The notes beneath the pieces were generated by a model that saw only the letters and a program-made list of their open reading frames with translations, had not been told where the DNA came from and did no database searches. From assembly GCA_964202905.1 (NCBI GenBank), contig CAXNJO010000010.1:20228-84227 (forward strand): a DNA stretch of 64,000 bases. The letters run 5' to 3'. Source of the DNA: Polyangiales bacterium. GTDB taxonomy: Bacteria > Myxococcota_A > Polyangia > Polyangiales > JADJQN01. Below are positions 1 to 64,000 of this stretch, piece after piece. The translations under genes were made by a program, and so were the position numbers. The stretch's first letter is position 1, and the number at the start of each line of letters is the position of its first letter.

Positions 1-82
1 GCGCGAGGAGCGCGCTGTCCGCCGGGCCGAAGCGGGCGTAGCGCTTGATCTCCTCAAAGAGGGTTTCGTCGTTGGTGTCCAC
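1..82 (-). CDS. 5' end of an unidentified CDS continuing past the left window edge
   Basis: The minus-strand frame opens at GTG 82-80 and reads VDTNDETLFEEIKRYARFGPADSALLA down to position 2 with no stop. It is too short for the ORF track. The N-terminus is vaguely reminiscent of protoglobin/globin-coupled sensor proteins (weak impression). The frame stays open upstream to about 172, so the start is uncertain. Confidence 0.25.
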   Translation of the reverse strand, partial: MDTNDETLFEEIKRYARFGPADSALLA

Positions 83-168
83 GCGCGCGGCGACTATAGC
101 CGTGCCCGGCGAGACGCGGCGCGCGCCGACGACGACGAGCCCCAGGGCACACGTCGAGGGAGCCGCCG

Positions 169-606
169 TCAACTCGCTTCGGCGAGCGAGAGCGCGAGCG
201 CGCGGAGCGCGTCGACCGTGGTGAACACGCTGACGACGCGCCCATCTTCCTGCACCACCGCAGAGCCGAGCGCGCGCTCGGCCATGTGCGAGGCGACCTC
301 GGAGAGCGGCGAGTCGGGCCCGACGACGTAGACCTCCCCGGTCATCGCGTCGTCCACCGTCAGCGTGCCCGGCACCACGTCGCGCAACCCGTCCACGAGC
401 GCGAGGTCGCGATCCGAGAGGACGCCGACGAGCCGCCCGCCCTCGAGGACGGGCAGGTGCCGGATGCGGTGATCGTGGAGCATCGCCTCCGCGACCGAGA
501 GCGGCTGATCGCGCCCGACGGTGTAGGGCGCGAGCGTCATCGCCTCCGCGACCGTGCGTGGGAGGTAGCGGACGCGCAGCGTGTCGTGGCCGCTCACGCG
601 GCACAC
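169..606 (-). CDS. CBS-domain pair protein
   Basis: 145-aa ORF with two CBS-like repeats (TVAEAMT..HLPVLEGGRLVGVLSDRDL and VDDAMTGEVYVV..ALGSAVVQEDGRVVSVFT). It overlaps the 3' end of the upstream sigma gene by 13 nt. Confidence 0.8.
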   Translation of the reverse strand: MCRVSGHDTLRVRYLPRTVAEAMTLAPYTVGRDQPLSVAEAMLHDHRIRHLPVLEGGRLVGVLSDRDLALVDGLRDVVPGTLTVDDAMTGEVYVVGPDSPLSEVASHMAERALGSAVVQEDGRVVSVFTTVDALRALALSLAEAS

Positions 607-1418
607 TCGTCGAGCGCGCTGCGCAGCTTCTCACATGCCTTCGACTCGATCTGCCGAACGCGCTCGCGGGAAAGGCCGAGCGCCTGGCCCACGACGCTGA
701 GCGTGTCCGAGTCCTCGCTCGTGATGCGACGCCGCACGATCTCGCGTTCACGCTCGGTGAGCGCCTCGAGCGCACGCCCGATGGCCTCCGACGAGCGCGC
801 GCGCTGCTCGGCGTCCGCGACGAGCTGCTCCGGCGACCAGCCCGCGTCGACGAGCTCCATGCCGCCCTGATCGACGTCGCCGACGACGACGTCGCGCTCG
901 CGGAGCGCGGAGTCGACCATGCCGACGTCCTCGGGGAGCACCCCGAGCGCAGCCGCGACCTCCTCGCGCGTCGCGCGGCGCCCGAGCTGTTGCGCCAGCG
1001 AGCGCTCCGTGTCGCGCAGTCGGGCGAGCAGCTTGCGCGCCGCCCGCGTCGACGGCGTCGCGACGATGCGCCGGTTGGCGAGCGTCGAGCGCCGCACGTG
1101 CGCGCGGATCCACCACGCCGCGTACGCCGAGAAGCGCACACCGCGATCGGGATCGAAGCGCTGGGCGGCCTCCGCGAGTCCGACCATCCCCTCGCCGACG
1201 AGATCCTCGAACGGGACCCCGTGCTTCACGTACCCACGCGCGATGCGCAGCACGAGGCGCAAATGCGCGACGAGCAGCTTGTCGTGCGCCTTCCGAGACC
1301 CTCCGCGCGCCGCCGCCGCCAGCCGCTGCTCCTCCTCGAGGTCGAGGATGGGGGCGCTCTGGGCGCGTGCACGGAGCGTCCCAAGCGAGCCGAGCATGTT
1401 GTCTTGTCGAGCCGTCAT
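594..1418 (-). CDS. RpoH-like (group 3) sigma-70 family sigma factor
   Basis: This is the C-terminal 274 codons of ORF 594..2048, starting at ATG 1418-1416 (MTARQDN) behind a GGGAGG Shine-Dalgarno. Region 2 reads HLRLVLRIARGY..DLVGEGMVGLAEAAQRFDP..FSAYAAWWIR. An RpoH-box-like ATPSTRAARKLLARLR and a region 4 HTH (LGLSRERVRQIESKA) follow. The upstream part of the ORF is Arg/Gly-rich and looks non-coding. Confidence 0.85.
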   Translation of the reverse strand: MTARQDNMLGSLGTLRARAQSAPILDLEEEQRLAAAARGGSRKAHDKLLVAHLRLVLRIARGYVKHGVPFEDLVGEGMVGLAEAAQRFDPDRGVRFSAYAAWWIRAHVRRSTLANRRIVATPSTRAARKLLARLRDTERSLAQQLGRRATREEVAAALGVLPEDVGMVDSALRERDVVVGDVDQGGMELVDAGWSPEQLVADAEQRARSSEAIGRALEALTEREREIVRRRITSEDSDTLSVVGQALGLSRERVRQIESKACEKLRSALDECAA

Positions 1419-1450
1419 GTTCACGATCACCTCCCGCGGCGACTGCGCTT

Positions 1451-1466
1451 TGCAGCGGGGGTGCCA
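1451..1466 (-). promoter_or_regulatory. Candidate sigma-54 (-24/-12) promoter for the sigma-factor gene
   Basis: The minus strand reads TGGCACCCCCGCTGCA. This matches TGGCAC-N5-TTGCW with exact GG/GC spacing and one mismatch. It lies about 33 nt upstream of the ATG, and an unusually AT-rich stretch (1471-1500) sits immediately upstream. Confidence 0.4.
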
Positions 1467-1642
1467 ACACCAGAAGCACTTGAAATCAATAGACATTTTG
1501 CCGAAACGGCGCCCCTCGACCGCAAGGCTTGCGCAGGTTGCACCGAGACACGCGCGCTTTGCGCCCGGGCCGCACGGGCCCCTCGACCGGCCCCACGCGC
1601 GCGACGACGCGACGTCGACGAACCGGCGGCGCCGCGGACCGC

Positions 1643-2827
1643 TCAGCCGACCACGCGCGCGACGACGACCTTCAAGTAGTCGCCCTCGGGGAACGCCGCG
1701 AGGCGCGGGTGGTCGGCCGCGCCGCCGCCGCGCGTCAACACCTGCAGCGCCGCACCGGGGCGCAGCGCGACGTCCCGGAGCGTCGCGTCGAAGTCGTCGC
1801 GGTCGACGTGGCTCGAGCACGACGCAGCCACGTACAAGCCCGCGGGCGCGAGCACCTTGAGACACGCGCGGTGCAGGCTGCGGTAGCCCTCGAGCGCGGC
1901 CGGCAGCGCGCGCTCGCTCGGCGCGAAGCTCGGCGGATCGCACACGATGAGGTCCCAGCGCTCGCCCTGCGCCGCCGCCTCCGCGAGGAACTGCGGCACG
2001 TCGCTGACGACCCCGCGGTGCGTGGCGGGGAGCCCGTTCCGCGCCCACGTCGCCTGGGCGAGCTCGATCGCGCGCGGTGCGAGATCGACGGTGGTCACGG
2101 CAGACGCCCCCCCGAGCCCGGCCGCGACGGAGAAACCGCCCGTGTAGCCGTACAAGTTGAGGACACGGAGCCCGCGGGCGATCCCGCGCACCTCGGCACG
2201 CGACTCACGGTGGTCGAGGAACAGCCCCGTCTTCTGGCCGCCGTGTAGGTCGACGAGCAGCGTCATCCCCCGCTCGCGGACCGCGACGAGGGGGGGCGGC
2301 GCCGGGCCCCGCACGACCTGCACCGTGCGCGCCCCGCGCTTGCCGGTGCGCAGCAACACCGTGCCCACCCCGCGCTCGGCGAGCGCGGGCGCGAGCGCGT
2401 CGAGGAACACCGGCCGCCAGGCGTCCGCCCCCGCGCCATCGAGCTGCACGGTCGCGTACGCGCCGTACACGTCGCAGACGAGCCCGGGGACGCGGTCGCC
2501 CTCCCCGTGCACGAGCCGGTACGCGTCCGTGTCGGCGGGCACGACCCGCGCGCGCAGCGCCGCGGCCTCACGCACCCGCGCCGCGATCAGCCGCGCGTCG
2601 ACCGGCTCGTCCCGCGTCACGAACACGCGCACGCCGATCGGCCCCGCATCGGCGATTCCGCGCACCACGAAGCGCCCGCGCGCGTCGTGCACGGTGACCA
2701 CGTCACCCGGCGCCGCGTCGAGCCCTTCGAGCGCCTCGCGGAACACCCACGGATGACCCGCCACGAGCGCACGCTCGAGCGGTTTGCGGAGCGTCGCCTG
2801 ACGCGAAGGGAGAGGGCGGGCCGTCAC
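1643..2827 (-). CDS. RlmI-like class I SAM-dependent rRNA (cytosine-C5) methyltransferase (PUA + MTase)
   Basis: This is the distal 394 codons of ORF 1643..3184, from GTG 2827-2825. Matches include the N-terminal HPWVFREAL, QKTGLFLDHRE, the SAM site VLNLYGYTGGFSV, and CDPPSF. The length fits RlmI (about 396 aa). The exact start is uncertain. Confidence 0.8.
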   Translation of the reverse strand: MTARPLPSRQATLRKPLERALVAGHPWVFREALEGLDAAPGDVVTVHDARGRFVVRGIADAGPIGVRVFVTRDEPVDARLIAARVREAAALRARVVPADTDAYRLVHGEGDRVPGLVCDVYGAYATVQLDGAGADAWRPVFLDALAPALAERGVGTVLLRTGKRGARTVQVVRGPAPPPLVAVRERGMTLLVDLHGGQKTGLFLDHRESRAEVRGIARGLRVLNLYGYTGGFSVAAGLGGASAVTTVDLAPRAIELAQATWARNGLPATHRGVVSDVPQFLAEAAAQGERWDLIVCDPPSFAPSERALPAALEGYRSLHRACLKVLAPAGLYVAASCSSHVDRDDFDATLRDVALRPGAALQVLTRGGGAADHPRLAAFPEGDYLKVVVARVVG

Positions 2828-2939
2828 GGGCGGGCACGTTAGCAGCACGAAGCGGCGCTGAGGGACGCCACCGCAGCGCGCAACGCCGCTCCGCCGCACG
2901 ACGCGCGCTTGCGCGTCGGGGGATGCTAGCCTCCGAAGC

Positions 2940-3398
2940 GTGTCGCGCCGTGTCTTCGCCCTGAGCGTCCTTGCCGCCCTCACGACCGCGCTCGGCGCAA
3001 GCGCGCAGCCGACGCCGACGTCCGAGGCCCGCATCACCGTGGAGATCCGGACGCGCGGCGACCGCGGCCTCGTCTTCTGCGCGCTTTTCGCGAACGGCGC
3101 GGGTTTCCCAACGGAATCCGCGACGCGCGCGGCCGCCCACCACCGGCTGCGCTCCGAGGGGCGCCGCGTGACGTGCTCCTTCACGGGGCATCCCCCGGGG
3201 ACCTACGCGATCTCCGCCTTTCACGACGAGAACGGCAACGGGGAGCTCGACACCGGGCTGTTCGGGATCCCGAGCGAGGGATGGGGCACCTCCCGCAACG
3301 CCCGCGGCTCGATGGGGCCGCCCAGCTGGGCCGACGCGCGTTTCCGCTACATCGGCGGCAGCGTCCGGCTCCGCGAAGCCATCACACTCCGCTACTGA
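2940..3398 (+). CDS. Secreted DUF2141-family protein
   Basis: 152 aa with a signal peptide (VFALSVLAALTTALGASAQ). The characteristic AFHDENGNGELDTGLFGIPSEGWGTSRN..GPPSWADARF block is present. Confidence 0.65.
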   Translation: MSRRVFALSVLAALTTALGASAQPTPTSEARITVEIRTRGDRGLVFCALFANGAGFPTESATRAAAHHRLRSEGRRVTCSFTGHPPGTYAISAFHDENGNGELDTGLFGIPSEGWGTSRNARGSMGPPSWADARFRYIGGSVRLREAITLRY

Positions 3399-3431
3399 CC
3401 GCGCCCCCCCGGGGGTCGGCAACCCGCGTGA

Positions 3432-4163
3432 TCACCCCGACGACCGCGCGACGCCGAGCCCGCCGTCAATCCCGAGCGTCTGGCCCGTCACCCAGCCCGC
3501 GTCCTCGCTAAGCAGCCAGGCGGCGAGCGACGCGACCTCGTCCGGGGTTCCGATGCGCCCCCGCACGTGCAGCGCGCGAGACGCCTCGAGCGAGCGCGGA
3601 TTCCCCGTAATGCGCTGCGCGAGGCCGGTGTCGACCAGCCCAGGGGCGATCGCGTTGATGCACAAGCCCTTCCCGCCGTACGTCGCAGCCGCCGACCGCA
3701 CGAGCCCCTCGATGCCGGCCTTCGCGGCCGCAATCGCCTCGTGGTTGGGCAGACCAAGTCGGGCCGCCGCCGTCGAAAACAGGACGACCGAGCCGCCAGC
3801 CCCCGCGAGGTGCCGCCCCGCCGCGCGCACGGTCGAGAAGGCCGTCGTGAGGTTGGTCCCCACGGTCGCGTCGAATTCCGCCGCGCTCGTGAGGTGCGCA
3901 GGCTTCAGCAGGATCGACCCCGCGCAGCACACCACACCGCGGAGCCCACCGTCCTCGGCGACGAGCGCCCCGACGAGCCGCTCCATCGCCTCGAAGTCGC
4001 GCGCATCGACGACGCGCCACGCAGCGCCAAGCGCCGCCGCACGCGCGACGAGCGTCTCTTCGGTTCGACCGGCGAGGACGACAGCATCCCCCCGGGACCG
4101 CAGACGCGCCGCGAGCGCACCGCCGATGCCACCAGCCCCACCGACGATCAGGTAACGCGCCAT
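3432..4163 (-). CDS. SDR-family oxidoreductase
   Basis: Start taken at ATG 4163-4161 (MARYLIVGGAGGIGGAL, the Rossmann GxxGxxG). Later matches are NAIAPGLVDT and the C-terminal GQTLGIDGG. Confidence 0.85.
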   Translation of the reverse strand: MARYLIVGGAGGIGGALAARLRSRGDAVVLAGRTEETLVARAAALGAAWRVVDARDFEAMERLVGALVAEDGGLRGVVCCAGSILLKPAHLTSAAEFDATVGTNLTTAFSTVRAAGRHLAGAGGSVVLFSTAAARLGLPNHEAIAAAKAGIEGLVRSAAATYGGKGLCINAIAPGLVDTGLAQRITGNPRSLEASRALHVRGRIGTPDEVASLAAWLLSEDAGWVTGQTLGIDGGLGVARSSG

Positions 4164-4400
4164 AGGCCGGGAGATGGGGTCGCGGTCGCGGAACGGCAAC
4201 GCGCCCCCGCTTCCCGCGCTATCGCGAGGCGCGCGCGCGCCCCCCGCAGAGCCCGCTGTGCGACCACGACGCGCCGCTCATACGCAACGCGGCGACCCGC
4301 GCCGACGCGCGCCCACAACCCTTGGGGCCGTCGGCAGCGCGCGACATCGAGTCGCCGCGAAGACATGTCGCTCGACGGACTCCCGTCGTGCTGGTCGGAC

Positions 4401-12746
<8,346 letters not shown>

Positions 12747-13066
12747 GGTAGCGGGACTCCTGACGGGTGGGCGGACACCCGTATGTGCCTAGGCAAGTAC
12801 GCCTGGCTGGGACTACCGGACAGGGGCAGGACTTCCTGCAACCCCGAGCGAACCGAAAGAGCGAGACCAGAACGGCCGGGAGCAACCCGGGCCAGAGTGA
12901 CCTTGAGCGAACGCGAACCCTGCGAAGCGAAGCGGAGCGCGAGGCGGACAAGCAGAGCGACGGGCGTCGGGCAGGCTAGAAACGCCTGTGGGTCGCGGCG
13001 CGGGAGACACGTCTCCCTCACCGCAACCCTCAGGGCGCGCAGACTACGTCGACGCTTTGCCGAAGT

Positions 13067-13447
13067 TCACTTGACGGTGACCTTCGCGCCCGCTTCTTCG
13101 AGCTTCTTCTTGAGGTCCTCGGCCTCGGCCTTGGTCACGCCCTCCTTGATGAGCTTGGGCGCGCCCTCCACGAGAGCCTTCGCCTCGGCAAGGCCGAGGC
13201 TGGTGATCTCACGGACGACCTTGATGACGTTGATCTTCTTGTCGCCGCCGCTGGTGAGCTCGACGGTGAACTCCGTCTGCTCGACGACCGCCGCAGCCGG
13301 GGCCGCGGCCACGGCCGGACCCGCCACCATCGCGGGCGCAGCCTTCACGCCCCACTTTTCCTCGAGCGCCTTCACGAGGCCCGAGACTTCGAGAACGGTC
13401 CAGCTGCTGAGCTCGTTGACGAGCTGCTCCTGCGTCATGTTCGCCAT
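13067..13447 (-). CDS. rplL: 50S ribosomal protein L7/L12
   Basis: 126 aa. It has an Ala-rich hinge and a C-terminus reading [34 protein letters not shown]. Confidence 0.95.
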
Positions 13448-13546
13448 GGTATTTCTCCGAGTCTTCTACCGGGCCTGTCGCCCGGATTACGCTGTGGTCA
13501 GGGGAACGTTGGAGGGATTGGGATCTTGCGTGGGGGAGGCTCGAGG

Positions 13547-14092
13547 CTATTCGCCGAGCTTCTCCTCCTGGGCCGCGAGCGCGTAGACAAGGTTCTGCGC
13601 GGGCGCCTGAAGCAACTGAAGCAGGTCGACGAGGGGCGCGTTGAGGGTCGCGAGCAGCATCGCCCGCATCTCGTCCTTGCCCGGCATGGTGGCGAGCTGC
13701 TCTTCGACGGCCTTGCCCTCGAAGACCATGCTCTCCAGCACGCCGCACTTGACGCCCAGCTTCTCCTGCTTGTCGCCGCCCTTCCGGAACGCCTTGACGA
13801 CCTTGGCGGCCGCGGTCGGGTCCTCGAACGAGAAGGCGATGCCCGTGGGTCCCCGAAGGAACGCCTCGAACTGCTTGTGGCCCTCGAGCGGCGTGCCCTT
13901 GAGGGCCTGCTTGACGAGGGTGTTCTTCGCGACGCGGTACGTGACGCCGGCCTTGCGGAAGGCGACGCGCAGCGCGGTGACCGTCTCGACGTCGATGCCC
14001 TTGAAATCGAGCACGACCATCGAAGAGGAGCGCGTGAAGTTGTCGCGGAGCAGGCCGATCTCGACCTCTTTTTCCCGACGATTCGCGTTCAT
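13547..14092 (-). CDS. rplJ: 50S ribosomal protein L10
   Basis: ORF 13547..14101. ATG 14092-14090 (MNANRREKEVEIGLL) is preferred, and GTG at 14101 is the alternative. L10-like sequence continues through ..VDLLQLLQAPAQNLVYAL. Confidence 0.9.
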   Translation of the reverse strand: MNANRREKEVEIGLLRDNFTRSSSMVVLDFKGIDVETVTALRVAFRKAGVTYRVAKNTLVKQALKGTPLEGHKQFEAFLRGPTGIAFSFEDPTAAAKVVKAFRKGGDKQEKLGVKCGVLESMVFEGKAVEEQLATMPGKDEMRAMLLATLNAPLVDLLQLLQAPAQNLVYALAAQEEKLGE

Positions 14093-14102
14093 GACGGCCA
14101 CG

Positions 14103-14807
14103 TCAGACCTCCTTCACCGTCTCGATCGACAGCGGGTCGATCTTGATTCCAGGCCCCATCGTCGAGCTCAGCGTGATGCTGCGCAGATAGGCACCCTTGG
14201 CGGTCGAGGGCTTGGCCTTGATGAGCGCCGCGATGAGCGTGACGACGTTGTCCGCAAGCTGCTCGGGGGCGAAGGACTTCTTCCCGACCGGCGCGTGGAC
14301 GATGCCTGCCTTCTCGACGCGGAACTCAATCTTGCCGGCCTTCGCCTCGCGAACCGCCTTGCCCACGTCGAACGTGACCGTGCCCACCTTGGGATTGGGC
14401 ATGAGACCACGCGGACCGAGCACGCGACCGAGCCGACCGACCTGACCCATCATGTCCGGCGTCGCGATCACGACGTCGAACTCCAGCCACCCCTCCGTCA
14501 CCTTCGCGACCATGTCGTCGGTGCCGACATGGTCGGCGCCGGCGGCGGCCGCCTCGGCGGCCTTCTCACCCTTCGCGAACACGAGCACCCGGTTTATCTT
14601 GCCGGTGCCGTGCGGCAACACGATCGCGCCACGGACCATCTGGTCCGCGTGCTTCGGGTTGACGCCGAGGCGCACCGCGACGTCGACGCTCTCGTCGAAC
14701 TTCGCGAATGCGACCCCCTTCACGAGGGCGCAGGCTTCTTGGACCGTGTGGCGCTTCTCCCGATCGACACCCTCGATCGAGCCCTTGCGCTTTCGACCTG
14801 CTTCCAT
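14103..14807 (-). CDS. rplA: 50S ribosomal protein L1
   Basis: 234 aa. Matches include [47 protein letters not shown] and [15 protein letters not shown]. Confidence 0.95.
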
Positions 14808-15000
14808 CGTTCCTCCCTATGGACGGGTCTCGCCCCCTCGTGCCAGCACGCTGGCCCTTGGAGCCGATCGCCGCCTCCCACCTGTGCTCTCGTCGGTGGT
14901 GTGGACGGGTTCGCCCGAAGAGACCGCCTCTTCGGGCTGAGAGCCTCCAACGGGCCCACCGGAGTAGGCCCGCAGAAAACATCGCGCGAGCGCGAATGAT

Positions 15001-15441
15001 TCAGTCGACGACGTCGACGCCCATCGAGCGGGCCGTGCCAGCGATGCTGTGCATGGCGGTCTCGACGCTGGCGGCGTTCATGTCCTGAATCTTCATCTCG
15101 GCGAGCTTGCGGATCTGCGCCTGGGAGATCTTGCCGACCTTGTCCTTGTTGGGGCGCTTGCTGCCGGAACCCGGCTTCTTCCCGAGAGCGAGGCCGATCT
15201 CCTTCTTGATCAACACGGCGACCGGCGGGGTCTTCGTGATGAACGTGAAGGAGCGGTCGGAGAAGACCGTGATCACCACCGGGATGATCATGCCTTCCTG
15301 ACCCGTCGTGCGCGCGTTGAACTCCTTGCAGAAGCCCATGATGTTGACGCCGTGCTGACCGAGCGCAGGGCCGACGGGCGGCGACGGGTTCGCCTTGCCG
15401 GCGGGGAGCTGGAGCTTGATCTGACCAGTGACCTTCTTCAT
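15001..15441 (-). CDS. rplK: 50S ribosomal protein L11
   Basis: 146 aa, beginning [36 protein letters not shown]. Confidence 0.95.
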
Positions 15442-15519
15442 GGCGGGCTTCCTCGAGCTGACTGCGTTCTCTGGCGGACTGGGACTGTTCGGACGACGGG
15501 GGCGGAACCCCGCTCAAGA

Positions 15520-16053
15520 CTAAGCGGTCTTCTCGACCTGCCCGTAGTCGAGCTCGACAGGCGTGGAGCGCCCGAAGATGCTGACGAGCACGCGGACCTT
15601 CTGCTTGTCGGGCTTGACCTCTTCGATCGACCCCTGGAAATTCGCGAACGCCCCGTCGATGACCCGGACGTGGTCGCCCGCCTCGAACACGACGCGGGGC
15701 TTCGGCTTGGCGGCGCCCTCGGCAACCTGCTGGGCGATAGCGTGAATCTCAGGCTCCGGAACGGGCGTGGGATGGCGGCCTCCCACGAAGCCGCTGACCT
15801 TGGACGTGTCCTTGATCAGATGCCAGGTGCGCTCGTTGAGGTCCATCTCCACGAAGATGTAGCCCGGGTAGAAATTGCGGGTGGTCACGCGCTTCCCGCC
15901 ACCGGCCTTGGTCTCCTGGACGTTCTCCTTGGGGATCAGGATCTGCCCGAAGAACTCCTCCATGCCGTTCTGCTTGATGCGCTCCTCGAGCGAGAGCTTT
16001 ACCTTGTTTTCATAGCCCGAGTAGGCCTGGATCACGTACCACTTCTTGGACAT
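15520..16053 (-). CDS. nusG: Transcription termination/antitermination factor NusG
   Basis: 177 aa. It begins MSKKWYVIQAYSGYENKV and carries a C-terminal KOW motif (GDHVRVIDGAFANFQGSIEEV). Confidence 0.95.
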   Translation of the reverse strand: MSKKWYVIQAYSGYENKVKLSLEERIKQNGMEEFFGQILIPKENVQETKAGGGKRVTTRNFYPGYIFVEMDLNERTWHLIKDTSKVSGFVGGRHPTPVPEPEIHAIAQQVAEGAAKPKPRVVFEAGDHVRVIDGAFANFQGSIEEVKPDKQKVRVLVSIFGRSTPVELDYGQVEKTA

Positions 16054-16088
16054 GGAGTCGGTCCTTCCCTCTGCAGGGGACTAGCGCG

Positions 16089-16643
16089 TCACGCCGTGTA
16101 GAGGAGGTCGGTGAGAGCAGACCAGAGGGCGTCGAACACACCGAAATAAAACGCCGCCACGACTGAGGTGACGATGACCACGATGGTGGAGACCTGCGTC
16201 TCCTCGCGCGATGGCCAAGTGACCTTCGACAACTCGACCGCGATCTCACGGGTGAGTTGGTTGAAGCGCTCGTGACGGTAGAGGACGATCGTCGCGACGA
16301 CCGCGCCGACCGCGCCGACCGCTGTGGCGATGAAAACGTTCGGCTCGGCGAAGAGATTCCACGCCAGCACCACCGACTGCTGGAGGACCCAGAAGAGGAC
16401 GAGCGCGAGCGCCGCATACGCGCCTTGAATGTAGCGCTCGAGGCCGAGCGAGCGGGTTCCAAGGGCCGCAGCCGCAGGCTCGTCGTCGTCAGACGACTCG
16501 GCGCGGCTCTCAGTCCCCTCGTCAGCGGCAGCGCCGACCGGCGTCGACGTACCGCCGCCCGCCGTGCTCTCGTCCGCCGACTCGCCGTGCTCGTCCTCGC
16601 GCTCGTCCGTCGTCATCGATTGCTCTCCGAGATGCGTCGTCAT
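16089..16643 (-). CDS. secE: Preprotein translocase subunit SecE, with an acidic N-terminal extension
   Basis: ORF 16089..16718 was trimmed to ATG 16643-16641 because its 5' end runs into tRNA-Trp. The alternative ATG is at 16616. The C-terminus reads ELSKVTWPSREETQVSTIVVIVTSVVAAFYFGVFD. Confidence 0.85.
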   Translation of the reverse strand: MTTHLGEQSMTTDEREDEHGESADESTAGGGTSTPVGAAADEGTESRAESSDDDEPAAAALGTRSLGLERYIQGAYAALALVLFWVLQQSVVLAWNLFAEPNVFIATAVGAVGAVVATIVLYRHERFNQLTREIAVELSKVTWPSREETQVSTIVVIVTSVVAAFYFGVFDALWSALTDLLYTA

Positions 16644-16660
16644 GTCGGCCAGTCCGGGGG

Positions 16661-16733
16661 CAGGCCAGGAGGGATTCGAACCCACAACCCGCGGATTTGG
16701 AATCCGCTGCTCTACCATTGGAGCTACTGGCCT
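16661..16733 (-). tRNA. tRNA-Trp (anticodon CCA)
   Basis: The minus strand reads AGGCCAGTAGCTCCAATGGTAGAGCAGCGGATTCCAAATCCGCGGGTTGTGGGTTCGAATCCCTCCTGGCCTG and folds as a cloverleaf. It sits in the canonical position between rpmG and secE. Confidence 0.9.
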
Positions 16734-16852
16734 TCAGGGCTTGGAAGCCCGGTGTTCCGGCCGTCCGGCTGGAACACCTCGAACCTTGTCGCGTTCTTCG
16801 GTCGCCGCTTCCCGCCCCGTGGTCTCACGTGGCCGACAGCGATCGGCGCGCC

Positions 16853-17014
16853 CTACTTCGTCTCGCGGTGCTCGGTGTGCTTGGCGCAGGCTGCGCAGTG
16901 CTTCTTGAGCGTGAGCCGCTCGGCCTGCTCCCCAGGTCGCCGGGCCTTGGTCTTCCGATAGTTTCTGGCACCGCACTCACTGCAGGCGAGTGCGATGCCG
17001 ATCCGGTCGCTCAC
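16853..17014 (-). CDS. rpmG: 50S ribosomal protein L33
   Basis: Hand-translated 53-aa ORF, below the track cutoff: VSDRIGIALACSECGARNYRKTKARRPGEQAERLTLKKHCAACAKHTEHRETK. It uses a GTG start and has two CxxC pairs. Confidence 0.9.
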   Translation of the reverse strand: MSDRIGIALACSECGARNYRKTKARRPGEQAERLTLKKHCAACAKHTEHRETK

Positions 17015-17045
17015 GAGTCAAATCCCGGCGAGGCGTGACGCGGTG

Positions 17046-18236
<1,191 letters not shown>

Positions 18237-18250
18237 CGCGGCTCTCCTGT

Positions 18251-18286
18251 TGTCTGACGACCTGCAGATGTCTGACGACCTACAGA
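18251..18286. repeat. Tandem 18-nt direct repeat in the tRNA-Thr/tuf spacer
   Basis: tgtctgacgacctgcaga is followed immediately by tgtctgacgacctacaga (one mismatch). The pair ends about 15 nt upstream of the tuf start on the minus strand. Confidence 0.85.
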
Positions 18287-18345
18287 CCCGATGTAACGCC
18301 TGATCCTGCCTGCCTGAACGTGCCTGATGAACGGGTTGGATGACG

Positions 18346-18420
18346 TGGAGCCCAGGAAGAGGATTGAACTCTCGACCTCCCCCTTACCAAGGGGGTGCTC
18401 TGCCACTGAGCTACCTGGGC
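18346..18420 (-). tRNA. tRNA-Thr (anticodon GGT), with CCA encoded
   Basis: The minus strand reads GCCCAGGTAGCTCAGTGGCAGAGCACCCCCTTGGTAAGGGGGAGGTCGAGAGTTCAATCCTCTTCCTGGGCTCCA. Confidence 0.9.
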
Positions 18421-18495
18421 GGGCGCGCTGCGGCTGCAGGTGGCCTGCAGCGGGGTTTTGTCGTGGGTGCTGGATTCGGTGCCGGGTTGCAGGGG

Positions 18496-18568
18496 AGCGG
18501 GAGACCGGATTCGAACCGGCGACGTTCAGCTTGGAAGGCTGACGCTCTACCAACTGAGCTACTCCCGC
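18496..18568 (-). tRNA. tRNA-Gly (anticodon TCC)
   Basis: The minus strand reads GCGGGAGTAGCTCAGTTGGTAGAGCGTCAGCCTTCCAAGCTGAACGTCGCCGGTTCGAATCCGGTCTCCCGCT. Confidence 0.9.
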
Positions 18569-18611
18569 AGGGAACTGGTGTCGGACGTCCGTGCGGCGCT
18601 GGTGGACTGGG

Positions 18612-18693
18612 TGGAGGGTGATGGATTCGAACCATCGAAGGCATAGCCGGCAGATTTACAGTCTGCTCCCTTTGTCCACTCGGGTAACCCTCC
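18612..18693 (-). tRNA. tRNA-Tyr (anticodon GTA), with a long variable arm
   Basis: The minus strand reads GGAGGGTTACCCGAGTGGACAAAGGGAGCAGACTGTAAATCTGCCGGCTATGCCTTCGATGGTTCGAATCCATCACCCTCCA. Confidence 0.9.
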
Positions 18694-18727
18694 GGAGAAA
18701 CCTCGAACCGAGACTTGCGACTTCACG

Positions 18728-18799
18728 AGCTAGCGACGGGAATCGAACCCACAACCCCCTGCTTACAAGGCAGGTGCTCTACCGTTGAGCTACGCCAGC
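18728..18799 (-). tRNA. tRNA-Thr (anticodon TGT)
   Basis: The minus strand reads GCTGGCGTAGCTCAACGGTAGAGCACCTGCCTTGTAAGCAGGGGGTTGTGGGTTCGATTCCCGTCGCTAGCT. Confidence 0.9.
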
Positions 18800-18861
18800 C
18801 AGACCTCACGGACCACCGCGAGACGGACGGACGTCCGCTTTCGGGGGGCATGAGGGCGCCT

Positions 18862-18890
18862 TTCTTACGCTCGCCCTCCCGCACTGTCAA
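18862..18890 (-). promoter_or_regulatory. Candidate sigma-70-type promoter for the tRNA-tuf transcription unit
   Basis: The minus strand has TTGACA (18890-18885), a 17-nt spacer, and TAAGAA (18867-18862). It lies about 60 nt upstream of the first tRNA. Confidence 0.5.
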
Positions 18891-18956
18891 GCATGGTTCT
18901 GGCATGGGCGTGCATTTGGCGCCTGCGAGGGGATCACGGTCGATGCCGCAGCCGGG

Positions 18957-20225
18957 TCAGCGCGTGCCGGTGGTCGGGGCCGTGAGGGCCGCGCCGCCGC
19001 CCTCCCCGGGGGCTCCGCTCGCCGGGGGCTGGGTGGTGGCCGCCCCTGCGCCAGGGGCTCCGCTCGGGGGAGCCGGTGGCGCGCCGGGCAGATCGGCGAC
19101 GAGGGCGCCCTGGACGCGGGCGAGGTCCGCGCGGGTGCGCTCGGTCCATTCTGTTCGGACGCCACTGCGGTCGACCATCATGAGGGTCATCTCCCAGTAG
19201 CGGATCGCGTGCTGCAAGAGTGGTTTGACCATCTCGCGGAGGTTCTTGCGGTATTCGTCGGCGAAGACCGCGCGGAGATCCGGGGTGAGATCGGGGCGGG
19301 GCGGGACCGGCGCCTCGGTGATTTCCGTCCAGAACGCGTCGTACATCTGGCCGATGCGGTAGCCGCTCGCGGCCGCCCAGTGCGCGTTGCCCCGGCGGAT
19401 CGTCGCGAAGTACTCGCGCTGCGCGTCGAGGAGAATCCGCGCGCGCGACTCGAGGGCGACCCTCTGCACCTCGGTCGTGCCCTCGGGGAGGCGGATCGCG
19501 CCCGCCCGCTCGCGCAGCGTCTCGGCCATGACGAAGTTCGCGGCGCCGACGGAGAAGTCGTCGCGGATCGCCTGAGCTTCCTCTTGCGAGCGGACGTACG
19601 CGAGCGCGGCGCGGGCGGCGCGCTCGGCCCCGTCGAGACGACGTGCCCCGAAGTCGGCCTGCGCCTTCCGCGCGAGGAGAGAGATGCGGTCGTCCGGGTC
19701 GAGGTCGGTGCTCACGAGGGCGGCGTCGCAGAGGGCGATCGCCTCGTCCCACAGGGACAGGCGGACGGCGATGTTCGACAGCATGAATTGCGCGTGCAGC
19801 ACGTCGCGCGGGTCGCGCCCCGGGAGCGCGAGCAGCGCGCGGAACTTGTCGGCGGCGCGGGGGAGCTCGCTGCGGTCTTCGAGACAAAGGCCGCTGTTGT
19901 AGAGCGCGGGGGAGCGCAGGCGGGTCTCGGGGAACTCGCGCTCGAGTCGCTCGTACGCCGCGACGGCGTCGTCGCAGCGGCGGGCCTGAAGGAGGCCCGT
20001 CGCGTGGTCGAAGAGCATCTCCGCGTCGTAATCGGTGCCGAGGCCGGCGACGCCATCGCCGGGTGCGCCGATCCGCATCGCCTCCATCGCGACGACACGG
20101 CGGCCCGGCTGCGGCGTGGTCGGTGCCGAGCCGCGCGCCCCGGCACCGCAAGCGGCGCAGAACACGACGAGCGCGACGAGGGGGGCGTTCGAACCGAGCG
20201 AGGTCAGGGGACGCGGGGTGGGCAT
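18957..20225 (-). CDS. Lipoprotein with TPR-like helical repeats (function unknown)
   Basis: ORF 18957..20855 was trimmed to ATG 20225-20223 (MPTPRPLTSLGSNAPLVALVVFCAACG, signal peptide plus lipobox). The body is helical and the tail is Pro/Gly-rich. Confidence 0.6.
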   Translation of the reverse strand: MPTPRPLTSLGSNAPLVALVVFCAACGAGARGSAPTTPQPGRRVVAMEAMRIGAPGDGVAGLGTDYDAEMLFDHATGLLQARRCDDAVAAYERLEREFPETRLRSPALYNSGLCLEDRSELPRAADKFRALLALPGRDPRDVLHAQFMLSNIAVRLSLWDEAIALCDAALVSTDLDPDDRISLLARKAQADFGARRLDGAERAARAALAYVRSQEEAQAIRDDFSVGAANFVMAETLRERAGAIRLPEGTTEVQRVALESRARILLDAQREYFATIRRGNAHWAAASGYRIGQMYDAFWTEITEAPVPPRPDLTPDLRAVFADEYRKNLREMVKPLLQHAIRYWEMTLMMVDRSGVRTEWTERTRADLARVQGALVADLPGAPPAPPSGAPGAGAATTQPPASGAPGEGGGAALTAPTTGTR

Positions 20226-20395
20226 GGGAGGGCTGACAACGGTGCGCGCGGGACGTTCCGGGGCGGCGGTGAGATGGGATGCTGCGAGACCTGCGGCGGG
20301 ACGGCCCGCCACATGGCTTGCAGGGAGGGACTGGAGCGGCGCGCGCATGGCGCGGCAGCCTACCAGCGATCGCGAAGCACGCCGCGGCTGGGCAA

Positions 20396-20830
20396 TCAGG
20401 TCGCGCCGGGGGAGGCGGGGAGCGGGACGCGCGCACCTCGCGAGAGGCGCACGTACGGGCGGTAGAGCGCGCGGCGTTGTTCGTACAGGAAGGCCTCGAG
20501 GGCCTTCCGCTCGGCCCGCGCCATGGCGACGAAGCGGACGGCCTGACCGTGGAACAAGCTGTCGACGCGGTCGTGGACGACCTCCCCGCGGGTCCAGATC
20601 GGCTCGGCGAGCCCGGGAAGCGGGAGGCTGATCTGCACTTCGCGCGCGCGGTGCGCGAACGCGACGAACGGGCGCTCCACATAGACCCCCGTTGGGCTGA
20701 GATCGGTGCCGAAGCAGCGGTGGCTCTCGTCGCCGACGAGCAGGTCCACGTACACGCCGATCGGCACCCGCACGGCTCCTCTGCGCTCGCTCATCGTGGC
20801 CGCCCTGCGTTCCGTGTTGAGTGCGCTCAT
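20396..20830 (-). CDS. PilZ-domain protein (putative c-di-GMP receptor)
   Basis: An RxxxR motif (ERRGAVRVP) and a DxSxxG motif (DLSPTGVYV) are present. The start is ambiguous among TTG 20866, ATG 20830 and ATG 20794. Confidence 0.7.
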   Translation of the reverse strand: MSALNTERRAATMSERRGAVRVPIGVYVDLLVGDESHRCFGTDLSPTGVYVERPFVAFAHRAREVQISLPLPGLAEPIWTRGEVVHDRVDSLFHGQAVRFVAMARAERKALEAFLYEQRRALYRPYVRLSRGARVPLPASPGAT

Positions 20831-20837
20831 GTAGTGA

Positions 20838-21527
20838 ATGGTAGACGTCGGACACCCTGACTCCAAGAAAGAAGTCGCGTCGCCGACCCGCGGCGCGGGG
20901 CCCGGTGCCCCGGGCTATGCTCCGCCCGCCGTGTGGACCGGAGCCGCCGCCACGATCGCCGCGTACATGCTCGGTTCAGTGTCGTTCGCGATACTCGTCG
21001 CGCGGCGGGCCGGGGTCGACCTCCGGGCTGCGGGGAGCGGCAACCCGGGCGCCACGAACGTCGGGCGGGTGCTCGGCCGGCGCGCGGGGCGACTGGTCCT
21101 CGCGCTCGACGCATTGAAGGGAGCGGCGCCGGCGCTCGCGGGGGTGCTTGCGTTTGGCGCGACCGATGCGCGGACGGCGGCGATTGGGGTCGCAGCGGTC
21201 GTGGGCCATGTCTGGCCGCTCTGGCATGGGGGGCGAGGCGGGCGGGGCGCCGCGACGGGGTTGGGCGTGCTGCTCGCGACGGCGCCGCCCGCGGGCGCGC
21301 TCGCCGGGCTGGGGTACGCGGTGGCGCGGCGGGCCTCCGGGCGGGCGAGCGTGGGGTCGCTCGCGGGGGCACTGCTGGGGAGCGCGGCGCTGATCGCGTG
21401 GGAGCAGCACGCGCCGGGGCACGCGACGCCGCGGAGTTGGATGGCGCTCGGGCTGCTCGCGGTGGTCGTCGTCGCGCACACGCCGAACCTCGCGCGGCTC
21501 GCGCGGGGGCAGGAGCCGCGGACATGA
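20838..21527 (+). CDS. plsY: Glycerol-3-phosphate acyltransferase PlsY
   Basis: Matches are YMLGSVSFAILVAR, SGNPGATNV and GHVWPLW. The N-terminal 30 aa look like an over-extension, and GTG at 20931 is an alternative start. Confidence 0.85.
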   Translation: MVDVGHPDSKKEVASPTRGAGPGAPGYAPPAVWTGAAATIAAYMLGSVSFAILVARRAGVDLRAAGSGNPGATNVGRVLGRRAGRLVLALDALKGAAPALAGVLAFGATDARTAAIGVAAVVGHVWPLWHGGRGGRGAATGLGVLLATAPPAGALAGLGYAVARRASGRASVGSLAGALLGSAALIAWEQHAPGHATPRSWMALGLLAVVVVAHTPNLARLARGQEPRT

Positions 21528-24007
21528 GGCGGGCGACGCGCGGACTCACCGCGCTCCTGGCGGCGGTCGCGCTCGTCGTGGCCTGCGGGTGCGGCGGCCC
21601 TCCGCAGGCGGTGCGGGTCGTGACGCCCGCGGCAGCGCGCAGGGTTGCGCCGACAGCTGCCCCCCCGCCGACGCTCGTGCGCGTCGCGGGCGCCGGGACG
21701 CTCGCCCTGCCCCGCGCGACGCCGGACGCCGTGCACCTCGCGCTCTTCGTCGATGCCGGCTGGCGGGACGCGACGCCACCCCAACTCGCGACGGCCACGG
21801 CGTGGCTCGCCGCGGCCCGCAGCCCGGGCGTCACGGCGCGCGTCGAGCCGGATCTCGTCGCCTGGTCCGTCGATTGCCCGCGATCGCGGCTCTCGGCATG
21901 CACCGATCAGCTCGCCGGGATGCTCGCGCTGCGCGAGGCCGACGAGGACGAGCTCGTGGCCGTGCGACGCGCGCTCGTCGAGGCACGAAGGCGGGCGCGG
22001 ACGGACGAGGCGCGCACCGCCGATGGGCTCGCGGTCGCGGCGCTCCTCGATGTGCCGCAGGCAGGCGCGTTCGGGGAGGCCGACGACGACGCCCGCGTCG
22101 ATGCGGACGCGGTCGCGCGGTTCGCGGGGCAACACCTCGGTCCCGCCCGCGCGCTCTTCGTCGCGGCCGGCGACGTGGACGCGGCGACGCTCGCGGCGGC
22201 GGTCGAGACGGCCCTCGCGGGGGTGCCCGACGCAGCCGCGACGCGGCGCGGGTCGATGCCTCCGGCCGCGCGGCGCAGCGGGGCGCCGCCCGTGCGCGTC
22301 GTCGTCGGCGAGTCGGAGGTCGTCAGCGTCGCGCTGCGGGTCGACGACGCCGGGCGCGCTCGCGCGATCGCCGCGCAGATCGCCGCGGAGGGGACAGCGC
22401 CCGACGCGACGGTGCGTGCGTTCGCGTTGCGGGGCGGCGGGGTCGTGCTGCTGCGGCAGGCGGGTCGTCGACGCGGCGCCGACGGGGCCGCGCGCTGGGC
22501 CGCGCACACCGCCGCGGGGCTCGAGATGGTGCGCAGGGAGGTCGTCGACGCCGCGCCCGCGCCGGTCCCCGACGCCCTCGACGCGCTCGTGCGCGCGCAC
22601 GGCCGCGCGTTCGCGACGGGCGACACCTGGCCCGGGATGGCGCAGGGGCGGCACGCGAGCGAGATGCCGGAGGACACGCACGCGATCGCCGCCGGGGTCG
22701 TCGTGCGCGGAGAACGGACGCGGCGACTGCGCGGGCCGGACCCGGACGACGCGCTGGCCCACGACGTGGAATCGTCGATGGTCGCCGCCATCGACGCGCG
22801 CCTCGGGGCGCTCGACGACGCGGACGACGCGACGGGCGACGGGACGCCGCTGCGCAATGGCGCGCGGCTCGTCGTGCAGGCGCTGCCGGGTGCGGGTGAG
22901 CGCGCGCTCGCCGTGCGCTTCGCGGCGGAGCTCTCCGCGGAGCACGCCGGCGTCCTCGGCCGCGCGGGACTCACGGCGGAGGCGCTCGCGGTCGCATGCC
23001 GAGTGCAACTGGGGCGCGGCGGCGCCGCATTGCAGGCGGTGGTGGGCGCGGGCTCGTGGGGCGTGCTCGCGACGGCGCGGAACGACGACGCGCTCGTCCA
23101 CGCGCTGCGCTGCGTGCTCGACGCGTTGCCCGACGACGCAGCCATCGACGAGGCGCGGCGACGACGGGTGGCATCGCTCGCGCCGGCCAACGCGCCCGCC
23201 CTCCACGCGCGCGCGCTCGCGGCCCGCGCGCTCGTCCCGGCGACGCCAGGCCTCCTCGCGCCAGAGGGCACCGCGGAATCGGCCGCGTCCGTCCCAGCGT
23301 CGGAGGTGCGGTCGCTGCTCGCGCGGTCGCGCGTCGGTGCACGCGCGCACGTCGTGTGGGCGGGTGACGGCGGCGCAGGCGGTCAGGCTGCGCAGGTCGC
23401 GCGCCGCCTCGCCGGGCTCGACGGGGGAGCCCCGTGCGCGCCGCCGACGCACGGGGACGCAGCGATGGAGGACGTGCTCGCCGCCGAGGGGCCGGGCCCC
23501 GGCGTTCGTGCCGTGATCGCGCTCCGCGCAGCGGCGCCCCGTGCACCGCATGCCCAGGGCGACACGCCGCCCGACGACGGCCTCGACGCGCAGGCCTTCG
23601 CGCTCTCCGTCGCCACGCTCCTTGGGGAAGCCCCGGGCGTCCGCGTCCTCGCGGCCGATGGCGCGAGGGTCGGCCCGACCGACGTCGCCGCGTGGATCGC
23701 GCTCTCGCTCGACGAGTCCGCGCTCGCGGCGCTCGCCGTCACGACGCGGCAGGCGCTCGCCGTGCTCGACGCCGACCCACTCGGCACCGACGCCGTCCGG
23801 CGCACGCGCGACCAGCTCGCCGCCCTCGACGCCGCCTCCCGCGCGCAGCCGGCGATCGTCGCGGATCGGCTCGCGCGTGCCTCCGCGGAGGGTGTCGACG
23901 CGACGCACGCCGCGGGGGACGACGCCTCGCTCGTCCGCGTCGTCGACGCGCTCGCCGCGGCGCGCTTGCACGTCGTCGTCGCGCGCCCCGCGAGGCCCGA
24001 TCGTTGA
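21524..24007 (+). CDS. Large lipoprotein, pitrilysin (M16)-like two-lobed architecture without an HxxEH zinc motif
   Basis: ATG 21524 overlaps the plsY stop (ATGA). The N-terminus is [24 protein letters not shown] (lipobox), and the product is 827 aa. The M16 resemblance rests on general layout only. No HxxEH was found by eye. Confidence 0.45.
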   Translation: MRRATRGLTALLAAVALVVACGCGGPPQAVRVVTPAAARRVAPTAAPPPTLVRVAGAGTLALPRATPDAVHLALFVDAGWRDATPPQLATATAWLAAARSPGVTARVEPDLVAWSVDCPRSRLSACTDQLAGMLALREADEDELVAVRRALVEARRRARTDEARTADGLAVAALLDVPQAGAFGEADDDARVDADAVARFAGQHLGPARALFVAAGDVDAATLAAAVETALAGVPDAAATRRGSMPPAARRSGAPPVRVVVGESEVVSVALRVDDAGRARAIAAQIAAEGTAPDATVRAFALRGGGVVLLRQAGRRRGADGAARWAAHTAAGLEMVRREVVDAAPAPVPDALDALVRAHGRAFATGDTWPGMAQGRHASEMPEDTHAIAAGVVVRGERTRRLRGPDPDDALAHDVESSMVAAIDARLGALDDADDATGDGTPLRNGARLVVQALPGAGERALAVRFAAELSAEHAGVLGRAGLTAEALAVACRVQLGRGGAALQAVVGAGSWGVLATARNDDALVHALRCVLDALPDDAAIDEARRRRVASLAPANAPALHARALAARALVPATPGLLAPEGTAESAASVPASEVRSLLARSRVGARAHVVWAGDGGAGGQAAQVARRLAGLDGGAPCAPPTHGDAAMEDVLAAEGPGPGVRAVIALRAAAPRAPHAQGDTPPDDGLDAQAFALSVATLLGEAPGVRVLAADGARVGPTDVAAWIALSLDESALAALAVTTRQALAVLDADPLGTDAVRRTRDQLAALDAASRAQPAIVADRLARASAEGVDATHAAGDDASLVRVVDALAAARLHVVVARPARPDR

Positions 24008-24043
24008 GGCGTCGCGGGGCGCTCCACGGTGCGGCGGAGCGCG

Positions 24044-24104
24044 TTGACGGGTCAAACCGTGCGTGTTAATCCCGGCGCGTGCCGAGCGGTGAATCGCCAT
24101 TCAG
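24044..24104 (+). promoter_or_regulatory. Candidate promoter plus palindromic operator of the TetR-etfBA operon
   Basis: The elements are TTGACG (24044-24049), a 17-nt spacer and TAATCC (24067-24072). The predicted TSS coincides with ATG 24079, implying a leaderless mRNA. The inverted repeat GTGAAT-CGCC-ATTCAG lies at 24089-24104. Confidence 0.45.
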
Positions 24105-24873
24105 TTCGCGGGTCCGCAAGCCGCGCGCTGTGTCGTCGACCCCCGAGATCCCCGCGCCCTCCGCCCTTCCGCGCGCCGACACCAAGGCACGCGCGAAGGC
24201 AGCCCCCGAGTCGTCCGAAGCCCCCACCGAGAAGGGCCGCGGCGCAGGCACGCCGGACAAGCGCGAGCGCATCCTCCGCGCCGCGATCAAGGTCTTCGCG
24301 CGGAAGGGCTTCCACGCGACGCGCGTCAACGAGATCGCGAAGGCCGCCGGCGTCGCGGACGGCACCATCTACCTCTACTTCAAGAACAAGGACGACGTGC
24401 TCGTCTGCATCTTCGAGGACCGCATCACGCGTCTCCTCGAGGTGCTGCGCCGCGAGCTCGAGCGCTCGCCGTCGTTCGAGGAGCGCATGCGCCGGATCGT
24501 CGGCCTGCAGCTCGGGCTGCTCGAAGGGCAGCGCGACCTCGCCGAGGTGATCACCGTCAACCTCCGCCAGTCGTCGAAGCTGCTCAAGCAGTACGCGACC
24601 CCCCTCTTCGTCGAGTACCTCGAGGTGCTCGCGAGCGTCATCGCCGACGGGCAGCGCGAGGGCGTCGTCCGCACGGACGCGCACCCGCGCATCCTCGCGC
24701 GCGCGTTGTTCGGCGCGCTCGACGGAGTCGCGCTCACCTGGGCGCTCGGCGGAGCCGAGCCCGGGACTCTCACGAAAGCTGCCGTCCAGATCACGTCCGT
24801 GTTCCTCGACGGCATCCGCGTCCGCTCTCCGCAGTCACACGCTCTCTCATCACACTCCCCGGAGGAACCGTGA
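24079..24873 (+). CDS. TetR/AcrR-family transcriptional regulator (FadR-like by context)
   Basis: The HTH reads RILRAAIKVFARKGFHATRVNEIAKAAGVADGTIYLYFKNKDD. The gene overlaps etfB by 4 nt. A roughly 55-aa low-complexity N-terminus leaves the start uncertain. Confidence 0.85.
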   Translation: MPSGESPFSSRVRKPRAVSSTPEIPAPSALPRADTKARAKAAPESSEAPTEKGRGAGTPDKRERILRAAIKVFARKGFHATRVNEIAKAAGVADGTIYLYFKNKDDVLVCIFEDRITRLLEVLRRELERSPSFEERMRRIVGLQLGLLEGQRDLAEVITVNLRQSSKLLKQYATPLFVEYLEVLASVIADGQREGVVRTDAHPRILARALFGALDGVALTWALGGAEPGTLTKAAVQITSVFLDGIRVRSPQSHALSSHSPEEP

Positions 24874-25703
24874 AGATCCTCGTTCCAGTGAAGCGGGTCG
24901 CCGACCCGGACAACGCCAACAAGGTGAAGGTTGCCGCCGACGCCTCGCGCGTCACCACGGACGGCCTCGAGTGGAAGATCAACCCCTTCGACGAGTACGC
25001 CGTCGAAGCGGCGCTGCGCCTCAACGAGAACGCGAAGACGCAGGAGAAGCTCGGCGAGACCATCGTCGTCTCGATCGGGCCGAAGGACGCGGCGCAGACG
25101 CTGCGCCAGGCGCTCGCGATGGGTGCGGACCGCGCGGTCCACGTGCTCGCCGAGGACGAGCAGCTCGACTCGTTCGTCGTCGCCCGCGCGCTCAAGGCCA
25201 TCGTCGACAAGGAGCAGCCCGACGTCGTCGTACTCGGCAAGCAGGCCGTCGACGGCGACTCCAACACCGCGGGGCAGATCCTCGGTGAGTTGCTCGGCTG
25301 GCCGGTCGCGTCGTTCGCGGCGACGATCGAGACGGGCGACGCGGGCAAGAGCTTCGTCGTCGGCCGCGAGGTCGACACGGGCGTGCTCAAGGTGAAGGTC
25401 ACCGCGCCCGCCGTCATCACCGTCGACCTGCGCATCGTCGCGCCCGCGTCCGTGCGCAACGGCGCGACGCCCGCCGATCACGCGTACGGCGAGGGCGCGC
25501 GCTACGCCTCGCTCAAGGGCATCATGGCCGCGAAGAAGAAGCCGATCGACGAGCAGACGCTCGCCGCGCTCGGCGTCGACGCGACGACGACGTCCCGCTA
25601 CACGAAGTTCGAGCTGCCGCCCGCGCGCAAGGGCGGCGCGAAGTTCGTCGCCGACGTCAACGAGCTCGTCTCGCTCCTCCAGAGCGAGGCGAAGGTCCTC
25701 TGA
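24870..25703 (+). CDS. etfB: Electron transfer flavoprotein beta subunit
   Basis: 277 aa. Matches include [29 protein letters not shown] and [17 protein letters not shown]. Confidence 0.93.
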
Positions 25704-25744
25704 GCGTTCGTCCTGCCACCCGAGACAACCGAGGAACACGAACC

Positions 25745-26719
25745 ATGACGGACGTTCTGGTCATCGCAGAGCTGCTCGACGGCAAGGTGCGCAAGACGAC
25801 GCACAGCGCCATCACCCTCGCCAAGACGATCGCCGCCGGGACGGGCGGCGCCTTCGACGTCCTCGCCATCGGCGACGGCGCGAAGTCCGCCGCGGCCGAG
25901 CTGACGGGCTTCGGCGCGCGCAAGATCTTCGCCACGCAGATCGACGGGGGCTACCTCGCCGAGAAGTACGCGCCCACGGTCGCCTCGATCGGCGGCGGTT
26001 ACGGCGTGCTCACCGTGACCGCGAGCACCTTCGGCAAGGACCTCGCGCCCCGCGTCGCGGCGCGCCTCGGCGCGGGCGTCGCGAGCGACATCAGCGGCGT
26101 CACCGTCGACGGCGGGACGCTCAGCTACAAGCGGCCGATGTACGCGGGCAACGTGTACGGTCACGTGCAGATCACGACGGCGACCCAGGTCGTGACGCCG
26201 CGTCAGTCGGAGGTCGCGCCTGCGCAGCCCACGGGCGGCGCGAGCCCGATCGAGGACCTCGCCCTGGTGGCGGGCGGTGCGGCGAGCGGGCGCATCGAGT
26301 TCGTCGCGCTCGAGCAGAGCACGAAGTCCGCGCGCCCCGAGCTGAGCGAGGCTGCGACCGTCGTGTCGGGCGGTCGCGCGCTGAAGAGCGCCGAGGGCTT
26401 CCAGACGGTACTCGAGCCGCTCGTCGACGCCTTCGGCGCGGCGATGGGCGCGAGCCGCGCGGCGTGCGACGCGGGCTACGTGCCCAACGACCTGCAGGTC
26501 GGCCAGACGGGCAAGGTCGTCGCCCCGAAGCTCTACGTCGCGGTCGGCATCTCGGGCGCGATCCAGCATCTCGCGGGCATGAAGGGTTCGAAGGTCATCG
26601 TCGCGGTCAACAAGGACAAGGAGGCGCCGATCGCACAGGTCGCCGACTACTTCCTCGTCGCGGACCTGTTCAAGGTCATCCCCGAACTGACGGACGCGGT
26701 CAAGAAGGCGCGCGCCTAG
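25745..26719 (+). CDS. etfA: Electron transfer flavoprotein alpha subunit
   Basis: 324 aa. The FAD-binding C-terminus reads [44 protein letters not shown]. Confidence 0.93.
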
Positions 26720-26750
26720 CGCTGCGCCGCCGCGCGTCGGCATGCACGGA

Positions 26751-26786
26751 GGGCCCGGCGACCACCTCGCCGGGCCCTTTTTCGTT
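26751..26786 (+). terminator. Rho-independent terminator after etfA
   Basis: An 11-bp perfect GC stem, GGGCCCGGCGA / TCGCCGGGCCC, has a CCACC loop and is followed by TTTTTCGTT. Confidence 0.8.
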
Positions 26787-27020
26787 GATCGCGCAGCGCT
26801 TCGCTCGGGCGTTGGGCAGCGGAGTGCGACGACGCGCAGGCAGGCGTGCAGTGCCCTCCGAGGACGTGCCCCGGCTGGCGCCTCGCCAGCGCGCGCACCG
26901 CGACGCGCTCGAGCGCACGGCGCCGGCGGCCGGTGCGGCGGCGCACAGGACGACCGCCGCACGCCCGAGCCACGCGCAACAATCGACTTGTCAACGGGCG
27001 ACCTCTAAGCTGGCGCCGCC

Positions 27021-28559
27021 ATGCGCCCCCACGCGCGTCCGCTCCCCGACTCCGCCGTGCCGCGCGCCGCCGCGCTCGCGCTCTGCGTCCTCGCATGGGT
27101 TGCGCCGGCCCGCGCCGACGGCCCGTACGACGGCGCGTGGCGCGCGAGCGGAACACGCGTCGAGGTGACGATCCGCAGCTGGGGCGCAGACTGCGGGCCG
27201 CGACCGCAGTCGTTCTCGTCGGGCGGCGGCGGCACCGTGCAGATCGCGCAGGAAGGCGATCACCTCGTCTTCCGCGGCCAACGCACGACACGGACCGACG
27301 GTTGCTGGAGCGAGAACCGCGCGGTCCGGCGCGTGTCGACGTCGGTGCAAGGGAGCACGTGGCGCACGGTCTGCCGCACGCCGCCCGGCGACTCGCGCGG
27401 CGAAACCGGTACGTACACGCTGCGCGCGTCGGGCGACGACGCGCTCGCGTTCACGGATTCGAGCGAATACGACTGGGCGCTCAACGAGTCGCGCTGCACG
27501 GCGACCATCACCACGACGCAGTCCTTCTCCCGCACGCGGGCCGCGACACCGACGCCGCCTCCCCCTCCGCCGCCCGACGAGCCCGCCGAGCGCGCTTGCA
27601 CACCGGGCGCCCCCGCGCGGATCGCGATGCGTCCGGAGCGGGCACGCGTGCAGCCGGGCGAGCGTGTCTGCGTCCGCGCGCGCGTCGTCGATGCGAGCGG
27701 CTGCGCGGTCCCGGGCCAGACGATCGCGTGGGACCTCGAACGCCCGGCGGGTCGCGCCGGCACCCTCGACGACGGCTGCTTCCAGGCCGGGACGAATGCG
27801 GCCGACGCGGAGGGCGAGTTCCGCCTGCAGGCGACGAGCGGCGGGCTGCGCGGCGATGCGGTGCTCACCGTGCGCGCGCAGGATCTCTCGGACCTGATCG
27901 CCCGTCGCGGCGAACAGGGCGCAGTCGGCGTGCTCGCGGGCACCGACGCGACGGCGCGCACCGAGGGCGCGGCGCGGGTCGAGGCGCGCGCGGTCGATGA
28001 CGAGGGGGGCTCGCTGCTCCTGCCGCTGGTCGGGGCGGGCGTCGCGCTTCTGCTCCTGCTCGGCGGCGTGGCGCTGCTGCTCGGCGGCAAGAAGAAGCGG
28101 AAGCCGGAGCCCGCGCCGTCGGGCGTCTCCACGCCGTCGGCCGCCCCGCTGCCATCGTCCGCGATCGCGCGACCGCCCGCGGCCGCATCGGTCCGCGCGC
28201 CAGCCGCTGCAGGCGGGGCGCAGAAGCTGTGCCCGCTGTGCCACCTCGAGGTGGAGGGCGAGACGGCCTTCTGCCCGCGGGACGGCACGGCGCTCGTGGG
28301 CGCGCCGCAAGGGGGCCCGGCGACGCCGTCGCAGGCGCTGATCTGCCCGACCTGCCGCCGCGGCTTCCCGCCCTCGGCGCGGTTCTGCCCGCACGACTCC
28401 GACGAGCTCGTGCCCTACGCGATGTTTGCCGCGCGCTCGAAGGCCCCCACGGGCACCGAGGGCGCCAAGCCGCAAATCTGCCCCCAATGCGGAGAGCGCT
28501 ACGACGCGACCACCGCGTTCTGCGGCAAGGACGGCTCGCCACTCGTCACCGTGAACTGA
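27021..28559 (+). CDS. Single-pass membrane protein: secreted N-terminal domains, one TM, and three cytoplasmic zinc ribbons
   Basis: 512 aa with a signal peptide and a TM helix ([30 protein letters not shown]). Three repeats of CPxC-x9-12-FCxxDG follow: [40 protein letters not shown] and [20 protein letters not shown]. Confidence 0.6.
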
Positions 28560-28867
28560 CGGCGCCCGTCGCGAAGGACCGGGAGCCGCTCGCTGGCATC
28601 CGCGAAAGCCGGGGCCCAGCGAGCGCGATCGTGCGCGCGCTACCCAAAGGCACGCCCAGCGGGGGTTCCATGTCGGCGTGGAGGCATGGGCGTTCGCGGG
28701 TGGACGCCCACGCGACGGCTCTTGATCGGCTCGGCGCGGGGCAGCTATGATGCCGCCCCAACGACGGAATCCGGCGATGCCGCGCCGCTCGCCGCATGCC
28801 TCCGGAACGCGTCCGGGAGCCACTCCCATCCCTGCCCGCTGAACTGCACGTCGAGAGGACAAGCGAG

Positions 28868-30660
28868 ATGAAGATCGTCTGCGAGAACTGCGGCGCGAAG
28901 TACTCGATCGCCGACGAGAAGGTCGCCGGGAAGGTGTTCAAGATCCGCTGCAAGAAGTGCAGCGAGGTCATCGTGGTACGCGGCGATCAGGGCGACGACG
29001 AGTCGACGCGCGTCCTCGACGGCTCGCAGGCCGCGCCCCCGGTCGGCGGCGAGGCCGTGTGGCACATCGTCGTGAGCGGCGACCAGCAGGGGCCGTTCAC
29101 GCCCGCGCAGATCAGCGACATGCTCAGCGCCGGGACCGTCGACTGGGAGGCGTACGTCTGGCGCGAGGGCTTCGACAATTGGCTGCCCGCGCGCGACGTG
29201 GAGCCGCTCGTGCAGGCGATCACCGGGGGCGGCGACGCGGGAGGCGGCGCGGCCGCCGGCGCGGCGGGCGACTTCGGCGCGGACCCGTTCGGCGGAGCGG
29301 CCGGTGGCGCCGATCCCTTCGGCGGCGGCGCGTTCGGGGCGGAATCAATCCCGGCGCCCGCGCCCGAGAAGGCCCCCGCGGCCCGTGCGCCGCGCGCAGG
29401 CGGTAGCGATCTCTTCGGCCAGTCGGAGGCGAGCCCGTTCGGCGGTGGCGGCGACGACGACGACGGCGTGGTGGCCTCGGCCCCGAGCCCGCGTGTCTCG
29501 AGTCAGCAGGCGGCGCTCACCGGACAGCGCAACGAGAACTCCGTGCTCTTCTCGCTCGCCAACCTCCAGGCGCTCGCCACCGGCACGCCGAGCAGCAGCG
29601 GGTCGACGGCGGCGCCGTCGAGCAGCGCGCAGCCGAGGGCCGGCATGGCGTCCGGGGAGGGCTCGGGCCTCATCGACATCCGCGCTCTCGCGGGGGGCCT
29701 CGGGGGCGGGGCATCGGCATCCATGGGCGCAACGCCCGCCAAGAAGGACGCCGTCGACGACCTGCTCTCGATCGGCTCGGGCGGCTCGCCGTTCGCGCCC
29801 ACGCTCGGCGCGCCGATGTTGGCGCCCGTCAAGCAGGAGTCCAGCAACAAGGGCCTGATCATCGGCGTGAGCGTCGGCGTCGCGGCGGTCGTCGCAGCGG
29901 CAGCGGTCGTGCTGGTCGTCATGCTCGGGAACAAGAAGGACGACGCGGCGGAGGCGGGGGGCACCCTCGCGCCGAGCCGCCGGCGGCGCCGGCCACCGTC
30001 GCGGCGCCCGCGGCCGCGGCTCCGATCGCACCCGCAGCGCCGCCGGCGGCCGAGCCCGCCGCAGTCGCTGCACCGGTCGCGGCCGACACGGTGGCCGCAG
30101 CGCCCGCTCCCGCGGACGACGAGCGCAACGGCGCGCGTCGCAGCGGGTCGCGACGCACGGGCGGCGGCGGAGAGACCGCCGCGGCGCCGAGCGCGCCGAC
30201 CGCACCGAGCGCACCTTCGGGCGGCGGAGGCGGTGGCGGCGGGGGCGGCAGCGCACCGGCCCCGCGGCGAGCCGGCGGCGGCGGCGGCGGCGGCAGCATC
30301 GACGACCTCCTCGGGCAGGCGCTCGGCGGCGGTGGCCCGGCAGCGCGTCCGGCGGCAAACAGCGGCGGCGGGGGCGGAGGCAGCGACGCCTCGCTCCCGG
30401 AGCAGCCGGGCCGCGATCAGGTGCGTGCAGCGCTCACGGCGGTTCAGGCGGCGGTCACGGCATGTGGCGGCGGCGAGCACGGCCTCGCGATGACGGCGAT
30501 CACCGTCGCGGGCTCGAGCGGGCGCGTGACGAACGCGGTCGTCTCCGGCCAGTTCGCCGGCACGCCCGTCGGCTCCTGCGTGGCCCGCGCCGCGCGCAGC
30601 GCACGCTTCCCGCGGTTCCGCAACGACACCTTCTCGGTCAGCTTCCCCTTCCGGCTCTGA
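28868..30660 (+). pseudogene. ZnR (MJ0042-type zinc finger) + GYF + TM + TonB_C-like protein, the architecture described for M. xanthus GltJ/AgmX; one frame break near 29974
   Basis: The N-terminus is MKIVCENCGAKYSIADEKV..IRCKKCSEVIVV. A GYF-like block follows (WHIVVSGDQQGPFTPAQISDMLSAGTVDWEAYVWREGFDNWLPA), then a TM helix (LIIGVSVGVAAVVAAAAVVLVVML). The C-terminus lies in another frame (ORF 30091..30660: ..VTNAVVSGQFAGTPVGSCVARAARSARFPRF). Confidence 0.65.
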
Positions 30661-30749
30661 CCACGGCGGGGCGCACGCGACCGGCGTCGCGCCCCGACCT
30701 CCGCGCACGGCCGTCCACCGACGGCCCCGACTCCCCCGGACGCCGCCCC

Positions 30750-31478
30750 TCAAGGGCGGCGTCGGCGTTTCGTGCGCAGCCCGATGGCACCCAGCACGAG
30801 CAGCGCGACGCCAGCGAGTGCGCCCGCGATCACGCGCCCATCGAGCGGCGCCTCCGGCGTGCGGAGCGCCGCGCTGAACACGCGCCCGGCGGGGGGCGCG
30901 AAGTCCCGCCCGAAACTCAGCGCCGGCTCGAGATCGCGCGGCGACTCGCCCATCCCGGCGCGCAGCAGCTCGGCGCCGTCCCGCGCCTGAAACACGACGT
31001 CCGTGCGCTCGAAGCGCCCGACGTCCATGGCGTCACGGATCTGCAGGACGTGCTCGCCGCCCGGCAACGGAATGTGCGCGACCCGCTCGACCGTGACCGG
31101 CTGCGCCGCGATCGGCCCGATCGGCTCGAGCACACCGTCCCGCCAGACGATCCCCTCCGCGGCCGCGCCGTCGATCTCCACCCGGAGTTCGCGCGCGAGC
31201 TCGGCGCCCCACCCTGCGAGGTAGGCGTCGGCCTCGGCGCGGGAGAGCGCGCCGTCGCCGTCCGTGTCCGCCGGCTCGAGGGCGAGGCGCGTCTCGGACG
31301 GACCGAGCATCAACGAGACCACTATGCGCACCTCGCCCGGCGCGGCGTCCACCTTGAGGTAGCGCTCCGCGCGGAGGACGAGGTGGCCGAGGTGTGCCTG
31401 CGCGCGCGTGGGCGCGCCGAGCGTGAGCGGGATCGCGAGAGCGGCGAGCGCGCCCCCCCGCAGCCCCGCGCGGGTCAT
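30750..31478 (-). CDS. Secreted, C-terminally membrane-anchored protein with an EF-hand-like loop
   Basis: ATG 31478-31476 overlaps the pepA stop (ATGA). A signal peptide is present. DTDGDGALSRAE fits the DxDxDGxLxxxE calcium loop. A C-terminal TM helix is followed by KRRRRP. Confidence 0.5.
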   Translation of the reverse strand: MTRAGLRGGALAALAIPLTLGAPTRAQAHLGHLVLRAERYLKVDAAPGEVRIVVSLMLGPSETRLALEPADTDGDGALSRAEADAYLAGWGAELARELRVEIDGAAAEGIVWRDGVLEPIGPIAAQPVTVERVAHIPLPGGEHVLQIRDAMDVGRFERTDVVFQARDGAELLRAGMGESPRDLEPALSFGRDFAPPAGRVFSAALRTPEAPLDGRVIAGALAGVALLVLGAIGLRTKRRRRP

Positions 31479-32950
31479 GCGAGCTGCTCGAGGAAGCGCA
31501 GCGCGGTGAGCACGCCGAAGCCGGTGCCGCCCTTCGGGTAGATGCTGCGCGCGCGGTCGGCGAAGGTCGGGCCCGCGATGTCGAGGTGCGCCCACTTCGT
31601 CTTGCCCACGAACTCACGGAGGAAGAGCGCGCCGGTGATCGAGCCGCCGTACGCGTCGCCCGTGTGCTTGAGGTCGGCGATGTCGCTCTTGAGCGTCTCG
31701 CGGAGCTCGTCGGTGAGCGGCAAGCGCCAGTAGCTCTCGCCCGTGTCCTCCGCCGCGGCCGCGTACTTCTTCGCGAGCCCGTCGTCGTTCGAGAAGAGGC
31801 CCGCGGTGATGGCGCCGAGCGCGACCATGCACGCGCCGGTGAGCGTGGCGTGGTCGACGAGGTAGTCGGGCTCGAGCTCCCGGGCGTAGGCGAGCGCGTC
31901 CGCGAGGACGAGACGGCCCTCGGCGTCGGTGTTGATGATCTCCACCGTCTTGCCATCGAGCGACGGGAAGACGTCGCCCGGGCGGTAGGCGTCACCGTCC
32001 GGCATGTTCTCGACGCAGCCGAGGATGCCGTGCACCTCGAGCGGAAGACCGAGGTGCGCCGCCGCGAGCACGGTGGCGAGCGTGACGGCGGCGCCCCCCA
32101 TGTCGCACTTCATCTCGATCATCGACTTCGCGGGCTTGATGCAGAGTCCGCCGGAGTCGAACGTCAGGCCCTTGCCGACGAAGACGACCTTCTTCGTGCC
32201 CTTCTTGGCCTTCTTGGGCGTGTATTTGAGGTGGACCAGGCGGGGCTTGTTCGCGCTGCCGCGGGCGACCGCGAGCAGCAGGTGCATGCCGCGCTTCTCC
32301 ATCGCCTTCTCGTCGAGGATCGTGCACTCGATGCCCAGCTTGTGGGCCTCGGACTTCGCCGTCGCTGCGAACGCGATCGGGTGGAGATCGTTCGGCGGCG
32401 CGTTCACGAGATCGCGCGCGAGGTTCACACAGCCGGCGATCGCGAGGCCCTCGTCGACGGCGGCGTGGGCGTCCTTGCCGGCCTTCTCGCCGAGCAGGAC
32501 GGCGATCTCGCCGAGCGCGCGCTTGGGCTTGCGCTCCCCGGTGAGGTAACGCGTGTAGCGGTAGCTCCCCGTCCCGAGGCCCTCGGCGAGCGCGCGGAGC
32601 GACCCTTCGGCCGCGCTCGGCGCGACGACCGCGAGCGTCCCGAGCCGCGCCGCGAGCTGCGAGGCCTTCACGCCGAAGGCGCGCGCGTCACGCGTGCTGA
32701 CGCTCCCCGCCCCGAGCCCGATGATCGCGAGCCGCGTCGCCTTCAGGCCGTGGGGCAGCGCGACGCTCAGCGTCTCGCCGAGCCCCGCCTTGAAGCCATC
32801 CTCGGCGATGAGGCGTTGGAGCGCGCCGCCGAGCGCGTGGTCGATCGCCTTGAGCGTCGCGTCCTTGGTGAGTCGATCGGACTTGACGCCGACGGCGAGG
32901 AGATCGGCCTCGGCGACGAGCGGTGCATGCGTGGACAGAACGATCTTCAT
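31475..32950 (-). CDS. pepA: Leucyl aminopeptidase (M17)
   Basis: ORF 31475..33517 was trimmed to ATG 32950-32948 (MKIVLSTH) behind a GGAGG Shine-Dalgarno. Matches are VGKGLTFDSGG, NTDAEGRLVLAD and DIAGP. Confidence 0.92.
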   Translation of the reverse strand: MKIVLSTHAPLVAEADLLAVGVKSDRLTKDATLKAIDHALGGALQRLIAEDGFKAGLGETLSVALPHGLKATRLAIIGLGAGSVSTRDARAFGVKASQLAARLGTLAVVAPSAAEGSLRALAEGLGTGSYRYTRYLTGERKPKRALGEIAVLLGEKAGKDAHAAVDEGLAIAGCVNLARDLVNAPPNDLHPIAFAATAKSEAHKLGIECTILDEKAMEKRGMHLLLAVARGSANKPRLVHLKYTPKKAKKGTKKVVFVGKGLTFDSGGLCIKPAKSMIEMKCDMGGAAVTLATVLAAAHLGLPLEVHGILGCVENMPDGDAYRPGDVFPSLDGKTVEIINTDAEGRLVLADALAYARELEPDYLVDHATLTGACMVALGAITAGLFSNDDGLAKKYAAAAEDTGESYWRLPLTDELRETLKSDIADLKHTGDAYGGSITGALFLREFVGKTKWAHLDIAGPTFADRARSIYPKGGTGFGVLTALRFLEQLA

Positions 32951-33214
32951 GTTCCTCCGGGGAGCGCGCGCTGCGGATGCCTTCGCTCGCCTCGGCGCGG
33001 CTGCCGGGCGTCGGGCCGGGCGCATCCTGCCACGCGCGCGCGGCGCGGGACAAGCCTCGTCAACGCCGCCGGCGGGCCGACGGCGGCCGCCAGCGGCGCC
33101 GCCATGTCCGGCGCGCAAGTCCGCGAACCCACGTGGTCGCGCGGCGGCACGCGCCCTGCTCGAGGCCTCTGCACGAGCGACCGCGATGACCGCGGCGCGA
33201 CACGGGAGGACTCG

Positions 33215-33499
33215 ATGGACTCGAACCACGGCTGGGGAGCGGGAGGCGGGCTCGGCACGCGCCCGGGGATGATGATCGCGTACACCATCGTCGAGCGCGG
33301 TGAGAAGAAGTACTGGGTGCGCTGCGGCGCGGCCTTCCACAACCGCGACGGCTCGCTGAACGTGCGTCTCGACGCGCTGCCGGTGAACGGCCAGATCCAG
33401 CTCCGCGTGTGGACGGCCGAGGACGACGCGCGGCCCCGCCGCTCGAACGGCCACGGGCACCACGACGACGCGGTCCCCGCGGATCTGCTCGCCGGCTGA
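33215..33499 (+). CDS. Small hypothetical protein (94 aa)
   Basis: This is the tail of shadow ORF 31586..33499. ATG 33215 is preceded by GGGAGGA. The core reads MIAYTIVERGEKKYWVRCGAAFHNRDGSLNVRLDALPVNGQIQLRVW, with a His/Asp-rich tail. I could not place it in a family. Confidence 0.4.
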   Translation: MDSNHGWGAGGGLGTRPGMMIAYTIVERGEKKYWVRCGAAFHNRDGSLNVRLDALPVNGQIQLRVWTAEDDARPRRSNGHGHHDDAVPADLLAG

Positions 33500-33632
33500 G
33501 GTCACTGCGCGCGGCACGGCGCCGCGAACACTCGTGCGCGGGCAGGCCCCGCGCGATGCGTGGTGCGCGCGATGGTCGCGGGCACCCTCGTCACGCTCGA
33601 ACTAGAAAACACAGACAGCCAGGAGAATCAGG

Positions 33633-34091
33633 ATGATGAACCAGCGGAACCTGCAGAAGCCCCTCCCCTTCCTCGCCGCGGCGCTCGCGGCGCTGCTCGG
33701 CGTCGGTCTCGCCACCAGCGTCTCCGCGCAGGCGCGCCCGGCGCGGCCCGCGCCCGCGCAGGCGACGGCGCCCGCGACCGTGGGCGAAGAGGGCGTCGTG
33801 AACGTCAACGCCGCGACCGCCGACGAGCTGATGCGCCTGCCGGGCATCGGCCCCTCGAAGGCCGCGGCAATCCTCGCGCTGCGCGCGCGGCTCAACGGCC
33901 AGCGCTTCGGGCGGGTCGAGGACCTGCTTCGGGTGCGCGGAATCGGCCGCGCGACCCTGCGCAAGCTGCGCCCGCTGATGGCGCTGAGCGGACCGACCAC
34001 GTACGTCGAGCGGACCCGAGGGGCGGCGCGGCGCCCGGCCGGCAACGAGGGCGGCGACGGCGGCGAGGCGCTCGACGAAGCCGGCGAGTGA
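33633..34091 (+). CDS. ComEA-family helix-hairpin-helix DNA-binding protein
   Basis: A signal/anchor segment is followed by VNVNAATADELMRLPGIGPSKAAAILALR..LLRVRGIGRATLRKL. Confidence 0.7.
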   Translation: MMNQRNLQKPLPFLAAALAALLGVGLATSVSAQARPARPAPAQATAPATVGEEGVVNVNAATADELMRLPGIGPSKAAAILALRARLNGQRFGRVEDLLRVRGIGRATLRKLRPLMALSGPTTYVERTRGAARRPAGNEGGDGGEALDEAGE

Positions 34092-34275
34092 CGCACCTCC
34101 ACCGCGCGTGACAGGTGGCCGGAGCGCGTTCCCCTCCGCGGGGTGCGCGCTTCGGCGCCGGTCAGCAACCCACGTCCCTTTCGCGACGCGGCGCCGGGCG
34201 CGACGCGGCGGGCCCTCCGAGGGGACGGTCACGCACGCCCCGGCGCCGCGGCCGCGCGTGCTAGCTTCGCGCGCG

Positions 34276-34764
34276 ATGACGGACACGGTGATCCGGCGCG
34301 CGCATCGGGGCGATCTCGCGCAGGTCCTTCGCTTCCATCACGCGCTCTACATCGCGCACCGCGACGCGATCATGCCGGCCGCCCTCGCCGACTTCTACGC
34401 GTACCGCCGCTTCCCCGAGGCGCTCCGCGACGACGTGGACGCGCTGCTGCGATCGCCGCGGTCGGTCGTCCTCCTCGCCGAGCGCGCGGGAGAGGCGGTC
34501 GGCTACGTCACGGGGCACCACGAAGACGACGACGAGCGGCGCGTGCTGCGTCGCAAGGGCATCGTCGAGGACTGGTACGTCGCCCCGGAAGCGCGTGGCG
34601 CAGGGCTCGGCGCGCTGCTGCTCGAGGCGCTCGCGGAGGCCTTCCGCGCGGCGGGGTGCGAGGTGCTCGAGTCGGCAACCTGGCCCTTCAACGCCGGGGC
34701 GCGGCGCGCGCACGAGGCGCTCGGATTCCAGGAGATCGAGGTCAAGTACCGTCGCCGGCTCTGA
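34276..34764 (+). CDS. GNAT-family N-acetyltransferase
   Basis: ORF 34108..34764 was trimmed to ATG 34276 (MTDTVIRRAH). The acetyl-CoA motif reads WYVAPEARGAGLGALLLEAL..AHEALGFQE. Confidence 0.75.
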   Translation: MTDTVIRRAHRGDLAQVLRFHHALYIAHRDAIMPAALADFYAYRRFPEALRDDVDALLRSPRSVVLLAERAGEAVGYVTGHHEDDDERRVLRRKGIVEDWYVAPEARGAGLGALLLEALAEAFRAAGCEVLESATWPFNAGARRAHEALGFQEIEVKYRRRL

Positions 34765-34874
34765 AGGCGGGCGGGCGGGGCAAGGCGGGGGCGCGGCCGC
34801 GCGCGGTCCGGCCGCGTCGCGAATCGAGGTTGGTCAGGTGTGCGCGCCGCCCGCCGCGCATGGGCGGCTCGTCG

Positions 34875-35541
34875 TCAGGCAGTCGGTGCGCGCTCGAGGG
34901 ACGCGAGCGCCTCGAGCACGGGCGCGAGCGCGGCGCGCTTCAGCTTGAAGGCGGCGCGGTTCGCGACCACCACGCTCGAGACGTCGCAGACGTGCTCGGT
35001 CACGACGAGCCCGTTTTGCCGGAGCGTCTCGCCGCTCTCGACGAGATCGACGATGACGTCGGCGAGCCCGGTGACCGGCGCGAGCTCGACCGAGCCCTGC
35101 ACGTAGATGATCTCGACGTTTCGGCCGCTCGCGAGGAAGTGCCGGGCGGCGATGTTCGCGAACTTCGTCGCGACGCGGAGCGGCTCGCGCGGCGGCGCCG
35201 GTCTCGGCAGGCCCGCGACGACCATCTTGCAGATGCCGATGCCGAGGTCGATGGGCGCGTAGAGGTCGTACTCGCGCTCGAGCAGCACGTCGCGCCCGAC
35301 CACACCGAGATCGGCGACGCCGAACTCCACGTAGGTCGGGACGTCGTCGGGCTTCAGCAGCAGGAAGCGCAGCCCGGTGCGCGGGTCTTCGCGCACGAGG
35401 CGGCGATCGTCGGCGAGGAGCGTCTGCGGATCGACGCCCATCGTCGCGAGGCGCGGCGCGAGCTGCTTGAGCACGCGGCCTTTCGGGACGGCGACCGTGA
35501 CGGTGGCGCCCCCCCCGGCCGCCGCGACGGACCGCACGGAC

Positions 35542-35549
<8 letters not shown>
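34875..35549 (-). CDS. hisG: ATP phosphoribosyltransferase (short HisG form)
   Basis: 224 aa. Matches are [35 protein letters not shown] and [14 protein letters not shown]. Confidence 0.9.
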
Positions 35550-36807
<1,258 letters not shown>

Positions 36808-36856
36808 GCGCGCTGCGTAACCCAGACGCGCAAGCGCATCAAGGACGCGCGCGCCC

Positions 36857-37513
36857 TCAGGCGAGCGCGAGCCCCGCGACGAACGCCGCGAAGCCGATGG
36901 CCATGATCGCCCCGAAACGTCGCGCCTCGGGCACGCGGAGCCGCGCCTCGTCGTCCACGCCGCGCCGGAGGAGGCCGAGCGCGCCGCCGATCCATGCCGC
37001 GAAGCCAGCGAGGAGCAGGAGCACCGGGAGGCGCGCCGGATCCGCGGCGCGCGCGCGCTCGAGGGCGCGGAGGTAGGCCTGCTCGCGCGCCGCACGTCCG
37101 ACGGCTGCGTCGACAGGGGGTGGGTCGTCCGCGGCGAGCGCGGCGAGGTGCGCGTCGGCCTCGGTGAGCGCGGCGTCGTGCGGCACGTACAGCGACCGCG
37201 ACGCGAGCACGGCCGCGTGCACGGCGCGCCACGCCGCGAGGGCCCGTGCCGTCTCGCCCGCGGACTCGGACTCCCGCGCGATCGCGGCGAGGGCGCGGAG
37301 CGACGCGGCGACGTGCGGACTCCCGGGCACGTAGAGCCGCGCAGCCCGCCGGTAGTGGACGATCGCGCCGTCGAGGTCCCCCGACGCACGCAGCTGCTCG
37401 GCGCGCGCATGCTCGTCGTGCGAGGCCGCGAGCACCCGCACCGCGAGCAGCACGAGCAGCGCGGCGACGACCACGGACGCGCGCCCGACGAGGCGCGCCG
37501 CGGGCCCGCTCAC
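36857..37513 (-). CDS. Hypothetical membrane protein
   Basis: 218 aa with a GTG start that overlaps the stop of the upstream permease (GTGA). It has an N-terminal TM, a helical middle, and two C-terminal TM helices. Confidence 0.5.
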
Positions 37514-38421
37514 GTGAGATCCCGGCGGCGGAACACGAACACGCCGAGCGCGAGGAGCGCCGTGGCGTAGAGCAGCGCATAGCTGAGCGACGTCGCGAGG
37601 TAGCCGAGCACCGGCCCCTCGACGACGCGCCGCGAGGGGACGAAGAGGTTCAGGTTGGGGACCACGTTCGCGAGGGCGTGCATCAGCTCGCGCACCTCGA
37701 CCGGCACCGTCCGCGATTTGATCGTGGCGAGCTCGTCCGCCGAGCGGCCGACGAGCCAGACGCCGAACGTGAGCGCGCCGGTGAGGAACGGCGTCGAGAA
37801 CGACGAGAAGAGCATCGCGACCGCGGCGACGACGAGCACCTCGCCGAGGCTGAGCGCGAAGCGGGCGAGCGGCGGCGCGAGGGGCACGCCCACCGACGCC
37901 GCGAGCGCGGCCGCGGCCGCGAGCAGGCCGAGCGCGACCGGCAGCAGCGCCGCCGTGCGATCCTTCGCGCGCCAGACGAGCACGCCGGCGAGCCCCGCCG
38001 CGAGCACGGGCCCGAGGCCCAGCACGAGCGTCATCGACCCGCGCTGCACGGCCATCACCCAGAGCTGCACGGCCCCCATCAGCGCGACGAAGACCGACGC
38101 GGTGAGCGCGATGCCGAGGTATTTCCCGACGAGGAACTCCGCGCGCGCGATGGGCTTCGGGAGGATGACGTAGAGCGTCTTGCGCTCGATCTCTTTGTAG
38201 AGGAGCGACGAGCCGAGGAAGATGGCGATCACCACCGAAAAGAGCGAGATGCTCGCGTAGCCGAGGTCCGCGACCACGCGCCGCTGTTCGCCGAGCGAGA
38301 GTTCGCCGAGCGCGAGCGAGAAGAGCAGGTTGAAGACGGAGAAGCCGAGCACCCCGTAGAGCACCCGATCACGGATGGCTTCACGGAAGGTGTTGAGCGC
38401 GATCGCGTACGTGCGGAGCAT
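37510..38421 (-). CDS. ABC-2-type transporter permease (no cognate ATPase in the window)
   Basis: ORF 37510..39522 was trimmed to ATG 38421-38419 (MLRTYAIALNTFREAIRDRVLYGVL). The 303-aa product has about 6 TM helices, with a NosY/GldF-like N-terminal signature. Confidence 0.6.
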   Translation of the reverse strand: MLRTYAIALNTFREAIRDRVLYGVLGFSVFNLLFSLALGELSLGEQRRVVADLGYASISLFSVVIAIFLGSSLLYKEIERKTLYVILPKPIARAEFLVGKYLGIALTASVFVALMGAVQLWVMAVQRGSMTLVLGLGPVLAAGLAGVLVWRAKDRTAALLPVALGLLAAAAALAASVGVPLAPPLARFALSLGEVLVVAAVAMLFSSFSTPFLTGALTFGVWLVGRSADELATIKSRTVPVEVRELMHALANVVPNLNLFVPSRRVVEGPVLGYLATSLSYALLYATALLALGVFVFRRRDLT

Positions 38422-38423
38422 GG

Positions 38424-39176
38424 TCAGTCCCCGGTGCCGGTGTCGCCGACGAGCTGCGAGCGCGTGCGCTCGCCGAAGAGCGCGCGACCCACGGCGAAGT
38501 GGCTCGTGACGTCGAGCAGCGCGAGCCAGACCGCGAAGGCGACGAGCCCGCTCAGCGCCCGCGCGAACAGCAACTGCCCGTCGCGCCGCACGAGCCCGAG
38601 GGTGACGAGCGCCGCGGGCACGCCCTGCCCCGCGTGGAGGCAGACGGCCGCGAGCCCGACGGAGGCGAGCGCGATGGAGGCAGGCGTGCCCGCCCGGAGC
38701 GAGAGCGTCTCGTAGACCTGCGCGGACGCACCGCCCCGCCAGAGGGGCACCGTCAGCGCCGCGAGGTGCGTGGCGAGGTAGCCCGCGGTGAGCACGCCCG
38801 TCACGCCCTGCAGCGTGCGCAGCCCCGCGCTCCCATAGGGCGCGGGGCCCGATGGAGAGGCGGCCGGCTCGCCCGCGCGCCCCGCCCAGCGCGCGAGGCC
38901 GAGCGCCGCGTGCACGACAAGCGGGGCCAGCACGAGCGCCGCCTTCACGGCGAGCCACGGGCGCGTGGTCGTCGCCTCGAGGCGCGCCCCGAACGCCGCG
39001 CGCCCCGCGAGGGCGGGCCAGGTCTCGGCCACGTGGAGCAGCAGGTAGCCCGCGAGCGGGAAGGCGCCGAGCGCGGCCTGCACGCGCGCGAGCCGTCGCG
39101 CGGCGAGCGGGGCTGCGGGTTCGGTGCGCGGCGCCATCGGGGGACGGATGGTCCGTGGCCGCGGCGACGCGGTCAA
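38424..39176 (-). CDS. Polytopic membrane protein, loosely SdhC/cytochrome-b558-like
   Basis: 250 aa with about 5 TM helices and conserved-looking His residues in helices (LLLHVAETW, LVVHAALG, ATHLAAL, CLHAG). Its stop lies 2 nt from the permease start. The family assignment is tentative. Confidence 0.4.
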   Translation of the reverse strand: MTASPRPRTIRPPMAPRTEPAAPLAARRLARVQAALGAFPLAGYLLLHVAETWPALAGRAAFGARLEATTTRPWLAVKAALVLAPLVVHAALGLARWAGRAGEPAASPSGPAPYGSAGLRTLQGVTGVLTAGYLATHLAALTVPLWRGGASAQVYETLSLRAGTPASIALASVGLAAVCLHAGQGVPAALVTLGLVRRDGQLLFARALSGLVAFAVWLALLDVTSHFAVGRALFGERTRSQLVGDTGTGD

Positions 39177-39397
39177 GTCTCGCTCCGGACGTCGGTCGCG
39201 AACTCCCGACGCGTCCGGCGGATGCGCCGTGGGCGGTGTCCGCCCGCCCGGGTGACCGACGCGCGAGGCCCTGCGTCCCGCGCGCCGCGCCGCGGGCCGA
39301 TGCGCGCTTGTCCGCTGCGGGCCGAGGCGTTAGCTTCGCCCGCGATGCGCCCGCTCCGAGGCCAGCACCGCGCGCGGCGCCTGCGTCAGGTCCACGC

Positions 39398-40339
39398 GTG
39401 ACCGCGCCGGGCTTCCTGCTGCTCGCGAACCCGGCCGCGGGCGCAGGGCGCGCACGGGCGCGGCTCGCCGGCCTCGAGCGCCTGCTGCGTGCACGCGGCG
39501 CGCGGTTCGAGGTCGCGACCACCGATCGCCGCGGTCACGCGACGGACCTGACGCGGCGAGCGCTCGCGCGGGGCGTCGCAGGCGTCGCGGTGCTCGGCGG
39601 CGACGGCACGTTCAACGAGGCGGTCAACGGCTTCTTCGGGCCGGACGGCGCACGCCTCGGCGAGGGCGCGTGGCTCGCGCCGCTGCCCGCGGGGACGGGC
39701 GGCGATTTCCGGCGCGCGGCCGCGCTGCGCGACGATCTGCCCGGCATGGTCGACGTGCTGCTCGGCACGGCGGCCCGCCCGATCGATTGCGGCTGGCTGT
39801 CCTTCGTCGACGACGATGGCGCGCCGCGGCAGCGCGCCTTTCTCAACATCGCGAGTTTCGGCATGGGCGGCGTCGTCGATCGCGCCGTGAACCGCGCGCC
39901 GAAGTGGCTCGGCGGGCGCGCGACCTTCTTCCTCGGCACGCTGCACGGGCTGCGTACGTACACGAACCGGCCCGTGCGCGTCGTGCTCGACGACGGCCCG
40001 CCGCGCGAGACCGAGGTCGTGAACTTCGCGGTCGCGAACGGCCGCTTTTTCGGCGGCGGGATGCAGATCGCGCCCGACGCCGCGCTCGACGACGGCCTCT
40101 TCGACGTCGTCGGCCTCGAGCGCATGACGAAGCGCGAGACGATGGCGCTCTCCCGCACGATCTACCGGGGCGCGCACCTCGGCACACGCGGCGTCACCGT
40201 CGCGCGGGCGCGGCGGGTCCACGCCGAGCCGCTCGACCCGCGCGGCGAACCCGTGCTCCTCGACGTCGACGGCGAGGCGCCCGGCCGCCTGCCCGCGACG
40301 TTCGAGATGCGCGCCGGCGCGCTCCTGCTCCGCGCGTGA
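39398..40339 (+). CDS. YegS/BmrU-family lipid (diacylglycerol) kinase
   Basis: ORF 38852..40339 was trimmed to GTG 39398 (VTAPGFLLLANPAAG). Matches are VLGGDGTFNEAVNG and PLPAGTGGDF. Confidence 0.8.
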   Translation: MTAPGFLLLANPAAGAGRARARLAGLERLLRARGARFEVATTDRRGHATDLTRRALARGVAGVAVLGGDGTFNEAVNGFFGPDGARLGEGAWLAPLPAGTGGDFRRAAALRDDLPGMVDVLLGTAARPIDCGWLSFVDDDGAPRQRAFLNIASFGMGGVVDRAVNRAPKWLGGRATFFLGTLHGLRTYTNRPVRVVLDDGPPRETEVVNFAVANGRFFGGGMQIAPDAALDDGLFDVVGLERMTKRETMALSRTIYRGAHLGTRGVTVARARRVHAEPLDPRGEPVLLDVDGEAPGRLPATFEMRAGALLLRA

Positions 40340-40361
40340 GACACGCGTACCGGATGCGCCC

Positions 40362-41913
40362 GTGAACCGACTCGTCCACCGCCTCCGCGCCGCACGTCCG
40401 TGGGTGTTCGCCGCGCTCGCCGGCGTGCTCTACGCGCTCTCCGGCCCGCCGACGGAGCTCGGCGTCTTCGCGTTCTGCGCGGGGCCCTTCCTGCTCGCGG
40501 CCGTCGAGGAGGCGCGCACGCCGACGCGCGCGGCGTACGTCGCGGCGCTCGCCGGCTTCAGCTGCAACGTCATCGTGCTCGGCTGGGTCGTGGGGCTGCT
40601 CGAGACCTTCGCGTACATGCCGCTCGTCGCCGCGCTGCCCATCGCCCTGCTGCTCTGGGCCGCGCAGTCGCTGCCCTTCTTCGCGGCGGGCGCCGTGACC
40701 TCCGCGCTCTCCGCGCGCGGCGTCGGGGCGCGGGGCGCCGCGCCGGCGTGGCTCGTGCTGCCGTTCGCGCTCTCGGCCGCGACGGTGCTCGTGCCCGCGA
40801 TCTTCCCGTGGAACGTCGGCGCCGCGACGCTGCCGCTCCTCGCCTACGCGCAGCACGCCGAGCTCGGGGGCATCGCGCTCGTCGACCTGACGCTCATGCT
40901 CGCCGGTGGCGGCCTGCTCGCCGCCGCGCGCGCGCTCCCTGCGCGCCGCCCGCGCCCCGCTCGTCGTGGGCCTGCTCGCGCTCGTCGTCCCCTTCGCGTA
41001 CGGCGGCGTGCGGATCGCGCAGCTCGAGGCCGCGCGCGAAGCGGCGCCGCCGGTGCGCGTCGGCGTCGTGCAGCCGAACATCGGCATCTTCGAGAAGCAC
41101 GACCCCTCGCTGCGCCGCGGACACCTCGCGCTGCTGCGCCGCATGACGGGGAGGCTCGAGCGCGACGGCGCGGAGCTCGTCGTCTGGCCGGAGACGGCCT
41201 ATCCGTACTTCGTGTCGCGCGAGCCCACCGCGCAGGGCGACGGCTTCGTCGCGGCGCGGGGCACGGAGATCAAGGGGCCGCTGCTCGTCGGCGCGATCAC
41301 GACGGACGGCGAGGCCCGCTTCAACTCCGCGATCGGCGTCGACGCCGACGGCCGCATCGCGGGCATCGCGGACAAGGTCGAGCTGCTCGCGTTCGGCGAA
41401 TACGTGCCGCTCTGGGACTGGCTGCCACCGCTCCGCACGTACTTCCCGTCGCGCGGGATCACGCCGGGCACAGCGCCGCGCGTGCTCACCGTCGCGGGAC
41501 GCCGCGTCGCCGTCCTCAACTGCTACGAGGACGTGCTGCCGGGCTACGCGCGGCAGCTCGCGGCGTTCGCGCCGGCGCCCGACTTCTTCGTCAACGTCAC
41601 CAACGACGCGTGGTTCGGCGACACGGCCGAGCCGCACCTCCACAACCACGTCGCCCGCCTCCGCGCGATCGAGACGCGGCGCGACCTCGTGCGCGCCGTG
41701 AACACGGGCGTCAGCGCCCACATCTCGGCGACGGGCGAGGCGCTCGTGCGCACGCAGACCTTCATCCAGACGTCGTTCGTCGCGGACGTGCGCGTGCTCG
41801 ACGGCGCGACGCCGTACACGCGCTTCGGCGATCTGCTCACGCCGTGCGGCTGCGCGCTGCTGCTCGCGCTCGCCGTCCGCGCCGCGCTCGAACGGCGCGC
41901 GCGTCTCCGCTGA
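40362..41913 (+). pseudogene. lnt: Apolipoprotein N-acyltransferase (lnt), with one frame break near 40930-40950
   Basis: The membrane N-terminal domain is in ORF 40362.. (..PFALSAATVLVPAIFPWNVG..). The CN-hydrolase domain is in ORF 40906..41913 (VRVGVVQPNI, VVWPETA, AVLNCYED, TNDAWFG). Confidence 0.88.
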
Positions 41914-41976
41914 GCAAGCGCATCGGGGAACGCTCCGGCGCGCCGCACGCCCCGAGAGGAGCGTGCGCGCCGTGCC

Positions 41977-42939
41977 TCAACGGCGCGGCGGATGCACCGC
42001 GTACAGGCGCCCGATCTCGCGCGCGTCCGCGAAGGTCTCGGCGCCGAGGCGGGCGAAGAACACCGAGGCGGCCTGGAGCGCGGCGAGCACGAGGCCCTCC
42101 GGCCCGCTGCGCCGCACGGCCCAGACCGCGCGGTCCTGCGCCGCGTCGAGCGTGCGCTCGGTGAGGTCGGTGGGCGCCGGGACGCGGGCGATCTCGAGCG
42201 CCTTCGCGAGCGCCTGGTGCGCGAGCGCGAGCACCGCGATGCGCTCGTCGAAGTCGCCACCTTCCATCTCGCGCCAGCGCGCCTTGCGCGGGCTCATCTG
42301 GCCGAGCACCGCGCGGAAGGCGTTCACCGCGTAGACCGCGGCGAGGCGACGGCGCTCCTCGTGGAGATCACGCAGGATGGCAAACGGATCGGCGCGACCC
42401 GCGTCGTCGGAGTGCTTCGCGATGATGCCGTTCACGAGGCTGAGGTGCGCCTCCGCGGAGAGGACCTCGTCCCACGCGAAGACGGCGCGCAGGTCGCGCG
42501 GCGCGCTGCTGTAGCGCTCGAAGGACACGGCGAAGTCCTGGTCGGCTGCGATCCGCTCGACGACGATCGCGCCCCACGCGCCAGTGAGACGATCGACGAG
42601 CGTGTCGGCCGGTGCGACCACCGACTGCGCCTTCACGGGCTTCGCCGCGGCGGCCTTCGCGGCGGCGCCCTCGTTCGCGGTGTGCACGCGGATGGCACCC
42701 TTCCCGGCTGCGCGCGTCTCGGCCGCACGCCCCGCGGCTGCGCGCTTCTCGGCCGCCCGACCCACGGCGGCGCGCGTCTCCGCGGCAGGCGACGCCGCAG
42801 CACGGCCCGCTGCAGCCGGGGCCGCGCGGCGCGCCGCGTCACCGCGCGCCTTCGGACGCGCCGCTCCGTCGCGCGACTGGCCGCGCCGTGCGTCGTCACT
42901 TCCCTTGCCGCGCTTCGCCCCCGGGTCGGTCGCTCGCAT
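41977..42939 (-). CDS. Hypothetical protein with a basic, Ala-rich repeat N-terminus
   Basis: ORF 41977..43380 was trimmed to ATG 42939-42937. The N-terminus has roughly 10-aa repeats (AETRAAVGRA / AEKRAAAGRA / AETRAAGKGA). The globular C-terminal two thirds has no family I recognise. Confidence 0.45.
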   Translation of the reverse strand: MRATDPGAKRGKGSDDARRGQSRDGAARPKARGDAARRAAPAAAGRAAASPAAETRAAVGRAAEKRAAAGRAAETRAAGKGAIRVHTANEGAAAKAAAAKPVKAQSVVAPADTLVDRLTGAWGAIVVERIAADQDFAVSFERYSSAPRDLRAVFAWDEVLSAEAHLSLVNGIIAKHSDDAGRADPFAILRDLHEERRRLAAVYAVNAFRAVLGQMSPRKARWREMEGGDFDERIAVLALAHQALAKALEIARVPAPTDLTERTLDAAQDRAVWAVRRSGPEGLVLAALQAASVFFARLGAETFADAREIGRLYAVHPPRR

Positions 42940-43004
42940 CGCAGACGAGAATGCCGGATCGTGCGCGGCCGTGCCAGCGGAAGGGGCGCGCCGCGCGCAC
43001 GCCG

Positions 43005-43895
43005 TCAGCGGCGGCGAAGACCGAGCAGCGTGAGCGGCTCGTCGGAGCGCGCGAAGGAGAGCGTCGCGCCCATCTCGACGTTGACCGCGGCGTGCGGCCC
43101 GTCGAGGAAGAGCCGCGCCGCGCGCATCTTGCTCACGACGCGCAACGTGTCGTCGGGCGCGACCAGGCCGCGCATGTGGCGGTAGCGGCGGCCATCCGCG
43201 AGGTAGGGCTCGCGCACGACGAACTGCAGACGCTGCGAGCCCACGGGGAGCACGCGCCCGCCCGCCGAGCGCTGCGCGGCCGTCGAGCCCGCCGCGGGGC
43301 CGACCCACAGGCCGCTCGAGCGCTGCTCCTCCTCGACGCCCGCGAAGCGAAGCAGGTAGCGCGAGGTCGCGGCCGGACACTCGTGGCAGAAGAGCGCGTC
43401 GTTGAGCACGCGGTTCGAGACCTCGGCGCCGTCGAGCTCGACGCGCATCCGCGTGAGGCGCGTCGCGCGGACGCGACCCGCGAGCGCGTCCGCGAGCACG
43501 TCGCCGAGCACGTCGCGCGTGCCGGCGCAGAAGAAGCCGACGCTGTCGCGCGGGGCGGTGTTCACGGCGATCACGGGCACGTCGGGGCCGACCGCGTGCG
43601 ACGCCCAGAGCAGCGTGCCGTCACCGCCGAGCGTCACGACGAGATCGAAGCCCTCCGCCGCGCCCACCTCCGCGCGGTAGCGGAAGACGGCGCGGGCGCC
43701 GAGCGCGCGGAGCAGCGCGCGCGCCGCCACGACCGTGCCGACGTGATCCTCGTGCGCGGCGCGGAGCCGCGCGACGGTGACGTGGCGCTCGCGGAGCAAC
43801 GCGGCGACCCGCGCCGAACGCCGCTCGCGCACGTAGATCTGAAACGCGGACTTCTTGTAGATGACGAGGACGCGCGGGCCGGTGCGGCGCGTCAC
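43005..43895 (-). CDS. nadK: NAD kinase
   Basis: GTG 43895-43893 overlaps the Nudix stop (GTGA). Matches are LVVTLGGDGTLL and a NAD-kinase-like C-terminal half. Confidence 0.85.
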   Translation of the reverse strand: MTRRTGPRVLVIYKKSAFQIYVRERRSARVAALLRERHVTVARLRAAHEDHVGTVVAARALLRALGARAVFRYRAEVGAAEGFDLVVTLGGDGTLLWASHAVGPDVPVIAVNTAPRDSVGFFCAGTRDVLGDVLADALAGRVRATRLTRMRVELDGAEVSNRVLNDALFCHECPAATSRYLLRFAGVEEEQRSSGLWVGPAAGSTAAQRSAGGRVLPVGSQRLQFVVREPYLADGRRYRHMRGLVAPDDTLRVVSKMRAARLFLDGPHAAVNVEMGATLSFARSDEPLTLLGLRRR

Positions 43896-44584
43896 GGCGT
43901 CACGCTCCGCTCGGCGAGGCGGCGCAGCGCGACCTCGGTCTTGACGTCCGCGACGCGCCCGTCGCGCACGGCCGCGAGCGCGGCGGCGAGCGGGACGAAA
44001 CACACGACCGCGTCGGCCTCGACCGGCGAGCCGTCCTCGGTGGGCGTGCCGGCCGCGCCCGGATCGACGTGCGCGACGAGGAAGTGGACCTTCTCGGCGA
44101 GCACGCCCGGGCTGAGCACCACCGCGGGGCCGAGCGCACTGAATGACGATTCAGCGACGTCGAGGCCCGTCTCTTCGAGCGTCTCGCGCGCCGCGCAGGC
44201 GCGGAGCCCCGCTTCGCCCCGCTCCTCGGGCTCGACGAGCCCCGCGGGCACCTCCCACACGACGGCGTGGGGCGACGGCTCCGCGAGCGGGAGCGCGTAC
44301 CCCGGCCGAAACGCGAGCGGGGGTCGCAGCGCGCTGCGCAGGCACACGCGCGGCGCCTCGCCCGGGCCCCCCGGCGCGACGAGCACGATCGCGACGGCGT
44401 CCATCGCGTCGCGCTCGACGAGGTCGTAGCGGTAGGGGCGGCTGAGCGCGCCGTCGGGGCGCCGATTCTGCAGCGTCACGCGGCGCAGGCGGAGAAACCC
44501 CTCGTCCCCGCGCAGCGACCCGGAGTGATCCGCGAGCACGTCGACGTCGATGCGCGGGAGATCGGGGAGGGAATCATCAGACAT
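43892..44584 (-). CDS. Nudix hydrolase (ADP-ribose pyrophosphatase-like)
   Basis: ORF 43892..45082 was trimmed to ATG 44584-44582 (MSDDSLPD). The Nudix box reads GLVEPEERGEAGLRACAARETLEETGL. Confidence 0.8.
   Translation of the reverse strand: MSDDSLPDLPRIDVDVLADHSGSLRGDEGFLRLRRVTLQNRRPDGALSRPYRYDLVERDAMDAVAIVLVAPGGPGEAPRVCLRSALRPPLAFRPGYALPLAEPSPHAVVWEVPAGLVEPEERGEAGLRACAARETLEETGLDVAESSFSALGPAVVLSPGVLAEKVHFLVAHVDPGAAGTPTEDGSPVEADAVVCFVPLAAALAAVRDGRVADVKTEVALRRLAERSVTP
44139..44154. other. Copy of the recurrent palindrome CTGAAT-GACG-ATTCAG (perfect arms), inside the Nudix CDS
   Basis: Read directly from the sequence. See the findings for the motif family. Confidence 0.5.
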
Positions 44585-44594
44585 GGTGTCGGTC

Positions 44595-45458
44595 TCAGCC
44601 CGCGGGGGGCGCGGGGACGTCGGAATCGGGCGCGGCGGGAGACGGCGAAGGCGCGTTGGGAGGGGGCGCGCCGGGCGCGTCCGACTCGGGCGCAGCAGAG
44701 CTCGGCGCGGTCGGCGCGGTCGGCACCGCAGGGACGAGCGACGCGGGCACGGGCGCAGCCAGGCGTGGCGCGCCCGGCGCGTCCGACTCGGGGGCAGCGG
44801 GCTCCTGCGGCGGAGGCTCGTCCGGCGGGGGCTCGTCCGACGGCGTGGCGTCCCAGACGAGCGCGAGGCCCGGCGCGACGTACGACTCGACGCCGCGCTC
44901 GCCCGGCCGGAGCTCCGCGCGCTGGAACCAGACGTCGACGCCGAGCCCGAGGCGCGCGCGTCCGCCGAGCGGCAGCGCGAGCCACGCGCCGAGCGCGGCG
45001 AAGAGATCCGCGTCGAGGCCCGCATCGGTCGCGCCCGCCCAGGCGCCGAGGCGCCCGCGCAGGTCGAGGCCGACCCCGCCACCGAGGGGCAGAAGCAGGC
45101 TCACGCTCGCGGCGAGGGGCATGTAGACGCGCGAGCGCACGCCGTCCGCGCTCGAGACGGCCGCGACGCCGAGCGCGCCGCCGACCCGCAGGAGGCCGAC
45201 CTCGTGGAAGAGGTCCACGATCGCCCCGGCGCCGTAATCCGCGCGCTCCGCGCCGCTCGTCGCGCTGCGGCCGTCGGGCGCGCTGCGCTCGTCGCCGACC
45301 AGCGCCACCGCGCTCACCGCGCCCGCAGGCCGCGCCTGCGCCGCGGCGGTACGAAGGGGCGGCGCACCGAGGAGGCCGAGGAGCGCGGCGGCGGCGAGCG
45401 CGGGACGGTTCCGGAGGCGGCTCGCCATGCGTCGCCGTGGTGTACGCGCGCGGGACAC
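44595..45458 (-). CDS. Secreted protein with a Gly/Ala/Leu-rich core and a Pro-rich repeat tail
   Basis: The signal peptide is MASRLRNRPALAAAALLGLLGAPPL..AAAQA (the start may be ATG 45428). The tail contains AAPESDAPGAP twice plus PPDEPPPDEPPPQEP. Confidence 0.5.
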   Translation of the reverse strand: MSRARTPRRRMASRLRNRPALAAAALLGLLGAPPLRTAAAQARPAGAVSAVALVGDERSAPDGRSATSGAERADYGAGAIVDLFHEVGLLRVGGALGVAAVSSADGVRSRVYMPLAASVSLLLPLGGGVGLDLRGRLGAWAGATDAGLDADLFAALGAWLALPLGGRARLGLGVDVWFQRAELRPGERGVESYVAPGLALVWDATPSDEPPPDEPPPQEPAAPESDAPGAPRLAAPVPASLVPAVPTAPTAPSSAAPESDAPGAPPPNAPSPSPAAPDSDVPAPPAG

Positions 45459-45536
45459 GCGGGGTCAAGGACCGCGGCAGCGCGGAGGGCGCGGCGCGCC
45501 TGCGAATAAGCACGTGGGCGCGGCGTCTCACGCGGC

Positions 45537-46901
45537 ATGACGCCCCGCTGCGCGCACGCCCCGCTCGCCCTGCTGGTCGGCCTCGCCGCCGCGCTGTGTT
45601 CGACCCGCGCGCACGCGCAGGCCGCGGCCCCCGTCGAGGCCGCGGAGTCCGCGCGGCTCTCGACGCTCTCCGGCGCCGACCGCGCCGCGCTCGCCCCGCT
45701 GCTCGCGCGCGGCCCCGTCGCGCTCGTCGAGTTCACCGAAGGCGACGCGCTCCCCGCGATCCTGCTCGCCGCGGAGGTCGACGCGCCCGCGGCCACGCTC
45801 GCCGCGGTCGTCGGGGATCCGGCGGGCTATCCGCGCTTCATGGGCGTGCTCGACTCGGTCGCGGTCACCGGACGGCACGGCGGCTCGCTCTCCTACGACT
45901 GGACGTGGCGGACCGCGATCTTCGAGCTGCGCGGCTCGAACGTGATGACCCGCGCCGAGCCGCCGCCCGGGCACCCCGAGCGTGGCTGGCGCTTCGGCAT
46001 CCGCGCGACGGGTGGCGATCTCGGCACGGGGCGCTTCCTCTGGAGCGTCCTGCCCGTCGACGACACGCACAGCCTCGTGACCCTCGCGACGCGCCTCGAC
46101 CTGCGCGACGCGAACTACCTCGCGCGGCAGATGTCGCAGGCGAGCAAGAGCGTGAACCGCTCGATCAACCTCTCGCTCGGCTTCGTGATGCTGCTCGGCG
46201 CGCGGCACGAGGCGCAGCGCCTCGCCGGTCACGCGCCCACGCGCGCGCACCGACCCGGCGACGCCCTGCCCGCGAGCGGGGTCGACCTCGATCGGCTCGC
46301 GCCGCTGCTCGCGCGCGGCGACCTCGTCGCGCTCACGCTCGACGGCGACGCCCTCGACCACGTCACCGCGATCGCGCGGACGGGCACGGCGCGCGACGTC
46401 GTCACCCCCGTCGTGACCGACCCGCGCGCGTTCGGCAGCGCGCTGATGCCCGGCAGCCAGGCGAGCGTGGTCGGCGTCGACGAGCCCGGAGATTGCGCGC
46501 CCGGCGCCGCAGACGCGCGCTGCGCCGCCCGCGGGACGCTCTTCGACTGGTCGATCGACATCCCGATCATCGGCACGCAGGGGCGCATGCGACTCACGCC
46601 CGCGGACGACGCCGGCGACGTCGTCGAGGTCGCCGGCGTGAGCGGCGCGCTGCACACGGGCCGCTGGCGGATCGAGACGCGGACGCAGCCGTGGGGCGAG
46701 GCCGTGGTCACCGCGGTCGGCCGCTTTGATCCGGGCGACACGACCTGGCTGCTCCGCGGCGTGGTGCGGAGCAGCGCGGACTTCGGCGCGGGGCTCGCCG
46801 CGGCCTCGGAGCTCATGCTCGTCCGCGCGATCCGCGCCCGCGCGATCGACGCGCAAGAGGCCCGGATCGCGGCCGCGAGCGCCGCCGTGATCGCGCAGTG
46901 A
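45537..46901 (+). CDS. Secreted protein with two SRPBCC (START/polyketide-cyclase-like) domains
   Basis: 454 aa with a signal peptide. Two similar halves each begin ..LAPLLARG(P/D)(V/L)VAL... The SRPBCC assignment comes from overall pattern only. Confidence 0.5.
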   Translation: MTPRCAHAPLALLVGLAAALCSTRAHAQAAAPVEAAESARLSTLSGADRAALAPLLARGPVALVEFTEGDALPAILLAAEVDAPAATLAAVVGDPAGYPRFMGVLDSVAVTGRHGGSLSYDWTWRTAIFELRGSNVMTRAEPPPGHPERGWRFGIRATGGDLGTGRFLWSVLPVDDTHSLVTLATRLDLRDANYLARQMSQASKSVNRSINLSLGFVMLLGARHEAQRLAGHAPTRAHRPGDALPASGVDLDRLAPLLARGDLVALTLDGDALDHVTAIARTGTARDVVTPVVTDPRAFGSALMPGSQASVVGVDEPGDCAPGAADARCAARGTLFDWSIDIPIIGTQGRMRLTPADDAGDVVEVAGVSGALHTGRWRIETRTQPWGEAVVTAVGRFDPGDTTWLLRGVVRSSADFGAGLAAASELMLVRAIRARAIDAQEARIAAASAAVIAQ

Positions 46902-46921
46902 GCGGCGCGCGGGGCGGCGCG

Positions 46922-46937
46922 CTGAATGGCCATTCAT
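46922..46937. other. Copy of the recurrent palindrome CTGAAT-GGCC-ATTCAT; TGAATGGCCATTCA is a perfect 14-bp palindrome
   Basis: It lies 21 nt after the stop of 45537..46901, in a 3'-3' intergenic region. GC flanks extend the palindrome to about 26 nt with one mismatch. Confidence 0.5.
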
Positions 46938-47044
46938 CGCGCGCGCGTCGAGCGGCACGCGGCGGGTCGTGTTCGTCGGCGCGGACGCGACGAGCGAACC
47001 GCACGCTCGTGGCCCCGGACGCGCGCTCGTCAGGGTCGCAGGCT

Positions 47045-47080
47045 GCGCGGCGCAGTCAGGGCGCGCGGCGCAGTCAGGGC
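47045..47080. repeat. Perfect 18-nt tandem duplication just beyond the PEGA gene stop
   Basis: gcgcggcgcagtcagggc occurs twice (47045-47062 and 47063-47080). A degenerate third copy follows and contains the actual stop codon (tca at 47092-47094). Confidence 0.85.
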
Positions 47081-47091
47081 GCGCGCCTCCG

Positions 47092-48138
47092 TCAGAACGT
47101 GAGGTGCGCCGAGACGCCGCCGCCGCTCGGCCCGACGACCGGGGCGATGCGGAGGCGCGCCGTCGTCGCTGCGGCCTCGCCGGCCGACGCGTCCTCGTCC
47201 TCCTCGTCGCCGGAGGCGAGCTGGAGCACGAGCGCGGTCACGAGCCCCGCGATGGCCACGCCGAAGCCCACGTCCGCGAAGAGCGCCAAGCGCTCGCCGC
47301 GGTCCGCGATCGCCTCGCTCGGCGCGGCGTCGAAGTCGCTCTGCTCCGAGAGCGCGAGGAAGCCGAGCACGGTGCCGGCGACGAGCCCGCCCGCGCCGAC
47401 ACCCGCCGCGATCCACACGCCCGCGCCCGGCCCCTCGGACTCCGCCTCCTCCGCCGCGGGCGGCGCGACGGGCTCCGGCTCAGCGGGCGTCTCCTCCACC
47501 GGCGGCGCCGCCGGACGAGCCGTGAGCGCGGGCACCGCGAGCTCCTGCCGCGCGCCGAAGCCGACGGTCACGGTCTGCGACGCGGGCTCGTAGCCTTCGA
47601 GGGAGAGCACGATCGTGTGCTCCCCCGGGGCGGCGTCGACGTCGGCGGGCGTCACACGCCCGGTGTCCGTCCCGTCGAGGCGGATCGCGGCGCCGGCGGG
47701 CTCGCTGCTCACGGCGACGACGCCCGGGCGCGTGCGCAGCTGGTCGATGCGGGCCTGCACCGCGGCGCGGTCCGGCGCGTCGGCGCGCAGCGAGAGGTAG
47801 CGCTCGAGCGTCGCGACGGTGTCGACGATGCGCCCGAGGCGCTCCTGGGACTCGGCGATGCTGATGAGCACGACGGGGTTCGGCACGCTCGCGAACGCGG
47901 CCTCGAAGCGGGCGAGCGACTCGGCAAACTTGCCCTCGCGGAACAGCGTCTGCCCTTCGCCGTAGGCTGCGCGGGCGGCCGTCGTCTGCTCGGCCGTGGG
48001 GCCCGCAGGCGCCGCCGTGCGACCACCACGGCGTTGCGCCTCCGCGCGCGACGCGCCCAGCAGCGCCGACGCGGCGAACATGGCCGCAACCACCCAAACC
48101 ATCCCGCGAGACCCCGAGCTGCGAAGCACGCCGTTCAT
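47092..48138 (-). CDS. PEGA-domain protein with a TPR-like N-terminus and a C-terminal membrane segment
   Basis: 348 aa. The PEGA-like block reads VAVSSEPAGAAIRLDGTDTGRVTPADVDAAPGEHTIVLSLEGYEP. A signal peptide and a TM helix (VWIAAGVGAGGLVAGTVLGFLAL) are present. Confidence 0.7.
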   Translation of the reverse strand: MNGVLRSSGSRGMVWVVAAMFAASALLGASRAEAQRRGGRTAAPAGPTAEQTTAARAAYGEGQTLFREGKFAESLARFEAAFASVPNPVVLISIAESQERLGRIVDTVATLERYLSLRADAPDRAAVQARIDQLRTRPGVVAVSSEPAGAAIRLDGTDTGRVTPADVDAAPGEHTIVLSLEGYEPASQTVTVGFGARQELAVPALTARPAAPPVEETPAEPEPVAPPAAEEAESEGPGAGVWIAAGVGAGGLVAGTVLGFLALSEQSDFDAAPSEAIADRGERLALFADVGFGVAIAGLVTALVLQLASGDEEDEDASAGEAAATTARLRIAPVVGPSGGGVSAHLTF

Positions 48139-48209
48139 GCGCAGGACCGTACGCGCGCCGCCCGAGGTCCGTCAACGGGCGCGCACACGAACACGCCCCG
48201 GGATATCGC

Positions 48210-50201
48210 TCAACGCGCGGTGGACGTGCCCGCGAAATGGGCGGCGAGGAACCCCTCGACGCGATCGAGCGGGCCACGGAGCGCGACCGCGAGCGGCTCG
48301 AGGCGGAGCATCTCGGCGTCGAGGCGCTGCACGTGATCGGCGAGTTCCCGCTCGATGCGCTCGTCGTGCGCCTCGAGTTCGACGCGCAGCTGACCCAAGT
48401 TCTGCTGGAGTTCGTCGCAGCGCGCGCCCTCGGCGCGGAGGACCTCGTCGACCGCGGCGACCTCCCACAGCAACGCGTCCGTCGCGCCGGGACCGCTCGC
48501 CGGCGCGGGGCCCGTGGTCGTGCCAGGCCCGCTCGAGGCGGGGCTAGTCGAGGCGGAACCAGTCGCGGCGGGGCCAGTCGCGGCGGGGCCAGTCGAGGCG
48601 GAACCAGTCGAGGCGGAACCAGTCGCGGCGGCGAGCGAGCCGCGGAGGGCCTCACGCCGCGTGCCGAGGCGCTCGAGCTCGCCGCGCCGCTCGCTCAGCC
48701 GCCGCCCGAGGTCGTCGATGCGGCCGCCCCGCTCCGCGCGGAAGACGCGCGCCTGGTCCGCGAGTTCCTCGACGTCGCGTTGGCGGGACTCGGCGAGGTG
48801 TCCCCCCTCCTCGAGCGCCTCGAGCGTGCGCGCGGCGAGGGCCATCGCCTGCGCGACGACAGGGGGGGCGGGGCGCTCCGCCTCGACGTCGTCGAGCGCG
48901 GCGCGGAGCGCGTCGAAGCGCTGCCGCCAGCGGCGGAAGCCGAGGAGTCCATCGGTCGCGCGCATGGGAAGCGGCGCGTCGGCCGCGTCCGCCGGGGGCG
49001 CGGCGCCCAGCCAGCCCCCGCCTGCGAGGGGCACGCTCGGCGTGTCGAGGCCGTCGAGCGCGGGCGGCACGGGGATGGTGTGCCGGTTGTAGTCGCGCGC
49101 GGCGAGGCGCACCGCGCCCGGCGGGGTCGCGGTGCCCTGCGCGCCGGTGTCGAGCGTCGCGTCGGCCGCGTCTCCCGGGAAGGCGTGGCCGTCGGGCGCG
49201 GTCTCCGCATGGAGCGCGTCGCGCCGTGCCGAGGTCGGTACGCCCGAGGACGGGTCCTGCTCCGCGGCCTCGAGCCTGAGCCGGGCGCGCGTCGCGCCGA
49301 GCTCCGCGAGGAAATGGAAGGCGTCGCGGAAGCGCTCCTGGGGGCTCTTCCGGAGACAGCGCAGCACGAGATCCTCGACGGCGGACTCGACGCGCGGGAG
49401 GCGCTCTCGGGGCGGGATCGGCGCCTCGGTGACGTGCTTGACGAGCAGATCGCCGGGGTATTGGTAGTCGAACGGGAGCGCGCCCGTGACCATCTCGTAG
49501 AGGATGACGCCGAGGGAGTAGAGGTCCGCACGCCCGTCGATGTGGGTCGACTGGATGTACTCCGGCGCGATGTAGCCCGGCGTGCCGAAGATCTGCTGCG
49601 ACCCCGTGAGCGAGGGGGCGTCCATGATCTTCGCGATGCCGAAATCGAGCAGTTTCACGAAGTCCGCGCGGCCGCGCTTCTGGAGCAGCAGGATGTTCTC
49701 GGGCTTGAGGTCCCGGTGCACGATCCCCATCTGGTGGGCCCGGGCGAGCGCGCCCGCGATCTGCTCGGCGATGTCGAGCGCGCGGGCCGCCGGAAACGGA
49801 CCGGTGCCCATCGACTTGAGGAGCGTGTCGCCGGGGACGTACTCCATCACGAGATAGACCATGCCGTCGTCGGACTCGCCGAAGTCGGTGATCTCCACGA
49901 TGTTCTCGTGGTTGATGCGGTTGACCGCGCGCGCTTCGCGCACGAAGCGATCGCGCTGCACCGGGTCGAGCGCGAGGTCGCGCCGGAGCGTCTTGATCGC
50001 CATGAGGCGGTCGATCGTCACGTGCCGCGCGAGGTAGACGCTCGACATGCCGCCCGCGCCCAGGCGCGAGATGAGCCGATAACGGCCGCCCACGGTGCGG
50101 CCGATGAGCGGGTCGAGGACCTCGCGCGCCTCGGCGCCGTCCCTCGGACACCGCTCGACGTCGTCCGGGTACAGCTCAGAACAGCGCGGACAGACCTTCA
50201 T
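48210..50201 (-). CDS. Ser/Thr protein kinase with an N-terminal zinc ribbon and a C-terminal coiled-coil region
   Basis: ORF 48210..50513 was trimmed to ATG 50201-50199 (MKVCPRCSELYPDDVERCPRDG). Kinase motifs are GAGGMSSVY, HRDLKPENILL, DFGIAK and GTPGYIAPE. Confidence 0.93.
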   Translation of the reverse strand: MKVCPRCSELYPDDVERCPRDGAEAREVLDPLIGRTVGGRYRLISRLGAGGMSSVYLARHVTIDRLMAIKTLRRDLALDPVQRDRFVREARAVNRINHENIVEITDFGESDDGMVYLVMEYVPGDTLLKSMGTGPFPAARALDIAEQIAGALARAHQMGIVHRDLKPENILLLQKRGRADFVKLLDFGIAKIMDAPSLTGSQQIFGTPGYIAPEYIQSTHIDGRADLYSLGVILYEMVTGALPFDYQYPGDLLVKHVTEAPIPPRERLPRVESAVEDLVLRCLRKSPQERFRDAFHFLAELGATRARLRLEAAEQDPSSGVPTSARRDALHAETAPDGHAFPGDAADATLDTGAQGTATPPGAVRLAARDYNRHTIPVPPALDGLDTPSVPLAGGGWLGAAPPADAADAPLPMRATDGLLGFRRWRQRFDALRAALDDVEAERPAPPVVAQAMALAARTLEALEEGGHLAESRQRDVEELADQARVFRAERGGRIDDLGRRLSERRGELERLGTRREALRGSLAAATGSASTGSASTGPAATGPAATGSASTSPASSGPGTTTGPAPASGPGATDALLWEVAAVDEVLRAEGARCDELQQNLGQLRVELEAHDERIERELADHVQRLDAEMLRLEPLAVALRGPLDRVEGFLAAHFAGTSTAR
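48544..48633. repeat. Six tandem 15-nt units inside the kinase gene (pentapeptide TGSAS/TGPAA repeats)
   Basis: Units ccagtcgaggcggaa and ccagtcgcggcgggg alternate. They translate to ATGSASTGSASTGPAATGPAATGSAST. Confidence 0.8.
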
Positions 50202-50274
50202 CGGGGTCGAGAGATTAGCCCCCCGCAGCCCGCACAGGAAGCACAACCCGCGCGACGACGCGATCCGCGCGCGC

Positions 50275-50730
50275 TCAGGCGCCGGCGTCGCCGGCGTCAG
50301 GCTCCGACGACGCATCGACGTCACCCGGGGGGCCGGCGTCCTCGCCGAGATCGGGCGCCGCGCCGAGGTCGATCGCGCCCGCGTCCGGCGCCGCGGCGTC
50401 CTCGCCGAGATCGACGGAAATCGAGAGGTCGCTCGGATCGCCCGCGTCCTCCGGGCCCACGCCCTGATCGCCAGGGCCCGCGTCCGAGACGCCGAGGTCG
50501 CGCGGCCCGGCATCGACCGCGAGGCAGCTGACGGCGCACACGCCGCGATCGGTGAGGCTCGCGCTGCCCTTGCAGCAGAGGAGACCGGTCTCGCAGTCGC
50601 TGTCGAGCTGGCAGACGGCGCCCGCGGCGCCCTCGCACGAGGCGAGGCCGAGCAGGGCGAGGGCGGCGAGCGCCCACGCGTGGAAGGCCGGGAGGGAGCG
50701 CGGGCGGGGCATCGAGGAGTTCCGGGTCAT
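50275..50730 (-). CDS. Cys-rich acidic lipoprotein
   Basis: ATG 50730-50728 overlaps the stop of the FGE-domain gene (ATGA). The lipobox is ALLGLASC. The sequence continues CQLDSDCETGLLCC..GVCAVSC and ends in an Asp/Gly/Pro-rich tail. Confidence 0.55.
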   Translation of the reverse strand: MTRNSSMPRPRSLPAFHAWALAALALLGLASCEGAAGAVCQLDSDCETGLLCCKGSASLTDRGVCAVSCLAVDAGPRDLGVSDAGPGDQGVGPEDAGDPSDLSISVDLGEDAAAPDAGAIDLGAAPDLGEDAGPPGDVDASSEPDAGDAGA

Positions 50731-51644
50731 CGGGCGGGCGGACGATAGCCCCGGCTCCCGGGCGTGTCGATCCGCGCGCCGTCGCGCAGGTCGTATGCGC
50801 AACGGAAGCCGATGTCGGCCTCGCGCACCCCCTCGGGCGCGGCCGCGCGTGCGGCGCCACGGAGCGCGAACGGCAGCGTGCGGTACGAGCCGCCCCGCAC
50901 CACGCGCAGGGCCCCGCCCTCCGGCCCGCGGGGATCGACGCCCGGAGAGCGCGCGTAGTAGTCGGGGGCGAACCAGTCGGCGACCCACTCGGCCGCGTTG
51001 CCGGCGAGGTCGAGCACGCCCTCGTCGCTCGCGCCGTCCGGGTACGCGCCGACCGGCGCGAGCAGCGCGTACACGTCGCCCGACACGCGCGCGGCCGACG
51101 CGAGGCGCCCGACGTTCGCGAGGCGCGCATCCCACCCGTCGCCCCACGGGAACGCGCGGCGTGACGCCCGACCGCGCGCGGCGCGCTCCCACTCGGCCTC
51201 GGTGGGCAGGCGTCCCCCGACGAACGCGCAGTACGTGCGCGCCTCGGCGTGCGACACGCCGACGACCGGGAGCGCCGCGCCAGCGAGCCGCGGGTCGCCG
51301 TCCCCGAAGCGCGAGGGCACGCACGCGCCCGCGGCGACGCAGCGCACGTACGCGGCCTGCGTCACCTCCACGCGGTCGAGGCCGAACGCCGCGACGCGCA
51401 CCCGGTGCGCGGGCTGCTCCGCGGCGAAGAGCCCGTCCACGCAGCGCGCCGCGGCGCCCTGCCCGCCGAGCGTGCGCCGGCAGAGCCGCACGGCGTCGTC
51501 GACCTCGTCCGTCGTGCTGCCCATCCAGCGCTCGCCCGCGCCGATCCGCACGATCGCGGCGCGTCGGACGATGCGCGGTGTCGTCCCCGCCGCGAGGAGC
51601 GGACCGAGCACGAGCGCGAGCAGGACGACACGGAGACGGGACAC
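50727..51644 (-). CDS. Formylglycine-generating-enzyme (FGE-sulfatase/SUMF1) domain protein
   Basis: 305 aa. Matches are HRVRVAAFGLDRVEVTQAAY, RLPTEAEWERAARG, GNAAEWVADW, RGGSY and GFRCA. Confidence 0.8.
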   Translation of the reverse strand: MSRLRVVLLALVLGPLLAAGTTPRIVRRAAIVRIGAGERWMGSTTDEVDDAVRLCRRTLGGQGAAARCVDGLFAAEQPAHRVRVAAFGLDRVEVTQAAYVRCVAAGACVPSRFGDGDPRLAGAALPVVGVSHAEARTYCAFVGGRLPTEAEWERAARGRASRRAFPWGDGWDARLANVGRLASAARVSGDVYALLAPVGAYPDGASDEGVLDLAGNAAEWVADWFAPDYYARSPGVDPRGPEGGALRVVRGGSYRTLPFALRGAARAAAPEGVREADIGFRCAYDLRDGARIDTPGSRGYRPPAR

Positions 51645-51748
51645 GCAGCGCCGAGCCTAGCAACGCGCGCGACCGCGCACGCGGCCGCCGCGGTGCCACG
51701 CCGCGTCGATGCTGCACGGACCGGACGCGTCGAGGCGCTCAGGGGCGC

Positions 51749-52519
51749 TCAGCGGCGCACGTGGTGCCGCGCGAGCCACAGCCCCGCGCCGAGCGCGACG
51801 CACACGCCGAGCCCCTGCGACGTCGAGACGCCGTGCGCGACGCCGCGCACGACATCGCCGCGCAGCGGCTCGAGCCCGACGCGCAACACACCGTACAGCA
51901 GCGCGTAGCGCGCCAGCGCGTCCCCCGCGCGCGCCGGCTCGCGACCGCGCGCTCCCCACGCCGCGACGGCCGCGGCGACGAGCAACAGCGCGCCAGCCTC
52001 GTAGAGCGGCCATGCGTGGCGCGGCACCGCCGGATGCGCCCCGGGCGCGCGCGGGTCGGTGTAGGTGATCGCGAGCGGGCCGTCCCACGGCGCGCCAAAG
52101 CAACACCCGCCGAGCAGGCAGCCCACCCGCCCGATCGCGTGGCCGAGCGGCAGCGCGGGGGCCGCGCAGTCGGCGAGGGTCGTCACCGGCAGCCCGAGCG
52201 CGCGCGCCGCGAGCGCGAGCGACACGCCCCCGCCCAGCAGTCCGCCGAGGAAGACGCGCCCGCCGCGCTCGACGGCGACGAGCCAGTCCCCCGAGCGGAA
52301 CACCTCGACCGCGACGAAGAGCAGCCACGCCCCTGCGAGCGCGCCTGCGACGCCGAGCGCGAGCGCGGCCGTCACCCGCCCGACATCGAGCCCCGCGCGC
52401 ACCGCGCGCCGCACGAAGACCGCACCGCCGACGAGCAGCGCGAGCGCGAGGAGCACGCCGTACGCGCCGACCGGGCGCACGCCGCCGGGCACCGGAACCT
52501 CGAACAAGATCGGGTGCAC
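51749..52519 (-). CDS. lgt: Prolipoprotein diacylglyceryl transferase
   Basis: ORF 51749..52642 was trimmed to GTG 52519-52517 (VHPILFEV). The signature GHAIGRVGCLLGGCCFG is present. Confidence 0.88.
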   Translation of the reverse strand: MHPILFEVPVPGGVRPVGAYGVLLALALLVGGAVFVRRAVRAGLDVGRVTAALALGVAGALAGAWLLFVAVEVFRSGDWLVAVERGGRVFLGGLLGGGVSLALAARALGLPVTTLADCAAPALPLGHAIGRVGCLLGGCCFGAPWDGPLAITYTDPRAPGAHPAVPRHAWPLYEAGALLLVAAAVAAWGARGREPARAGDALARYALLYGVLRVGLEPLRGDVVRGVAHGVSTSQGLGVCVALGAGLWLARHHVRR

Positions 52520-52520
52520 G

Positions 52521-53084
52521 TCAGCGCGGCGCGGACGGGGGCGCAGGCGCGGGGGGCGCGATCGGCGGGGGCGGGAACGCGGGCGGCGGCGGCCCCCCCG
52601 TCGGCCCATCCGCGGCAGGCGGCGCAGCGGCAGGCGGCGCATCGGGGCTGGGCGGTGCGTCCGGCGCAGGCGGCGCAGCGGGGAGCGGCGGCAGGAGACC
52701 GACGCCGCCGTCGCCGCGCACGAGCCAGGGCGGCGGCCGCCCGCTGCCGACGCTCCAGGAGACCCCGCCGTCGCCGCGGTGCCGTGGGCCCGCGACCATG
52801 CCCGCCGTGCAGAGCGCGTTGCAGAGCCCGCACGTGAGGGCGAACACCAACCCCAGCAAGAAGGCGACGATCGAGGTGATCAGGCCCGCGAGGCCCGCGC
52901 CGCCCGTCCCGCCCTCCTGCTTCGAGCGCGACATCGCGAGGCCGCCGAGCACGGCGCCGGCGAGCGCGACGACGGGCGCACCGAACGAGAGCACGCTCCC
53001 GACGCCGGGCAGCCACGTCAGCACGATGCCGCCGAACATCATCAGCAGCGCGAGCACCCCGAGCACGATCGAGCCGACGCCCAT
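52521..53084 (-). CDS. Small membrane protein with a Pro-rich C-terminal tail
   Basis: 187 aa with 3-4 TM helices (IVLGVLALLMMFGGIVLTWL..). The tail reads PPLPAAPPAPDAPPSPDAPPAAAPPAADGP. Confidence 0.5.
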   Translation of the reverse strand: MGVGSIVLGVLALLMMFGGIVLTWLPGVGSVLSFGAPVVALAGAVLGGLAMSRSKQEGGTGGAGLAGLITSIVAFLLGLVFALTCGLCNALCTAGMVAGPRHRGDGGVSWSVGSGRPPPWLVRGDGGVGLLPPLPAAPPAPDAPPSPDAPPAAAPPAADGPTGGPPPPAFPPPPIAPPAPAPPSAPR

Positions 53085-53157
53085 CGGCCGCAGCGTCCCA
53101 CCCGCGCCGAGCGCGTCAAGAGGCGCGGTCCGCCGCGCCTGCTACGCTCGCGCCCCC

Positions 53158-54375
53158 ATGCCGACGCCCCCCGCCGAGAGAGGTCGCCGAGCGCGCCCCA
53201 CCAAGCCGAGCGACGAGCCGCTGCGCGGAGGCCGCTGCGCCATCGTCGGTCGCCCGAACGTCGGCAAGTCGACGCTGCTCAACACGCTGCTCGGGCAGAA
53301 ACTCGCCATCGTCGCGAGCAAGCCGCAGACGACGCGCACGCACATCCTCGGCGTGTACCTCTCGGAAGACCCGCCGACGCAGCTCGCGCTCCTCGACACG
53401 CCGGGGCTGCACCGCCCGAAGAACGCGCTCGGCCGCGCGCTCGTCGAGTCCGCGAAGGGCGCGCTCGACGGCGCGGACGTCGTGCTGATGTTGGTCGAGG
53501 TCCCCGCCCGCTTCGAGTCGGGCACGCCCGCGGCCCCGAGCCCCGCGGACCTCGAGGTGCTCGCCACCGTGAAGGCCGCCGGCCGCCCGACGGTGTTGGC
53601 GATCAACAAGATCGACCGCCTCCCCCGCAAGGAAGCGCTCTTCCCATTGCTGGAGCTCTGGGCGACGCAGCACGACTTCGCGGCGCTCGTGCCGATCTCG
53701 GCGCGGAGCGGGGACAACCTCGAGGCGCTCGTGAAGGTGCTGCGCCCGCACCTGCCGGAGGGCAGGCTCTACGAGGACGACGACTTCGTCACCGACCGGC
53801 CGGAGCGCTTCTTCGTCGCCGAGCTCGTGCGGGAGCAGGTCATCCAGAAGACCCGGCAGGAGGTCCCGCACTCGGTGGCGGTGCTCATCGAGGGCTTCTC
53901 CGACGAGGGCAGCCTCGTGCGGATCGACGCGACCGTCATCGTCGAGAAGGACTCGCAGAAGAAGATCGTGATCGGCGCGGGCGGCTCGATGCTGAAGGCG
54001 ATCGGCACGGGCGCGCGCATCGGGATCGAGCGGATGCTCGGCAAGCAGGTGATGCTGCGGCTCTGGGTGAAGGTCGTCGCCGGCTGGACGGACGTCGAGT
54101 CGCGCGTGCGCGATGTGCTCCGCAGCGACGCCGTCTCGGGCTCGGCGACGCGGGCCGAGAAGACGCGCGGCGAGAAGCCCCGCGCGAAGAACCCGCCCCC
54201 GCGCGGCGAGAAGACCCGCGCGAAGAACCCGCCTCCGCGCGGCGACGAGACGCACCCCGAGAAACCAGCCACGCGCGGCGAGCCGACGCGCACGAAGACT
54301 CCCCCTGCGCGCGGAGACAAGACGCGCCCCGAGAACCCAGCCACGCGCGGCGCACGCGCCGGAAGGCCGTCGTGA
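53158..54375 (+). CDS. era: GTPase Era with an unusual roughly 80-aa repeat-containing C-terminal extension
   Basis: ORF 52798..54375 was trimmed to ATG 53158. Motifs are G1 GRPNVGKST, DTPG and NKID, with the KH-domain end at ..LWVKVVAGWT. The extension continues with RGEKPRAKNPPP-type repeats. Confidence 0.9.
   Translation: MPTPPAERGRRARPTKPSDEPLRGGRCAIVGRPNVGKSTLLNTLLGQKLAIVASKPQTTRTHILGVYLSEDPPTQLALLDTPGLHRPKNALGRALVESAKGALDGADVVLMLVEVPARFESGTPAAPSPADLEVLATVKAAGRPTVLAINKIDRLPRKEALFPLLELWATQHDFAALVPISARSGDNLEALVKVLRPHLPEGRLYEDDDFVTDRPERFFVAELVREQVIQKTRQEVPHSVAVLIEGFSDEGSLVRIDATVIVEKDSQKKIVIGAGGSMLKAIGTGARIGIERMLGKQVMLRLWVKVVAGWTDVESRVRDVLRSDAVSGSATRAEKTRGEKPRAKNPPPRGEKTRAKNPPPRGDETHPEKPATRGEPTRTKTPPARGDKTRPENPATRGARAGRPS
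54166..54345 (+). repeat. Five tandem 36-nt (12-aa) repeats encoding the Era tail
   Basis: The units are RGEKPRAKNPPP, RGEKTRAKNPPP, RGDETHPEKPAT, RGEPTRTKTPPA and RGDKTRPENPAT. Confidence 0.8.
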
Positions 54376-55889
54376 CCCGCAAGCGCCATCGTCGTACGGA
54401 AGAGCAGGAAGCCGCACTCACGGCGGTCGAGCAGGAGGCTGCGCTCGCCGCGGGCACCGAGCCCACGGAGGCCCCGGACCCGCGCAGCGTCGCGCGGGCC
54501 TCCCGCGGGCAGCGTCGCCGCACGCTCGGGCCGCTGCCGGCGGGCGCGGTGTTCGCGCGGCCCCTCGTCGCGATCGTGGGTCGCCCCAACGTCGGCAAGA
54601 GCACCCTCTTCAACCGCCTCGCGGGGCGGCGGCTCGCGATCGTCGAGGACACGCCGGGCGTCACGCGCGACCGGCACTACGCCGACACGCTCATGTACGG
54701 ACGCGAAATCGTCCTCGTCGACACGGGTGGCTTCGACCCCGAGAGCGACGACCCGATGATGGGCAGCATCGCGCGGCAGGTGCGGCTCGCGCTCGCCGAG
54801 TGCGATCTCGTCGTGTGCGTGCTCGACGCCTCGGTCGAGCCGCAGACCGCGGATCGCGAGGCCGTGCGGCTGCTCCGCGAGAGCCGCAAGCCCGTGATCT
54901 TCGTCGCGAACAAGAGCGACACGCCGCGCCTCGCGCTCGAGGCGAACAGCTACTACCGCCTCGGCGTCGAGACGCTCATCCCCGTCTCGGCGCTGCACGG
55001 CCACGGCACCGGCGACCTCGAGCAGGCCGTGCTCGACGCGCTGCCGCCCGCCGAGGCGCTCGCCACGCTGCCGCGCCTCGACGGCGTCGCGCGCGTCGCG
55101 ATCACGGGCAAGCCCAACGCCGGCAAGTCGTCCCTCGTCAACCGGCTGCTCGGGCAGGAGCGCCAGATCGTCGACGACCGCCCCGGCACGACGGTCGACG
55201 CCGTCGACGCGCTCCTCGAGCGCGACGGCCGCCGCCTGGTGCTCATCGACACCGCCGGGATCCGCCGCAAGAGCCACGTCGACGAGAGCGTCGAATCGCT
55301 CGCGGTGCTGCAGGCGATCCGCTCGATGGAGCGCAGCGACCTCGTCGTGCTGCTGCTCGACGCGAGCGTCGGCGTCGCCGAGCAGGACGCGAAGATCATC
55401 GGCCTCGCCGAAGACCGCGGCCGCGCGATCGTGATCGCGCTCAACAAGTGCGACCTCCTCGACGACGCCGCGCAGCGCCAGGCCACGACGCGCGCCCGCG
55501 ACGTGCTCGCCTTCGTGCCGTGGGCCCCGCTGCTGCGGATCAGCGCGCGCTCGGGGCGCGGCGTGAAGAAATTCCTCACCGCGATCGAGGCCGCCGTCGA
55601 GGCGCACGGCAAGCGCATCACGACCGCGCAGCTGAACCGCTTCTTCGAGGAGGTGCTCGACCGGCACCCGCCCCCGGTCCATCGCGGCAAGCCCGTGCGG
55701 CTCTACTACGTCACGCAGACGCAGGTCTCGCCGCCGACGTTCACGATCATCGCGAACTACCCGGACGCGGTGCACTTCTCGTATCAGCGCTACGTCGTGA
55801 ACCAGATCCGCGCGGCGTTCGGCTTCGAGGGCACCCCGGTGCGCGTGTTCTACAAGCCGCGGCGTCGGCGCGAGGGCAGCCAGGGCTGA
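54372..55889 (+). CDS. der: Ribosome-associated GTPase Der (EngA)
   Basis: GTG 54372 overlaps the era stop (GTGA). There are two GTPase domains (GRPNVGKSTLFN, GKPNAGKSSLVN) and a KH-like C-terminus (VRLYYVTQTQVSPPTF). The upstream 2.3 kb of ORF 52065..55889 is a shadow ORF. Confidence 0.93.
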   Translation: MTRKRHRRTEEQEAALTAVEQEAALAAGTEPTEAPDPRSVARASRGQRRRTLGPLPAGAVFARPLVAIVGRPNVGKSTLFNRLAGRRLAIVEDTPGVTRDRHYADTLMYGREIVLVDTGGFDPESDDPMMGSIARQVRLALAECDLVVCVLDASVEPQTADREAVRLLRESRKPVIFVANKSDTPRLALEANSYYRLGVETLIPVSALHGHGTGDLEQAVLDALPPAEALATLPRLDGVARVAITGKPNAGKSSLVNRLLGQERQIVDDRPGTTVDAVDALLERDGRRLVLIDTAGIRRKSHVDESVESLAVLQAIRSMERSDLVVLLLDASVGVAEQDAKIIGLAEDRGRAIVIALNKCDLLDDAAQRQATTRARDVLAFVPWAPLLRISARSGRGVKKFLTAIEAAVEAHGKRITTAQLNRFFEEVLDRHPPPVHRGKPVRLYYVTQTQVSPPTFTIIANYPDAVHFSYQRYVVNQIRAAFGFEGTPVRVFYKPRRRREGSQG

Positions 55890-55901
55890 ACCGTCATTCA
55901 G
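55886..55901. other. Copy of the recurrent palindrome CTGAAC-CGTC-ATTCAG, overlapping the der stop codon
   Basis: Read directly from the sequence, in a 3'-3' intergenic region. Its reverse complement differs from the 44139 copy by one base. Confidence 0.5.
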
Positions 55902-55947
55902 CGCGCGGCGCACACGGCGCGGCGCGTGTCCGGGGCGGTCGCGCCGA

Positions 55948-56799
55948 TCAGAGCGTCTGGCCGCTTGCCCCGGTGGGCGGCGCGGGCGGGAGTACAAACG
56001 GTGCCGGCGCGGGCGGCGCGAAGGGAGCGGGCACGGCCGCAGGCGGCGACACGGCCGGCGGGCGCGCGGGCGCTTGCGCGAGCAGCCGGTCGATCGCCCC
56101 GCGGTCGAAGCCGAGCAGGAGCCGGCCACGCACGTCGATCACGGGGATGCCCGTCGGGCGGAGACCCTGCGCGGCCGCCTTCTGCATCATCTCCTGCTGC
56201 GCGCCCGGGTCGCGCTCGACGTCCTTCTCGACGAAGGGGACGCCGCGCGAGCGCAGGTACGCCTCGGCCTGACGGCACGCGCCGCACCACGAGGCGCCGT
56301 AGACGACGACGTCGGCGCTCGCGTCCCCCGTCTGCGCGGCCGTGGCCGCTGCGGCGCCGCGGGCGTCCGCGAGCAGCGCTTCGAAGGACGCGCGGGCCAC
56401 GCGACGCACCACGTAGCTGCCGTCCGCGCCGGGCGCCCGCAGGTCCGCGAGGTAGACCCACGCAGGGTCGAGGCGCGCCTCGGGCGCGACCGCGAGCGAT
56501 TCGACGCGCACGTACTGACGATGCGCGTCGGGCACGTCGGCGCGGCGCGGCGCGGGGTGCGGGCCCTCCTCATCGAACCAGACGAGCAGCAAGCCCTCGA
56601 GATCGCCGCGCACCGCGAAGGGCGGACGCACGACCGCGGCCTCGGACACCGCGGCCGCGGGGGCGTCGGCGCCCGGCACGTCGCCGCCCTCCGTGGATGC
56701 CCCGCCGCCGCACGCGGGCGAGGCGGCGAGGGACGCGGCGACGAGCAGCCGGACGACGGCAGGGAACCAGCGAGCGACGAGGCGGCGACTGCAGAGCAC
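55948..56799 (-). CDS. Glutaredoxin/NrdH-like thioredoxin-fold lipoprotein
   Basis: ORF 55948..57084 was trimmed to GTG 56799-56797 behind a GGAGG Shine-Dalgarno. A signal peptide with Cys is present (LLVAASLAASPACGGG). The active site reads VVVYGASWCGACRQAEAYL..GIPVIDV. The tail is Pro-rich. Confidence 0.7.
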   Translation of the reverse strand: MLCSRRLVARWFPAVVRLLVAASLAASPACGGGASTEGGDVPGADAPAAAVSEAAVVRPPFAVRGDLEGLLLVWFDEEGPHPAPRRADVPDAHRQYVRVESLAVAPEARLDPAWVYLADLRAPGADGSYVVRRVARASFEALLADARGAAAATAAQTGDASADVVVYGASWCGACRQAEAYLRSRGVPFVEKDVERDPGAQQEMMQKAAAQGLRPTGIPVIDVRGRLLLGFDRGAIDRLLAQAPARPPAVSPPAAVPAPFAPPAPAPFVLPPAPPTGASGQTL

Positions 56800-56830
56800 G
56801 GGCGACCTCCGGGCCGGCAGGATGGCCCCG

Positions 56831-57301
56831 CTACGGCGCGTGCGCACGCCCGCCGAAGCGCAGCGCGAGGCTGCGCTGGCCGTCCTGACAGGCCGGGAAG
56901 AGCGCGCGCGAGCGGGCGATCGCCTGATCCGAACGGGCGATGGCGCCCGCGATGCGCTCCGCGGCGTCCGGGGCGAGCTGCGCGCCGCTCGCCGTCGCCC
57001 GCTCGAGCGCGGCGCGGGCCCCCTCCTGCTCCTGCTCGGCCGTGAGCAGCGCGTCGTGCGCGCGGACGCAGGCGTCGCGGACACGCACGACCTCCGGCGC
57101 CGCGAGCCCCAGCCGCCCGACGGAGTCGAGCGCGCGCCGCCGCAGCGCGACGGGGCCGTCGTCCTCGACCCGCGCGAGCCGATCGAGCAGCAGCTGCGCC
57201 TCGTTGCGCTCGGCGTCCTCGCAGCCCGCGCCGAGCACCGCCGCGAGACCGAGCGCGACGGCGAGCAGGCGGAGCGGGAGCGCGGGCGGGCGGGCGGGCA
57301 T
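56831..57301 (-). CDS. Helical lipoprotein (function unknown)
   Basis: 156 aa with the lipobox LGLAAVLGAGC. The body is an Ala/Arg-rich helix with 3 additional Cys. Confidence 0.5.
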   Translation of the reverse strand: MPARPPALPLRLLAVALGLAAVLGAGCEDAERNEAQLLLDRLARVEDDGPVALRRRALDSVGRLGLAAPEVVRVRDACVRAHDALLTAEQEQEGARAALERATASGAQLAPDAAERIAGAIARSDQAIARSRALFPACQDGQRSLALRFGGRAHAP

Positions 57302-57318
57302 GGGGCGCGCAGATTACC

Positions 57319-58539
57319 GTGCCGCGCGTGCTACGCCAGAACCCGATGCGAGCGCCCGCTTCCCAGGAGCTGCACCGCGTGTACCTCGTGCCCGGGATGT
57401 TCGGCTTCGGGCGACTCGCAGGCTACGAGTACTTCGGCCACCTCGAGGTCGCGCTCGCCGCGCGCTTCGCGGAGCTCGGCGTGCCCCTCTCGCTCGAGGT
57501 GATCCAGCCGCCGCCGACCGCCTCCATCCGGCGGCGCGCGGACGTCGTCGCCGAGGCGATCGCGCGGAGCGCGGGCGGCACGGAGGGCGGCCCGATCCAC
57601 CTGATCGGTCACTCCACGGGCGGGCTCGACGCGCGGCTCGTGCTCTCCCCCTCCGTGCGGCTCGACGTCCCGGCCGATGCGCTCCTCTGGCGGACCCGCG
57701 CCCGCACCGTGCTCACGATCGACACGCCCCACCACGGCACGCCGCTCGCGGCGTTCTTCACGACGGTGTCGGGGACGCGGCTGCTCACGCTGCTCTCGCT
57801 GCTCACGGTCACGACGCTCGGCGTGGGCGCGCCGGGGCTCTCCGCGCTCTCGTCGCTCGTCGCGGCCATCGGCTCGGTGGACGAAGCGCTCGGCATCGAC
57901 ATCCGCCTCCTCGACCGCGCGACGGATCTCGTGCTCCGCTTCATCGGCGACCGCGGCCGCGACGAGGTCGCACGCTGGCTCGACGGAATCCGCCACGACC
58001 AGGGCGGCCTCGTGCAGATCACCCCCGAGGCGATGGACCTCTTCAACGCGGTCGCCGCCGATGCGCCGGGCGTCTTCTACGGCTGCACCGCCGCGGCCTC
58101 GCCGCCGCCCGCGCCGGGCCGGCTCGTGCGGCAGGCGCGCTCGCCGTTCGGCGCGTTCACCGCGACCGCGTACGCCACGATCTACGGCGTCACGAGCCGC
58201 GTCGTCCCGCGCTACGCATACCCGCCCCCGAGCGAGGCCGCAGCCGCGGTGTTGCGCGCGGCGTTCGGCACGGACATCGACGACACGTGGTGCGACGGCG
58301 TCGTGCCGACACGCTCGATGCTCTGGGGCGAGCTGCTCTGGGCCGGCAAGGGCGACCACCTCGACGTCGTCGGACACTTCCGCGACGACGAGACCCCGCC
58401 ACGTCACGTCGACTGGCTCACGAGCGGCGCGAGCTTCGGGCGCTACCGCTTCCGCGGGCTCGTCGACGCGCTGACGGACGCGCTGCTCGGCGACGTCGCG
58501 CCCGCGCGGACGAGCGCCGGCGCGCAGCCGGCGGCCTGA
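57319..58539 (+). CDS. Alpha/beta hydrolase, lipase-like
   Basis: 406 aa. Matches are VYLVPGMFGF and the nucleophile elbow IGHSTGG. ATG 57346 is an alternative start. Confidence 0.6.
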   Translation: MPRVLRQNPMRAPASQELHRVYLVPGMFGFGRLAGYEYFGHLEVALAARFAELGVPLSLEVIQPPPTASIRRRADVVAEAIARSAGGTEGGPIHLIGHSTGGLDARLVLSPSVRLDVPADALLWRTRARTVLTIDTPHHGTPLAAFFTTVSGTRLLTLLSLLTVTTLGVGAPGLSALSSLVAAIGSVDEALGIDIRLLDRATDLVLRFIGDRGRDEVARWLDGIRHDQGGLVQITPEAMDLFNAVAADAPGVFYGCTAAASPPPAPGRLVRQARSPFGAFTATAYATIYGVTSRVVPRYAYPPPSEAAAAVLRAAFGTDIDDTWCDGVVPTRSMLWGELLWAGKGDHLDVVGHFRDDETPPRHVDWLTSGASFGRYRFRGLVDALTDALLGDVAPARTSAGAQPAA

Positions 58540-58551
58540 GGCGCGCCGACG

Positions 58552-60524
<1,973 letters not shown>

Positions 60525-60604
60525 GGCGCGCGACGCGCATCCGGGCGTGACGCGGAAGGGGCGCGTTCGCTGCGGCGCCCACCGCGCGGACGGCGGACGC
60601 TCGC

Positions 60605-61306
60605 TCAGCGCGCCGCGACGGCGAAGCGCGGCTCCTGCATACGGGCGCGGAGCCGACCGAGCGTGCGCCGCGCCGCGGCCACGTTCTGGCCGGTCATCAC
60701 GCTCGACGGGAACGGCAGATCCGGCTCGACGAGGAACTCGAACGAGACGAGCGTGCGCGCGCCACCGTCGACGGCCGTGAGCTCCCAGAGCGCGGCCATC
60801 CGCTCGACGTTCCCCGTCACCATCGTGGCCTCGACGCGCCAGGTGGTCGTGCCGTCCGCGTTCGTCACCGGCGCGCGCGGACGCAGGCGCATCTGCGCCC
60901 AGAGCGTGGTCGTGTTGTGCAGCACGCCCGCCTCGAGGTAGACGACCGCTTGCGCGCCGCGCTGCGACAGCACGCGGGATGCCTGGAAATTGGGCAGGAA
61001 CTCCGCGTACCGCGCGTAGTCCTGCACGACGCGCAACACGAGCTCGGCGGGCGCGTCGACGAGCCCCGTCGCGCGGCCGGAGCGCACGCGCGTCCCCGGG
61101 GCCGATACCTCGCGCAGCTCGACGCGGTGGTCGGCGAGCCGCGCGGCGGTCGCGCTCGGGAGCTCGGCGGGCGCGGCCTGCGCAGCCACGACGGCCGGCA
61201 GCACGTGCACGAGCCCGGCGAGCGCGAGCCCGGCGAGGGCGACGCGCAGCGAACGGGCGAATCGCGGAACGGAGACGGCGGGGGGAGCGGACCGCGGGCG
61301 GGTCAT
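60605..61306 (-). CDS. Secreted SRPBCC-superfamily protein
   Basis: ORF 60605..61375 was trimmed to ATG 61306-61304, with a signal peptide. Matches are VLRVVQDYARYAEFLPNF and WELTAVDGGARTLVSFEFLVEP. Confidence 0.55.
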   Translation of the reverse strand: MTRPRSAPPAVSVPRFARSLRVALAGLALAGLVHVLPAVVAAQAAPAELPSATAARLADHRVELREVSAPGTRVRSGRATGLVDAPAELVLRVVQDYARYAEFLPNFQASRVLSQRGAQAVVYLEAGVLHNTTTLWAQMRLRPRAPVTNADGTTTWRVEATMVTGNVERMAALWELTAVDGGARTLVSFEFLVEPDLPFPSSVMTGQNVAAARRTLGRLRARMQEPRFAVAAR

Positions 61307-61480
61307 GCGCACCTCGGGGGGAAGGTCGACGCGTCGGGACACACTGTGGCCCGGCGCACCGATCGACGCACGCACGCACCCGGGGATTCACCGGGAGGCT
61401 CGCACCGCACGCACCGCGCGGGCACGCGCCCGCAAGTTGACACCCCGACCCCGCGGGGTGAGGGTCCGCGCGAGGTCCCC

Positions 61481-62752
61481 GTGAAGCCCCGTCCGTTTCT
61501 CGTCGTCGTCACCGCCTCCGCCCTCGCGGGGCTCTTCTTCTCGGCGTTTTCCACCTACGACTTCGCGCAGCACCTCGACCGGCAGGTCCACGGGCTGCAC
61601 TGCTCGTTCATCCCCGGCCTCGCCTCGACCGAGGCCGCCGGCACGGGCTGTCACGTCACGCTGATGAGCCCGTACTCGTCGGTGCTCCGCACGCAGCTCT
61701 GGGGCGGTCTGCCGATCTCGCTCCCGGCGATGGGCGTCTTCGCCTTCCTCGCGTTCTGGGCGGGCTACCTGCTGATCACGCGACGCGAGACGGATCGCCG
61801 CGCGACGCTCTTCCTCTTCGCCGCGAACACGCTGCCGCTCCTCGCGACGCTCGTGATGGGCGGCATCGCGCTCTTCACGCTCGGCGCGGCGTGCAAGCTC
61901 TGCATCGGCATCTACGTCGCGAGCGTCGTCGGGTTCGTGGCGGCGCTCGTCGCGTGGCGCCGGGCGAGCCGCGGCCCGGCGCTCGGCGCGCGTGTGCCCG
62001 ACGCGACGGGCGCGGCGGACACCCTCCCCGCGGGCGCCTACGACCCGGCCCGCGATCGCGGCGCCGACCCGCTCTCCCCGGGGGCGCTCAGCGCGGCCGC
62101 GGGACTCGGCATCGCCTTCGTGCTCGTGCCTGCCGGCGTGTATGCGTCGACGCTCCCCGACTACGCGCGCTACGCGGGCACCTGCGGCACGCTCGCGCAG
62201 CCCGCGGATCCGGGCGGTCTGATGGTGTCCCTCGGCGCACCGCCGGGCGGCCGCGCGGCGATCGAAGTGCTCGATCCCCTCTGCCCCTCGTGCTCGGCGT
62301 TCGAAGCGCGGCTCTCGGCGTCGGGCCTCGACGAGGCGCTCGCGCGCAAGGTGTTGCTGTTTCCACTCGACAGCACCTGCAACTGGATGGTGGATGAGCC
62401 GGTGCACCCCGGCGCGTGCACCGTCAGCGAGGCGGTGTTGTGCGCAGGCGACGCCGCGCCCGAGGTGCTCGCCTGGGCCTTCGCCGAAGGCGAGCGGATC
62501 CGCGAGGCGGCGAAGCGCGATCCGGAGGCCGCCGCGCGCCTCGTGCGCGAGCGCTTCCCGCGGGTCGCCGCGTGCCTCGGCACGCCCGCGGTGCGCGCGC
62601 GCCTGAACCGCTCGCTGCGCTGGGCCGTCGCGAACCGCCTGCCGGTGCTGACGCCGCAGCTCTACGTCGAGGGCCAGAAGCTCTGCGACGAGGACACCGA
62701 TCTCGGCATGGATTACGCCCTCACCCAGCTTCTCGCCCGGAGCGGACGATGA
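61481..62752 (+). CDS. VKOR (vitamin K epoxide reductase)-family membrane protein fused to a DsbA/thioredoxin-like domain
   Basis: ORF 60917..62752 was trimmed to GTG 61481. A loop Cys pair (HCSFIPG..GTGCH), SPYSS and the TM CxxC (AACKLCIGIY) mark the VKOR part. The C-terminal domain carries CPSC (VLDPLCPSCSAFE). Confidence 0.75.
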   Translation: MKPRPFLVVVTASALAGLFFSAFSTYDFAQHLDRQVHGLHCSFIPGLASTEAAGTGCHVTLMSPYSSVLRTQLWGGLPISLPAMGVFAFLAFWAGYLLITRRETDRRATLFLFAANTLPLLATLVMGGIALFTLGAACKLCIGIYVASVVGFVAALVAWRRASRGPALGARVPDATGAADTLPAGAYDPARDRGADPLSPGALSAAAGLGIAFVLVPAGVYASTLPDYARYAGTCGTLAQPADPGGLMVSLGAPPGGRAAIEVLDPLCPSCSAFEARLSASGLDEALARKVLLFPLDSTCNWMVDEPVHPGACTVSEAVLCAGDAAPEVLAWAFAEGERIREAAKRDPEAAARLVRERFPRVAACLGTPAVRARLNRSLRWAVANRLPVLTPQLYVEGQKLCDEDTDLGMDYALTQLLARSGR

Positions 62753-63471
62753 CCCCCGCGCGCACGATCGCCGCCGCCCTCGTCGGGCTGGTGCTGCTCA
62801 TGACCCCGACCGTGCTCGTCGCCAGCTGGGTGCACTCGGCCAAGCGCCGCCTCGCGCAGGCCGAGACCGCCACGGCCGACGGGTCCGCCGGCGCCGAGGG
62901 CGAAGTCGCCATCGCGGCGGCCGCGGACGTCGGTTACTGCAACGGTGACCTCAAGCGCGTGCTGCGGCGCGTGTTGCAGAGCTGCGGCCTGATCGGCGAC
63001 GGCGGCGGCGTGCGCGGCTGTCAGCCCGTGCAGGCGCGCAGCGTCGCGACGATGAGCGGCGACGACTTCAACGCGCTCTTCACGCCGCTCGCCGAGCGCG
63101 CGGGCATCATCGAGTTCGACTTCGACCGCGCGGAGCTCGACGCCGGCGACATCGCGCTCGTCAACCGCCTCTTCGCCGACCAGCGCGGCGCGAGCTACTT
63201 CTTCGTCGTCGCGCGCGCCTCGCCCGAGGGCAACGACGCGCACAACCGCGACCTCTCGAAGCAGCGCGCCGAGGCCGTGATGAACTACCTCCGCACGACG
63301 TTCCACGACCCGGACCTCGACAAGGAGGTCGGGCTGCTCTGGCTCGGCGAGGAGTACGCGCAGCTCGACGCGCAGTTCTGCGCCTGGCAGCGCAGCGGCA
63401 ACGCGGGCGAGTGCGACGCGCGCACCCTCAACCGCAGCGCGTTCATCGCGTGGATCGATTGTCGGCTGTGA
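62749..63471 (+). CDS. Cys-rich membrane-anchored protein with an OmpA/MotB-like C-terminal domain
   Basis: ATG 62749 overlaps the upstream stop (ATGA). It has an N-terminal TM and an OmpA-like motif (SPEGNDAHNRDLSKQRAEAVMNYL). Seven Cys are present. Confidence 0.6.
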   Translation: MTPARTIAAALVGLVLLMTPTVLVASWVHSAKRRLAQAETATADGSAGAEGEVAIAAAADVGYCNGDLKRVLRRVLQSCGLIGDGGGVRGCQPVQARSVATMSGDDFNALFTPLAERAGIIEFDFDRAELDAGDIALVNRLFADQRGASYFFVVARASPEGNDAHNRDLSKQRAEAVMNYLRTTFHDPDLDKEVGLLWLGEEYAQLDAQFCAWQRSGNAGECDARTLNRSAFIAWIDCRL

Positions 63472-64000
63472 CGGCTCGCGCGGACACCGTGCCCGCCGCA
63501 GGCCGCGGGGCGCGCGCGCGTTGGGGAGCCCTCGCGCTCTGCGCTGCGCTCGCGGGCTGCGGGGACGACGCGACGGGCCCCGCCGCGGCCCCGCTCCGCC
63601 GCGTCGACGCGGTGCGTGCCCGCGGGCCCCGCGGCTCGATCGACGACTTCTGCGACGTGCACGCCGACGCCGCATCGGCGCCCGCCTTCACGTGGCCCGC
63701 GCTCGCCGATGGCGCCTCGCCCCCGGCCCGCGCGCCCGGGCGCTGGCAGTGGTTGAACCTCTGGGCGACGTGGTGCCGCCCCTGCGTGAGCGAGATGCCG
63801 CGCGTGTTCGAGTGGCAGGAGCGGCTCACGCGCGCGGGGACTCCGGTCGACGTGCAGCTGCTCTCGGTCGACGCCTCGGGCGACGAGGTCGCGCAGTACG
63901 CCGGCCTGCACCCCGAGGTGCGCGGCAGCGTGCGCATGGCCGAACCGGGCGCGGTCGCCGACTACCTCGCGGCGCTCGGCCTCGACGGCGGCGCGAGCAT
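63468..64000 (+). CDS. TlpA-like thiol:disulfide oxidoreductase lipoprotein (partial, runs off the right edge)
   Basis: Hand-translated from GTG 63468, which overlaps the upstream stop (GTGA). The lipobox is ALALCAALAGCG and the thioredoxin motif is WLNLWATWCRPCVSEMP. The frame is open to the window end. Confidence 0.7.
   Translation, partial: MTARADTVPAAGRGARARWGALALCAALAGCGDDATGPAAAPLRRVDAVRARGPRGSIDDFCDVHADAASAPAFTWPALADGASPPARAPGRWQWLNLWATWCRPCVSEMPRVFEWQERLTRAGTPVDVQLLSVDASGDEVAQYAGLHPEVRGSVRMAEPGAVADYLAALGLDGGAS

Follow-up and report, generated by a model that had tools for sequence, protein, structure and literature searches.

A repeated palindrome in a Polyangiales genome as a predicted FadR/YsiA-type TetR operator, with lineage-specific copies outside promoters

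Why does one short AT-rich palindrome recur, nearly unchanged, in DNA that is 72.7% G+C, and what would read it? Here we address this question for a 64,000-nucleotide stretch of a Polyangiales genome, which we refer to throughout as the window. Our best explanation, to which we assign a probability of roughly 0.85, is that the copies are dimer sites for a FadR/YsiA-type TetR regulator, with the copy at 24089 acting in autoregulation and the other three being additional sites outside promoters. The copies are as follows:

24089..24104: predicted FadR box 1, GTGAATCGCCATTCAG, one mismatch, 26.6 bits on a matrix from other genomes
44139..44154: predicted FadR box 2 (the focal copy), CTGAATGACGATTCAG, perfect 6-bp arms, 27.6 bits, the top score in the window
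46922..46937: predicted FadR box 3, CTGAATGGCCATTCAT, one mismatch, 24.2 bits
55886..55901: predicted FadR box 4, CTGAACCGTCATTCAG, one mismatch, 21.5 bits

The pattern searched was CTGAATNNNNATTCAG (CTGAAT-N4-ATTCAG), with 0 to 2 mismatches allowed. At up to one mismatch there are exactly four copies in the window against 0.00 expected from 100 dinucleotide-preserving shuffles, and 0/100 shuffles yield even a single match at this stringency. Allowing two mismatches gains no copy in the window (0.24 expected), and the four copies therefore form a tight class, all of them fitting xTGAA(T/C)-N4-ATTCAx, with a palindrome consensus of (C/G/A)TGAAT-N4-ATTCA(G/T). A sequence-only reading had described the perfect 6-bp arms at 44139-44154 and the near-identical copies at 24089, 46922 and 55886, and had judged four copies unlikely by chance from an assumed A/T of about 0.14 and G/C of about 0.36. 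All of this holds, and the composition that we measure (A 0.137, C 0.365, G 0.362, T 0.135) is close to the assumed one. A chance or compositional origin for the four copies has the shortness of the motif on its side and nothing more. The shuffles speak against it, as do the conservation of all four copies in relatives and the background in related high-GC DNA, which is about 0-1 such site per 608 kb. On this measured background, three extra copies per 64 kb have a Poisson P of 2e-4 to 1e-3, and we give a chance origin next to no credence. The motif is real, is not due to chance, and is accounted for by a known regulator family.

The repeated unit is also no longer than it appears. When the flanks of the four copies are aligned, no similarity is seen beyond the motif, which is therefore a short motif and not a piece of a longer repeat; a longer repeat or MITE was rejected on these grounds. 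The sequence-only reading had further pointed to a GCCGAGCG prefix shared by the 44139 and 24089 copies. The window has 66 copies of this 8-mer, roughly one per kb, and its offset from the box differs between the two sites (0 versus 2 nt), so we regard the prefix as a chance feature of GC-rich DNA.

A candidate reader of the motif is encoded beside the first copy, which sits in the 123-nt gap 5' of a TetR-family gene. The locus comprises:

24044..24071, plus strand: putative fadR promoter, with a -35 hexamer TTGACG at 24044-24049 and a weak -10-like element, GTTAAT/TTAATC, at 24065-24071
24130..24873, plus strand: fadR, 247 aa, Pfam TetR_N and TetR_C_4 (YsiA-like), the predicted binder of the boxes
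24870-25703, plus strand: etfB, Pfam ETF, directly 3' of fadR and co-directional with it
25745-26719, plus strand: etfA, Pfam ETF_alpha, co-directional with fadR

A further plus-strand ORF at 20933-24007, of up to 1024 aa, has strong coding GC3 and no Pfam or NCBIfam match.

The association of box and gene extends well beyond this genome. We compared 80 loci around orthologues with 79-40% identity, drawn from Myxococcota, Desulfobacterota, KSB1 and others, of which 78 were testable, asking for TGAAT-N4-ATTCA with at most one mismatch in the 250 nt that precede the conserved core of the regulator. Such a box is present in 72/78 orthologous loci (binomial P~5e-153), and the genes etfB-etfA follow the regulator directly in at least 31. 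The 16-mer of the window's 24089 box is found unaltered in one of these loci, L001. Among loci with a G+C of at least 0.6 the box is present in 38/43, with one single other site in 608 kb. That lone site (CTGAATGGCTCTTCAA, L011:6464-6479) is itself a second FadR box, 29 nt 5' of etfB; in this locus etfBA is not adjacent to fadR, with other genes in between.

This distribution bears on the regulator families that the sequence-only reading had proposed. LexA boxes (the Cheo type, GAAC-N4-GTTC, and the M. xanthus type, CTRHAMRYBYGTTCAGS) and CRP/FNR sites (TTGAT-N4-ATCAA) share short inverted arms and a 4-nt spacer with the palindrome, and an SOS box or a CRP/FNR site draws on that superficial likeness of architecture only. 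The arm sequences differ: those of the window are TGAAT/ATTCA, and not GTTC, ATCAA or the half-sites of TGTGA-N6-TCACA, the other CRP/FNR form considered. No site fits CTRHAMRYBYGTTCAGS at up to two mismatches, and in those 72/78 loci the box travels with the TetR gene and not with lexA, recA or crp. We consider either assignment extremely improbable. What survives of the earlier proposal is the dimeric transcription factor site as such, which corresponds to the 6-4-6 repeat of one FadR dimer, along with its mention of a neighbouring TetR as a candidate, which the tracking of the box with a FadR/YsiA-type TetR gene bears out.

The position of the box relative to promoter elements is likewise shared among relatives. 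A TTGAC -35 hexamer lies 27-52 nt 5' of the box in 65/73 orthologous loci (P~1e-94), and in the window the box begins 17 nt downstream of the -10-like element. With the -35 and the weak -10-like element both 5' of it, the box would lie over the transcription start region. A strict E. coli-type sigma-70 scan of the fadR upstream region calls no promoter and the -10 is atypical, so the fadR promoter is inferred from comparative evidence only. Judging from the comparison of loci, the 24089 copy is the predicted autoregulatory, promoter-proximal operator of fadR-etfBA.

The form of the box varies with lineage. Low-GC relatives carry double boxes of the ATGAATGAATAATCATTCAT type, while the repeat is single in the window and in most high-GC Myxococcota; at the window sites there is no second half-site 4 bp away, and so no 21-bp double box. 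Additional boxes in low-GC loci precede genes for glutamate synthase, PPDK and a DHODB-like Fe-S protein. We set these aside as a guide to regulon content, and consider them uninformative because chance matches are frequent at low-GC composition. In a Polyangia-type subgroup of seven loci (L019, L022, L024, L026, L027, L028 and L033), an asymmetric variant, GTGAATCCTCACTCAG, is found upstream of the TetR gene; an ACTCA arm replaces ATTCA, often with ATGA just before, and the variant is compatible with the degenerate ATGA(A/G)T half-site and with a remnant of a second one.

The regulator itself has the features expected of a protein that would read this box. The window TetR is identical to a public protein, P0001, and its relatives, among them a Sandaracinus amylolyticus protein with 71% identity, are named 'fatty acid metabolism transcriptional regulator'. 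Its best PDB matches are 1vi0 and 3whb (B. subtilis YsiA/FadR) and 5gp9/5gpc (B. halodurans FadR) at E~1e-33, with the next TetR at E~1e-17. In NCBIfam the best family is likewise Bacillus FadR (NF053878), with 160.2 bits against 64.9 for the next family. The equivalog cutoff of NF053878 is 200 bits, and at 160.2 bits the protein is therefore a FadR-like homologue and not a certified equivalog.

In the structure of B. halodurans FadR on DNA (5GPC), one dimer occupies each 16-bp inverted repeat, which consists of ATGA(A/G)T half-sites with 4 bp between them; Gly42 and Tyr45 read bases, and Gln29, Val30, Ala40, Thr43 and Tyr47 touch the backbone (PMC5397183). The window protein and Bacillus FadR have the same recognition helix, AGVADGTIYLYF. 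Six of the seven DNA-contacting residues are identical to those of B. halodurans FadR, including the base-contacting Gly42 and Tyr45. The window equivalents of the FadR contacts are R65, V66, A76, G78, T79, Y81 and Y83, with Gln29 to R65 the sole change, and these columns are invariant across 19 orthologues. Recognition of the box by the window TetR is, on these comparisons, well supported.

Its ligand is a separate matter. The residues that anchor CoA in B. subtilis FadR (R116, N120, R150, R153, E162' and Y174') correspond to K153, T157, R187, A190, G199 and G212 in the window protein. R191 adjoins A190, and overall about two of the six anchors are kept. Because so few of the CoA-anchoring residues are conserved, the fatty-acyl effector that analogy with Bacillus FadR would suggest is uncertain. 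At its N-terminus the window protein is also longer than Bacillus FadR by about 42 aa (24130-24255), a stretch rich in Pro, Ala and Lys, and among aligned FadR orthologues the N-terminus differs in length and sequence.

Would the same protein also read the other three copies? We scored the window with a matrix of 34 unique operators, all taken from other genomes, the window being excluded. The next best position in the window after the four boxes reaches 5.2 bits, and the mean maximum over 200 simulated windows is 10.1 bits. We weighed whether a different protein, for instance a paralogous TetR, might read the extra copies, or whether they might serve titration or nucleoid organisation. Such a role would suit copies that are not at promoters and that cluster within 12 kb. 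The extra copies nonetheless fit the fadR-operator matrix (27.6, 24.2 and 21.5 bits, against 26.6 at 24089), and copies in sister lineages also match extended GAC...GTC flanks that were not used in finding them. The gene map of the window is GC3-based and annotated with Pfam, and among the roughly half of its genes that are annotated no second FadR-like TetR is seen. Another reader or another such role seems to us distinctly unlikely, and binding of the window's own FadR-like regulator at 44139, 46922 and 55886 is likely.

Two of the extra copies lie in gaps between convergent genes:

45537-46901, plus strand: 454-aa gene with strong coding GC3 and no Pfam or NCBIfam match
47092-48138, minus strand: PEGA-domain gene, converging on the 454-aa gene, with the 46922 box between them
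55948-56847, minus strand: glutaredoxin-like gene (grx), converging on der, with the 55886 box in the gap

The 46922 box is 21 nt past the stop of the 454-aa gene and faces the 3' end of the PEGA gene, and the 55886 box overlaps the TGA stop codon of der/engA (55887-55889). Together, boxes 46922-46937 and 55886-55901 bracket a divergent operon pair at both of its outer 3' ends, PEGA-kinase-FGE-sulfatase-lgt on the minus strand and era-der on the plus strand. Sister loci for the extra copies came from metagenomes; NadK of L081 is 89% identical to that of the window, and Der of L161/L163 is 86% identical. Perfect-armed equivalents of the 46922 box, with different spacers, are present in L081 and in L161/L163, in intergenic DNA that is otherwise unalignable among these and the window. 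L161-L164 have a perfect CTGAATCGCCATTCAG between der and grx; the distance from the box to the grx stop is 46 nt in these loci and 47 nt in the window. Their der gene ends in a C-terminal tail region that is longer than, and different from, that of the window, and the box is 56 nt past the der stop. The bracketing arrangement is the same in L161, with boxes at L161:2789-2804 and L161:11558-11573. The extra boxes are missing from more distant relatives, whose protein identity is at most 84% and some of which have a changed gene order. Between the 46922 box and the PEGA stop, at 47050-47085, an 18-nt unit (GCGCAGTCAGGGCGCGCG) occurs twice in perfect tandem, within a stretch of about 110 nt that is absent from L161.

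Copies at gene 3' ends invite a reading at the level of RNA, as a hairpin or terminator, or a reading as the core of some larger repeated or mobile element. The motif is self-complementary, two copies do lie at gene 3' ends, and in the window the 46922 palindrome reaches 13-nt arms by way of its (GC)n flanks. That arm extension is conserved in neither L081 nor L161, though, and flanks are conserved neither between copies nor between lineages. Folding energies at the copies are no better than those of shuffles (z -1.2 to +0.4), and the extra copies have no terminator-like T-run and no Rfam match. The arms are constant and the spacers vary freely, as is characteristic of sites bound by a protein. 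An RNA element or repeat core is accordingly very improbable in our judgement, and a FadR dimer site remains our preferred reading for these copies as well.

No -35 TTGAC or promoter-like element is found near 44139, 46922 or 55886, and no obvious beta-oxidation genes flank these three boxes, whose neighbours are Nudix/nadK, PEGA and der/grx. No regulatory target is therefore evident for them. Being intra-operon or between convergent genes and with no nearby -35, they are not classical promoter operators. One proposal is that FadR bound at the extra copies would act as an acyl-ligand-responsive roadblock or boundary element, controlling read-through and antisense transcription and not promoter firing. 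It would account for the placement of the 46922 and 55886 boxes, which mark precisely both outer 3' ends of the divergent operon pair and each of which faces a gene converging from outside, in L161 as in the window. It would also suit box arms that are under purifying selection at sites where neither a promoter nor an intrinsic terminator, an Rfam family or a stable RNA structure is found. Against it, there are just two such gaps plus one intragenic site, the sites are confined to one small clade, and roadblock termination by TetR-family proteins is not an established mechanism for FadR. We hold this proposal to be unlikely. The wider scenario, that one Sandaracinaceae lineage recruited FadR boxes to non-promoter sites as ligand-responsive roadblocks or insulators, at which a TetR dimer would govern read-through, antisense transcription or intra-operon polarity, is in our view similarly doubtful. 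On that scenario, the focal intragenic copy would be the product of several substitutions against codon preference.

The focal copy differs from these in lying within a coding sequence:

43892-44584, minus strand: Nudix hydrolase, Pfam NUDIX, with weak NCBIfam matches to YffH/AdpP-type nucleoside diphosphatases
43005-43895, minus strand: nadK (NAD kinase), Pfam NAD_kinase, its start overlapping the Nudix stop by 4 nt

The box is within the Nudix ORF, 244 nt 5' of the nadK start and in the same operon, very near the distance of about 245 nt given in the sequence-only reading, which had also placed it in coding sequence. Its codons, GCT-GAA-TCG-TCA-TTC-AGT, encode A-E-S-S-F-S, and four are rare in the window: GCT makes up 2.1%, GAA 10.8%, TCA 1.8% and AGT 1.5% of the codons for their own amino acids. 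Given the peptide, the probability of a perfect motif is about 1e-5. L081 and L082 carry the focal 16-mer unchanged, whereas L161 (GCGAAACGACGATGCGG) and the outgroup L084 lack it, which places its gain within the clade of the window and L081; on this distribution the focal copy is a recent gain. The window, L081 and L161 are about equidistant, at 81-82% DNA identity. That the window and L081 share the 16-mer is of only modest significance (0.82^16, about 0.04). Clustering of differences from L161 at the focal site is marginal (Fisher P=0.056), and we therefore do not claim positive selection there. Codon usage is a stronger argument for the focal site than sequence conservation.

We considered an internal promoter at the focal site and rejected it, since neither strand shows a TTGAC or a promoter-like element. 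As the effect of this copy, the likeliest would be a FadR roadblock or some other modulation of transcription from the Nudix gene into nadK, and such modulation is possible. An ATG within the focal palindrome opens a 100-codon ORF (44143-44445, plus strand) antisense to Nudix; its third-position G+C looks low by eye, and it is probably not coding.

Taken together, these observations suggest a model in which one dimer of the TetR repressor encoded at 24130-24873 would bind each palindrome. By analogy with Bacillus FadR, the repressor on the 24089 box would occlude transcription of fadR-etfBA, and a fatty-acyl ligand would free it from this operator. The copies at 44139, 46922 and 55886 would be additional FadR boxes of the high-affinity type, which arose within a Sandaracinaceae lineage of narrow extent, about that of a genus, and are kept by selection. 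What was an anonymous repeated palindrome now has a concrete regulator and mechanism, with binding predicted. The regulator family is already known; what stands out as odd is the presence of selected, lineage-specific predicted FadR boxes off promoters, one of them in a coding sequence with rare codons. These non-promoter copies offer a small, testable case of transcription factor sites evolving outside promoters. Chance matches to so AT-rich a box are almost absent from GC-rich genomes, and regulon prediction should therefore also be straightforward in these mostly uncultured organisms.

How does this predicted system compare with those already described? The operator of Thermus thermophilus FadR, reportedly 5'-TTRNACYNRGTNYAA-3', is unlike the window box. 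That protein (3ANG/3ANP; PMC5597230) is similar in being a TetR-family regulator of fatty-acid degradation, and is a much weaker relative of the window TetR (E 3.4e-11 vs 1e-33). Another comparison is AibR of M. xanthus, a myxobacterial TetR-like protein that senses an acyl-CoA (isovaleryl-CoA) and has a palindromic operator. AibR binds DNA when ligand-bound, and its operator, ACCTACCG-N2-CGGTAGGT, is unrelated to the window box in sequence and spacing, on which grounds we rejected it as the identity of the box (PMC5389471). PsrA and FadP (both TetR) and FadR (GntR) of Proteobacteria have the same role and belong to different orthologous groups (PMC5343134), and the window TetR scores just 24.5 bits against the PsrA model in NCBIfam. 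The same survey describes no YsiA-type FadR regulon in deltaproteobacterial lineages (PMC5343134), and our search of an incomplete literature collection found no description of the box in Myxococcota or other deltaproteobacterial lineages.

The nearest parallel is FadR (YsiA) of Bacillus. Both systems have an xTGAAT half-site, a 6-4-6 inverted repeat per dimer, an autoregulatory box 5' of fadR, and a regulator linked to etfB-etfA. They differ in the extent of the operator: in Bacillus a dimer of dimers sits on a double box of 21 bp, in which one repeat is shifted by 4 bp against the other (in the B. subtilis consensus, WTGAATGAMTANTCATTCAN, two such repeats share a 4-bp overlap), whereas the window has a single 16-bp repeat. 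The outer base of the half-site is C or G in the window and in high-GC Myxococcota, compared with A in Bacillus. The window protein further departs from Bacillus FadR in its 42-aa N-terminal extension, its sub-cutoff score and the loss of most CoA anchors, and the window in having three copies at non-promoter positions. Across these differences, the operator code of Bacillus FadR, xTGAAT-N4-ATTCAx read by an identical recognition helix, appears to extend to Myxococcota, Desulfobacterota and other phyla.
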